Assembly: GCA_964016885.1 (NCBI GenBank)
Contig: OZ024746.1
Span: 89,466,001-89,530,000, forward strand
Source of the DNA: Eledone cirrhosa
Lineage: Eukaryota
Length of the DNA: 64,000 nucleotides
Direction: 5' to 3'
Part shown: positions 1 to 64,000 of the stretch, in pieces
Position numbering within the stretch: position 1 is the first letter of the stretch
Layout: each line of letters begins with the position of its first letter
Notes under the pieces: generated by a model
Databases searched by the model: none
Told to the model about the DNA's origin: nothing
What the model saw: only the letters and a program-made list of their open reading frames with translations
Position numbers and translations under genes: made by a program

Positions 1-555
1 CGGATCCAACTATCACCTGGCTCCATCGTTAAGTTCGCTCCGCCGCCTTCCGTTAAATGGAATGAACAGTCAGTTACTATAAACCTGGTGATCATCGTGA
101 AAGACGTCCTGTCGTGGACCGTTTAAAAGGGTTGAAACCAATTAATTTCCACTTCGCCGCAACTTTAATTAACCTTTTCAGGTTTCTGTTGTATACGAAA
201 ATGTGGATGGAGAAAAAGTCCTGCACTCCAAACAGTTTGATGAAATGTGGGTGAGTGTGCCGAACATGATCCGAGTGTTTGGAACTGTTCTGTGGATTTG
301 AGGAAAACTGAGAGGGGGCACTTTGTCTATCAATCAGGGTAATCGTGAACATTTGTAGCCTTTCCCGAAGTGTGAGCTACGCAGGTATTTCCCTGGAAAT
401 CTTTTTAAAAAATAGTTTAAACTTTTATTTCTTTTCGACTTTGTTAAAATGTTTTACCACACAATAACAGACATTGTTTAGTCATGTACCGTCCTGTGTG
501 TTCTTTATTTATTGTTTAATGTCGGCTCCCTGTAGCTAATATACAAACGATTATT
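1..555 (+). mobile_element. Old 3' end of a Tx1/L1-clade LINE (related to 1054-3605)
   Basis: Translates RIQLSPGSIVKFAPPPS...VKDVLSWT/LKGLKP, colinear with RIRLSAESIVRIAPPSS...WWTRLKGLKT at 3047-3190. The 3' UTR motif tgtaccgtcctgt is shared, and a short att tail follows. Confidence 0.75.
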
Positions 556-1006
556 ATCAGCATCGTTTTTGTTGCTGTTTATGTTATTGTCTTTGTGCTT
601 GCTTTCTGAAACCTTAGAGATAATGTGGTTTTCATGGTTTTTATTGCTGTGTCGTTCTGAGTTGTTTCTGATATTGCTGTCTTTCGTTGTAGCAGTGCTG
701 ATGTTGTTTATGGGGTGTTTTTGTTGATTCTGCTATATATTCCATCTACCTCTAAGGCAGTTGCGGTTAATATCGTAAGGTTAATATCGTCTTTCTCTTC
801 ACCGTTTGTAAATAATGTGCCCCTTGTGAGTAACTATCTAATATGGAAATTTGAAAATCTATTTTCCCCGATACATCCGCGAAAGAAATTCTTTCCGGAA
901 CTCTAAGCAATTACCTTATCCAAACAGAACAAAACGTGTAACCAAAATCACCGACTTAAGAGCAAATATTAAACATTGCCGACACAAATCGTGTGTAGTG
1001 TGGGTC

Positions 1007-1053
1007 ATATTATTATTATTATTATTACTATTATTATTATTAATATTATTATT
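1007..1053. repeat. (ATT)n microsatellite
   Basis: Seen directly; abuts the putative 5' end of the Tx1 element. Confidence 0.95.
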
Positions 1054-3604
1054 GGCGACCTACGTATGAAATCGTATTATCGTGAGCACCACAAAGGTTT
1101 GTTGTTTTCAGTTGTTTCAAATTACCAGTTATGGAAGATCCTTCTTGCTAAGTGTCTATAAGTTCACATATATAGCTTTCTGAAAAGGATACTCAATAAT
1201 ATTGGGTCCTTGAGCCCAAAATTTAAACCTTTTATTTATCAAACAAAATATTTCTTTGAAAAGAAACATGGCCGAAAAATCTCCTGTTTCTAACAGACTA
1301 ACATACCCCGACCACCACCTCCATTGTAAACCTTGCCACGGTTGCCATCACTGAAAATATAATTAATAGCAGTCTCAATTATTCAGATTTGCCGCATACA
1401 GACATTAATTCCCCCCATTACCAATAACTACAGGTGTTAAAGCCGCCATTCCCACCTTCCCAATGTCAAAAAGAACAACCAACCCCACTGATACCATTAC
1501 CACAACCATCACCTCAGCGACAACAGTGGGAGAGGCACAGACATGCGCCATTTCAGACACATACACGACAACCTCCATCTTGCGATACATCGTAGAGAGG
1601 GTAGCTAGGGAACCTGGCACGGGTGGGTCCTTGATAAATTTAGATCAGTCGAAATCTTTCGATAGGCTCGACAATGTTATCTGGCGGCAGTCCTGAGGGG
1701 GGCTGTCTTTGGGCCCGTCTTCAGATCCAGCCATGCACAATGACATCTGCTCTGTGGTGAGAGTGAACGGTCACCTTTCGGAACCGTTCAATATCATGGG
1801 CTCGGTCCGCCAAGGATGTCCCCTCTCGTCCCTGTTGTACGTATTGACTCTCGAGCCATTACTGCACAAACTGGAGACGTTGAGGGGGGTCCCGCGCGAA
1901 CTAGGATGCGGAAGATCCGTGTCAGCATATGCGGACGATGTCACCGTAGTGGTGTCGAACGCCAAACACATCGAGGCGATCGGCACTACACTAAGAGAAT
2001 ACGAAGCGGTGACAGCAGCAATGATCAACCAGGAAAAGTCAGTGGGCCTGCAGCTCGGCACCTGAACAGGCAGGTACATCCCGTCCAACAGCGTCGTCGG
2101 GCGCTGGACGGACGGACCGGTTAAATTGCTCGGGGTCCGGTTCGATCCGGACTTCCAGACGGAGAAAAACTGGGACAAGGGGACGAGCAGGGTGGCTTCT
2201 CTCACCCAGAAATGGGTGGAGAGGAAGCTATCACTGAAATGTCGAGCGGAGGTGGTTAACGCGTATATCGCGTCCGTCATCTACTAGCGCCTGACCGTCA
2301 TACCTTGTCCTAAGTCCCGACTGACTGCGCTGGAGCATTTACTCTTTCGCTTTTTGTGAAAGGGACGCGCTCCGATGGTCAGACGGTCCCTCTTCTGTCA
2401 ATACCCGCTACGTGGAGGGATGTTTGCTGTCAACACCCTTACGTGGAGGGCTGGGCATGCCGTGGCTGATGATGCGCAGACACGCGCTCAGGCTACGACA
2501 TCTCCACCTCTTCCTCGACGGTGATCAGTTGTGGACGCTGTTTGCTAGACGCGTCTTTCCCCAGCTCGTTTCCTTGACGGAGCTGCAGTCCTGGGTCAAG
2601 CGAAGACCGAGAGGGAGCGCTTGGAGACTGGAATGTCTTCAGGCGCTCACAGAGAATACGAAGCGGTGACAGCAGCAATGATCAACCAGGAATCGGGCAA
2701 TGTGATCGGTGGAAACTCCACCTCAGCGTTCTATAGAGGATCAGTGGAGGGGAAGAGCGACGACATACTTGGGGAAACTCTAGGCCTCGACGAAAATATA
2801 TTGGCCAATCTCTTCGGAAGAACTTTCGGACCAGGGCCTATGGACAACTTCCAGAAATCCCTGGCCTGGCAGTGCTACCGAGGAGCCTTGCCAGTTCGGG
2901 ATAAACTCTACAGGCATGGAGGTGCCCTCAGCCGGGCATGTCCGAGATGCGTGCAGGGCGACGAAACCGTCCTGCACGCATTCGTCCAGTGTCCGAGAAT
3001 TGCTTACTTGTGGGTTTATGTCGAACACCTGCTGTCGCGTGTAAGACGAATCCGGCTATCAGCTGAGTCCATCGTGAGGATTGCCCCGCCCTCTTCCTTT
3101 AGCTGAGAAGGGCAGGCAGTTTTTATCTGTCTGGTGGCCATGGCGAAAGAGATAGTATGGTGGACACGTTTGAAAGGGCTGAAGACGAGCACTTACCTCT
3201 TCGGTGATGCCCTGATTGACTTTTTCCAATTTCATTTGAAAAGGAAAATTAGGGTAGAGAGGGAAGTGCTCTCTTCTTAGCATTTTGTTGAAAGATGGGT
3301 GGGAGAAGCTAGAATGGCCCGAATGAATGGGCCTACTCTGAGTATGTGTCTGTAAATTAAAGGTGGAAAACTGGGAGAGGGCACTTGCCCTGGTGGTCAG
3401 GGTCACTGTGGCCTTTTAATGGGGTTTCTCCACAAATGTCCCTCCGAAGTCTCCCCCCTATAGGGGAATTTTTCATTGTTATTTTTATTACATCCTCTGT
3501 TTTTGTTTTTTTACACGCAGAAATGCCCATTTGTACCGTCCTGTATTGTCCTGTACTCTCTTTAATGTCTACTTTATGTAAACCCTTGTGGTCAATAAAG
3601 AAAG

Positions 3605-3605
<1 letters not shown>
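1054..3605 (+). mobile_element. Tx1/L1-clade LINE, internally deleted, with disrupted ORF2 (RT + C-terminal zinc knuckle)
   Basis: RT motifs LDQSKSFDR, SVRQGCPLS, AYADDVT, KLLGVRF, GGLGMP and CPRC...ETVLHAFVQC. Multiple stops and frameshifts. AATAAA at 3594-3599, then an (ATT)n tail. 1054-1525 looks like a 5' UTR plus a Thr-rich ORF1 start (ATG 1268); that part is inference. Confidence 0.9.
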
Positions 3606-3659
<54 letters not shown>

Positions 3660-3660
3660 A
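3606..3660. repeat. (ATT)n/(TAA)n tract shared by two tail-to-tail LINEs
   Basis: Seen directly. Confidence 0.95.
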
Positions 3661-5260
3661 TATTGCAATTACACAATATAAATATTTAATATGTAATGTT
3701 GACAAATACCAAGTCAATCTCATCAATGTTACAACATATATCTAAAGATCCATGTTATCCTGAACAAACATGCCATTTGCATAATGCTAAATTCGTCTTT
3801 CATCTCAATCATGACTAAACAACCTTCACGACTACTCGACACTATCCCCAAAGATCCAATATTTACTGTTATATTTCTACCTTTTTTCCAATTTCAAATT
3901 CGAAAAGTTCACAATGCAATTCATTATATACTCTTAACTTTTCCTTTTTCTTTCTCAATGTCTTCTCCTGTAGTGTTAAATGATCAGTCAAATTTTTTAA
4001 TCCACACATTCTTTTGAAACAAAACAATATCTGGCTTACAGAGCTGAATCACTGCGTGTGAAAATTCACAACCGTTTGACCTTTTCAGTTCCAATCACCT
4101 ATTCAACTCGTTTATCCCATTTTCTTAGAGAAATTGAAACCGAACCCCCAACAAAGTTTCAAATGGGTAATACAAGCTATTTATATTGTCTTTATGTTAT
4201 TACTGTACATTCATTGACAATAAGAGTTATTATTTCATTCCTTGATCCACATAATTGACACTTATATTTTATGATTGATCGACATATTCGACACATATTT
4301 TATATCTTCCATATCAATGTTTTCTGACACATCTTTTCCTTAGAGGTTGATCCTCCACTGTTATTGGAAAGCCTTCTTTCTCCTTTTCCTTATAGGCTTT
4401 ACTGATCCAGTCTCAACTTACACCTCCTCGTTTTATTTCTACTGTTGTATTGTAGCGCTTTGTCTTCCTCCGAAAATTTCTTTGGCCTCTTTGATTAATG
4501 CTACTTTTCCGTCCATTACATACTGTCGTAATCTTGCTACCTCCTCGTCAAAACAATCCCCTACTCCGATAAGCATCCCCTCATTGTTGAAGGACACAAC
4601 TTATCAGAATCTCCTTTTATGTTGAACCCTTTGACTATGGTAAACATTCACTTTGTATTTGCATCCATTTCTTATAATTTATCCTTCTTCCAGGACAATA
4701 TTCCTACACACAACCTCATAATAGTTATCTTGCTAAAGTGTAATCCTAAAATGATGTTTTCTTTATTCAATTTCTTATTGAGCTTTCACTATTCTATAAC
4801 AATCGTTTTTGTTACTGTTTTATCTCCTGATTCATCATTTTTACTTCAAGATTTCGGAGATTTTTGTAACTCTTCTTCTAGTCCATTTGCTGCATGTCAT
4901 GTTATTTGGCAATAGTATCCATCTCCTTATTAGAAATATTACTTTTTTCGTAACCAGTACGCCACATTTCAGTATTTTGAATTTCACGCTAATGTCTTAA
5001 AATAAACCCCCTTGACTGTGTTTCAATAATGCATCACATTGACTAAATCTACTCCCATTCACACCGTAATTTACATTTGTTTGATAAGGCGTTGCACGCA
5101 TGAATGAGGTTTGTGTTGTAAGGTTTCCATCAACAGGTATGTTTCTCGTGACACCATTTTATAAAGATTATCACGTAAAACTGAAGAGATCTTTCTGAAC
5201 ATGAAGTAAGATTATGCCCCACCGTACGCGAACCCAGTACTTTTGCTCCAGGGGCAGTTT
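3661..5260 (-). mobile_element. Degenerate R4/Dong-like LINE with restriction-like endonuclease
   Basis: Minus-strand remnants DISVKFKILKCGVLV (RT end), GSRNEIITLIVNEC (zinc knuckle), IQLCKPDIVLF (PD motif), NIGSLGIV and MQMACLFRITWIFRYML*. Flanked by (TAA)n on both sides. Confidence 0.75.
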
Positions 5261-7689
5261 TTATTATTATTATTATTGTTGTTATTATTATTATTAGTAG
5301 TAGTCGTAATGATGAAGAAAAGATAAGAGAATTTAATGATGGTGAGGTAAAGAGGTCGGGAAATCACAAAGAAAAGTTTGAGGTTTGATGCATGACATTT
5401 ATACGGATGCACGTGAATTTGATATAAAAGTTTTTGTTCTCTACTTGATCAGCTATTGATTGCATTGTTTTCAACACGAACCCATAGTCACAAATTATTG
5501 CGTAAAAAGGTTATTTGGTTTTTGAAAGGCTTCTTGTATATTAAATGCAGTGAAACGGAATTACTATTATTTCAACGTTTCTCTAGGTTAAGTGCTTGAA
5601 AAGAAAATCAGCTTCCCTAGGAGGAAAAAACAACATTTCGAAGAGTAGTTTTGCGAAATATCGCTGAAATACGACAGAATACTCTTCTCTGAAAGAGTGA
5701 TACTGATGTATATTTATGTATTTCGTATGTTTACAGTTAAGTACATTTAAGTGGGCTGGGCTGTTGAGACTTAATAAAATTTGTGTTTAGCCTGGTGCAT
5801 TGACGGATAAGTAATATAAAGCACGATTCTGTCATTCGGGAGATTACTAATGCAAAAATTTCATCAGCTCAAAACCGATGTAATTGACAAATATTGCAAC
5901 ACATACAAGTAGAGTATATTCGTGACTTAACGGCCAATAAACGCCGCTAGTGTCGTCTCAAGTTGCAATATCCCGTTTAAATCGACCAGTGATCGGCTTT
6001 TCCTTCAGTGTACTGTATCTAAATACATTCAAATCCTTAGGGTGTCAGAAAAGTAAGCACTATTTCTCGTGCTTCTATCATCTGAACACGCGATTTAACA
6101 TTTCTATTAAGGAAGAATAGCGTTTGGATTCTGAATCCAATCCAAATATATTTATATTTGTATATACACAAATATATGAACACACGCACACAGAAATACC
6201 CAATATAGATTACACACACAAACACACACACATATACATATATATATATATATGTCTGTGTGTGTGTGGGGGGGGGCGTGTCTGTGTGTCTGTGTGAGCA
6301 TACATATTTCTACGTGCGTCTATATATAGGTATAAACTACAAAGACAACTAGAGAGTAGATGATTGAACGTATATACATTCAGATGCATATACACACATT
6401 CTCATACACATACGTACATACGTATACACACATACAAGGATACATACATGAGAGCAATTTGCAGGTATTACGCAAGTATAAAATACATATAAGGATTGCG
6501 GGTTTTTACCAATGTCTCTACTGCATATGTGAAAAGATACCTGGGAATCTAGAGCATGCAACATAGTAAATTGTATAAGATAATTATTCTTTGTCTCACT
6601 CGTCTATGAGGGGCAAATGTATGCAAAGGTTATTGCATGTCTCCTCACAAGAATAATTTTGTTTTCTATTGACTCATACTATTTAATATCAAATTTTGAT
6701 TATTTAAACCAAGCATATCGAGTGAAGGCAAACCAGAATATATTTGCTGATTATATTCTATTTAACGTCTATTGTTTCAACTAATTTATTATATTTTAAC
6801 TAGATTTCATAATATAACTGAGATTTAGCGATATTATATCTAAAACATATTATGGCCTCTTTAGATGTCAGTTAATTTCTATAGGGTCTTCTCTCATAAG
6901 ACCCCCACCCCCCACCCACACAAAGAAACTGACTATTAAATACAATGAGTGACTCGGGTTCATTTCTCGAAGGGTATTAGACAATATGGTGCTTTTTTTA
7001 TTTCCTTATACGCGAAGGTAATTGAACAAGGAACTTTAATATACAAATTTCTATTTCGATACAATGAAGTACAATAAACTGTAGAACCGTTGAACTGTAG
7101 CGAAATTCCGTAGCGGCAGATAGAATTGTGTGCTCCTCAAACCGTCTGGTTGTACTTTTAACCTGTTGGTTAGAATTGTGTACCGCCGTTTAGCTGAAGC
7201 ATAATATATAGGCAAAAACACTAGCAAACTTGAAACACGTAAGTGTGATAAGATTGGCTGTCGTAAAATAATAATTAACAAATACACATCACTGGTTAGA
7301 TACCACTCAATATGACTTCAATACACGACATACACTCTTTGAGATGGCACAACCAAAGAATCATTCAGTTTGTTTGGTTAATCTATCTGAAATCCAAGTA
7401 AATCGGTGATTATCTACACCAGCAGTGGTTGTCCATCTGATAAATATCTGATTTGGGTATCTAGAGCTTCTCGACAAAAACAAATAAATAGTTAATTAAT
7501 GTGTAACAAACCTAATTCTATCAAATAATCTATATCGGATACAATCTATTGAGAGTAGTTTATTGAAAGGCTTATAACTAACAAGTCGATAACTTAGTAA
7601 CTAAAAGAATAATATTAAATGACTAGCATATTAGAGAACAATACCATGTTTAACGATAACTTTATATACACTAATTATAAATGTTCCTG

Positions 7690-7920
7690 TGTGTGTGTGT
7701 ATGAATGTATGCATATGAATGAATGTATATTTATATATATATGTATGTATGTATGTAATGTCTGAATTTAAGTATATGTATATACATATATGTATGCATG
7801 TATATATATTTATGTATATATGTATGTATGTATGTATGATGTATGTATGTGTGTATGTATGTATATATGTGTGTATGATGAATGTATGTAGGGAATATAT
7901 GTATGTATGTATGAATGTAA
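7690..7920. repeat. (TATG)n/(TA)n low-complexity tract
   Basis: Seen directly. Confidence 0.9.
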
Positions 7921-8302
7921 GTTTAAGCACTTGTACACATTTGCATAAACGTATAATGAGGAAATCAAATGTGATATAAATGCAAATCACCATAATGTAT
8001 TTCAATGATTGGAATTGTAGCAAAATCAGTCGACCATGGTGACTTCAACAACGAAACTAGCTACGAAAGCGACATGAAACCTGAACGACTTGACAAATGA
8101 AGAGATCTAATTACATAAAGAGTTCAGACAGAATCCTGGATGTTATATGTCGTAGGAAATGAGGCGAATAAAGACACAAAGTTACGTTTGCTGCAACCGA
8201 CAATATACATAAATTTATGGTGATCAATTAAAATTGAACAATCAATTTCAGTTACATGGCGGTTCCTACTGTTCGTACACTGATAAAGCTACTACTAATT
8301 AC

Positions 8303-8531
8303 CTCGTTTAATTGCCGAAACTGATTTTCAATATTACTAAAAACGGGATACATTTGACAAAGGCGCCATTCAAGACATTTATAGTTGAATCTGGAGTGCC
8401 TATAGATACGTGTATATTTGCATAATGAATTTGGTGTCCGCCGATAAACGCCATCAGAATAGCATTTGAATGGTATGTGATATGGACCGTATTTGTTCGT
8501 GTCATTGGGAAACTCTTCATCGATCAGTTAG
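8303..8531 (-). pseudogene. Possible exon-like segment of an unidentified gene
   Basis: Open frame LIDEEFPNDTNKYGPYHIPFKCYSDG...NIENQFRQLNE ends at GAG|gtaatt. The acceptor is weak and there is an in-frame TAA at the start. No family recognised. Confidence 0.2.
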
Positions 8532-9811
8532 CTATTGTTATTATTCACTCAGGTAAAGCATATAATGAAATATTTCAATTAAGGAAGGAAATGCGTTAAA
8601 TGAAGCGTTAACATTATATATGAATTAAAGAAATGTGTAGTAAACTATACTGAAATTTGAGAGTGTGACTTTAACTCCAGATCGATGATGTCCAATAATG
8701 ACCTTGCCCCTTCTGCTGACATACTGATTAGACCACGACGAAAACATTTAACTCCAAAATTACACTTATATATATGTTTATGTGTTTGTGAGAATGATAT
8801 TCAATATTCTTGAATATCGGTTGCAACAAGCAAATGAAACGTTTCTAATGGATGAATGATTTATCCGAAATATATATTTTTTATTTGGCCCAAGGTCAGA
8901 CACGCCTAGTGTATGGGACTCGTGATAGAATCCTCACTATACAAATGTTATTCCTTCCTTGATGTATGATTCTTTGTATGTTACTATAAAAAAGCACCGT
9001 TTTAGAAATTGATTTTGAACATAGAACCTGGCTTCTTATAGGATGCGCGAGAATTGAAAAGAGAATTTGAAAGGATTGACAGTTAATCGCAGAGGAAAGA
9101 AATTCAGAGTATTTAATTTTACTATATTATATAACACAACGGTTGATATATGGAGGTGGTGTATGATGAAGAAGAAAAAGAAACAGAAACAAAACTGTAG
9201 AAAGAGAAAATATCATAAGATATATTTATTAATCATCTCAACACGCGTATGTAGAAAACTATTATCTCTGTTGAGCATTAACTAGAAAGAGAAAAAATAA
9301 AGGATTGAAGTATTAGAGAATGACAAGAAAAAATATAAGCATTGACGTGGGCAGAATAGGATTAACCTCAAGATATACTATCCATTCTGCGTTGACAGGG
9401 GAACTTGAAAAACACGTGACAAGCAGCTGTTGGGATGTTAAACATGAGAAATTACTTGTATGTATGATTCAAAGCACCTATAGCGTAGCGATTTACGCAA
9501 TCGACATTTATAGCGTCTATGATATCCATAGTGAATAAACGTATTAAAATAATGTATATTCCATACAACAAATCTTTTTTTTTTTTTTGCTTTATTCTGA
9601 CACACATCACATGGTCTTAATTCGTGATTGCTTTTGATATGTAATCATGGGAATAGATTAGTCGAACTAACGTACCATTACTTCAGAGGCAGAAAGAATT
9701 ATCGAAATATACATAAAAAGAAGAAACAAAAACATGAAATAAAAAGAAAAATCAATAGTTTAATCAAAGCACCTTTCGTTTGATTTTTGTATACCGTATG
9801 AATATGAGATT

Positions 9812-9812
9812 G

Positions 9813-9884
<72 letters not shown>

Positions 9885-10074
9885 GTATATATATATATAT
9901 GTGTGTATGTATGTATATGTATAGATATGTATGTATATATATGTATGCATATGTATATATATATGTATATATATATATATATATGTGTATGTATGTATAT
10001 GTATATATATATATATATACAATATGTATGCATATGTGTATATATATATATACATATATGTATATATATATGTG

Positions 10075-10154
<80 letters not shown>

Positions 10155-10192
10155 TATATATACATATATATACATATACATATATATATATT
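9812..10192. repeat. Compound (TA)n/(TG)n microsatellite
   Basis: Seen directly. Confidence 0.95.
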
Positions 10193-10578
10193 TAATAGAT
10201 TAACAGAGAAAGCTTTAAGCAATGCTCTGACCGGCTTCCGTCTCACTCAACAAACATTAGGATATACCTTAGTATAATCCCAATTATACGTTTGGGGTGC
10301 TAACTATACGTATTTTGCGGATAGCCAGTTGTATTAATTTATATGAGACATAATTAAAATACATATTGTGAAAATAGCATATATTTTCACAAGCTCTGAC
10401 AGTTTGGCAGGTGAAGAGTGAGCTGTACTGATGAAGGGTGATACACAGAAACATTAGTGTCTGCAGTTCTGTTCGCATTCCAACACAAGAGCAAGAATGA
10501 GGTTTTCATTCTACTGACATGGCTATAAAATTGAGGCTTGTTTGCATAACTGCAAACGAATCGAATGTTATTATTAAT

Positions 10579-10678
10579 AGGTTAACTTTGCCTTTCATCC
10601 TTACGGGGTCGATAAAATAAAGTACCAGTAATGCACTGGAGAATTGCTGGCCTAGTGCCTAACGTAGAAACAATTATT
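10579..10678 (+). mobile_element. SINE family 1, 3' half
   Basis: gttaactttgcctttcatccttacggggtcgataaaataaagtaccag...aattgctggcc core. Confidence 0.9.
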
Positions 10679-10781
10679 AATATTCGAAAAACTAAGATTA
10701 CATTTATTTTATGCAGCCATGAAGAGCGGAATTTTCTTTTTTATATACATGTATGTATACACACACACACACACATACATA

Positions 10782-10834
10782 TGTTCTGTTATTAATTCTG
10801 GCAATATTACACAAATATGACCCTCCCCAAGTAT

Positions 10835-10840
<6 letters not shown>
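10782..10840 (+). mobile_element. Isolated PLE tail fragment (family of 22545-23285)
   Basis: tgttctgttattaattctggcaatattacacaaatatgaccctccccaagtataacaa is nearly the reverse complement of 22545-22605, and is followed by (TA)n. Confidence 0.75.
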
Positions 10841-10889
<49 letters not shown>

Positions 10890-10984
10890 TTGAGCAACAT
10901 CGGTGAGGTTGGCACCCTTAACTCACGGTTGGGTGTGGATGCATTCATGTATATGTGTGTGTCCGCATGTATCTGTGTGTTTCT

Positions 10985-10992
10985 AAATATAT

Positions 10993-11030
<38 letters not shown>

Positions 11031-11118
11031 CCAATATATACATATATATATATGTATATATATATACAGATATATACATATATATATATGTATATATATA
11101 TATATACATATATATACA

Positions 11119-11162
<44 letters not shown>

Positions 11163-11225
11163 TATACATATATATATATATATGTATATATATGTATATA
11201 TATATATATATATGTATATATATTG
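10985..11225. repeat. Compound (TA)n microsatellite
   Basis: Seen directly. Confidence 0.95.
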
Positions 11226-11371
11226 TAACAATATGACTCTCCCCAAATATAAGTATATATATATTCATTAATAAATGCGATGAGGATTCCTTTACTTATA
11301 TTTAGTGTTTGAATGTGAAGATTGGCTGAAGGCCACACATAGAAGGTTTGAACCCTACTCCTACGTATAAT

Positions 11372-11469
11372 AATGGTTTCTTATATTGGCACATTGTCAG
11401 CAATTTGGGGGGAGGGGAAAGTGGAACACATCGACCCCAATGCGTAACTGGTACTTTATGTTTATCGAC
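11372..11469 (-). mobile_element. SINE family 1, old long-form 3' part
   Basis: ggcac...agcaatttggggggagggg...atcgacccc...actggtacttta...tttatcgac. Confidence 0.75.
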
Positions 11470-11669
11470 ATATTTTATGGCGTTAATTATATCATATTGT
11501 CATCACGCAATCACCAACACGACTTGCTCAGGCAATCTGTTAAGTTTGCTGAGTATCATTCTAATGCAGTGTACAGACTATACACAAGGGGTTGAACAAA
11601 TTCAATGCTGGTTCTATGACAGTACGTCCAATTATATGTATAGATTGAGCCTTGTTTGTGACTCCCTAA

Positions 11670-11924
11670 GTTCCCTAAGCTGAAGGAGAAGCTCAGGCGA
11701 ATCCGCTTTCAGGATATGGAGGAGATGAAGGAGGCTATGCCAAGCGTCTGGACATCTTCACTTCGGAGGACTTCCATGGGGTATTTCAGAGGGGGCTGGA
11801 GCGCTAAAACAAGTGCATTGAAGTTAGAGGGTGCTACTTTGAAGGTGACTAGAGTTTTCGGTTAATCTGACTTAAATAAATGTCTCTATGCTAAAAGTCA
11901 CAAAGCATCTTGAGCGTACCTCGT
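11670..11924 (+). mobile_element. Mariner transposase C-terminal fragment with 3' TIR
   Basis: FPKLKEKLRRIRFQDMEEMKEA...NKCIEVRGCYFEGD*, ending cgtacctcg-TA. Confidence 0.85.
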
Positions 11925-13225
11925 ATATGTATGTAAATAGTAAAATTAACTAGTGTATAAAAATGAATACGGGAATTGAATTTTGCCCCATATTCCTCTA
12001 ACATTTCATATGAAACGTCATATAGTATACAGTTTAATCAGCAGTAAAGATCATTTTTATTGAATTAGACAATCGGATATCAGTTGATGCCATCACTATG
12101 ATTTACTATAGTTAGCATTGCCTTATACAAGCGGTTTTTATCTTATATTAGTTTCCACCCATGTCATATTCAACCTGGATGTTTAGATGTGCATTTCAAT
12201 CAAATCACAGACATATGACCATAAAGAGGATTCGATTGTTTGTCTGTATGTCTGAAAGAACATGCAGAGTACGTCTCGAATATAGCTGCGCTTAAAGGTA
12301 CACTCAGTAAGGCCAACATATTCTTATGAAACATCTAAGTTTGTCCCCTACCTTCCGAAAGCAGATTCTAACATGATATGATGTTATATCCATGCACTTA
12401 TATTGAGTTGGAACGTTTTATATGTGGATTTTATATTGTTGATAATACCTATGCCGGCGAATATATTTGTTGTACTATAATACGCTATTTTGACATTCTT
12501 CTTCTTGAACAATTTGAGGTAAACATGATGGTGAAGGAGAGGTTTGACTATATAAGGTTAAGCTTGTAATTTTATAGCATGGCAGATTTTAAATAAAAGG
12601 AAAATGCATGAGAATGAATAACTCCAAGATGAAGAAATTGTGTTGGTGGTGAAGAAACATGGAAGTGCGAGATAAGAATTTTGAGATATATAAGGAAGTG
12701 CTTGTTAAAAGTAGAATACGTTCAGGCTTGCACAAATGTATAAAATATGGAAATATGAATAATAATTCATATATACTTAAACATAGATACATCATAGCAG
12801 ATTCATAGCAATGGATGTATAAAATAGCGGGAAATATATAAAGCACATATAAAGCATATGTATATAAATATGCATTAGGGATAAATAGACATGAAGACGG
12901 ACAGGGGAATAAATGGTTTACAACTATACAAGAAAATTAATATAATAAAAAGGAGAGTCCAAGACGGAGCAGAAATTCATTTATGAATATGCGGTTATAA
13001 GAGAGAAATACACGAGGTAGAGTGATGGGAGTTTAGATATCTAGGCAGATACATAAATGGATGGATAGATAGAGACATACGTATAAATTGTGTTGTGTAC
13101 ATACACATATATTAATAGTTACACACATACAGACACACACATATATACATACACATACATAAATATACACATATTTATATATATATATATATATATATAT
13201 ACAGCTTAATATGTAGATATATATA

Positions 13226-13267
<42 letters not shown>

Positions 13268-13650
13268 TTGTTTGTATGTTTTTATATAAGAGGGACAGAC
13301 AGAAAGGGTGAAAGAGATAAATTAAAAATCATTCTTAACACGCTCTAAAACTTAGTAGCCAATATTATGCGACAATTTGTCTACAGTAAAACCTATTTGG
13401 AAACTCACAAGAGTCATATCCAACATCGATATTCTTTCACATTCATTATGCATTAACTTTTCACCTAGCCTGCTGCAAACGCGTATTTGGAAACGTGAAT
13501 GAACAGAGAGAGTTTGTTCTCTATTACAGATGTTACATTCAGTCTCTTGCTTGAGCAGTTATCTCATTGACGCCAAAGTATAAATGCATTTTATAACACA
13601 TACACATATGCTTTTTCAAACATACAGAGAAACACTCTTACATATTCCCC

Positions 13651-13699
<49 letters not shown>

Positions 13700-13732
13700 G
13701 TGTGTATACATTCTACTTCTACTACATACACC

Positions 13733-13797
<65 letters not shown>

Positions 13798-14460
13798 GTG
13801 TGTGTGTGTTGTTTGCTTTTAGTGTATTTGCGTGCAGTTCAACGTAAGGTTATGCAAAAAGGAAAAGGATATGAAGTAAACCACAATTGAGATGACGTAA
13901 GGTAAAATAAAGTAAGATAAGATAAAACGTGATGAAAATTCTTTAGAACTGTTTATGATTTACGTTTTATTTTATGTTCAGGGAAACTGGGAAGATAGAG
14001 GTAAATGTAGGTGGTTTGGATATGGAAATAACGAAACAAGATTAGATGAGATAACATTGAATGAGATCAATAACGTTAACTCTAATACAATAACTGGGCG
14101 TAAGTTGGCGGACAGAAAGCCTTGTGGCTAGTTTACTGGGGGTTCATTTTAATTGCTTTCGGAGTTACAAAACTACTTCAGTAGTCCATATTATTCCTCT
14201 TCCTATTGTTAGCTATCATAGTCTATAGATATTAGTGCCTTGGGCTTCACAATCTATATCTTCTAGATTACAGGCCTGAATAATTCAGGTTTGTAATATT
14301 ACAACATATGAAAATTCCCTTGTAGAAAAATTGCCATGTTTTGACCCTGGAGCCATATAAAATACGATTATGTTCTTGATTAATTATGTATATACGATAT
14401 CTGTATATATAATAGAAAATAGTAACCTAAGTAAACATGAAAGAACAGCCGAACTCTCAC

Positions 14461-14597
14461 TGTCAGCGCCTCCATCTCTCTCGCCCTCCCATCTCTTCGT
14501 ATGGTGAGTGAATTGGGTCCCATGTGCTGGCCTCCCCACAGCCCAGGAGGACATAATGCAGGAGGCTTTTCCCCGGTGGATGGTAAGGGAGATGCGT
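14461..14597 (+). repeat. Diverged interspersed repeat related to 56800-57032 (possible solo LTR part)
   Basis: Colinear with the reverse complement of 56895-57032 (tgtca...tctctc...cccatgtgctggcc...gatggtaagggagatgc). Confidence 0.45.
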
Positions 14598-15592
14598 TAT
14601 GTTCGTAATTACGTACTCAGCTAAGACCACGCTTCATGTATATCGATATACTTTCAGCAGGAAGCATAATCTGATTTCAAAATCATTTGGAAGAGGGACA
14701 TTCATTCATGGTAGCCTTGCGGTTAGTAGGGTTCATATGTTTACTGGGATGTTTGATTCATACCGAAATTAATACAAATATTGTGATTTGAACAGTTGTG
14801 ACCTCTAATAATGTTCGTAATTATTGCCTGATCTCATATCTCTAAATCAGACGGTGAAGGAAGCATGTGACTGAACAAACAACATTTACTCTTGCACAGT
14901 GGATTTATTATCTCCCAGAAAATCATGCCAAGGGAAACCTTGAATACCCACGATACACTTATAATGCACTACTTTCAAATTCCTTACCATATATTTTGAC
15001 TGATATGCCATGTGCTTCATGAGTATATGTGCTTCATGAGTGGGTTGCAGAATATAATGCCCGTATAAATCCCAAAGCTATTACATTTCTACATATTCAA
15101 AATCATTCTCAATTCAAGATTCTTAAATTCTTACTATATAAACTTTATAAAGACACTGAATTTGACAATCCTAGTATGAGCATATTAAATATCACTCTTT
15201 GTCTGTCAGCTTGTTCCGTGTTCGTAGTGTTGGTTTTCTAAATATTTATATTTAACCTTAGGGCTTTGAACATTGTATGGAACACGTGTACGTTTTGATT
15301 TTGTATTTATGACGAAATGTAATGTCTTCAACTACTTGATTTGACAGATGTGTCTGTATTTCCAAATTCAAATTTATTACATGAGAAGACAATCATCACT
15401 AATGTGGCATTTCATTCCTCAATCTATTGCACTGCTTAAACAGACATATGTTTCAGTCAAAATATAGAAACGTCATTATCCTACAGGCTGTAACACTACA
15501 CACTACTCTATAGATATATTTCAAACTCTACAAAAGCCCATATCAAAGCTGTGTGAATTTTATGTATTTTTGTGTAATATAAATCATCAACA

Positions 15593-15781
15593 TGCGGTGG
15601 ATTGGCAGTATCGGTAGATGGTCGGACGCCATGCTTTGACGCATAGAGTTACGGCCCTTGCCATTCTGAGTTCAATTCCCGCCGAGGTTAACTTTGCCTT
15701 TCATCCTTGCAGAGTCGAAAAAATAAAGTACCAGTAATACACTGGGATAATAGCTGGCCTTGTGCCAAAAGTAGAAACAAG
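15593..15781 (+). mobile_element. SINE family 1, full-length short variant
   Basis: tRNA-like head (gcggtggattggcagtatcggtaga...gagttcaattcccgcc) plus the conserved core. Confidence 0.92.
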
Positions 15782-16569
15782 TATCTCTTCATAACAAACT
15801 CACAATCGCTGCAGAGAGTTCAAAACAAGTATATGTCCGATTCAAATTAACCAAATTGAACATTCGTGACAACATGTTTATTCTCTTTCTTAGATGTTTT
15901 TTGAATCATCCAAATGCTTAACTCTCATTCCATTTCCATGTATATCGCATCATATCAAATTATATTCTCTCAGTCTTTTGTTTGTTTGCTTTTGAGTATA
16001 TATATCTCCTACAATAGCATCTAATCCAAGGGATTTTCAGTGTTTTCATTTCTTAATGACTTTCGTAATTACCCCAAACGATATTTCATATACAATTAGT
16101 ACTCCCGCATTGAGTGTTTCATGAATTTTAAAGTCATGTTCTTGATTGTAAGTAAACGTTCTTGTTATTGGTCCAAATTCATTGCTCATCACATGTAATC
16201 TTTTTGATCTCATTACACTGCCTTTAAAAAAATATATTATTTTATAAGACTTTAGATAAGACCAAGTCTCTAAATTTAGAATTTATTAACATTTTCCATT
16301 TCAATTTCAAAGAATGTGTCTAGAACACATTATAGATATCTGTTGAGACTTTTATATATAACTATTTTCAGTTGGAAAGCTATCTTCTTTAAGCAATTAA
16401 CTTGGTTTTGTCCTGTGACTTAATAATTTCCGATATGTTGTACGAGGTAAAGATCATCCCAGTTTATGTTTCATCGGCCGGGAACATATTTGAATACTGT
16501 ATACCTCACATACATTCAAAGTACCAGTAATTCTACATACACTATCGCAGTGATATATGTATATACATG

Positions 16570-16865
16570 TTTCACCCTTAACGGGATCTTCTGAAACTAA
16601 CAAAGTCAATCTGTGAACGCAGAAGTGAATATTTCAAAAAATTTTGCAACCGGAGGAAGACAGGAAGACGATACTTTGGTTTGTGGAAACGTTCCCTGGC
16701 AAAGAACGGGAAAAAACGAATATAATACGTCATTATTTCGAGTGGTGAAAAACAATTACACGCAAAGATTTTAATAAATATTTGCTCTACGGTTCTTATA
16801 TATTTGATATATATTTATCCTTATCCAGCCGTCTTTGGATTTTAGTCTTCAAATGTATTATTATT

Positions 16866-16868
<3 letters not shown>
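16570..16868. mobile_element. Rearranged PLE terminal-repeat fragment (family H)
   Basis: 16571-16596 is the reverse complement of 24241-24267 (HHR-like CAGAAGA-TCCC..GGGT-GAAAC). 16769-16868 is the reverse complement of 41872-41972. Confidence 0.6.
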
Positions 16869-16911
<43 letters not shown>

Positions 16912-16917
<6 letters not shown>

Positions 16918-16944
16918 ATAGAATATAAAAGAAAAACGAGCACA

Positions 16945-17000
<56 letters not shown>

Positions 17001-17115
17001 TGTGCTCGTTTTTCTTTTATATTCTATTATAATATACGCCTCAGAAATATCTCTTTCTTAGAGCTATTTTATTGTAAGAGACTATTTTGAGTTCTTAACT
17101 CAATATATAACCCTT

Positions 17116-17117
<2 letters not shown>
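16912..17117 (+). mobile_element. Fold-back element: 37-bp inverted arms around (TA)n, plus a unique tail
   Basis: Arms 16912-16948 and 16997-17033 differ by one mismatch. The tail ends tataaccctttg before (TA)n. Confidence 0.75.
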
Positions 17118-17146
<29 letters not shown>

Positions 17147-17148
<2 letters not shown>

Positions 17149-17352
17149 AAAATAGTTAGGACCCCACCGGCTGGGATCCGGCCGTTTCAACAGCTAGATC
17201 TGAACTGTTCGGATCTAGCTGTCGAAACGGCCTGAGCTCAGCCGTCCGGATCCTGGATCCTGACTCTTTTCCTATTACCCACTCTACTACCATAAGTATC
17301 GAGTACTCTGGTGCGTTATAGTCCACCTGTATCTTACCACACCTTCTTTGTT
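17147..17352 (+). mobile_element. Fold-back PLE-derived element, family A
   Basis: Hairpin 17180-17232, then HHR 3' half GAAAC-GGC..GCC-GTC. Tail 17271-17352 is homologous to the PLE tail at 46101-46183. (TA)n on both sides. Confidence 0.85.
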
Positions 17353-19598
17353 ATATATATATATATTATTCCTTGAACAATTGAAACGTATTAGTTGAAA
17401 AACTAATGCTGAATTCTCTTGTTCAACTCCTTTTTCAGACAACAAAGCTCTTAACACAGAGGCAGATATCCGAAATCTGGAAACTTCTTAATCATCTCGA
17501 ATGCTTTATCCACACACACCTATTTATATACATATATATATACGCGCGCATACACGCACATACGCACACACACCTACACACGCACAAACACACCCACCCA
17601 CACACACATACATACATATACATATATATATATATATATATATAATCTACATTCATTTAGGTTTGAATACTTTCCGCCTAACGAACTACTGATGGTGTAT
17701 AAATGTTTAATTTGATTACACTCTGCAGTATTTTCAATTACCCTTTTTGCTTGAAATCTCCTATTTAGTTAACACGCGATGCACTTACAAATGTTTCTGC
17801 ACCCAATGACGGTGAATGTGCTACTTTGTTTGAATTATTCAGTCATAGGTAAAAATAAATGTTAGAAATACAAAAAATACTAAAGTATCTTTTGTACTCA
17901 CTCAGCGTCAAATAACACGATTCAATTCTCTACATCACGTGCCCACAACAAATGGTGATTAAATACAATATGGTATTCCAAGTTGAAAATGGAAAACTAA
18001 ATGTAAAGATGATTCTCTGTTGCAAAAAACGTATCCTGACACTTGGGTTATTTAATGTAATAAACTATGTTCTATGTATACACACGATAGAAATTATTTG
18101 CGGTCATACATGAGAAAGCTTATTTACTAGACCCTCGTTAATAATATCGGTTTTGGCATTTGATTAGAAAATATGTGGCTTTAGCTAAGCTTTACAATAT
18201 GTCGCACATGCACTCATACATGGATAATTGAAATGATATTTGTGTCAGAAAAATTCATACGTGAAAGATGGACAGAGATTAAGAGAGATAAACGGGATAA
18301 AAGTGTTTCAATACAATTGAACTGAGCCAGCGAGGAAATATAACAGTAAGAATGGAAATAGCTGTAAAAGGATTGAGGTATTGGGTCTGTGTTTCTATGT
18401 AGCATTCCTCAAGTTTTGTTTTGTTTCTGAAACTCAATCCCTGGCATTAAAAAACGAAATCATAACTGTTATTTTATATAATCTATCTAGACTCTAGATA
18501 GATTCTAGTGGGCTCTTAAACCACGTCGTGCGGCACTAGGGTGTCAGCGCTAAGAATATGATATCGAGCTCAATGCAAGTCCAGAAATCACAACGTGGGG
18601 TGAATCTTCTCTTCACTGATACAAATCGTAAAAGTACCTAAGTAAAAGTATTCCCATGTAAGTAAATCTAACGAGTATTTACAGATACGAAAGTGCCGCC
18701 ATTCACTGTTGTTGAAGATATAAACATTGTATCCTCATTTCAGTTAGAACATAGATACCCTGTCACGTACGATAATTACAAGTCAATAAGATGTAGAAGC
18801 CGACAACACAAAGGGGTTTTGGGCACGAATTGCAAAATCAACTATAGAAAAACAAAACGAGTTATACTCATCTGGAAGGAGTCGAATATAAGAATTATAC
18901 CATGTAATATTTAACAAAAAGTTTCGTACAAGACTGGATCACACTGAAAATATATTCGCAATAATGGAGAATTGTTTTTGTAATAACAGTAGAATCAAAT
19001 ATGCAATAAGTAAAGTCGATATAATCTAAAAGAACTAGACTGAAAATTATGAAACACATCTTCATACTAATATCTTTAATAGTACATATCTGAAAAATAA
19101 GCTCATTCTACCTAAACATTCACTGAGAGACATATGTGCATCCATACATATATAAACTATGTGCGTAAAGCGTATTAAATTAGACATTTGTTACTAAAGT
19201 CAACGTGAACACGATACAGATAAGTCATGCGATGTATATTTTGGATGTACAGCTTACGTACACTACAGTCATTATAAGACGAATGATTCTACGTTGACGT
19301 CTGATCTATACTTCACTTAACACATTACTTTCTGTTGTGGAGAGATCGAAAAACTAACATTCCGACAAGTTATTACAACTTTATGAATGGGTCAATAACT
19401 ATACATTTCCTTTCCTGACAGTCTGTTCAAGTTATTTGTTTTAGATTTTTTTTGCAAAACATTTATCCAGCTCTAAATATTTCTTTTTATCTTCCATTTT
19501 TGTCGATGTTTCATATATTTTATATTGCCATCGATCTTCCGAACCATCACTGTTATTTTAGATATTCTTACATTATTGATTTCATTTAACTAGAAATG

Positions 19599-19643
<45 letters not shown>

Positions 19644-19681
19644 ATGTGAGTGTGAGTATGTATATAGATAAATATGTGTGT

Positions 19682-19718
<37 letters not shown>

Positions 19719-20781
19719 ATCATGTGATGGCACCGACCTTATATATTACTGGGTGTTTGTTAATCCAGTTTCATACATCTATCCGAAAATTGAAATCATT
19801 AGCGCAGAAATAAGTATGATATCCTATATGTAAGAAAAAAAATTACATTCTTTAGATTCTGCTAGTTGAGTACATTACAAAAGTTTTCAGCAAGTTGTGA
19901 TCGTTATGCAATTTTAAGACCATTATCTAAGGAAACTTAGTAAGGTACTTTTGACAGAAATCGCAAAAATTCTATTCGGAAATTGCCTCACCAATGGCTT
20001 ACGTTTTGGTCAATGAAGTTCGCTACAGAAGTTGCGGTGAATCGGAGACTTTTTATGAAGAGTCAAGAAACGAGTTGAAAAACGGATATCACATGAAGCA
20101 TATTTTTAGCAACGTTAGATTATTTTAAATATTTAATATCTATCCGTACTACATTTCTTTACTGACAGGAAATTAGCTAACATCTTCACCGTGGGGAAAG
20201 TGCAGCTAAACATATATATCCATGAACTACAATTTTAGTTAGTGTCTGCTCAATACTAATGCTACTACAAATACTACGATTACTACTACTACTACTAATA
20301 ATAATAATAATAATATTATTTGTAGTAATAATAACGATAACTTGAAAATCATAAGTCAAAAGCATATGAAATTAGGATTATGACAGTTTTAGTATAATAT
20401 CTACCATTAAAATATTATTAAATGTCTGCACAATTCGAATTAGAAGAGAGGTAGGGAAGATCTAATCGTAATCTAAGCGCCCGTATTCACTTTCCTCCGT
20501 ACCCAGGGGAATTTACCCCATTTTCTAAAATGCCTTTTATAGTGGAGACTGAGCCAACCTCACATCTATTAGGTAATCAACTGGAGAGCATTTGCTATAA
20601 TGCTCTGTTAACAAGATTGTATGAAAACATATATTGATGAATGATAACTATATGTATACATGCATCATATTTGCCGAGCGTCATACACTATGTTGCATGA
20701 AATGAAGATTATTTATAGTAATCGACAAACACTCCTAACATTGGTGGATAGATACATATGTAGAAGAAAATCATCATAATA

Positions 20782-21428
20782 CGAGGTATGTCAGAAAAGA
20801 AACATGACTGGGTTGTAAAACATATTTCAAATCTAAACTACAAGTTTTCATTCTCCGCTCTCACGCATTTTCCCATCCTTCTCCGTGCAGTCCTGGAAGG
20901 ATTATTTGCAGTTCTGTCATCACAACCCTCTTGATATCTTCCACGGGTCGTAGGGATTTGGTTTCAAGGCACTCGAGGATGTCCTGACAAACCTGCACGT
21001 GCTGCTGCTTTTGGTCATCCCTCAGCAGCTTCGGCACCATATTCGCGCAGCTCTTCCACATGACCAAATCTTCGGTGTTAATCTTCCAAACTCTGTCGTA
21101 GTTCACTTGTCCTGTTTACTTGCGATCTGTCAAACAATCAGCCAACAGTCGTCACACACCACTTGCCTCATGCGCTCATCGCTGACTTCAATCCTGCTTA
21201 CTGAAGGCCTTTCGCTCATGGTCTTGTATCCTCTTTGAACATTTTGTGCTAATTGAAAAACCCGTGAGAGCAACATCACCTCCTCTCCGTACACTTGCTG
21301 CAATATCCCCAGTGCTTCTGACTGAGTTTTCCCCAGCTGGATCAGAAACGTCAGGTTGGTTCGTTGCTATGTGCCTATTACTCGATGCCCTACAATTAAG
21401 CAGCTGTTCGTCTGACAAATACGTTGTA
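20782..21428 (-). mobile_element. Internally deleted mariner relic
   Basis: MNYDRVWKINTEDLVMWKSCANMVPKLLRDDQKQQHVQVC (WVPxxL-like motif) is fused to the C-terminal VEDIKRVVMTEL. Left end is TA-cgaggtatgtcagaaaag. Confidence 0.85.
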
Positions 21429-21957
21429 TATATGTTTACACACACACATATGTATATATGCGCACATATATTGTTGTATAATCATACACAAAACACATAT
21501 GCACACCCTTGCCCACACATATCGACACACGCTTATACACAACCATATGTATATATACACATAGGTATGTGCATGCGCGCATGCGGACACAAATATGGAG
21601 AGTGGGGGAGTATCGGTGGGGGTGGCGAAGGACAAAGATGGACGGAAGGTGGAAGGCAATGGAGAAGGTGTTATACATATATACATACACATACATACAT
21701 TCATACACACATACGGATATGGGCACATGCACGCACACGCACGTATACAAAATATACACATACACACTCACATACACGTATACACACACATATATATACA
21801 CACACATATGCAGACACACACATACACACACACATACACATACATGTCTGGGAAAGGGTGTGCGAATGTGTTTTGTGTGTGATAATACAACAATATATGT
21901 GCGCATATATACATATGTGTGTGTGTATACATATATACAACGCATTTGTCAGACGAA
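21407..21957. repeat. 114-bp inverted duplication with a ~320-bp spacer
   Basis: 21407-21520 is the reverse complement of 21844-21957 with a few mismatches. Confidence 0.85.
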
Positions 21958-22509
21958 GAGTGTCTAGCTATGTATCTCCGTAAGGACTCGACACCACCAA
22001 CACATCCACCACACCACCACAAACGCCACTACCATAAACAACAACACCACTACCACACCCCCACACACGCCAACCCGTCTACCGACAATCCACTGAACTC
22101 ATACCACAGTAAGCGACCATAACCACCATCATATCATGACATCCACCCCCACATACTCTACACGCCAAGGCCAACCCACTACCGCCACACCACAGCCCAT
22201 AATCATCCACCGATCGTCACCAACATCTCACCATCACATCCACCCCCATATTTCACTACAGGCCAGTACATCCCCTTGATCCTTCCCACCAACCAAAACA
22301 ACTCATTTTGTCAAACTCTTGAAACTATGACTTTACCACATAGCGTGTATTTCATTTTCTTATAGCATTTTATGAGGGTCCATCGAACTGCCGATTATTG
22401 AGTCGGGTAGCATTGATACAGATCGAACCTTGAGCTGATCAGTGGCGAAACGCGCGTCACCTATCAATAAATGCAATGAAGGAGTAATCAATCGTCCTTG
22501 TTATCCTTT

Positions 22510-22512
<3 letters not shown>
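21958..22512 (+). mobile_element. PLE 3' UTR/terminal repeat (family D)
   Basis: CA-rich tract, then atcgaaccttgagctgatcagtggcGAAACGCGCGTC (minimal-HHR 3' half), matching the reverse complement of 40985-41057. Ends in (TA)n. Confidence 0.65.
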
Positions 22513-22544
<32 letters not shown>

Positions 22545-22549
<5 letters not shown>

Positions 22550-23285
22550 ATACTTGTGGAGGGTCATATTTGTGTAATAATATTGCCAGGATTAATAACA
22601 GAACACACTCACTGTTTCGTTGGTTTTCGCATTGACTGACCAACGGTCAAACATACAGGTACAATATCGACACAAATACATATATATAATCTAACAAACT
22701 TCTTTGGTTGTATAACTGCAACATCGTCAGTGGTGCTATTATGTTTCCTCCCGTTGTATTGTATGCCTACGCCATCTTTATTTAGTCTGTTTATTTATTA
22801 TTATTATTTATTTTTTTTTTTTGGGGGGGGGGGGGTCCTCTAGGCGCATGCATTTGCGTGTGTGTATAGTGTTTTGTTTGATGTGTGTTCTTGTTTGGGT
22901 GACTGATTATTGGTTATTGTATTCTATCTTAATTTACTAGTGTGTGTTTATATGTGTTTGTTGTTATTGTGCTTGTGTATGTATTTATTTATTAATATTT
23001 CTCTTAGGTCAGTGTTGTTTGTTTGGGTGTTGTTGTTATTCCATTCATTTTTTCTGTTTAGCTTTGGCCTTCTAAGTTCTATTTCACTGGCCTCTCTGAT
23101 TTGCCTATCTGCTGGTTCATTTCTATGTTTAGATATTATTCTAATTTCTATGTTGTCTATGTTAACGTCGTGTTGTTGTCTGGTATGTTTGTATAGTCCT
23201 GACCCGGTTTTTCCGTCCTTTTAGTTCCCCCCAGTGTTGATCTATCCTTTCACCTATGCTACGGCCTGTCTCGCCTATGTATATA
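22545..23285 (-). mobile_element. 5'-truncated PLE: GIY-YIG C-terminus, 3' UTR and tail
   Basis: YIGETGRSIGERIDQH...LYKH...RQIREASEIELRRPKLN. HHR-like CTGACGA-TGTTG...CAAC-GAAAC. (TA)n on both sides. Confidence 0.85.
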
Positions 23286-23729
23286 TATATATAGACAAAA
23301 GTTATGTATGTGAGTGCTCTTACCTCAGGCCAAATGGTAGCGGACCAAATAGCTCCAGATAACGATCCGTAACATTTCACTGAATGAGGTGGTTGTGTGC
23401 ACCCATATTCATTTTCAACTATGTTTAATCATCGCACATTTGTAGTAGCATCTGAGATGATTTAGCTAGAAGGATAATCGTTTATGATAAGAAGTAATAT
23501 TTTTTCAGATGACACGTTCTTTTGACTCAGTGCATTCATTTCCTGCACTGTAACAGCAGCTTCATTCTAGAATTATTGTTCAACGCACAGATATGATTAT
23601 ATTGATTTCCATTATAGAAAATATAAATATAGTTGTAGAAAATGGTTTTTCAACAAAACATACTGTAGCAACTCTCTAATGAGTAGTTTCTCACCACTAT
23701 ATCCAGTGTTGGGAAAAGTGTTTGATATC

Positions 23730-24112
23730 AGAGAAACTTGTCGGGTCGGACGCCATGCTTTGACGCATTGAGTTACGGCCCTTGCCACTCTGAGATCAAA
23801 TCCCGCCGAGGTTAACGTTGCCTTTCATCCTTACGGGGTCGATAAAATAAAGTATCACTCATGCACTGGTGTTGATTTAATCAACTTTCCCCTCTCCCCA
23901 AATTGCTGGCCTTGTGCCTATATAAGAAACCATTATATATTGGAAGTATCGGTAGAGGGTCGGAAGCCATGCTTTGCAGCAAAGAGTTATGGCCCTTTAA
24001 GGTCTGAGTTCAAATCCCGCCGAGGTTAACTTTGCCTTACGGGGTCGATAAAATAAAGTACCAGTGATACACTTGGATAATTGCTGGCCTTGTGCGAAAA
24101 GTATAAACAATT
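23730..24112 (+). mobile_element. Two tandem SINE family 1 copies (long form 23730-23935, short form 23940-24112)
   Basis: Both contain tcaaatcccgccgaggttaac...ggggtcgataaaataaagta. Confidence 0.9.
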
Positions 24113-24191
24113 ATAAATACAAATATCTCTCTCCCCCTCTCACTTTCTCTCTCTCTCCCTCTCCCTCTCTCTCTCTCTCCCTTTCTCCCTG

Positions 24192-24223
<32 letters not shown>

Positions 24224-24310
24224 GTAATAATAATAATAAATTCAGAAGATCCCGTTAAGGGTGAACGCAGCGATTATTTGCTTAAACTTTAATCTGTTAT
24301 TTTAATAAAT
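24224..24310 (+). mobile_element. PLE terminal-repeat fragment (family H)
   Basis: HHR-like cagaagatcccgttaagggtgaacgc, followed by the arm also seen at 42006-42036; lies in (TA)n. Confidence 0.6.
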
Positions 24311-24471
24311 ATATATATATATATATATATACAGGTTAATATAAATTGACATATTTGAGCTATTTCATTGTAAAAGACTGCCTGAGATTTGAACTCATTA
24401 TTATTGATTTATATATATATATATATATATATATACGCACACGCACACACACGCACACACACACACACACA

Positions 24472-24502
<31 letters not shown>

Positions 24503-25500
24503 CATGGGGTGTGATAGTTTGTTTGAAGCATTGTCGAATATGAAAATGAAAAGTGAATTTGTTTCGTAAGCTCTACAATGTAAATGGGTGAGAATTTCCG
24601 ATGTAACAAGTCGGAAGGGAATTGAAATTGATGACGTACAAAGCAAACAGTGGGAGAAGGATAATATTGAAAAGAAATGTATGCCTGAAGGTTGCTTATT
24701 TTTTAAGTTTCGCTTGTGTTAGGGTTAAACCTACGCATGCACGTAAGCGTGCGTGTAATGTTGCTAATATACATATATGTATTGATGAGAATGTGTATGT
24801 AAAAATGTGTGACTGAGTGTAAGCATGTGTATGACGTATGTGTGTGTAAGTAAATGTATCCGTAGGTGTGTTTATGTGTGTAAATGTATAAGAGCTTATA
24901 TGTGTAAATGTATTTGTAAATATTAAAGTGTATATATGTGTAAATATGTGTGTAAATGTGTGTGTAAATATGTAAGTGCATATGTATGTGTGTAAATGTA
25001 ATGATGCAATGCGTGTGTACGTGAATGTATCCGTATGTGTGCATATGTGATATGTGAATGTAAATATGTAAATACATATATATATGTATAAAAGATCGTG
25101 CTGGCAATCGGTTGTTTGTCTTATGTGCATGTGATTGTGTATCATACTAGATCAGCCAGTCTGTCTCATGTTCCTCCATTCTGTTATTAATCAGAGGCTC
25201 TATTTGCTTATTCAGAAGGATTTCCTTGTGTCTAAGAGTAACTATAATGCGTTCAGAAGCGATAATGGTGGTAGTTATATTTTGTACTTGTGCTTCCACT
25301 TGAGTATATGTTTGTGGAACGACAAAGAGTTTATTGTGTTGTGCTATTTCATTCTCAGTTGCATGGATCGAATAGTCCTGCCGGTATAGAATTGGTTGCA
25401 TTTGATACATTTCAACCTGTACACTACGTAGGCATATGCGCAATAGTTCCTACAGCGGATGGGTGCACGTTTTTCCCTCGTTGAGATGTTATCGTTTAGA
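24503..25500 (-). mobile_element. Degenerate PLE, GIY-YIG end plus 3' region
   Basis: Minus strand 25150-25480 reads YVVYRLKCIKCNQFYTGRTIRSMQLRMK*H...IIASER...HKEILLNKQIEPLIN across frameshifts. The 3' extent is uncertain. Confidence 0.7.
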
Positions 25501-26014
25501 TAGGTATCACATCAGGGAAACTCTCTAGTGGGCCACTCGCTTGTGAAGGCGTACCTTCCGGATAACCCTGCGTATGGTGTTGGTTGTTTGGGTTGTTTAC
25601 CCACTAAGGTGTGGAATTCTGCACATTATCTTTAACCCTAACACAACCAAAATTTAAAACATATACAGCTACCAGGAAGAAAATTACTGATTTCTCCAAA
25701 ACACCTCTCATGGACCGCTTTTATAATGGAGGGTATATCTTTAAAATGTTAGGACTAATAAATTGCTGAGGTATCTTTAAGTCATTCTTCAAGTTATATT
25801 CCTTCTTCTCCCTCTCTTTGCATTCTACCTCATCTCTCAATTCCCTTTCTACCCGTTACCTTGGTAATTCTAGCCCACCTGCATTGTAAGGCTTTCTAAA
25901 CATTCCCAATTTTTACACACATACACACATATGTACATATATGTGTGGAACGGTGTGTATACAAATAATATAAAGAAGCAATACCCTCGTAATGTATAAA
26001 TTTGCCTTATATCG

Positions 26015-26250
26015 TGAAGGCGCGTGGCTGGGTCGTTAGAGAATTGGATTCGCAATCGTGAGGTTATCAGTTTGATTTCCGGACCGGGCGATGCGTTATG
26101 TCCTTGAACAGGGCACTTTATTTTAAGTTGCTCATGCTACATGGAGTTGCGACCGATAGTAGTATTAGTAATTGGAAAAACCAATGGAAACATTGCTTCC
26201 TTGGTCCTAGTTGACCAAAGCCGATCGACTATCCATATATATCGGGTGCG
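26015..26250 (+). mobile_element. SINE family 2 (tRNA head, tgtccttgagcaag-type core)
   Basis: ggcgcgtggctgggtcgttagag...gcgttatgtccttgaacagggcactttatttt; matches the reverse complement of 61930-62050. Confidence 0.8.
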
Positions 26251-26269
26251 TGTGTGAGTGGTATTTTGA

Positions 26270-27350
26270 AGCGAAGTTGGATATCTAGGCGTCGGCAGTA
26301 CGTATCATTTTTCCACATATGTTATGTTGTAATTTTGCGACAACTGAGAGTAAACAACTGTTTCGGTTTGCATTTGTTGGGCCTTATTATGCCTATTCTT
26401 AGTTTCCAGTTTGACGGCAATATGATCTTGTATATGTGCGTGGCTCAACTGGTTGTTACTAGCGTGGCTATTAAAACGGTAAGGGTTGTCTTCTCTGCCT
26501 ATAAATGTAGGCTAGAGAGGAATGTAAAGGAGGGTTGCGAAATATTTGGCGCCCAAGCTTTCATTTCATTCGGGAATACAAGGCTGTGTGCAACATTCTT
26601 AAATTAATAAATTAATTATACCCACGTAGTTCCTTGGAATGTCGTCTGGGGATGTGATTGTTCATTTGAGAAGAAGGATCTCCCAGTGGCAAGTTCTTGG
26701 TGTGTTTGTTGACAGTTACAAGTCGGTGCTTGTGCACGGGAAATACTTGCTTGTTTTATAGTGTTGAAACGTGAGATGTTCGGTGCGGTATTATATGGAC
26801 AGTTTATGATATATATAGCTATTTCAGAAATACTGTCTAATTAGGGATACGATGCTTCTCGCTATATATGTGTGGAGACATCTAGATGTATTGAATGATT
26901 TGAGAGCATTATTTTTTTCTTCTGGTTCGGAGATGGAGAGAGCTGTTACATTTATATACTTCGCTAGTGCTTCCTCTCAAATGGAATGTTATTCTGCCGA
27001 AGATATCTCTCTCAATTGATAATTTAGAGATTCTTTAGCTGATACAGGTTACTATATACCTAATCATATCTGTAGGAAAGCGATAAACACTATAATCAAA
27101 TTTCAAAGGGAACAGCTTCGGAACCGTTTGTATAGCGGTGTAATATACTCTAATTATATAAAGTAGATTTATTGATAATCCATGTGAGATTGTGATATCC
27201 TAGAGTTATCTATGTTTGATAGAATGATAGGTTACGGGAAATCTACAAGTAACAGAATGTTCACTGTTATTAGATATAACTTAGTTCCTGGAGCTTAGAG
27301 AAGGTGAAAGTGTGATCACTGCAGTCTCTGATTTGTTCGTCTGAATCACT
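26270..27350 (-). mobile_element. Highly degenerate PLE (RT thumb to GIY-YIG)
   Basis: Remnants RISKLSIERDIF, YNTAPNI, PTCNC and TITSPDDIPRNYVGI occur in the same order as in the PLE at 53378-54214. Confidence 0.55.
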
Positions 27351-27969
27351 TACGCTGGTGTTGACATCTTCATAGCAGAACGATGGTGCTTATCTTTACC
27401 GCAAACGTATGATAGGTGTAGGTGTGATTCTATCTTGATATACAATAAATAAGAATATTTCTCAAAAAAAAAAAAAAATACTGTAAAATACATGGAGTCT
27501 ATAATTGGATTCCATAAAAATATACGGAACACACGTACGCACACACACTCACACACACGCACTTACGAACACACGCACATATCGAAACTATAATAAAGTA
27601 AGGAGCGCGGGACTGCCTCCAGAATATAACTTTTTTCTCCTGTTTGTAAAATAAGTTGGATTACTTTGAATAAATAATGAATGAATATTACATAATTTAT
27701 CTACTAAATTTCGTAACACGTGATTAGACATATAGTAAATATATTATTCAAGATTCACTTCTTTTAAAAGATTCAAATTTCAATACTTGCGGTATATCTA
27801 TACTATATATATATAGAGAGAGAGATTGAAAGAGAAAGATGAAGCGATTTGGATGTTTTTCAACACGCAGATGTGCGTGCGTGTATGTTGTTCTTTGATT
27901 TTATAAAATTGGTAGAGCGAGAAAGCGAGATTATATGTGTGAGTATATAAAGAGAGGAGTGACTGTGAC

Positions 27970-28085
<116 letters not shown>

Positions 28086-28089
28086 AAAT

Positions 28090-28530
28090 GAAGTGATTCC
28101 GTCGGAAAGGTCCAGGAAAAAAGAGTGCTCTATGTAGGTTATAGAGCTTAATAGTTATATATAACTATATATGTATATATACAAAAAGTTATGAAACGAA
28201 AGGAGCTGTGTTGTTACTAAAAACAAGGTTTAGGATGATGGTTAGGACGGAACAGGAGGAGAAAGGAAGAAAGGAGTTTCCATCGTCAGCTGTAAATGTA
28301 TCCCGAACCGATGTTACGGCGCTGAATTACAGGACATCGGTGTAGTTCGGGTGCGCCCGAGGTCTTTTATTAGTCAAAAGGCCAGGTGGAAAAGGAGAGA
28401 GAAAAGGAAAGAGAGGGAAAGGAGGTAGAACAGGGGGGAAAGATGAGGAGAGAGGAAGAAGGGGACAACTAGGAAAGGAATAGAAGAACAAATTGTACAG
28501 ATCCCATCGTGGGAAGACACAGGTGAAAGA
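28090..28530 (-). mobile_element. Possible PLE terminal repeat/3' UTR
   Basis: Pyrimidine-rich on the minus strand with CTGACGA-TGGAAAC, ending at (TG)n/(TA)n; no coding evidence. Confidence 0.3.
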
Positions 28531-28699
28531 AACATATTCTTTTCATACGCGTTTTGCTGCTACCACTGTTGTTATGACTACCTTATACTACGCTCCCTAT
28601 ATATCTGGTGTTTGGAATAGCAGACGATCATAAAGTTTATAATAGTCCGTCTCTCATTTATTTCAAACATACATTTATTTCAAAGATTTCTTTTCTCCA

Positions 28700-31307
28700 T
28701 GTCAGCTATATATATATATATATATATATTTATTTTTTTTGTTTTAGCATATATTTATTTCAAAGATTTCACCGTAAAGATAACATATGTTTATACATAC
28801 ATGACATAATTCCAACCCATGGCAGCAGACGCGCAACGACAAAGAGAGATGAGGGCAAATCAATCAAAAACATTAGTTGCTCTACAACATCCCAACACAT
28901 TTCAACAAATGTAATTCAGTTAGCACACTAACAGCAACTTGCAACAAATACACCAAACGTTCAGAGAGGAAGGAACAGGCCAATTGAAGGTCTGGTAAAA
29001 AATCCTACAGATGAACCTTTCCAAGAGCAAACTGTTCTTTCACTATTGCCACAATATATTGCAGGGAGTCTCTTTGCCTCTGTTTGTCCGCACTGCAAAG
29101 CTTATCGCTGGCCACATGAATCCAAATATCTGTGCTGCTTCCAGGGAATAGTGAAACTCCCTCAACTCCCTCCTCCTCCACCAAATATACTGAAATATTT
29201 CGATATCACTCAAGCAGCAAATTCTTTTCTCCATAAGATACGTGAATATAACAATGCGCTTGCTTTAGCTTCAATTGGTTGCAAAGAAATTAAAGCACCA
29301 GGATTTAGTCCCATATTTAAGATCCAAGGTAAGATTTGTCATTTTATTGGATCACTACTTCGAAGTGATGCTTCACCCCATTTTGCGCAGCTTTACTTCT
29401 ATGATACAGATCATGGGCTTCTGAATCGCTTGCATCATGCTAATTTAGATGCTGCTGTCCACCTGCAAGAAGATTTGCACTACTGCAACACCTATATGAG
29501 AAGCTTCAAGGCAGTCATTGAAATGCCAGTCTCTGAAAATGTGAATATTTTCCTACATGCTGACAAAGTAAAACCCACTGATTTCCATTGTCGCACATAT
29601 AATCTTCCCAGGGAATCTGAGATTGCTGTTATTCAACCTGATACATTAGGTCTTTCGGATGTCATCATTCATAAAAGAGATGGTGGTCTTCAGAGGATTC
29701 ATCAGTTGCACCGTTCTTATGATCCACTGCATTATGTGCTACTGTTTCCTTGGGGGAATGATGGCTTTCAGGTTGGTTTGAAAAGGATTTACCACAACCA
29801 CACACTGACACCCACGGATTTCTACTGATATCGGTTTCAGATAAAGCAAGGTGACTGTAACATTATCATGAAGAGCAGGCAATATGCTGTAGATGCCCAG
29901 GCAAAAATAGAACATTGTTGCGTCAAATGGGCCCCACAACAATCAAACCCTGATACGAGCAGAAAAGTATGAGGGTTTGTATGAGGCTGTGGCTGAAGGA
30001 GATTCAGTAAATGCAGGCCGGAGAATTGTTCTTCCTCCTTCTATCTATGGTTCCTCTCGCTTCTACACTGAGTGCTTTCAGAATTCGATGACTGTGTTTC
30101 GACACATGGGAAAGACATCTTATTTCATTACGGTAACAACTAATCCTTACTGGGATAAAATAAAAAAAATAGTTTGCATCCTGGTGAAGAACCTTGAGAC
30201 CGTCCTGATATGTGTGCAAGAGTCTTCACGATCAAGTATGACAACCTCATGGATGACATACTGAAAACAAATGTCCTAGGAAAATGTGTGGCTCATTCTA
30301 CTACAATAGAGTGGCAGATATGAGGCCTCACCTATGCTCATATTCTGCTGATAATGGCTGAGGATAGCAAGCCCACAACTGCTGATGCCATTGATCAGGT
30401 AGTGAACTGTAAGATTCCTGATAAAGAGACCTATCCAATTCTGCATAAGATCATCACATCCTGCAACATTCATGGCCCATGTGGACAAGCTAATATGATG
30501 TGCTCATGTATGGAACGCCTAGGACAACAACGCCATTGCTCAAAATGTTATGCCTAGGCATTCAGATAAACCACATTTGTTGCTGAAAATTCCTTTCCTG
30601 AGTATAGAAGAAGGGATAGAGAGCATCGTGGTCACACCCATACAAACCAGCTTAAAGGTCAAGAATTTACTGTTGACAATCGTTGGATCGTTCCATACAA
30701 CCCTTTCCTTTCCAGACAAGATCACATTCACTATTAAGGATGATCAAGGAAATTGTGTCCATGCCTAAAATGAGATTGAGACTTATATCAATGCACGGTA
30801 CATCTCAGCCAGTGAAGCATTCTGGAGAATCTATATGGAAGAGGCTTCATCCATTACGTTTGGTCCTCAACTGCGAGAAATCTTCTGCACCATTATATTG
30901 TACTGCATGCCAAATGACACTCTGCAGTTCTGGGAGAAATGGAAGAATTGTCTTGTAGAGGATATCATGCATGAACGTCATGAGCAAGGCATGTCCATGC
31001 AAACCGTGCTGATTGTTCTAGAAAAGATCCAACAAAGACTTCAAGATTATGGCTTGGACATTCATGCCAACTATGGACTTCCTCAGCCAGACCCAACTAT
31101 TGTTGCCATACCAGAAATCAACAGAGTTCTTATGGCAGAAACTGATTTCAATACACATTAACTGCAGGCAAACATAAATAGACTGCCAACATTGAATCCT
31201 GAACAACTGGTTATTTTTCACAAAGTAATCACCTCTGTAAATATAACTGAAGGCAGAATTTTCTGCTTGAATGCAAGTGCATGTACAGAAATGACATATA
31301 TCATAAA
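28700..31307 (+). mobile_element. Helitron Rep/helicase pseudogene, internally deleted
   Basis: CPHC..CC, FAQLYFYD, SYDPLHYVLLFPWG, RIVLPPSIYGSSR, YFITVTTNP, IEWQ..GL.YAHILL, HGPCG, VDNRWIVPYNP, ARYISASEAFWRI, then LNPEQ and a decayed Walker A. Many stops and frameshifts; termini not identified. Confidence 0.92.
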
Positions 31308-32050
31308 CCCCTCGTCTGGAATGCCACTTGAACCTGGCGTAGAATGGACCGCACGTCCAAGACGGAGGCTGCAATGCTCGCAGCATCGAGGCTGACGTTC
31401 ACCACCTCCGACTTGGCCGAGTTGACCTGGAGGCCGATTCCCGCCAGGGCAGGAACCACCGATTGAAGGTCATGGCAGACCGTCCGTACGGGCCCGCCCA
31501 ACGTAGCATCATCCAGATACCAAACGTTAAAAGGGGCTGTGATATTCCGGGCGATGTGGTCAATACCAAGGGCGAACAGGAGGGGTCCTAAAGGGTCGCC
31601 CTGTTGGACTCCAGTAGCCGAGGATATGACCGTATCAACAGCAAGGAACATGCCCGGGGCTCCATATGACAGGTAGGCCAGCGAGTAGGCAGAGGGCGCT
31701 CGGCTGAGGCAGGCCACGAGCAGATGATCCCGGCGTAAAGAGTTGAAGGCATTCCTCATGTCAAGCTTGACAATGAGGTCTCTGGAGTCCCTGGATGCCG
31801 GTTCCGATGGGCAGCTGTTAAAGAACTGCCTGGTTGCATGAGAGGCCCCCTCACATCCAACGGATACGCCAACACTCAGTTGCTTCACCAGCCAGTTCGT
31901 GTGTTACGGACTTGCAGATCACCTTGGCAGCCAGCCTCCGGAAGACATTGCCCACAGCAATGGGGCGTATGCCACCCTCTTTCTTCCTGAGAGCGGTGAG
32001 GCTGGCCGAAAAAAAAGAGGCCTCGGGCGTAAGGGTTCAGGGCACCATGG
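31308..32050 (-). mobile_element. CRE-like non-LTR retrotransposon RT fragment
   Basis: GGIRPIAVGNVFRRLAAK, QLSVGVSVGCE, KLDMRNAFNSLRR, GVQQGDPLGPLLF, WYLDD. GC-rich and truncated at both ends. Confidence 0.88.
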
Positions 32051-33641
32051 ATTGTTAGGTTGTATCCTTTATCATATCTCCCACCACTAAACACATCACC
32101 CTGAATCCACCACCCTCAACCACACCAATACATACCACATACCATTGAGGCACACACAAACCACTAACACCATACACTTCACCACAATGGTGTGCATCTC
32201 CTAATTTTGTACCACTAATTTCACCATTGTTATTCAACTGTACAATTAAGACTAACCTTCAACGACGACTTCACGAAACGGAGAAATTACTGCAATAAAA
32301 TTACTGTCAACAAAGTGAACAATTAGGTGTTGTCGTATGTTCTTTCAAACGATTGTTAGTCCATAAACATATTTAAAATTGTAGGCACGGAATTTACCTA
32401 ACTGATGGCTCTCGAGATTCGTGGCACAGACATTTCTGGAAATGTAAGTATATCACATCGACTTAATTCACCTTTAGGACAAGTATATCTAATTTCCTTC
32501 GAACTAAAGATTACCTAATAACTAGCATAGAGAAATACGAATGAAGATCTATAGGAAGTATTATTGAACAGCTGAGATTATATTTGGATGTGTGAACGGA
32601 GCAATGAAACGAATTTCGTTAATCATAATCACACCTTTATGAATAGGGATTTATATTTATGGCAATTGAATCACAAATGTTGAGACAATTTCATAACCAG
32701 TATCTAATATAGCACGTTGTAAATAAACAGCGTTAATAATACTATGCGGGAAATTATGTTGCAAAATAGCAAAACCATGCATTGAGCAAACGATGGTGAA
32801 TAATATACAATTACCTTTGCAAGAAAATGTCAAAACTAACCTGGTTTATTAACTGCATGTGCGTATATATATAGACACTTTAGAAAGCACTTTAAATATA
32901 AATTTCGTCGCCTTTGTCTCATTTGTACAATAGCTGTTATAACTGGAATTCATTATGGCATAATGATGATAGACTGCTTCCAGGATTCCACAAAACACTA
33001 TCTGGCTTTATGCTGGAAAGCAATAGATTCTAAGACAATGTTTAGGTAAGCAAGGAAGGAAATAAGGTAAAATAATGATACTGTAATAATCTAAATTACT
33101 ATGAGGTAGAGGAGTTTAGTCGGGTATAAAGCTCTTGAGTAAGTGTCCTGTTGTTCGGTTAGTAGTGGTTATTTGTTAATACTTTAAGATATATCGTTCA
33201 TAAGACATGTGTATTGCGCTAATTTCAAGCCAAATCTAGAACACATAGAGGTTTTAAAAAAGATCCCCACTTCCTAAAAAAATACCTTTCTTCAATTCTT
33301 GAATTTACCGTGCCTCGATGTTCCAAAAGTATTTTTATTTTGAGGCCTCTTCTATGTCCTGTTTTATGCTGGAATACTGCGCTCGGAGATGGTGTTTTCT
33401 AGCTACTGCTTGATGGAATCGATGTAGCTCTTCCCACATTTCAAGTACTAATGGTCCCATGAAGCACCTGATGCAGCAATATTCTAGTTCGGTGTTGTGC
33501 TGTGTGAGGCACTGTTTCAGTGTTTCAGGCATGACTCGTATTTCAGACTTGGAGGTCTGACCACGTGATATATATTTGTATACGTATTATTTATACCTCC
33601 TCGTGATATGCCGGGTCAAATTAGCTTCGTTTTTTTCTTTC

Positions 33642-33934
<293 letters not shown>

Positions 33935-34034
33935 ATATATATACATACATACTCTCTCTCTCTCTCTATCTCTCTATCTCTATCTCTCTCTCTCTATCTC
34001 CATCTCTCTCTCTCACAATATATATATATATTTA

Positions 34035-35377
34035 ATAATCATATTATTTACATTTATATATACACTATATATGATTATAAACAGGAAAGGTCAGTATTTT
34101 TTATTTTTTACCACCTTAATACCAGTATGAAAAATACCTCAATCTAAATACATCAGATGTCTTACAGAGTAGGAATATAAATTACAGATTGTACATGAAT
34201 TTAAATAATTAAATATAAAAATAAATAGCATTCTATAAGGATTCATTTATAATATAATATATTGTATATTAACACAAGGAATTTAGATAGCTGGAGTTAT
34301 AAACAATTAACACCAGACTATATATTTTTCGATTATACACAATTTAATCTTCAATTACCTCCCCTTTCCCATTAGCTCCTTTTAGTGAAGATCTCTAATC
34401 ACTTCCTGAAATTAAACCGTTAGACAGATCACTCCAGAACAACTCTAACACTTAATAGGACTATAATAAGGACAATATACAATCCATAGTTGTAACTACT
34501 GATAAACATTCCCTAAAATATAACCAATGTAATGGAAAGAAAAACCTTGATATTAATACTCACAACACATATACATTTGAACATTACCAGAACAATTATT
34601 ACATTACATCCAACATAAACTCACATAGAAACTGCTTTTCCTACCCTTCATTACTCACTGCTTAATATACTATTACACCTATATTATGTGATATATTTGC
34701 CAATATTCTGTTATACATGCTTAATACCATTGCTTGTTCTTTTACCTTATTATTCTGTTCATGCCTAATACCTTTGTATATATCTATATGTATGCCTATA
34801 TACCACTAATGTCCTCATTTTGCGAGTAACTTTCTTTCATAATTCTTCTATAATTGTTTTAATACAAGAGATATTTAATTCTTTATTTGATCTTACATTT
34901 GAAAACAACGGGTTTTTTTCTCTAGCCCCCCTCCATTTGATGTTCCCTTATTTTTCTTTATTTTTCTTTAACCCCTTTCGTTCCCTTTACTTTCCCCACA
35001 CCTTCCCTCTCTTTTGTCGTTATTCCTCTTTTCTTTTTTTATATATTTCTTTTATTCACTCATCAATTTATTTATTTTTTATTCATTTATCTATTTATGT
35101 ACGTATTTATTTGTTTTTTCTTGCCTTTTCTCTTTTTTACACCCTTATACCTCTAATTTTCTCTACGTCATTTTCTTCTTTAAGTTTATCATATTGTTTG
35201 TGGTATATAAACGTTGAGATTTGATGAAATAAATCACTGCCAATAGTGGGATTGAATAATCAAGATCGTAGCGGTATGTCATATATCAAATCATATATTT
35301 TGTCTGATGAGGACGTACTAAAAAAAACACAGTATATATTTTGATTATGAGAATATTTTTCATTTGTTAATATTTTG

Positions 35378-35380
<3 letters not shown>
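34035..35380 (+). mobile_element. Probable old PLE 3' region
   Basis: AT-rich tract between (TA)n runs, ending with tattttgtCTGATGAggacgtac, which resembles 49299-49321. Confidence 0.4.
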
Positions 35381-35444
<64 letters not shown>

Positions 35445-35502
35445 AATAATATATATATATATATATATATTTTAAATATATATATATATATATTTTTTCA
35501 AT

Positions 35503-35581
<79 letters not shown>

Positions 35582-35614
35582 TAAAATAATATATAGATAT
35601 GTATATATATATAT

Positions 35615-35787
35615 AAACAAATTAACTAAAGAATAGAGTTTTGAAACGTGAGTGTATTAAGATTCTCAGAAAAATGGGAAATCTGGGCGTATGGAAGCTG
35701 ATATCTGTCCCTCGAGATAATATTTTACCCAACGCTGCTTTGACGGTATTTTGCTGTTCTAACTGCTTTCATACGCCGAGGTTCCCC

Positions 35788-35793
<6 letters not shown>
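35615..35793 (-). mobile_element. Fold-back element (tail + 29-bp imperfect arms), family G
   Basis: aaaaatgggaaatctgggcgtatggaagc (35670-35698) versus gctttcatacgccgaggttccccattttt (35765-35793); (TA)n on both sides. Confidence 0.7.
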
Positions 35794-35847
<54 letters not shown>

Positions 35848-36956
35848 CTTTCGCGCGTTTTATTTCTTTTCGGACTTATTTTCTCTCCCATTTCTGCTGA
35901 CCTCTTGTGCTTTTTATTGTTATTATTGTGATTGGTGTTGTATTTGTCATAGACTCCGTTTTCCTTTGAGTATTTCTTCAGCTACGATTAGCGGCAACAT
36001 GGTAGATTGTTGCTGTTTTGTATATATATATATATATGTCTACGTCTTCTCCCCCCTAAATTTCACATTAAAAAAACCTTCTCCGTAATGCCATGTACGA
36101 TAACATGTTAAAACTCGAGCAACCCTCAAAGGACGCTCCTATAATCCTGATCGATTTCACCATATCCTTTGTTTATGTAATGGAAAATACATTCCTCTAC
36201 TCAGACCACGGATATCTGCAAATACAGGAACGGAATCGCCATTCGCTTTGACAGTTGTAATTAATATTTATCCTGGTGCGATTTGTGCAGGTCAAATTCA
36301 GAAACCAGCTTTTCGACCTCTGTTGCTAACAACATATCTCTTTCTCTCTCTTTCTCTCTCTATATATCTATGTAACTCCCTATATGTCTGTCTGTCTTCC
36401 CGGCTCTCTGAATGACTAATTATTATGAAATGTTAGGAATATCGCTTAACTATGCTTTTCTCTTTTGATTTTGCTTCCCCAATCCTTCTTAATATTGCAT
36501 AATATATTTAATAGAATTTCGCACAAATTTTTTTTCCCTTTCTTAAGATAACGATTATGATGAATAATCTTTATATCTTTGAAAATTGTTTCCATGTTCC
36601 AATTAATATTTTCAGAAATGGCATTACGATCTTATAGTAAAAATGCCATTATCTTCATTGATGTTATTCATTATCAACGCGAAATTGAAAGCCTAATGCA
36701 AATACATGCCAAAAGTATTGAAAATATTAATGAAAGGTAGTAAGTAGCATAAATCAACAATGAATGTATACTTAATTATATATGAAGCAATCATAATAAA
36801 GTACAGTTTAGAGCAAATATAAACAAACAAAAAACAACAAAGAACAATCAAACAATATGAAATAGAAAATCCTTTCGTTAAGTTATGAAGAACATATGTC
36901 CATTACAACGTTACATTTTATTTTAGTCTATAGATCAATCTCAGTCTTTTTTATTA

Positions 36957-37138
36957 ATTGTTTCTACTGTTTGGCACAAGGCCAGCAATTAACCAGTGCA
37001 TTACTGGTACTTTATTTCATCGACCCCGTAAGGATGAAAGGCAAAGTTAACCTCGGCCGCATTTGAACTGAGAATGGCAGGGGTCGTAACTCTATGCGTC
37101 AAAGCATGGCATCCGACCCTCTACCGATACTGCCAATC
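36957..37138 (-). mobile_element. SINE family 1, short variant
   Basis: Reverse complement of the 15593-15781 type. Confidence 0.92.
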
Positions 37139-37579
37139 CTTAGCCATTTTTTTTGTTAATGACTGTCCACCAGTATCTTTGTATCTCTATCTTTATCTAT
37201 CGACCTTTCTTTTGTATGTCTGTATGTCTGTCTCTTTTGAGTTGCATATGTATGCATAATGTATATATATTTGGGATGTATATGTGTGTGTGCGCAGTTT
37301 AGTTATCTCGTTATCTCTCAAACACTCATGTCAATAATAGAAAAGCTGATGAATACAAAAGAATAAATCACCAATTGCGCCCTGTAAGTTTACCCCTCCA
37401 TAGGGGACACACAACAGTAAATATTATTAGTAATTAACGCACATTCATCTTCATTTAAACCGTAATGACTCAATGAGTCGTAGGGGCTCCATATTGACAT
37501 ATGACGTACCTAGGGCATTTTTAAAACATGGTGGATCCCAGCCCTTCTCCAAGTTCAAAGAGAAGTATAATGAGTGCCT

Positions 37580-37740
37580 AATGTAAGTGAGTAAGAGATA
37601 TAGAAGGCTAATCGACTATGTACAAGAATAGTACATTTTTATCGAACTTGAATGGATGAACGGCAAAGATAACTGCGGGGCGATTTGAACTCAGTGAGCA
37701 GATAGCCTAACGTTCTAATGACTTTGCCAACTTACCACCC
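37580..37740 (-). mobile_element. Old SINE family 1 copy
   Basis: gtacatttttatcga...ggatgaacggcaaag...gatttgaactcag. Confidence 0.65.
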
Positions 37741-37799
37741 TAATTAACACAAATACATACACTTATGCATTTATTTATCTGTATTCGTGTACAGAAAAG

Positions 37800-38260
37800 T
37801 AATCGGAAACAACAAAACAGACAATACAATGACATGAACAAATATATTAGTTTAACGCTTTATATATTAAGAAACGTGTTTTAATGTTTCGGACACCAGT
37901 GCTTCATCAGAAGTGAGAAGGTCAAATAAAAGAGGAAATAGTAGGATAGAGATTGAGAAGAGGAAGATTAGAGGTCGTGAGGTACATAGGCGGGGCACTC
38001 AGTTAATACATATCCAAGTCTATTCTGGCGATCCACCCCGGCAAGCTACTGATGATTACAGTCCCTAGTGGGCAATGGTTCCATTGAATCTGCCGTCACT
38101 GAGAGAGTTTAGCGCCTGTGTGGAAGGCTGTTTGGGGTTTACATTCAGTTGAGCAGGTCGAGAAATCTGTTACCCGCTAGCTCCCCACGTCTGAAGTATG
38201 TTGCAGTATGAGTTTAGCGTCGCGAGATGAATATTCACAGATGTAATAACGATTAATATA
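37800..38260 (-). mobile_element. Old PLE 3' region with a decayed minimal HHR
   Basis: Minus strand CTGATGA-AGCACTGGTGTCC-GAAAC at 37886-37910; a related piece lies at 46387-46411. Confidence 0.55.
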
Positions 38261-38412
38261 TTTTTTAATAAATTCCAGCTTTAAGCTTGTTACTAGCATA
38301 ACGAGCCTAGCATTTAAAACATTCACACATTAACTTTGTTTGTCACAGTGTACGAATAAATTCTCTAAGTAGAAATGCAGTAGTCGCTTTGATATTTCAA
38401 CTTGGCCACTTT

Positions 38413-38527
38413 ACACACATATATGTATGTACATATATGTATGTGTGTGTAGGTGTGTATATAAATGTATGTATATATATATATATACACACATATATGT
38501 ATGTGTGTGTATGTGGGTATATCAATG

Positions 38528-38567
<40 letters not shown>

Positions 38568-38833
38568 TATATATGTGTGTACGTGTGTATATAAATGTAT
38601 CTATATATATATACACACACATATATGTATGTGTGTGTATGTGGGTATATCAATGTATGTATATATATATATATATATATGCATATATATGTGTGTATGT
38701 GTGTATATAAATGTATGTATATATATATATATACACACATATATGTATGTGTGTGTATGTGTGTATATAAATGTATGTATATATATATATACACACACAT
38801 ATATGTATGTGTGTGTATGTGGGTATATCGATG

Positions 38834-38875
<42 letters not shown>

Positions 38876-38913
38876 TATATATGTGTGTATGTGTGTATAT
38901 AAATGTATGTGTG

Positions 38914-39009
<96 letters not shown>

Positions 39010-39060
39010 TATATATGTGTGTGTGTGTGTATATGTAGACACACAGACACACACACGTAC
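38413..39060. repeat. Compound microsatellite with ~60-bp higher-order units
   Basis: Recurring gtgggtatatcaatgtatg and gtgtgtatataaatgtatg anchors separated by (TA)n. Confidence 0.85.
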
Positions 39061-39241
39061 ATATAAACACCAAAGGGAAGGTATCGATGACACCATGCGT
39101 TAATATACACCTCAGAACATAGGCGTCCATGTGTAAATTCAGGCGTGTACATCAATGTTCATGCAGACGTGTGAACCTATACGGTAGGCTCTTGCTTTTC
39201 ATCAATATTATATATGAGAAAGTTGGAAAGTTGGAAAGTAG

Positions 39242-39425
39242 GGCGGTGGATTGGCAGTATCGGTAGAGGGTCGGGACGCCATGCTTTGAGTTACCTCCCT
39301 TTATGATCTGAGTTCAAATCCCGCCGAGGTTAACTTTGCCTTTCATCCTTACGGGGTCGATAAAATAAAGTACCAGTAATACACTGGGATAATTGCTGGC
39401 CTTGTGCCAAAAGTAGAAACAATTA
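39242..39425 (+). mobile_element. SINE family 1, short variant
   Basis: ggcggtggattggcagtatcggtagagggtcgg...gttcaaatcccgccgagg... Confidence 0.92.
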
Positions 39426-39533
39426 TATATGAGAAAGTTTGTCACAAATTGTTCTTTTATGAATTATATTACATCTTTTCTCACGGGTTGTTAAATATTG
39501 TGCATTGGAAACCAAAATAAAAGGAAGTATCAC

Positions 39534-39572
<39 letters not shown>

Positions 39573-39771
39573 CAGACACACACACGCACACACGCGCGCA
39601 CATATATATGTATATATATATATATATACATATATACACACACACATATATATATATACCGTAGAGCAAATATTTATTAAAATAAAAATAAAAATATATA
39701 AAAACGATATATATATATATACACACTCATACGCATATATATATATACACGATACACACACACACATTCAT

Positions 39772-39816
<45 letters not shown>

Positions 39817-40345
39817 TAAAACATAAGTGACAATAAAATAAAATCCAAACAAAGAAACGCTGCATTCATTCCATAGTGTTTACGTCAGTTATTAAGACGG
39901 CGCCAAGATATTTCAGCATCATTTTGTTTTCCCGTAATGATCTTCCTGTTGCATTTTTGCTACATACTTCCTGAAATCAATAAACTATTAATTCAATAGA
40001 CAAGCTGTCTACTCCTTCATAAAATGATATGAGATTCGTAAAGCCATAGTTAATGGTTAATAATCTCAACAGAGATGTGTATCATGTAAGGTAGTTATTA
40101 ATATATTGGAAAATACGTGATATAATTAATGTATTGCATATGTAGTGGATGGTCTGATTGGATATATAAATATTCAGAGGGATAGATTGATTGGGGAATT
40201 AAATAAAGCATAAACATGAACAAATATTTCACATATACGCATACACAATCGCAAGCATTTATACACGCAATCATCCGTGCGAAGACATGTTCGTTAGCAT
40301 CTTTTTTAAAGCGGAGAGAAACACGATTTATAATATATTACACAA

Positions 40346-40528
40346 CTGTTTCTACTTTAGGCACAAGGTCAGCAAATTACCCAGTGCATTACTGGTACTT
40401 TATTTTATCGACCTCGTAAGGATGAAAGGCAAAGTCAACCTCGGTGGGATTTGAACTCAGATCGTAAAGGGACGTAACTATGCTGGAAAGCATGGTGTCC
40501 GACCCTCTACCGATACTGCCAATCCACC
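40346..40528 (-). mobile_element. SINE family 1, short variant
   Basis: Reverse complement of the family core and head. Confidence 0.9.
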
Positions 40529-40668
40529 ATGGAATACATTACATAACGCGTGTGTTATAGGAGACATATTTTCATTTATTTTACTGATGAGGTTTTCCCT
40601 AGTCTTCTCTTTTAATCTTTGTGTGAGACGGAAGCAAATTGAGCTGCAAACGTCATATATATATATAT

Positions 40669-40970
40669 TAGAATTGGTGCTCTAAAATAGCGATATATAT
40701 ATGAATGTATATATATAGTGCATTTTGCAATACACGGTATGCTTAATTAAAAACATTTCGAAGACCTTACGCTATTTTTTTAGAGTAGTAAAAGTCTCAC
40801 TTACTTTATATTTTCAGCAAACAGGGGAGATAAAGCTGAGAGAGCTCTGTCAGCTTTATCTCCCCTGTTTGCTGAAAATTTAAAACAATAGCGTAAGGTC
40901 TTCGAAATGCTTTTAATTAAGCATACAGTGTATTTCAAAATACACTGTATATACATTCATATATATATAT
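40669..40970. mobile_element. Fold-back element, family C (~275-bp spacerless palindrome with one indel)
   Basis: Centre at 40844/40845 (agag|ctct); inner arms 40810-40879. The outer arms carry an HHR-like 3' half GAAA-TGCTT..AAGCA-TA. Confidence 0.85.
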
Positions 40971-40979
40971 ATATAATAC

Positions 40980-41305
40980 TGCTTGGACGATTTAAGCCTG
41001 CATTACGATTACTGAATAGTGACGCGCGTTTCGCTATTGATCAGCTCAAGGTTCGATGTACATCGATCTGGCCCGACTCTGGAATCAAAAGTTTGTCGGA
41101 ACTCTGTTGTTGTATTTGTTTGTAGTGTTTGGCCAGATCGATAGTGATCGAACATTGAACTGATCAATAAACGTAATGAAGGCTTAACAAATCGTCCTTA
41201 TATTATTATATTACCCTCTGTCTAGCTCTACACCTCACCACTGATGTGAACCTAGACATCGAGTGCTCACCTGGGTGCATCTACAGTAAATTCATGTTAC
41301 ACTCC

Positions 41306-41309
<4 letters not shown>
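40980..41309 (+). mobile_element. Fold-back element, family D, with tail
   Basis: Arms 40985-41073 and 41131-41197. gacgcgcgtttc (minus GAAACGCGCGTC) at 41021-41032. Tail 41198-41309, then (TA)n. Confidence 0.8.
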
Positions 41310-41362
<53 letters not shown>

Positions 41363-41544
41363 ATATATGTGTATGTTTGTTTGTGTGTGTGAATCGGGGT
41401 TAACCACTGTTAGTAAGGTACTCAATACATTAGTAGAGTGTAAACATCATATTTAATGTAGAAATGGCCTCTAAAGTACTAGAATTGTGTCATTCAAAAG
41501 AAATCATTAGGATTAGGATTTATTTTGTATTAAATAGTTCTAGA

Positions 41545-41690
41545 CAGTGAATTGACAGAGTCGATAGATCGTCAGATCGTCAGATTTGCAGTATTCGTTT
41601 CTGTTTTCAAATCCCGCTGAGGTCAACTTTATATTTCATCCCTTTGAGGTCGATAAAAAAGTACAAGTCTATATTGGGATGATTCCTCCT
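41545..41690 (+). mobile_element. Old SINE family 1 copy
   Basis: ttcaaatcccgctgaggtcaacttt...gaggtcgataaaaaagtac. Confidence 0.7.
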
Positions 41691-41871
41691 CTACATATCT
41701 TTCTCACTTACTATATTTTTCTAGAATAAATCCTCTCTCACCAGAGCTGGAGAGAAGATGCGCCGCACCAGGCTTAACGGTACCAAGAAGAATGCACTAT
41801 GACTAGCCGGCGCCCCATACAACTCCACCAGGAGTTACTACTAAATGTGTATGCACACACGCATATATATA

Positions 41872-42028
41872 GTAATAATAATAAATGTGAAGACTAAAAT
41901 ACGAAGAGGGCTCGATAAGGATAATATATATATAAACGTATATAAAAACCGTAAAGCAAATATTTATTAAAATAAAAGATTAAAATTTAAGCAAATAATT
42001 AATTCTTTGTTTAAACTTTAATCTGTTA

Positions 42029-42036
<8 letters not shown>
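41872..42036 (-). mobile_element. Fold-back element, family H (tail + 31-bp arms)
   Basis: Arms 41965-41995 and 42006-42036. The tail is homologous to 16769-16868 (inverted) and to 39659-39685. Confidence 0.7.
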
Positions 42037-42092
<56 letters not shown>

Positions 42093-42095
<3 letters not shown>

Positions 42096-42311
42096 GTGGA
42101 ACACTGGAGGGTAATATCGTAGTGGTAGAGCACTCAGTCCATGGGACGAGTTAGGTAGAAGTGGTTACACAACAGTTAGTTCACCATACCGAGAACAATT
42201 GTTTCACCTTAGCTGATCCTCAGCTCGGAATCATGATTCCCAGCGGAGGATCCGCTAAGGTGAAACAATTGTTCTCGGTATGGTGTACTAACTGTTGTGT
42301 AACCACTTCTA
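42093..42311 (-). mobile_element. Fold-back element, family B, with hammerheads on both strands
   Basis: 63-bp tail plus 78-bp arms (42156-42233, 42234-42311) with no spacer; in (TA)n. Confidence 0.9.
42189..42228 (-). ncRNA. Minimal type I hammerhead ribozyme motif
   Basis: CCGAG-CUGAGGA-UCAGCUAAGGU-GAAAC-AAUU-GUU-CUCGG: 5-bp stem I, intact core, palindromic stem III, weak stem II. Confidence 0.7.
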
Positions 42312-43060
42312 TATATATAAATATTTGTGTTTGTGTGTGCATGAAGGTGTCATAAACATTGATGACAAACACAACAGTAGGGCGTCGGTGCATCTGGCGT
42401 GACTGTCATATGCAGTCCATTGCATTATCAACACAAATACTATTCGTAGACAGAACATAATAGTTAGGATTAAAAATATTGTACTTTTATTAACACAAAA
42501 CTTTCAAGCTAATGCTTATACTTATATCCATACATGGGATTACCCCACAGATGCAAATTTTCTGTAGTTTAAAACCACATTAGATGATCTTTTCAATTTT
42601 CATCCACTTAGGATAATTTACTTAATGAAATACCGCGTGTCAATCAAACATTAGATACCATTTAAAAGTACACCCTAGCACAGAAGGATAGAATCAATTC
42701 CGGCACGCTGTTACTAAAGAAGCTACAACTAGGAAATATCCTGGAAGTATAAATTTCGTATTGTAGAACAAAACAAATTCGTATACTACATCGAAGAACG
42801 TAACCTGGTTATAGAATATATGAACACGTGGTTACAAAAAAAAACAAAAAAAACAAAACAATCGAAACAAAACACACTATACATCGACTTAAGCACAAAT
42901 GATTAGTTAGAATATACTAGAAAAATAATATATTGTTAAACTTCCTCGTCAACAATTAACCAGATGCTGTTAAACCAAAGACTGATAATCAGAGAATACG
43001 CTGCACAATTGTTAACTTAATGACTCATTGTTTCATAGGCTACACATAGATGACACTTAC

Positions 43061-43354
43061 CCGTCGTATAAACATGGACATACATCAAGGAAGTAAGATA
43101 GGAGTGCGTTAGCTGGTAGCATAATTTATATAGAATTCCACATAGAGCAAGGGAAACAAATGTGGGTACTTCACTAATATCAGACCATGAGCCGAAAAGT
43201 CACATAGATAAGGTATACGGAAAAACAGTTATAAATGCCATGCGCCAGCCGTTGAAAAATGTAATATCAGGTCCATGATACATTGTGAAATAAGTGACTA
43301 ATACCCCACTGCGAAATAAGTGACTAATACCCCACTGGTATGGACATTCCCATT
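43061..43354 (-). pseudogene. Exon-like segment, disrupted
   Basis: Acceptor ctctttcttcag and donor GG|gtaagt. The frame contains one TGA and a 26-bp tandem duplication (43287-43337). Confidence 0.3.
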
Positions 43355-43571
43355 CTGAAGAAAGAGCAGTGACATGTTAATAAGTGACATCTAAAATAAG
43401 CCTAAAAATGTAACAAAGAAATACGAAATGTTAAAATGAAAATGATCGAACTGATGTATAGTTCCCCGTTTATACATATATACATGATGGCTGCAAACTC
43501 TGCTAAGAGTATTGCAATCGCTTGTCAGATTATAGAGTTTGGTGCAAAGCTGTAACATTTCCTGAACAAGC

Positions 43572-43940
43572 AATGCCTGAGATTTGAAGGTTTTTTTAAG
43601 TGGGGAAAGGACTTGCACTCAACCAATCCCACTCTCTGAGCATCGAAAACAATACACGGAAAGGAAAATTAGTCAACATCATCGGATGCTTCCGGAGCCG
43701 CAGGTTGTTTTGCAGGGTATCCCTCTCCTAGAAAGGTGTTGTGACAAAACTGGGGGGGCCTTTCACTCCCAGATGAAGAAAAAAAACTATTATCATCACT
43801 AGAAACTACATTTTGATTAATGCTATCGCTTGATAATTAAGGCAATGTCAGACACGAAGCTATTCCTGTACTTGAAGCTTTTTTTATGTGGGGAAACGCT
43901 TTGCACGAAGCTAAACCCACTCTCAGAACATCGAATATAT
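43572..43940. repeat. Diverged direct repeat (~80 bp, period ~290 bp)
   Basis: ttgaaggtttttttaagtggggaaagg...cccactctctgagcatcgaa versus ttgaagctttttttatgtggggaaacg...cccactctcagaacatcgaa. Confidence 0.7.
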
Positions 43941-44678
43941 ATAGCCAAATATTAGAACTGGTCTACATCATTGGAGGGAAACGAAATCGAGGTTTTACAT
44001 CAAAATGACTTTCACCTAGATATATCTTATTGACACTCAATCCACTGCCCCCTCAAAAAACATACCCCCACCCCACATATATATGTTTACTGTTGTTTCA
44101 TTCGTGGTTTGTGCCTCATGCAAAATTCTCTATTTCCAGTCCAGTATTTCAGGCCAAGCTATATAGTTTGTTTTCTCCTCCAGCATACATGCAGATGTAC
44201 ACATACATATGTACATAAACACACATATACAGGAATTCGTTTGTGTGTGTCTGTTTTTGTGTGATAGAGTAATTCACTTCGTCAAATATGTTCCGATCAG
44301 CGTAGTATCTTGACCCTAGGTTAATTGACTTTCCTGAAATGCGTTAAACATTACGATACGATACATATCATGAAATTCTGTAATTCTATTTTCTATCGAC
44401 GATTTATTCTTCTGTAGGTCAATGTGACTTTGGCTCTATATGAAATGGACATTTATCTGAAAGGCTGAGAATACCTCAACTTATATTGAAAACATTAATT
44501 TTCATCGAAGCATTTTGCCAATTTACGGCGATATGCTATTTTCCAACTTTATATACTAACTTCTGGCTGATGTTAAAACTTTATGTGTTTACATACGTTT
44601 GTTGTTGTTTGTCATGATAGAATTCCGGATTGCTCATACATATAATTATAGAAGTTCTTTCTCTGATCATCCCGACGT

Positions 44679-45282
44679 CTGTGTTTCAGGTTAAACAAAC
44701 GTGGTTTCTCTACCCTCGTAATTTTAGACACATAATTTACTGTGTTTATTTCTACATATATTATTATATAATGCTCAGTATTTATACTTTGAGCGTGTTA
44801 ATTGCAGGGTATCAATATGAGTTAGTAACTCTGTATTTTATTTGTATTTCGGCTCCCTAACCAGGTGGGCTTATAGGTTGAGTGTAGTAAGGCTGTTATT
44901 TCTAGTATATCCACTCATACCACATATAACGTCCAACACACGAGGTCTGATATTCATTCCTGTGGATTATAGTTACATGTGTTTTGTTTCATTTGATCTT
45001 ATCTCTCGCTGAGGAAAGCCTACGGATTATCTGTTACAAACACAATTTTCAGGGCGAAACAGATTAAATCTCTAATCTGTCTGAGAGATGAAATGGTTAT
45101 TGATGCGGTCTGTATATAAAATTATATATCTTACTGTATATTTCAGGTTAAATATATAAAACAAACGTGGTTTATCTACCCTCGTAATTTTAGACACAAC
45201 ATTTACTATGTTTATTTCTACATATATTATTATATAATGCTCAATATTTTTTACTTTGAGCTTATTAATTGCAGGGTATCAA
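44679..45282 (+). mobile_element. Non-coding HHR element with ~140-bp direct terminal repeats (retrozyme-like or PLE partial tandem)
   Basis: 44679-44815 is repeated at 45134-45282, with an HHR between. Confidence 0.75.
45001..45089 (+). ncRNA. Type I hammerhead ribozyme
   Basis: Stem I AUCUCUCG/UGAGAGAU; CUGAGGA; stem II GCC..GGC with a long loop; GAAAC-AGAUUA..UAAUCU-GUC. Confidence 0.8.
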
Positions 45283-45393
45283 AAAAAAAAATATATATAT
45301 ATATATATGTATATATATTGGTAAAAGGCAAAGAAAATGCTGACAAATTGTTCCCAGTGAAAAATAGTTTAATTAGGAATAAGCAAAATTTTG

Positions 45394-45457
45394 AGATAGA
45401 GCGCCCGTGATGTTTGCTCTAATCCGGATTAGAGCAAACATCACGGGCGCTCTATCT
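45394..45457. repeat. Perfect 64-bp spacerless palindrome
   Basis: agatagagcgcccgtgatgtttgctctaatcc|ggattagagcaaacatcacgggcgctctatct. Confidence 0.97.
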
Positions 45458-45522
45458 GAAAATTATTTTTGAAAAGCATTAGAAATGCGCAACCGGTAAA
45501 ACTTAAAACCAAAACTGAATAC

Positions 45523-46181
45523 GTCACCGTATCATTTACGTACTTATACCTCTTAAAAGGGTCCTTGCCTCTTCCGTCCCACCTAGTTCTTTTACTTATT
45601 TCGTTATTTCTTTATTTCTTTCTTTACTTCTTTCTTTCTTTATTTATTTATTTATTCTAGCCTAACAATAGCTAGAGACTTAGGTCGTAGAATTTAATTT
45701 ACTTTACTTTTTTCTTTACACTTATTTGCTTTTCTTCACTCTCAGTATTTTTTCTTTCCTATATATTTCTACCCCCCATTGTTCTACCTACCGTTCCGAC
45801 TTCCTCCCCCTCCCCCCCCTGTATCTTCTTTGACCTCATGCCCAGCTGTAGCTGGCACTACCAACGCTTGATTGGGTCTACTCCACCCCCTCCCCTCTTT
45901 CTCCTACTGGCAGGTTTAGCCACCATCTCCCCTACTAATTTGCAATCACAGAATTACTACTGACTTTTGACAATCACTTTGACCATATATGGAATTACCC
46001 CTTGAGAAGATCGGCTATATAAATACCAGGATAAATTTTCATTTAGTCCAGAATTAGCCGTCGAAACGGCTTGAGCTCAGCTGTCGGGGTCTTACTGGTT
46101 CCTATTACCCACTCTACTACCTCAAGTATTGAGTACTTTGGTGCGTTATGGTACACCTGGTTCCTTACCACATTTCCTCCG

Positions 46182-46183
<2 letters not shown>
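45523..46183 (+). mobile_element. 5'-truncated PLE 3' UTR/terminal repeat with tail
   Basis: 45523-46103 is nearly identical to 54845-55423, with an extra 80-bp tail, then (TA)n. Confidence 0.9.
45997..46090 (+). ncRNA. Type I hammerhead, U3-A8 core variant
   Basis: ACCCC-UUGAGAA-GAUCGGCUA...UAGCCGUC-GAAAC-GGCU..AGCU-GUC-GGGGU. Confidence 0.7.
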
Positions 46184-46234
<51 letters not shown>

Positions 46235-47246
46235 CGTGCGTGTGTGTATGTGTATGTGTGTGTCTGTGTGTGTGTGTGTGTGTATGTGTGTGTTTGTGTG
46301 GGTGTGTGCAAATAATAAATTGAAATTACAAAGCAGACGACACACAACAAGGATACCGTTGATATAGTAGAAGCAAGAGGCTTAATGTTTCGGACACTAA
46401 TGTTTCATCAGGAGAGGGAATGAGAAATAAAAGATGATATAGAAAAATAGAGAACAAGAAGAGGAAGGAAAGTCAAATGTACGTTGAGAAATATATATAT
46501 ATATATATTTATTTCAGCTTACTTTTGAATGTACATGAATTTGAGTATTTCTCTGGTGATAGTTTTGCAAATGATTGAGCAGGCTCATTTTCATTTACTG
46601 GCAATATCTACTGATATGTCTCCCTATAATGCACGTTAGCACTGGTGCAAATAAAAAATGATATTAATCCAACACGAATTTTACCATGCCTATCTACTAT
46701 ATGCAAACAGAATATTGATATTCCTATACTATCACGAGGCTGAGTTGTTCATTTAGTCAATTAATAATTTTACTGCAGCATATGAAATTAAAAAAAATAT
46801 ATATATAAATTAATGCATTGTCATAAAAATAAGCCACTACTACAAATCAACGATCGATCACTTAACTGAAGCATGTGGGCAACAAGATTATGAAGATTGA
46901 AATTGTAAAAATAAATAATGCTTTCACTATCTAAATATAAGATACAGAAAAGTACTTTTATGATATATAATACTGATAAATACTTGTCAAGTCGAGGAAA
47001 TTATTTATCCTATAATTGCACATATTTTATAGCATAACAATGACGGTGTAACAATAGTCAAATGTTCAATAGCCACATATTATGATATATGGTTCCGATG
47101 AATAAAGCGATGTTTAATTGGCATATTGTCTATTGAGTCACTGAAATGGTTTGACAGTGAAACCATTTACATTCCTGAAATAACTGTGTCATGGATATGT
47201 TTCCACACACAGGAACACATAAACATATATTGATACAAGCCCAAGC

Positions 47247-47367
<121 letters not shown>

Positions 47368-49400
47368 CAAAGGGATATTTAATTTGTTGTTAATTCAACA
47401 AATATATTTATAACAGATTCGAAGCCCTCAACATAATTTCTGAACTAAGAACATAGCACAAACTATAAATACAATTAATAATAGACACTTAAATTTAAAC
47501 CCTAACCAAACAAACAAAGATAACAATAATAATATTTCTAATTACAATATTCATATTAATAATACCATTTCTAATAACAACAACTCCCGAAAATGTAACT
47601 GTAGAATTGAATCAAACTGCCCTTTACGAAACAATTGCTTAGATAAAAAGTTAATATATAAATGCACAGTAAAAACTAGAGACAATATATATAACTATAT
47701 CGGTGCCACTTCTACAAAATTCAAATAACACTGGTATAATCACAAACATACATTTAACAGGTCCGATAAGAAATCTTCCACTTCACATTCACATCTAATT
47801 TGGTATTTAAAGGACAATAATATTGACTATTCAATATCTTGGGGAACGATTTCGAAAGCACCTCCATACCGAAATATGGATTTCTCAAGAATCTGTCACT
47901 TTTGTACCGAGGACATTTTTTATATACTTAACTGTCAACATTTTATTAATTTAAAAAACGAATTATTCAGTTCTTGCAAACGTCGCCAAAGAACCACTTT
48001 CCGAAGTATTTTTAATCTATAGTATTAATTACACTTGACTTCATCTTATATATCTTTAAAATGCTTCTGTTGTTTAATGAGGTTTTTTTTTAATGATTTT
48101 TTTAAAATAATTTTTATAAATGATCTATTTCTTCTTAAATTAATATTTTTACCAATGATATTCTTTTCCTAATGATACTCTTCTTAAAATATTATTTTTA
48201 GATTGATACTTTTTAATTGATATTTTGAATGATATCCTCTTTACGATACTTCTTCTAAATGCACTCTTGACTTATCTAATAATATATTTGTTTCTCTGTT
48301 TTAATCTTCAAATTGTTCACACATCTATAGACGTAGATATTATCTAAATACATATATAATTGAAATTCTCATCCTTGAAAACATGTAATATAAAATACCT
48401 TATAATCTCACACGAAATAATATATAATTTTCTCTACATACTTTCCGCATTTTCTAAGAAAATTATTCATCAAATCTAATATTAATAGTTTAACAAATAA
48501 TATTTGAGTCATCTTTTCCCTTACAATTGGGCAAACATGGACATAATAACTTGTATATTAAATTCTATGTAATTTCGCTAACTTAATAATTTTCTGTAAA
48601 TATTTTCAATTTTTGATGAAGCTATTTGAATGTACAAAATGTTGTTCTCTTAAAATTTGAACTACGTCTTTTTCTTAACTATATATTTAAAATGTAAAAT
48701 CAACATCATTCGTAACTTATATTAGAAATGTAAACAAATTATTACGTGTGTTATATATCTATAAAAAAATAACAGCATATAATCACCAATATTATTTATA
48801 TTTATGCATTTATTAATCTATATAGATATTTATATACTTACAACCTGTTGTAATATAATAAGATAAAATGTACTTACAACCATAAATCTTCATATAATCT
48901 AATTTTAATGATTATATATATAATATTATAACTCATGATTTAGCTAATTTTTTTTTAAATTCTGGATTGATATTCCACCACTTTTAATTTTTAACGTTTC
49001 AACTTTTTTTTAAATTCACGTACACTGTAATAATATAAATACAAGCTACTCTTTCTTCTTCTTATATATAAATATATATATATCCTAATAATTATTTAAA
49101 TCTACCTAGCGTCTAAAAATAACGATCTTTTCAGCTCTATGCTTCAAATTCATTTGCATATTCATAAAAATAATTGAAATATTTTTTTCCCTGTCTTCCC
49201 CTTTTCACCTTTTCCCTCTTTCCTTTCAGTATCCAGGCTGAACTTGAACCGTTAAGGTCTGATTCCTGGGTATGTCACTATTTATAAAACAAACTTTGTA
49301 TTTTATCTGATGAGGGCGTACTAAAGTTTTGGTACTCTTGAAATATATATAATAGAATAAATATAGTTTTATAAATATAGTTTCCATTTATCAATATCAT

Positions 49401-49402
<2 letters not shown>
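47368..49402 (+). mobile_element. 5'-truncated PLE: inverted tail, GIY-YIG pseudogene, long 3' UTR, HHR
   Basis: 47590-48022 reads KCNCRIESNCPLRNNCLDKKLIYKCTV..YNYIGATSTKFK*HWYNHKHTF..IWYLKDNN..CHFCTE, homologous to 53750-54170. Confidence 0.9.
49299..49359 (+). ncRNA. Minimal hammerhead motif
   Basis: UAUUUUAU-CUGAUGA-GGGCGUAC..GUACUCUU-GAAA-UAUAUA-UA-AUAGAAUA. Confidence 0.7.
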
Positions 49403-49471
<69 letters not shown>

Positions 49472-49474
<3 letters not shown>

Positions 49475-50090
49475 GAAACTGGGACGGGAACAAAAGGAGA
49501 GAGGCAGTACAAACAAAGTTTTATTAGTTTCACGCTCTTGGGAGTGGGGCGGCGGGGCGTTTCGGGCATAACCCCTTCTTCAGGAGAACAGTGGGTGGGG
49601 AGAGAGTTCCGAGGGTGTGTGGGGGAGTGGTGGAGGGGCATTTAGACAAAAAGGGGGGTGAAAGGTGGAAGAGGTACAAATAAAAATAAAAATAAACATA
49701 AAGATAAACAAGCGGTGGTAGGGTGTGGGGCGTGTAGGGGTTGTGGCGGGTTGAGTAGGGAGAGGGAGGCGGGAGGTCCGAGCGGGGAGGGCTGAAGGTG
49801 GTGTTTGTGTATGTGTGTAGGTGTACGTGTGTGTGTTTGTGTGTGTGTATGTGAATGTGAGAGTTGGGGGAAGAACGAAGTTCCATGTTCAAGAAAAGGT
49901 GTGTGTGGGGTGTAGGCGTCGTGTTGGTGCGTATGGATGGGGAGGGGTCAGAGAGGTGGGGAGGGGGTATGTGAGGATTCCGGAGGCTGAGTGTGTATAT
50001 GTGGGGGTACGCACGTGTGTGTTGGTGTTTATACGTGGTGTGGATGTAGGTGGCGTGGTTCGAAAAAATACACGCTTGTGTTTGTGTCTA
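49472..50090 (-). mobile_element. Probable PLE 3' region with a partial HHR
   Basis: Minus strand CTGAAGA-AGGGGTTATGCCC-GAAAC at 49559-49583, no clear stem III; ends at (TA)n. Confidence 0.55.
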
Positions 50091-50095
50091 TATAT

Positions 50096-50283
50096 AATTG
50101 TTTCTACTTTTGGCACAAGGCCAGTAATTATTCCAGTGTATTACTGGTACTTCATCTTATCGACCCCGTAAGGATGAAAGGCAAAGTTAACCTCGGCGGG
50201 ATTTGAACTCAGACCGTAAAGGGACGTAACTATACTGGAAAGCATGGCGTCCGACTCTCTACCGATACTGCCAAACCACCGCC
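50096..50283 (-). mobile_element. SINE family 1, short variant
   Basis: Reverse complement of the family consensus. Confidence 0.92.
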
Positions 50284-51357
50284 CTATATAATGTACGTAT
50301 ATAATGTTTATATGCATATGTGCATGTATGTATGTGTGCCTGTATAAATGTATATATGTTTATTATGTATAGCTTAGTATATATACATTCTTAGAATATA
50401 CACAATGTATAAACAACCACATTCCTTTAACTTTCAGTTTTCTTTTACATACTTGCAGACATACATATATTATATGTACTATACTCACTAAAACATATTT
50501 GTCTTACATAGTTATAAACTGGGAAATAATTCTAATCCTCTAAATCCCGTAATAAATAATTGGAACTCGGGACATATAATCCCTTCAGTGCATCACTTAA
50601 GTTGTCAATTTAAAGTATTGCTTCAAATATATATTCTCGGGTTATCTCTGATAGATCTTGAATCGTCTGCCATCCATAGCAATTTCACCGTTTTGATGCC
50701 TTATAATAAATGTTATGCTCACTGGGGATCACAGTCAATCATAGTACTTACTATATCAAATAGATCATCACTCTGACTACATTTTATGCCCTTAAAGTCG
50801 ATAAATTCACTCATAACCAACAAGAAACCATTAATTATTTATATTAATATTAAACATAATTCATTTTATTAGCCATGAATCCGTTACACCTCAGTCTATA
50901 TTTTAGTATTCTTTATTTGAAAGATTAGCAAGCCAAATATTACGATTTACCCAATATTTTATATACTTCATTAAACACTTGAATGAACATCGATATTAAA
51001 TTAATGACATACAATAATTGATACAGATCACTGAGATATATTATCTACTAATTATTATTTACATTTATTATAGCGTGAAATCATAAACGGTTCATCGATA
51101 TATATCTGTTTGTTTGTTTACTGATTTTGTAATTACAGAAAAGTTTAACCAACCGTTTTTTAAATATGGCTTTTGTGGGAGTTATTTCACCTTAGTAATG
51201 AACTGTCATATTCTCATCTAGCATAGATTTGTTTTCTTCAACACTAATTAATATAAAATATATTGATTATCATATATTCACGACTGTACTCATGCGGAAA
51301 GTGAATCTTGAAACAGTAACCAATATTTTTATTCTTAATAAAAACGCATACATACGT

Positions 51358-51358
<1 letters not shown>

Positions 51359-51414
<56 letters not shown>

Positions 51415-51742
51415 TTCCTCTTTCCCCTCTTTCCCTCTCTTTCTCTCTCTCTTTATTTCTCCCATTCTCTTTCTCTCTTTTTCCCTCACTCTTTCTCTCT
51501 ATTCCTTCTATCTTTCTTTCTATATTCCTTCTCTCTCTTTCCCTCTCTCTTTCTTTCTCCCATTCTCTTTCTCTCTTTTTCCCCTCACTCTTTCTCTCTA
51601 TTTCCTTCTATCTTTCTTTCTCTATTCCTTTCCCTCTCATTTACTCTCTTTCGCTCTCATTTTCTCTCTCTCTCTTTCCCGCTCTTTGCCTCTGTCTTTC
51701 TCTATCCCTTTCCCTCTCTCTTTCTCTCTCTCTCTCTTTCCT
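51359..51742. repeat. (CT)n and polypyrimidine tract with an internal ~60-bp duplication
   Basis: Seen directly; ctcccattctctttctctc...ccctcactctttctctcta occurs twice. Confidence 0.9.
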
Positions 51743-51799
51743 CACATACAAACACACATGTAAACCGTTTGTGATTAATAAAATAATCATCATTATTAT

Positions 51800-52071
51800 T
51801 AAGTTTTGTCTTTCATCCTGACGGATTTCGATAAAATAAAGTACCAGTAATGCACTGAGATATTTGCTGGCCTTGTGCCAAAAGTAGAAACAATTATTAA
51901 TATTATGATTATTACGGTGAATTGGCAGTATCGGGAGCGGGTCGGATGCTTTGACGCTTAGAGTTACGGCCCTTGCCATTCTGAGTTCAAATCCCGCCGA
52001 GGTTAACTTTGCCTTTCATCCTTACGGGGTCGATAAAATAAAGTACCAGTAATGTACTGAGTAATTGCTGG
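51800..52071 (+). mobile_element. Two tandem SINE family 1 copies (3' half, then 3'-truncated)
   Basis: Core motif at 51808-51898 and 51915-52071. Confidence 0.9.
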
Positions 52072-52335
52072 CCATCCTGGTGACGAGGCCTTCCCAGCTT
52101 AGTTGGGATTTCATTTGCAGGCCTCGATACTGGTAACCTCCGCCGGTTCAAAGTCTTCAACATTGGTGACAAAATCACTTTAGTTGATGTTGAGGATGGT
52201 GTGAAGGCAGCGTTGAGGAAGCACTCGAAGAGTCGAAGGTTGTGATTATAAGAGACTCACGACTCTGAGCAACATAGCTCTATACACTACGATCTGCTGT
52301 ATTCAGGCCTGGAGAGGAATAGGATCCACCAGCTT
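52072..52335 (-). mobile_element. RTE-clade LINE C-terminal fragment
   Basis: IVVYRAMLL...QRCLHTILNIN*SDFVTNVE..AEVTSIEA...WEGLVTRM. Confidence 0.8.
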
Positions 52336-52429
52336 TAAAATGCCTAAGACATGCCTTATATCAATACGCGCGCCCCAACGAGTCTACCATGACCATACAT
52401 ACAAACATACATACATTATGTTCACTACA

Positions 52430-52620
52430 GGCGATAAATTGGCAGTATCGGTAGAAGGTCGGACGCCATACATTGATGCGTAGAGTTACGGCCGTCGCCA
52501 TTCTGAGTTCAAATCTCGCCGAGGTTAAATTTGCATTTCATCCTTACGGGGTCGAATAAATAAAGTACCAGTAATACATTGGTGAATTGTTGGCCTTGTG
52601 CCAAATAGTATGAACAGTTA
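52430..52620 (+). mobile_element. SINE family 1, short variant
   Basis: Head and core match the family. Confidence 0.9.
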
Positions 52621-52889
52621 TGTTCACTACATTATTTCAATAATATTCTCATAATTCAGAACGTACGATAAATAATAATTTTTGTTTTAATTTCCCTCAA
52701 CTTTATAATTTAGAGTAAATAGTACGTTCTATTGAATGTTGATATATTGTCGCATTTCAATAGTGGTGTATAATTAAATTGTTACTTGAAAGGTATGTAG
52801 TAGCATTATCAATCATTCTATAATTCATTTCATACATTCTCTTTCAAACATATTTTCCGAATGATTTTACTATATATATATACATATAT

Positions 52890-52925
<36 letters not shown>

Positions 52926-53010
52926 AGACGGGGAAATATGTTGGAAAGAGTATGTATGAACGTGTATGTATATCATTAGATGTACATAATTCACGCACAC
53001 ACACACACAC

Positions 53011-53042
<32 letters not shown>

Positions 53043-53045
<3 letters not shown>

Positions 53046-53315
53046 GAGGTTATATTTAATTTGTTGGGATACAACAAGCTAAAATATTTTTATAGCTTAT
53101 ATAAAGCACTCAACAAATTATTGGAGTAAATATACAATATATTAGCAAATGGAAACTATATTTATAAAACCATATTTATTTTATTATACATATTTCAAGG
53201 TCCACCAAGTCAGATTATGGTGCGCTTTCATCAGATAAAATATAATACAGATTAGTTTTATAAATAAATATTGACATACCCTGAAAAAATGCAACCTTGA
53301 CGGTTGGAGCTTCCT

Positions 53316-53318
<3 letters not shown>
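53043..53318 (-). mobile_element. Solo PLE terminal repeat with minimal HHR and tail (family of 47368-49402)
   Basis: Minus strand UAUUUUAU-CUGAUGA..GAAA-UAUGUA-UA-AUAAAAUA (53177-53242), colinear with 49250-49400; (TA)n on both sides. Confidence 0.8.
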
Positions 53319-53377
<59 letters not shown>

Positions 53378-53379
<2 letters not shown>

Positions 53380-55418
53380 GAGCGGATATTCGATGAACAT
53401 GCGCCTTATTACAACCAGGCCCTCAAGCGGAGTGGTTTCCGGGAAGAAATATCCTACTGTCCAGCTCCCATTAGCGGAACCAGCAGGAGACACCGCCGCT
53501 CACGCAATGTAACATGGTTCAATCCTCCGCACAACGCAGAGGTGACAACTCCCATCGGGAAACTATTCTTTAGGCTCATTGAAAAAAAATTTCCCACTAC
53601 AACACAGCTACCACAACATAATTAACAAAAATACCATCAAACTCTCTTACAGCACTACACCAAACTTCGCACAAAACATCGTCTCCTCTAACAACAAAAA
53701 ACTCAACCCCGATGGCAGAAATAACCTAAATAGCAGTGGAGAACCGACCAGGAGGTGTAACTGTCCGGATAGATCCATTTGCCCACTCGACAATAGATGC
53801 AGAGACCGTAATGTGATCTACCAGTGCAAGGTGAGGACGGATACCTCCAACAAAGCCTATATAGGACTTACCGCATGTGACTTCAAGACCCGGCTATACC
53901 AACATAGACATACCTTCCGAAACCCGGCCCGGCATCACGCCACTACACTTTCGGGCCACATATGGGACCTCAAGGACAACAACATCACCTATGATCTCAC
54001 TTGGAGATTACTGTCCAGAGCCAATTCTTACACGGGAGGACGCCGTCCGTGCAATTTATGCTCGGAGGAAACTTTACAAATGCTGTTTTCGATGGACCAA
54101 CTCCTAAACAAGAAAGATGAACTGGTTACTGCATGTAAACATAGATTGCGTAGGACTTACCTCGCCTTCAAACCCCATAATGACCCGGGGGGGGGGGGGG
54201 GGGGGGTAGACTAGGGCTATAACCCCCCACTTGCCGATTTTGCAATGGGTAACCCCTGCTTGCCAAGGGAGACGTAAGATCTTCTTTTTATTCTTTTATC
54301 GCTTCCTTTATTTCCTTCCCCACATCCCTCATTAGTCCTTCTACCCCAGCTCTTCTTCTTTGTCGGCGTCTTTTCTCACCCACCCGAGGCTGCCCTTTGG
54401 CCCCTTGTAGCCTTAGTACCCCCACCCCTCCCCTAGTCTATGATAGATTTGGCGGACTCCGCTTTTAATAGCAGTTGGTTTAGACCCCGGATACTTGCCC
54501 CCTTTTTTCGACCACTCCCACTATTTTCTGTGCCTTCTATATTTCTTAGTGGCACTATGCCTTATTTTCTCGTTTCAGTATTTCTTTCTTCGCTTTTCTT
54601 TTGGGCGGGGTGGATTCTGAATTTATTTTTCCGTATTCTACCTTTACTTCGTACGAACTTTCATGTAGCTTGTTTAAGGTCTTTTAGAGTTAGCATTAGT
54701 ATATATTTTTTTCGGGACTCAGAATTATTATCTCGTACTAGTTTACTTTGCACTGGGTGGTTGCTGGCATTGTGCCCGGGATAGAAACCTTTATTATTTA
54801 TTTCGTGGTAGTCTCTTTAGTATTTTGGCCCCATTTGTTGACCTGTCACCGTATGATTTACGTACTTATACCTCTTAAAAGGGTCCTTGCCTATTCCGTC
54901 CCACCTAGTTCATTTACTTATTTCGTTATTCCTTTATTTCTTTCTTTACTTCTTTCTTTCTTTATTTATTTATTTATCTAGCCTAACAATAGCTAGAGAC
55001 TTAGGTCGTAGAACTTGCTTTACTTTTTTCTTTACACTTATTCGCTTTTCTTCACTCTCAGTATTTTTTCTTTCATATATATTTTTACCCCTCATTGTTC
55101 TACCTACCGTTCCGACTTCCTCCCCCTCCCCCTCCCCAGTATCTTCTTTGACCTCATGCCCAGCTGTAGCTGGCACTACCAACGCTTGATTGGGTCTACT
55201 CCACCCCCTCCCCTCTTTCTCCTACTGGCAGGTTTAGCCACCATCTCCCCTACTAATTTGCAATCACAGAATTACTACTGACTTTTGACAATCACTCTGA
55301 CCATATATGGAATTACCCCTTGAGAAGATCGGCTATATAAATACCAGGATAAAATTTCATTTAGTCCAGAATTAGCCGTCGAAACGGCTTGAGCTCAGCC
55401 GTCGGGGTCTTACTGGTT

Positions 55419-55420
<2 letters not shown>
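53378..55420 (+). mobile_element. 5'-truncated, relatively young PLE (RT thumb end, GIY-YIG, 3' UTR, HHR)
   Basis: NERIFDEHAPYYNQALKRSGF...WFNPP / IKLSYSTTPN...CNC..CPLDNRC..VIYQC..AYIGLT..FKTRLYQH..CNLCSEE. One frameshift near 53585. (TA)n on both sides. Confidence 0.93.
55315..55408 (+). ncRNA. Type I hammerhead, U3-A8 core variant
   Basis: ACCCC-UUGAGAA-GAUCGGCUA...UAGCCGUC-GAAAC-GGCU..AGCC-GUC-GGGGU. Confidence 0.72.
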
Positions 55421-55494
<74 letters not shown>

Positions 55495-55501
55495 CATATA
55501 G

Positions 55502-55543
<42 letters not shown>

Positions 55544-55655
55544 CTATATATATATATATAGCTAGCTAGTTAGATATATGTGCACGTGCGGCGTTCCACA
55601 TTTCTTTCCCAACGTTCAGGTTAACCGAATGCAAGAGTATATAAATGCGAAGTAC

Positions 55656-56073
55656 CTTTCTTATTAGTATGGATTTTTTTTTATTGAATAATTCAGGAGA
55701 AAGCCACATACAATAGATAAATAAATTCTGATTTTCCAACAGATTTTTAGGACAATCTCCACGAGCTATTGTAACATCAGTCTCAGGACCTTCTCGTAAA
55801 CCTTCTTCTGTGAAACATTTATTCGAACAATAGCTGGTTTTGTAAATGTGATTGCAAAACAGGTTACCATTTGTTTTATTATTTCTCTCCAATATATTGT
55901 CTCTAATGTCAGTGAAACTGAATAATCCATGATGTGGTAATAAAAATTCAGCTGCGTCGCTGTAACTAGCATCACCACAGACACCATTACTCATTTACTG
56001 ACACAGTGGTGGACGTATATAGATTTATTCCACGTACAATTTTAATAGTGGAAAAGGTAAATTATACTAGTAT
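55656..56073 (-). pseudogene. Cys-containing exon-like ORF of an unidentified protein
   Basis: Non-repetitive 113-codon open stretch MSNGVCGDASY...KSILIRK ends at AAG|gtact. The upstream part needs a frameshift and contains a stop. No family recognised. Confidence 0.35.
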
Positions 56074-56799
56074 CTGAATACAGACTTCACTAAAAGAAGC
56101 CAACACAGAAAATATTAGCACACGTCGAGATGTAAGCTCGTGACACCGGAATAAGATGTTTCATGCTGCGTATGAAATATTTAACTTCATTCATTAACAC
56201 TCTTAATGACCTTAGAAAATCCGCACGTTTCGTATTTCAAGACATCGAATGTTCAAAACTTCTACTCAGAAGAACATAATATATTTACTTTAAAGACTAT
56301 TGGACAACAACATTCTATATATTGTACATATGAGAGGTGAGATCACTAATTAAATTTTGTGGTTGAAACAATTTGGATGTTATTAAAGTAAAAAAAAAAA
56401 CAAGAGCAAAATAAAAAAAAAACCCAAACTAAACTTCAGCTAAACTATAATATATAAAGTGTCCGTTTCTATTTACTTTCTGTTTCAAAACAATATATCA
56501 GATACAGCAAAGACAGATATTGACATTAAATATAATGTTGATGGTGCTGTTTATCTACAGTTCAGATCTGGTGAACACGATGCCTAATTAACGATATTTC
56601 ACGCTCACTCTTCAAACATTTTAAGGCAGATTGTATCTCAAAATTGATTTACATCTCTGTTATCCCTTTTATATCGACAGCTTGCATTTTGAGTATATTT
56701 GTCTACTATTTCTATGACCTGCACCATTCACCTACAGGCTGTCCCATTCACTATTAATTCACAAAGCGGTAGCTGTGTACACAAAAGCGTGTAAGTAGA

Positions 56800-57032
56800 T
56801 GTCATTGGCTCTAGAACTGCCACCCTACATACCACCGTCGACAGGGAGTTGGCTACCCTCATATGTGAGTCTTCGAGCTAGAATGGCTCTTCCAATGCGT
56901 CTCCCTCACCATCATCCGAGGAAACGACTTCTCTATTCTGCCCGCCAGAGCAGTGGAGCGGCCACCGAGTGGGCCCTCATTTGCTTAGAATAGTGAGAAA
57001 TGGTGAGAGTGAGAGAGACGGGGGTAGTGACA
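56800..57032. mobile_element. Candidate solo LTR
   Basis: GC-richer 233-bp block bounded by TGTCA...TGACA, with a diverged relative at 14461; no TSD seen. Confidence 0.4.
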
Positions 57033-57670
57033 ATGGGAACTTTGATTCCATTATATTCAGACCTAATATATATGTATATTTTACAACAATAACAACACAT
57101 ACATCACCGGTTGAAATTGTAGTTGACGGCATAGTAATTCATTGAACATTTAAAACCACTTTGAAGATGAAAGAAGCATTAAAATGAATATGAGCCTCGT
57201 TATTTAAACCTGAAAAGAAACAATGCTATAAGACCAAAAACAGAGCGCACAGAAACTATTATAACACATATACAATTGACCTTTATAGACGTCTATGGTT
57301 CTACGTGTCGAAATTGCTTTCATGTATTAAAATAATAATTTTTCTTTATATAAAAATAATTGGATATATGCATTACTGATAAAGCTTTTAATTTGGTGAG
57401 ATTTCATTTTTCATTATTAATTATAATTCCATATATTGACGTCATACAGTATATATATCTGTAAATATAACAATACTTAAAGAAGATAGTAATATCAAAA
57501 TACGGAGATTAATCACACGCTCGTACCACACACAGAGTCATATATACATATATATATGTATACACAACTATTTATATGTATATATGAATTCAAGCAAACA
57601 AGAAACGTACAAAGAAGAGGATACAAGTTAAAGAGTATTAGTTTGACGCTTGGAGGAAAAAAAATGGGCT

Positions 57671-57890
<220 letters not shown>

Positions 57891-58379
57891 ACAATAAATA
57901 ACAGCTAAAATGTGAGGGAATTTTAGTTACAAAAATTTCGCTTACATTAACTAAAATCATTGCTGCACGGCGCAGGTGCTTCGATTACGACATAGGGTTT
58001 CAAATCATGTTACTGGATAAACTATTGTAACTACACACACATACAAAGACACACAAACAGATATACATACATGTATATATATATATATATATTATATGTA
58101 TATGTCGTTGAATAAACGATCATATATTTGATGTACGATACCGTGCGGCCTCATTGATAGATGAATTAGGAATGTCTCTCCTTGTCTACGCCATTTCCTT
58201 AGTACGTAGACAGATGGACAGAAAGTTATATTCGTTTAATTATGAAATTTTAGAAACAGGTTAATTATTTTAAATTCATATCGTGCCTTTAATAGCAGCA
58301 ACTCGAGCATAAATTCGATATTGCCTGTCTCACCTAAACAACAATTTTTATTACACCAAATTGTACAACAATTTTTAGT

Positions 58380-58800
58380 ACACCAAACTCGGTAACTTCA
58401 GTTCGGTATTTTTGCCAACTTATCCCTGTGGCAATGGATCTCCGAAAGAATATGATCCCGAATACAATCTGCTACAATTGGGTTCGTACGAAGGGTATTC
58501 GGTGTAACGTTACTGGATAAAGTGTGTAGCTCGGAGATCAGAGAGTCTCTCCAGGTAGAGCTGTTACCTCTCCAAATTAAGAGATCAAAGATCCAAGAAT
58601 ACGAACATGTGGTTAGAAAGTCTCAGGAAAATCACTGGAAACATTTTACGATCAAAATGTTATACAGCAATTTTGCACAGAGTGGACCCTGTACAAGATA
58701 GTTGGATGAGATCGATGAAATCTGCTCGTCTCGATCAATTTGAGGCGGTTGCTTCTGATAGAATCCGATGGTAATAGTGATTGAACAATATGCATCCTCA
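58380..58800 (+). mobile_element. Degenerate RTE-clade LINE 3' fragment
   Basis: SRIQSATIGFVRRVFGVTLLDKVCSSEIRESLQVELLPLQIKRS..YEHVVR. Confidence 0.8.
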
Positions 58801-59399
58801 ACAAGTCTCTTGAGTTCAATTTCTAATAAATGATTACAACTAAGAGGACTTGGATTTTATTGAATATTATAATTGACTTCATAAGTTTACATTTGTAGAA
58901 GTAGAAACATGATTTTGAAAATGATGGATCCAACGTTGGCAAAATATATTAATTATCATTACGTTGGGTTATTTGACCATGGTGGAAAATTGATATTGAC
59001 ACAGTGTTTCCGACATGGACGATATATTGCGAGTGAATTTACTAATGTAAATTGGTATAAATAGTTCTAATATGTGAGTTTTCTCATAATGGTTTATACT
59101 ATGATATACTATAATATAATATAACTATGATAATGTTCTGCAACACTACGAGGGTTGTGTTACGACTAACGTTTGGAACAAAATCGAAGGTGAAATCAAA
59201 GAATTTACTAAAATGGAGAAAATAACCAAATGTTCGTCTTTTAATACCATTTCTAATTAAACGATACAGAAAAAAATAAAAACCTTCGAGTGTTGACACA
59301 CTATTCAAATATGGAAATAAATTGAAGGCATAATCGAAATATTTAATAACATGTAACAGTGCTATGACGATGATATATACCAGAGGTGAATTAAAAACA

Positions 59400-59530
59400 A
59401 TAGCATAGTTACGTCCCTTTACGGTCTGATTTCAAATCCCGTGGAGGTTAACGTTGCCTTTCATCCTTACGATAAACTAAAGTAATAGTAATGTACTGGG
59501 TAATTGCTGGCCATATGCCAAAAGTAGAAA
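59400..59530 (+). mobile_element. SINE family 1, partial
   Basis: ttcaaatcccgtggaggttaacgttgcctttcatcc...aattgctggcc. Confidence 0.85.
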
Positions 59531-60785
59531 AAAATTTCTAATGTTGGATATTACAGCTCCTGCAATTGTAAAATAAATAATATAATAAAATTAAATATTA
59601 TAACATAAAAGGCATGGGAACATGGATACATGATACACATCTCGATTACTTACTTACATGTGCCATTGTCCTATGTTTCCCCCTTTATCGGTATGTTGCC
59701 TTCTTTCCTTTCTTTTCATGTTTTCTCTCTATTTCTTTCGTTCTCTCTCTTCGCTATCGCTTCTTTTCCTCATAGATTTTTGATAGATAAAAAGCTCTGG
59801 GTGCGCTACGGATAGATGTACTGTCTATAATGCGCTGACGCATCTGTGACCCGTAGTAGACAACTGATGAAGGGAAAATGTCCATCTCTTGTTTGTGTCG
59901 CTTTATTTTCTAACACTTTAACGTTCAATCATCTGGCAGGAAGGTATACGGTGCTGACGATAGCTAATAAGCTTGAAACTAGTACATTGTTCTTTTGTCA
60001 GGGTTGCACAAAAGGGCAACGATGGTTGCTAAACACTGTACGGCTTAATTCGGGATGGTTGTTTACAAACAAACCGAGCATTATAATAAATGTTCTGTAA
60101 ATCCATACGTACATATATATATATATATGTGTGCATGTATGTATATATATATATATACTACTGTACGTCTGTATACATATATGTATGTACGTATACATAC
60201 TTTTAGTACAGCATTAACGAAGCTATAGTTTGCGGCCAAGCTACCGAATGCAAATTCGGTATGTAGCTTTAGCACTCGAATGGGAATAGTACCCCAGAGT
60301 AATAGCAATACGTTCAGACAGCTTAGCAAATCAAATATAGCGATCGGCAGTCCAGCCGCATTACCACAGCAACAACAACACAGGACTCAGGAAAATATTT
60401 TAGACTGACCTGGACAGAACGCTGGGACCAAATGCAATATATAATGCATATCGTATAGCACACGATATGCATCACATACAGCTCACAACATCAGCGCTAG
60501 GTTTCTGCAAATCCAAGATCGACAAATACCGCTTGCAGGGGTCTGCAAGTTAATTGGTTTTGGCGACAGAACAAAGGATTTACTTCTTCAGCAAGTATTG
60601 TGTTCTTTAGCCTCTGCGGGTTATGTTCTAGCAGTGAATTTCGCTATAGACAAGTGGTTTTCTCCAAGGGAGGTAACCTCCGCTTTGGCTGTGATTTCAA
60701 ATTTGAGACAAAGGAATGAAATTCCTTTAGACAAACCGAATTAAGCAGTCAACCAGAAGTTATCAAACAAACATAAACAATTAAT

Positions 60786-60831
<46 letters not shown>

Positions 60832-60832
<1 letters not shown>

Positions 60833-61047
60833 GTAGAATACTGGAAGGTAATATCCGTAGTGAAAGAGCACGCAGTCCATGGGACGAGTTTGTTAGAAGT
60901 AGTAACACAACAGTTAGTTCACCATACCGAGAACAATTGTTTCACCTTATGCGGATCTTCAGCTCGCAGTCCAGCTAGAGCTGAACATCCGCATTAGGTG
61001 AAACAAATGTTCTCGATATGGTGAACTAACTGGTGTATTACTACTTC

Positions 61048-61050
<3 letters not shown>
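60832..61050 (-). mobile_element. Fold-back element, family B, copy 2
   Basis: Same tail and arms as 42093-42311; arms 60894-60965 and 60978-61049 with a 12-nt loop; in (TA)n. Confidence 0.9.
60928..60966 (-). ncRNA. Minimal type I hammerhead ribozyme motif
   Basis: CGAG-CUGAAGA-UCCGCAUAAGGU-GAAAC-AAUU-GUU-CUCG. Confidence 0.72.
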
Positions 61051-61112
<62 letters not shown>

Positions 61113-61849
61113 TGTCGGAACTGCGCAAGATTATCTCAATAGCCGATTACCATGTATATATATTTTCTTTTAATAACTCTAAGAAACGTTTTTCGTTTTG
61201 CTTTGTTTCCGTTCGTCTCTTGTCCATGTTATATATACATACATACATATATATATATATATACATATATATTTATATATATATATAAATATATATATAT
61301 AAACAAGCAAATTATAAACGTAAACATGTAAGTATGTTTTTGAAACGGGGCGCGAGTTTGAAATTAGAAATTAGAAATTATAAGCTTTCACCGTATTTTA
61401 GACTAAAGAAATTTCTAGCCTGATAGTGGGGTTTATAACCCTCGGAAAAATGGAAAAAGATGAGTGTTGCCGTACATGTGTATGTATATATATATATGTA
61501 CATTTATATACACGTCTACATATATATGCATACATACACATCATATATATATATACATATATATGTGTGTGTGTGTGTATGCGTGTGGCACTTATATATA
61601 TATACATTTATAATCATTCATAGGTACATACAAGCAAACATACAAAAATATATAAATATATATATATGCATATATATATATAAGTGAACAGTTGCAACAT
61701 ATATGTATCTTTGATTTAATTTTATGTATATGATAACCTTTATATATATATATATAGTAGGAATACGTAGTTTGATTTAACTACTCATATGATATATATG
61801 TATACACACACATACAAACATACATATATAGTCAGTCGATCGACTTTCG

Positions 61850-62050
61850 TCAAATCGGACCGAGGAAACTATGTTTCCATGAGTCTTTCCAGTTGCTAGT
61901 ACTATCTATCAGTCGCAACTCCAGATAGAAAGAGCAACGTGAAATAAAATGTCTTGCTCAAGGACATAACGCATCGCGCGGTCCAGGATTCGAACACGCA
62001 ACCTCAAGATTGCGAATCCAATTCTCTAACCACTCAGCCAGGCGACTTCA
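61850..62050 (-). mobile_element. SINE family 2
   Basis: gagcaacgtgaaataaaatgtcttgctcaaggacataacgc...ggattcgaac...ctaaccactcagcca. Confidence 0.85.
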
Positions 62051-62078
62051 CATACATATATAAATATACATATATATG

Positions 62079-62154
<76 letters not shown>

Positions 62155-62159
62155 TATAT

Positions 62160-62246
<87 letters not shown>

Positions 62247-63079
62247 GATATATAGATATATATATATTAATATATGTATGTATGTATGTGTGTGTGTGTA
62301 TGCATATATATTATATGATTAGTTAAATCAAACTACCTATTCCTACTATTGATCTCACATTGACATGGCTGCAAAGGCGACTCCAAATATATGTACTTCA
62401 CCTCAATTGCAACCTGTACATCTACTTAGCAAATTAGAGTATTGTAGCTTTATCTATATTTATATGTATTTATCAATAGATATATAAATGCTCATATATA
62501 TTCTCTTCATATTATATGCCTAAATATATTAACTTTATACTTTTCTGCATTACTTAGTGTCTTACCAATTATTGAAATGTGCCACCCACTAGGCATCTCA
62601 GATGTTGCAATAAGTCAATTTGCGCTTGTTCACTTATTTTGATTAATCTATCATTTCCATTCAAATGTATGTTTTCATCTCAAACCTATATACTCCTAAC
62701 AGAGTTTGGCAATGATATTCACATTTAGTTACAGACCTACTTGACACCGTTCATTGCTGCTTTGTTTAACATATATAATAAGCAATGACTCCAGCTGGTG
62801 AGACGATACTGACACAGAATACAGAGAAATGATGAAATTACATTCTGTAATGTCTCATTTCTAGAGGTTAGACTAATATATTTGTTTCAGCGTAACACTA
62901 ATTGTAGTACCAATTTAACAAAATACAATATATTACAGATGTATGATTGCATTCATAACTGCGTGTGAGTTACAATACTAATATACAAGTTATATATTAG
63001 TTATATTATAACATTTATCAAGTAGATTCTTACTCATCACCTCACTAGCTATATTCAGTCCCATTTTATAAAAAAATAA

Positions 63080-63915
63080 TGATTTCTACTCTAGGCACAA
63101 AGCCAGCAATTTGAAAGGGAGAGGAAAGTCTATTAAATCGACTCCAGTACATTACTGGCGCTTTAATTCATCGAGTCCGTAAGGATAAAATGCAAAGCTT
63201 AGCTAGGCGGAATAATTAGAAGTGTGATGGATACCATCTAGAAGAGCAATAAGCAAATCTTATCATCTTAAACTCCGAGATAAAGCCTGATGGTCAGAAG
63301 AAAAAAAACCGGCCATTGATGTCAACACAGAGCAATGATTAAGATAACATTTAACAATACTAATAAATACTAAAAAATAATTGTTTCTACGTTTGGCACA
63401 AGGCCAGCAATTACGCAGTGCATTACTGGTACTTTATTTTATCGACCCCGTAAGGATGAAAGGCAAAGTTAACCTCGGCGGGATTTGAACTCAGAATGGT
63501 AAGGGCCGTAACTCTATACGTCAAAGCATAGCGTCCGACTCTCTACCGATACTACCAGTCCACCACCCTACAATACTAATAAATAATTGTTTCTACATTT
63601 GGCACAAGGCCAGCAATTACCCAGTGCATTACTGGTACTTTATTTTATCGACCCCGTAAGGATGAAAGGCGAAGTTAACCTCGGCGGGATTTGAACTCAG
63701 AATGGCAAGGGCCGTAACTGTAATAATAATAATAATAATGGTTTCTAATTTAGGCACAAGGGCCACAATTTTTGGGGAGGGGAAAGTCCATTAAATCGAC
63801 CAGAGTAGATCACTGGTACTTTATTTTATCGACCCTGTAATGATGAATAACAAAGCTAACCGCGACGAGATTTGAACGCAGAATGTAAAGGGTCGTGGCA
63901 CTATGTCGCAAAGCA
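63080..63915 (-). mobile_element. Cluster of four SINE family 1 copies (63080-63212 long, 63378-63568 short, 63585-63720 short, 63739-63915 long)
   Basis: Each begins tttcta..ggcacaa(a/g)g..ca and contains actgg..cttta.tt.atcga. Confidence 0.92.
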
Positions 63916-64000
63916 GTTTTCATTTGAATCTAAATCAACTCTAATTAACTTGAAGAATGACTAAAAACCTTCAAACCATGACCATCTCGTACATTTTAGA

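Follow-up and report, generated by a model that had tools for sequence, protein, structure and literature searches.

A short hairpin with opposed hammerhead motifs in Eledone cirrhosa is very probably a doubly truncated Penelope-like insertion

The hairpin at 42093-42311 of the window (the whole 64,000-nucleotide stretch of Eledone cirrhosa DNA analysed here) is very probably a head-to-head insertion of a Penelope-like element (PLE), 5'-truncated in both halves and representing the shortest form of a common insertion. Its two hammerhead motifs of opposite polarity are likely to be a by-product of that insertion, not the parts of a self-copying viroid-like RNA, and the hairpin itself is most likely a dead end. 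The family is probably new; the structure of the insertion has already been described for PLEs.

Anatomy of the hairpin

The layout claimed in the first-pass annotation is borne out: a 63-bp tail is followed by two 78-bp arms that meet with no spacer, and (TA)n flanks both sides. The parts, in window coordinates, are these:

42034-42092, no strand: (TA)n array next to the tail, probably the insertion target and primer
42093-42155, minus strand: PLE 'tail' of 63 bp (64 in most copies), the stretch between two family-wide 3' ends
42156-42233, minus strand: arm 1, a 5'-truncated PLE 3' end (part of the pseudo-LTR), continuous with the tail
42189-42228, minus strand: minimal type I hammerhead motif, core intact; cleavage predicted at 42194/42193; one stem II pair lost at 42214
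42229-42238, no strand: fold-back junction, centre 42233/42234, copy-specific
42234-42311, plus strand: arm 2, a second 5'-truncated 3' end, inverted, terminating at the tail-less site
42239-42278, plus strand: decayed hammerhead motif, with U4G at 42245 and a mismatch in stem I at 42241
42310-42319, no strand: short (TA)n on the tail-less side
60833-61049, no strand: copy 2, from another subfamily (minus-strand core CUGAAGA), with a different junction, inside (TA)n

The arms are complementary at 74 of 78 positions. The minus strand of copy 1 folds with a computed energy of -137 kcal/mol (z -19.9), a value equalled by none of 200 shuffled sequences. Arm 1 matches an ORF-bearing copy of the family (L091) at 96% over the last 76 nt of that copy, and the tail contains the motif TGAGTGCT on the minus strand, ~36 nt from its end. 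Copy 2 is 84% identical to copy 1, has a different fold-back centre and carries the plus-strand core CUGAACA (G8C). The changes at 42214 and 42245 of copy 1 each make an imperfect 6-bp hairpin within the arm perfect, which looks like quasi-palindrome correction; the change at 42214 is also seen in two other copies (L003 and L023), at other junctions.

Family size and sampling

The hairpin belongs to a family of several thousand copies, as judged from exact short-pattern matches across the 3.0-Gb genome (1,796 contigs). A 20-mer from the tail matches 3,873 times, the hammerhead arm 2,949, the stretch just past the fold-back point 1,735 and the tail-less end plus TA 1,559, while reversed control patterns give 0 matches. 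Searching with the whole element gave 1,657 first-look candidates; 40 of them were scored. The best 30 copies have both outer ends in common and differ in their centres, and it was the surplus bases at the longer centres that led to the parent element.

Selecting these 30 copies by likeness to the whole hairpin overstates their uniformity, so two further samples of the family were drawn, one anchored in the tail and one at the tail-less end. The tail-anchored set consists of the first 92 retrievable tail-pattern matches on contig C1. The hairpin counts given below come from such samples, which are drawn from the first part of one contig with exact-match anchors and favour some subfamilies. Within 240 nt, 37 of the 92 tail-anchored copies fold back, making short hairpins the commonest two-armed form; 12 fold back further out and 43 have no inverted arm within the stretch examined. 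Arm lengths form a continuum from <30 bp to >2 kb and up to full-length PLEs. Four loci (L094, L141, L087 and L089) are arranged otherwise, some with tails at both outer ends, others with a tail on either the short arm or the long one.

The parent element

The link to PLEs drawn in the first-pass annotation holds: longer copies continue from the same arm into an ORF with a reverse transcriptase (RT) and a GIY-YIG domain at its C-terminus. One such copy (L091) consists of the tail, a 155-bp inverted arm and a 2.07-kb sense body with a YRDD RT and a GIY-YIG-type domain, and ends at the tail-less site. Another (L219) is a complete partial tandem, pseudo-LTR (pLTR)-tail-ORF-pLTR, whose hammerheads lie 2,537 bp apart, giving a unit of 2,537 bp. 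At L218-L221 and L141 the tail continues into the 5' region of the ORF. The tail thus runs towards the ORF, which makes the hammerhead strand the coding strand and copy 1 a pair of outward-facing 3' ends.

The protein has 121 unnamed homologues, the best being ~700 aa long with 40-54% identity, and these bear the precomputed labels PF26215 and PF28514. One homologue (P0002) is 46% identical to the RT piece of L220; its structural model has a pLDDT of 82, and telomerase RT (TERT) is the top fold match (E 6e-8). Sequence searches of the ORF pieces and five homologues against Pfam and PDB named no domain, and the C-terminal domain is putatively assigned to the GIY-YIG type by a reading of its motifs. 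SDKT, CSCRKPEAC, CGLC and CPH are present in L091, L094 and L220. The position of the RWK motif reads RWR in L218 and L219 and RGR in L220; it is RWK in 12/12 aligned homologues. A length below 3 kb, the C-terminal endonuclease, DKT, a CxCx5C linker, no CCHH, and CxxC and CxH near the C-terminus are all traits of the Hydra clade, and motifs, length and targets together would place the parent among PLEs of that type. Two other, diverged PLE ORFs with similar motifs adjoin family copies (L092, minus, 775-2; L095, minus, 1821-130), so the genome holds several such PLE families.

The course of the arms into an RT ORF also bears on whether the hairpin is a DNA-transposon MITE or a fold-back artefact of assembly. 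Either would fit a short inverted-repeat element in a TA context, and either is extremely improbable: the repeats are not terminal (the tail is one-sided), the arms of longer copies enter the RT ORF and the arms of copy 1 differ at 4 sites. Contigs from three sequencing runs of one sample each have ~4,000 pieces on the element, with many different joints; none of the pieces listed spans the junction of copy 1 itself, for which these contigs are uninformative either way.

Hammerhead motifs

Both motifs announced in the first-pass annotation are found. The minus-strand motif (42228-42189) is a minimal type I hammerhead with a 5-bp stem I, CUGAGGA, GAAAC, the palindromic AACAAUUGUU and a GUU cut site; a change private to this copy, at 42214, breaks one of its two stem II pairs. 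The plus-strand motif (42239-42278) carries U4G at 42245, as claimed, and an additional stem I mismatch at 42241. U4G is private to copy 1 (1/176 arms). Throughout the family, stem II begins with a U.U mismatch.

Within the set of 176 arms, in which some loci were chosen by patterns crossing the core, the hammerhead core is intact in 134 and among core positions N7 alone has a common variant (G in 141, A in 32). The arms thus have the CUGANGA / GAAA / UH core and the three stems of a type I hammerhead, with variation limited to free positions. The same architecture with different stem sequences recurs in 7/21 metagenome loci that hold distant homologues (two of the seven being near-identical to each other), and all 7 have U.U at the base of stem II. 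The conserved core and the shared architecture mark the hammerhead, as a sequence motif, as real and conserved in the parent PLE. Among Rfam models, only those of generic miRNA hairpins match, and no hammerhead does, either at the gathering score or at E<=10.

The suggestion that full arm pairing might act as a folding switch is unsupported. In the full hairpin the stem I pairs have a computed probability of 0, and in this prediction the ribozyme motif is simply buried by arm pairing.

Three more CUGAUGA...GAAA strings are present in the window, at 10428 (+), 46411 (-) and 37910 (-), with similar stem II sequences. A scan for stem I found none at these sites, and the strings are possibly decayed hammerheads of another repeat.

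A replicating unit or a by-product of insertion

The headline option of the first-pass annotation was a tiny ambisense ribozyme retroelement. As a rival reading, the hairpin would be a non-autonomous retrozyme- or viroid-like element transcribed, cut in both polarities and reinserted as a unit by the PLE protein. The abundance of short hairpins (37/92) would suit such an element, as would their retention of the tail and both priming sites, so that a transcript could be a substrate. The junctions do not bear it out: 77 hairpins have 71 distinct junction coordinates, none used more than 2 times, and the arms extend continuously up to full PLEs. This set comprises all loci retrieved to that point, minus 7 duplicate loci and 5 hairpins in which the tail side was not callable; its inclusion of the 30 likeness-picked copies biases it towards junction sharing. 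Three pairs have a common junction at unrelated flanks (L054/L102, L014/L015 and L186/L216), the first also having one base change in common, and these count in favour of a unit; of the three junctions, two are palindromes, at which recurrence is to be expected. The identical junctions of L144/L145 and L048-L050 are accompanied by shared flanks and are therefore duplications.

The ribozymes argue in the same direction. Two intact cores of opposite polarity occur in only 7/92 tail-anchored copies, and arm pairing buries both motifs. No tandem units, each with a hammerhead, are seen among the mapped loci, though such units define animal retrozymes according to 10.64898/2026.07.22.740005. The copies share neither a junction nor arm-specific changes of the kind that would identify a replicating non-autonomous family: a C-to-A change at the (TA)n edge recurs in 14 hairpins, and no other difference between arms is found in more than 6/77. 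Differing fold-back points with no shared diagnostic mutations had been named in advance as the mark of a by-product, and the copies largely show this pattern. Replication of the hairpin as a unit is therefore very unlikely.

The second option of the first-pass annotation, a recurrent fold-back by-product of PLE insertion, is supported by the copy-specific junctions and the continuum of arm lengths. Of the two arms, one extends to the tail end, and the other stops 63-64 nt inside it, at the inner (tail-less) site. Either arm may be the longer, so neither was copied from the other; each was copied from a full element. The two arms of one copy agree at subfamily sites (N7 in 55/61, with 35.7 expected).

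Where the arms stop

For both types of arm the favoured stopping zone is 67-100 nt from the arm end. This zone is just upstream of the hammerhead, away from its cut site, and is what run-off at the 5' end of the RNA would produce. Per nt, arms stop at a rate of 0.011-0.022 between 67 and 100 and of 0.001-0.002 past that zone. Of the 62 ends that the tail-anchored set (n=92) has between 11 and 110, 20 lie at 66-78; the best 13-nt window begins at 67 and was matched by 0/300 constant-rate simulations. Thirty of these arm lengths come from BLAST where anchored extension broke at indels, and one duplicated pair is left in. In the tail-less-anchored set (n=70), 16/38 ends between 28 and 110 lie in the preset window 67-79 (p 1.4e-4); some loci are common to both sets, with the opposite arm measured. 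The arms start 63 nt apart yet stop at the same template position, which places the cause in the template and not in product length. Tail arms are shorter, with 57/76 ending by 110 as against 38/70 (p 0.01), a comparison in which the two anchors select differently. A palindrome lies 115-125 nt upstream, GCGCATGCGC being the commonest form among 84 arms; it may resemble an NRF-1 promoter site.

If the arms ended where the hammerhead cuts the template RNA, they would be a footprint of self-cleavage, and one copy (L124 = L169, length 38) does have an arm ending exactly at the predicted cut site. This reading is rejected as barely credible: neither set has an excess of ends at that site (38), with 2/92 at 36-40, a rate below background, and 0/70. 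The peak lies 30-40 nt upstream of the cut, and for the Anolis PLE PMC11167929 reports uncut RNA as the main template. A spliced template, with an intron ending at stem I (cf. Penelope of D. virilis), was also considered and discarded, since no arm jumps from ~68 to a common upstream site.

A different account of the truncation step, compatible with a by-product of PLE insertion, is that the junctions pile up through annealing of cDNAs at self-complementary motifs of the hammerhead region, or through stalling of the RT on RNA structure or bound protein, with no RNA 5' end involved. Sub-peaks fall on the palindromes AACAATTGTT (48), AGCT (70) and TATA (89), so cDNA annealing may explain much of the pile-up, and one copy (L124) is joined through the stem I complement. 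On the other hand, partnerless single arms also stop at 67-89 and then continue in (TA)n, the stopping rate falls ~tenfold past 100, and the region folds weakly (z -1.8). The chances of this account are close to even, if slightly short of it.

Targets, (TC)n runs and priming ends

Most ends directly adjoin (TA)n (114/156 tail ends and 91/126 tail-less ends), and most of the others reach it via (TC)n, which lies between element and array at 19/156 tail ends and 18/126 tail-less ends. The run always reads TC on the sense strand, with 37 TC and 0 GA among 282 ends (e.g. L185, L193, L216 and L030). A pre-existing array would keep its direction across the insertion, which makes reiterative copying at initiation the simplest reading. 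This suggests that (TC)n is RT stutter at initiation, seeding compound microsatellites; the alternative is later slippage seeded by the terminal TCTC. Tail ends in CCTC have (TC)n in 13/22 cases and those in CCAC in 0/98; the CCTC call is partly circular, and L218 and L221 show CCTC to be a true template variant. A (CA)n run is found at one locus (L097).

Just beyond the tail, the family's template has TATATA or a sequence close to it. The inner site likewise ends at UA, and either end could therefore pair with a (TA)n primer. Within the tail, a near-palindromic motif (42127-42134, minus strand, GAGTGCT) lies, wherever the 3' end can be seen, 29-36 nt away from it. It recurs in distant homologue loci (L222-L224, L229, L230, L233 and L241) as GAGCACT in 6/7 and GAGTACT in 1/7, and is a candidate protein-binding site.

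A model for the insertion

It is likely that the PLE protein nicks both strands of a (TA)n array, primes two short cDNAs on its own RNA and has these joined. By analogy with the two RT starts of the Anolis PLE, cDNA 1 would start at the tail end and cDNA 2 at the inner site, each start adjoining a template UA able to pair with the (TA)n primer. In the Anolis element, as the relevant passages of PMC11167929 describe it, two internal RT start sites delimit the tail, both target strands are cut and extended, and a dimer is predicted. The cDNAs would most often stop 67-100 nt from the inner site, probably at the 5' end of a transcript initiated in the pseudo-LTR, and would then be joined head to head, often at short palindromes. 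Since the hammerhead is 33-72 nt from the inner site, it comes along with the cDNAs, and the inversion gives it two polarities.

Initiation of PLE transcripts inside the pLTR is on record in parts of PMC2377424 and PMC6765202. If the start in this family were 70-105 nt upstream of the inner site, short run-off cDNAs would result when the 5' pLTR is primed, and long ones when the 3' pLTR is. With the tail in its 5' copy only, a source such as L219 predicts shorter tail arms. The start in D. virilis, ~120 nt upstream of stem I as given in portions of PMC4209133 and PMC2377424, is further than needed here.

Taken together, the hairpins might form a fossil record in which a dimeric RT-endonuclease primes twice on the 5' pseudo-LTR, runs off, joins the resulting strong-stop-like cDNAs and stutters (TC)n in a telomerase-like manner. 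We put this forward tentatively, as a possibility with less than even prospects. If true, run-off and stutter would cover the inverted repeat, the one-sided tail, the ~100-nt wall, the shorter tail arms and the new compound microsatellites. No description of the truncation wall or of the (TC)n bias was found in the open-access literature.

Other repeats in the window

A second, unrelated hairpin element lies in (TA)n at 40693-40968 (1,778 first-look candidates). Many copies of its family match one half only, some pairs are ~320 bp apart, and a core scan found no hammerhead core in the copy at 40693-40968. It may be a comparable product that derives from another family, or else a MITE. A dispersed repeat of ~190 bp has at least 9 copies (15596-15784, 23743-24119, 36955-37139, 39238-39430, 40344-40528, 50094-50286, 51915-52073, 52438-52620 and 63377-63915) and presumably resembles a tRNA-derived SINE with a Deu/Nin-type domain. 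A 585-bp direct repeat with 96% identity occupies 45523-46105 and 54845-55423.

Significance and comparison with known systems

As an object, copy 1 is ordinary transposon debris. What makes it interesting is the population it belongs to, whose statistics can test models of PLE integration: thousands of copies provide statistics of ends and junctions that bear on how PLEs make inverted structures and target microsatellites, which is an open question in the sections of PMC8557442 that deal with it. There is also a caution, in that hammerheads of both polarities in a rod-like fold can arise in animal DNA without a viroid-like replicon.

The closest likeness is to the Hydra-clade PLEs, as characterised by Craig et al. 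2021 (PMC8557442). These have in common with the parent element a unit of <3 kb, a single RT and C-terminal GIY-YIG ORF, DKT, CxCx5C, no CCHH, CxxC and CxH, together with a hammerhead, (TA)n targets, 5' truncation, an inverted copy and a one-sided tail; inverted 5'-truncated copies with a one-sided tail are thus already in print. The differences are RWR in place of RWK, a tail of 63-64 bp where 30-40 bp is quoted for PLEs, and halves that are here often both so short that the insertion is a pure hairpin.

The Anolis Poseidon PLE PAc likewise has two fixed 3' ends delimiting a tail downstream of the pLTR hammerhead, and AT-rich targets, in the passages of Frangieh et al. 2024 (PMC11167929) on these features. 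PAc belongs to a different clade, and its ORF starts within the hammerhead, whereas the conserved protein start here lies well downstream of the tail. Priming by PAc needs no homology in that account, whereas both ends here sit at UA matching the target.

With the minimal PLE hammerheads of Cervera and de la Pena 2014 (PMC4209133, in the sections describing them), the motifs share the type I form, a short stem I and a palindromic stem III. Stem II here has two pairs opened by U10.1.U11.1, and not G10.1-C11.1; the U10.1.U11.1 variant is known in natural hammerheads, as noted in part of PMC3088659. The same sections of PMC4209133 report minimal hammerhead pairs in Schistosoma, 100-700 bp apart on opposite strands and attributed to truncated PLEs.

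Non-LTR retrozymes and viroid-like circular RNAs resemble the hairpin in being small, non-coding and PLE-derived, with a type I hammerhead. The hairpin, known from DNA alone, differs from them in having no tandem units, no fixed unit junction and a second ribozyme that is not conserved.

Follow-up and report, generated by a model that had tools for sequence, protein, structure and literature searches.

At positions 60832-61050 of a 64,000-nucleotide stretch of the Eledone cirrhosa genome (contig OZ024746.1; hereafter the window), a hairpin of about 220 bases lies inside a (TA)n tract. It is built from the end of a common repeat, present in two head-to-head copies, and is most likely a short, dead insertion product of a Penelope-like element (PLE). 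This pattern is a published one, and implies nothing about function. Membership of the PLE class is very probable. Taken as a whole, the hairpin is best explained as a minimal PLE insertion, in which both nicked strands of the (TA)n target would each have primed a short cDNA and the two cDNA ends would have been joined near a hammerhead ribozyme motif (HHR). We give this reading a probability of roughly 0.6. There is also a hint that the hammerhead marks the point at which the copies were joined.

As an object, 60832-61050 is an ordinary dead PLE stub, and its value is as a record of mechanism. The origin of the head-to-head inverted ends of PLEs and the role of their hammerhead are both open questions in the available text of PMC8557442 and PMC11167929.

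Anatomy of the hairpin and its hammerhead motif

The hairpin (60832-61049) comprises a 62-nt tail and two inverted 72-nt arms around 12 nt, and its minus strand carries the tail at the 3' end. The tail (60832-60893, minus strand) is one-sided and lies between two 3' ends of the family that are seen in reads, as loose ends running into (TA)n before 60833 and before 60894/60897. The tail-bearing arm (60894-60966, minus strand) is a sense copy of the element's 3' end, with no private substitutions among the 40 variant positions listed (of 145). The tailless inverted arm (60978-61049, plus strand) holds a decayed HHR and all of the differences between the arms, which amount to 6 mismatches over 72 nt when 60894-60965 is aligned with 60978-61049. 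Both arms terminate in CTTCTA. The minus strand is predicted to fold at -124.0 kcal/mol, compared with -47.2 ± 4.6 kcal/mol for 200 mononucleotide shuffles (z = -16.5).

A repeat scan places the (TA)n target tract at 60788-60830 on the left and at 61051-61110 on the right. No target-site duplication is discernible, both flanks being themselves (TA)n, and the locus is without a tandem array of direct repeats. The window overall is AT-rich, animal-type DNA, dense in (TA)n tracts and repeats.

A second copy of the same family, also on the minus strand, occupies 42093-42311. It has a tail (42093-42155), two arms (42156-42233 and 42234-42311) and a spacerless palindromic apex, and its right flank has only about five TA units. 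The initial annotation had pointed to this likeness, and its account of the coordinates, tail, arm ends and (TA)n context of the hairpin holds, with 84% identity over 220 columns between 60833-61050 and 42096-42312. Four subfamily differences (60901, 60904, 60958 and one indel), at sites that vary among family reads, are common to both arms of each copy. Since the arms of each copy share the alleles that distinguish the copies, the two hairpins formed separately, from different subfamilies. Profiles of this family and of the second family described below, run over the window with nhmmer, recovered only the 4 and 6 arms from which they had been built.

The tail strand carries a minimal type I hammerhead motif at 60927-60966 (minus strand), with a predicted cut at 60932/60931. 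It is made up of a 4-bp stem I (60963-60966 paired with 60928-60931), the core CUGAAGA (60956-60962) followed by an extra U and a 2-bp stem II, GAAA (60940-60943), a 2-bp stem III with the palindromic loop III AAUU, and the triplet GUU (60932-60934). CUGANGA, GAAA, an NUH triplet and stems I and III are all present on this strand. The motif in the tailless arm fails the core test, as its G8 is changed to C (CUGAACA, 60981-60987), and its loop III and stem I are altered too. In 42093-42311, the cores read CUGAGGA on the tail strand and CGGAGGA on the other arm. The observation that the tail strand keeps the intact core is thus borne out for the core boxes of both copies; the tail-strand HHR of 42093-42311 is not intact throughout, however, as a private change at 42214 breaks one of its only two stem II pairs.

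The tail-strand HHR of 60832-61050 lacks both a G10.1-C11.1 pair and a stable stem II (a U.U plus 2 bp), and a forced monomer fold is predicted at only -1.3 kcal/mol. The Rfam model Hammerhead_1 (RF00163) matches 60926-60968 on the tail strand, with 16.7 bits and E = 0.19, below its gathering score of 34, and gives no match on the other arm. When the four HHR regions were isolated and folded freely, either singly or as dimers, the full hammerhead fold was not obtained. Over the whole window, no hammerhead occurs among the best 150 of 293 Rfam matches. All 150 fall below gathering, and they comprise miRNA-type hairpin or repeat models and one viral UTR model; the miRNA matches were rejected as generic hairpin matches. 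Self-cleavage is a prediction from the motif, and read-through RNA is predicted to bury the HHR in a 72-bp duplex. What had been described as a dual hammerhead is a by-product of the inversion, each strand carrying one sense HHR.

Likeness to Penelope-like elements

PLE insertions, as described in the available text of PMC8557442, have an adjacent inverted copy truncated at its 5' end, a tail of 30-40 bp that is often confined to one end, a pLTR containing an HHR, and a preference for (TA)n. Head-to-head pLTRs with junction palindromes are described in the corresponding text of PMC3846280. The hairpins at 60832-61050 and 42093-42311 resemble these insertion units of C-terminal EN+ PLEs in their head-to-head inverted copy of the end, their one-sided tail, their HHR near the 3' end, their (TA)n target and, at one junction, a palindrome. 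The (TA)n preference is that of the Neptune, Nematis, Hydra and Naiad types. Unlike such units, 60832-61050 and 42093-42311 have no ORF and arms of only 73-83 nt, while the tails are 62 nt (about 78 nt in the second family) rather than 30-40 bp.

The minimal type I HHRs of metazoan PLEs, in the available text of PMC4209133, include dual motifs on opposite strands 100-700 bp apart, with an extra base after A9, a palindromic loop III and a U3-A8 core variant. The same short stem I, unpaired base after A9 and small palindromic loop III are found at 60832-61050. Opposite-strand pairs recur here as well, and the U3-A8 core variant recurs in the second family. In contrast to the published motifs, stem II at 60832-61050 has only 2 bp and no G10.1-C11.1 pair, and the opposite-strand motifs lie about 12 nt apart.

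According to the available text of PMC11167929, a PLE protein (Anolis PAc, Poseidon) cuts both strands of the target and extends them, with two start sites on the RNA, one at each boundary of the tail; HHR cleavage was not needed, and HHR mutants had no effect on insertion in vitro. That system shares with the present family two 3' ends bounding the tail, AT-rich targets, and cDNA that reads through an uncut HHR. The same text contains no description of inverted products, cDNA stop points or the joining of two cDNAs. Two-strand priming and two start sites are taken from that source, while the early stop and the joining are what we infer here. We found no statement on HHR-positioned junctions or twin priming for PLEs in the open-access papers searched.

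The same anatomy as that of 60832-61050 occurs in a second family in the same window (family B), together with a parent bearing a GIY-YIG-type ORF. The parent fragment (53378-55421, plus strand) comprises the end of this ORF (53546-54214), a long 3' UTR of 1.2 kb and a tailless end that runs into (TA)n, and contains an HHR-like motif with a U3-A8 core and a long loop II at about 55316-55408 (plus strand). The ORF end encodes a Cys-rich linker and a VIY...YIG motif, and scores 0.96-0.97 to protein clusters, including one with GIY-YIG on 23% of its members; Pfam returned no families for it. A 3' fragment of family B at 45523-46182 (plus strand) has a 78-nt tail (46105-46182). For the family of 60832-61050, no RT/EN parent ORF was found, and two short family motifs gave no matches each in two metagenome scans.

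Two family B hairpins, with tails of about 77 nt, lie at 17147-17351 (plus strand; tail 17275-17351, apex at about 17207) and at 33748-33933 (minus strand; apex at about 33878, with an 11-nt deletion in the tail-bearing arm). The tail arms of the family carry this 11-nt deletion and a 7-nt duplication, and one arm in each hairpin ends at nearly the same upstream base. Both hairpins turn 15-17 nt upstream of GAAA, and the core of the parent lies 61 nt before GAAA; the parent in this comparison represents another subfamily, that of the hairpins themselves having its parent outside the window. The turn falls inside the stem II loop, and neither arm therefore has a whole HHR.

Apex junctions and the origin of the inverted arms

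Reads of the family were surveyed by aligning 4 of 23 listed runs to 60832-60977 (tail, one arm and loop) at a likeness of 80. X1 and X2 come from one sample, and runs with a share below 0.2 were left out except X4. The aligned family records are contigs in X1 (3369), X2 (3212) and X4 (117), and reads in X21 (9538). The family is a high-copy repeat with tailed and tailless ends, which mostly continues upstream past the HHR. Loose ends into (TA)n occur at the tail end in 1735 reads of X21 and in 34 and 37 contigs of X1 and X2, and at the tail boundary (60894/60897) in 1234 + 848 = 2082 reads of X21, 59 + 27 = 86 contigs of X1 and 58 contigs of X2. Among the rows listed, most HHR-reaching records extend into upstream family sequence, with read-through in at least 184 contigs (X1), at least 155 contigs (X2) and at least 3281 reads (X21). 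Depth at 60972-60977 is 0 in all four runs, from which the locus is absent; thus, the apex of 60832-61050 is not a multi-copy form in these runs.

The initial annotation had contrasted a loop at the apex of 60832-61050 with the spacerless palindrome of 42093-42311. The two apexes do differ, but the 12-nt loop is probably not a spacer. Positions 60967-60972 are the exact reverse complement of the 6 nt after stem I in the read consensus of X2 and X21, and the X1 consensus differs from this complement at one base. The match is based on the three runs that list a loose end at 60966, with a consensus agreement of 0.57-0.70, in runs without this locus. These 6 nt would then belong to the tailless arm as upstream family sequence, and in the apex loop (60967-60977, plus strand) they would be followed by a 5-nt insertion that repeats AGCT. 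Because the 6 nt match upstream family sequence, the junction is likely to lie at 60966/60967, at the edge of the 4-bp stem I.

The arm that owns the apex bases is not the same in all four hairpins of the window. In 60832-61050, the tail arm stops at 60966 and the tailless arm has 6 upstream nt that are absent from the tail arm. Similarly, the tailless arm of 17147-17351 extends 2 nt further into upstream family sequence. The tail arm is the longer one in 33748-33933, and the apex of 42093-42311 (42233/42234) is symmetric. Since the tailless arm is longer in the first two, one fold-back of a tail-primed cDNA cannot give them, and apex bases owned by the tailless arm make two cDNAs, each with its own priming, a better fit than one fold-back. 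An unstable palindrome can, however, also acquire an asymmetric apex when it suffers a deletion later on.

The apex lies close upstream of stem I in both copies, as first noted, with its centre about 6 nt (60832-61050) and about 7 nt (42093-42311) from the 3-bp GAG of stem I. The proposal built on this, that the ribozyme structure positions the fold-back, receives mixed support from the reads. Three of the four types of opposite-strand joint end at 60964-60966, and the tail arm of 60832-61050 also ends at 60966. These are 60927/60966, the commonest type, from one sample (2 contigs in X1 and 3 in X2), 60928/60964 (1 contig in X2) and 60965/60966 (1 contig each in X1 and X2, 3 reads in X21); the fourth is 60896/60933 (1 contig in X2). 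X4 has no joints, and the remaining ones are 60930/60916 (2 reads, kind unstated) and one skip. With the unclear joint counted as a miss, three of five would be expected by chance with a probability of 0.003-0.02, assuming 7-14% per joint. The joint 60927/60966 is in the register of stem I, and one of its arms could end at the predicted cleavage site 60931/32.

However, joints are rare, at 0.1-4% of the listed records, and family B turns in the stem II loop. Among the rows listed, opposite-strand joints number 3 contigs against 184 with read-through in X1, 6 against 155 in X2, and 3 reads against 3281 in X21. The read reference ended at the HHR, and the survey covers apexes up to that point. 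Long hairpins are probably under-counted in short-read libraries. The rare joints could be library chimeras, and the available text of PMC10908179 describes chimera formation at inverted repeats in short-read libraries. A general early stop would fit as well, given that the arms measure about 55-83 nt in both families.

In the preferred reading, both nicked strands of the (TA)n target would prime cDNA. One cDNA would start at the outer RT start site and include the tail, and the other would start at the inner site without it, so that the inverted arm would begin exactly at the tail boundary. Each cDNA would stop after 73-83 nt, either at stem I or just beyond it, and the joining of the two ends would involve little or no microhomology, so that apexes would differ between copies. 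The inserted hairpin copy would then decay. We regard this combination of outer and inner starts, early stop and joining as moderately likely. It accounts for the exact tail boundary seen in all four hairpins of the window and for apex bases owned by either arm, and leaves a 9:1 excess of changes on the tailless arm unexplained.

A more speculative extension, which we consider rather doubtful, is that twin-primed cDNAs stop and join at the hammerhead (at stem I, at the cut site, or at a dimer that the palindromic loop III holds together), and that the tailless arm derives from another RNA or from a step of lower fidelity. If true, the PLE hammerhead would have a structural role in integration, and the mechanism could be read in genomes from the ends of the arms and their asymmetry. 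The informative counts, in a family with thousands of matching records, would be the arm to which the apex bases belong, the stop points of the arms relative to stem I, and the arm with more changes.

The same PLE stub could also come from one cDNA (or an antisense template) that folds onto itself, at stem I or at a short palindrome, and serves as its own template, with the endonuclease trimming the second arm at the tail boundary. This is possible, if on the unlikely side. The apex of 42093-42311 is a perfect palindrome, the joint 60927/60966 overlaps by the four complementary letters of stem I, and the available text of PMC3846280 proposes that PLEs self-prime at inverted junction palindromes. 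However, a snap-back would require a later apex deletion wherever upstream bases are present in the tailless arm and missing from the tail arm, as in two of the four window hairpins, and an extra rule for stopping at the tail boundary. Snap-back at stem I is not favoured by DNA folding of the cDNA strand either.

The differences between the arms bear on a further alternative, a non-autonomous element in which the hairpin itself is recopied and selection preserves the tail-strand hammerhead or a protein-binding arm. The tailless arm is derived in 6 of 6 differences in 60832-61050 and in 3 of 4 in 42093-42311 (p = 0.021, post hoc). Private changes in 60832-61050 fall on 0 of 72 nt of the tail arm, compared with 5 of 62 in the tail and 6 of 72 in the tailless arm (Fisher p = 0.009, post hoc, for the 40 of 145 variant rows listed), and the four window hairpins together give 18 against 6 (p = 0.023). 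Yet the skew is arm-wide, and not specific to the core. The core share of tailless-arm changes is 1/6 and 1/3 in the two copies, as chance gives (P = 0.64 and 0.40), and lends no support to the earlier suggestion that only one polarity may be under constraint. Family B alone has substitution counts on the tailless and tail arms of 7:3 and 2:2, a total of 9 against 5 (p = 0.42; two unclear sites dropped and columns under the 11-nt deletion not counted), and large indels in its tail arms. The change-free tail arm of 60832-61050, between a changed tail and a changed tailless arm, may reflect gene conversion, a template difference or chance, and gene conversion, a different template RNA or an assembly error could give an equal skew. 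Recopying is also at odds with the absence of the 60832-61050 apex from all four runs aligned, the separate origins of the two copies, a -124 kcal/mol duplex that should block HHR folding, and the lack of effect of HHR mutants on insertion in vitro in the available text of PMC11167929. We consider it improbable.

A MITE or fold-back DNA transposon, or an assembly artefact, would fit the inverted arms in a TA context and the absence of the locus from the aligned reads. Both are very improbable, given the 62-nt tail outside the inverted arms on one side, the HHR motif, the tailed and tailless family ends, the 6 of 72 bases that differ between arms, and the presence of four such hairpins of two families in the window. 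The HHR motif on each strand and the rod-like fold would suit an integrated viroid-like RNA or retrozyme that replicates by rolling circle with ribozymes of both polarities, but this too is very improbable: the two motifs are one sequence inverted rather than two distinct ribozymes, the ends match PLE tail boundaries, and family reads extend upstream. Non-LTR retrozymes, in the available text of bioRxiv 10.64898/2026.07.22.740005, are non-coding and likely PLE-derived, with a type I HHR, as is the case for 60832-61050, but they form direct tandem arrays instead of an inverted pair with a tail.

Other repeats in the window

A CUGAUGA hammerhead motif and an 8-bp stem I characterise a third family. 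Its copy at 53043-53318 (minus strand) carries a tail of roughly 90 nt between two (TA)n tracts, and the one at 49240-49402 (plus strand) is tailless. Neither copy has a fold-back. A larger hairpin at 40690-40970, possibly of another fold-back family, lies between TA-rich flanks; its arms measure about 130-155 nt, one of them with a 26-nt gap, and it shows no clear HHR. A near-perfect 78-nt palindrome at 45387-45464, in which no HHR was seen, has ends like those of the inner part of the hairpin at 40805-40884. The direct repeat formed by 44693-44815 and 45159-45282 (93%) carries a loose hammerhead-like motif on the minus strand, and could represent direct pLTRs of a further family.

The window also contains ORF fragments at 28932-31161, 1697-3106 and 31301-31903, which we take to resemble a Helitron-type replication protein and two non-LTR reverse transcriptases. 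Lastly, a repeat of about 190 nt is abundant, at 63377-63568 and about ten other sites, and resembles SINEs in its size and spread.
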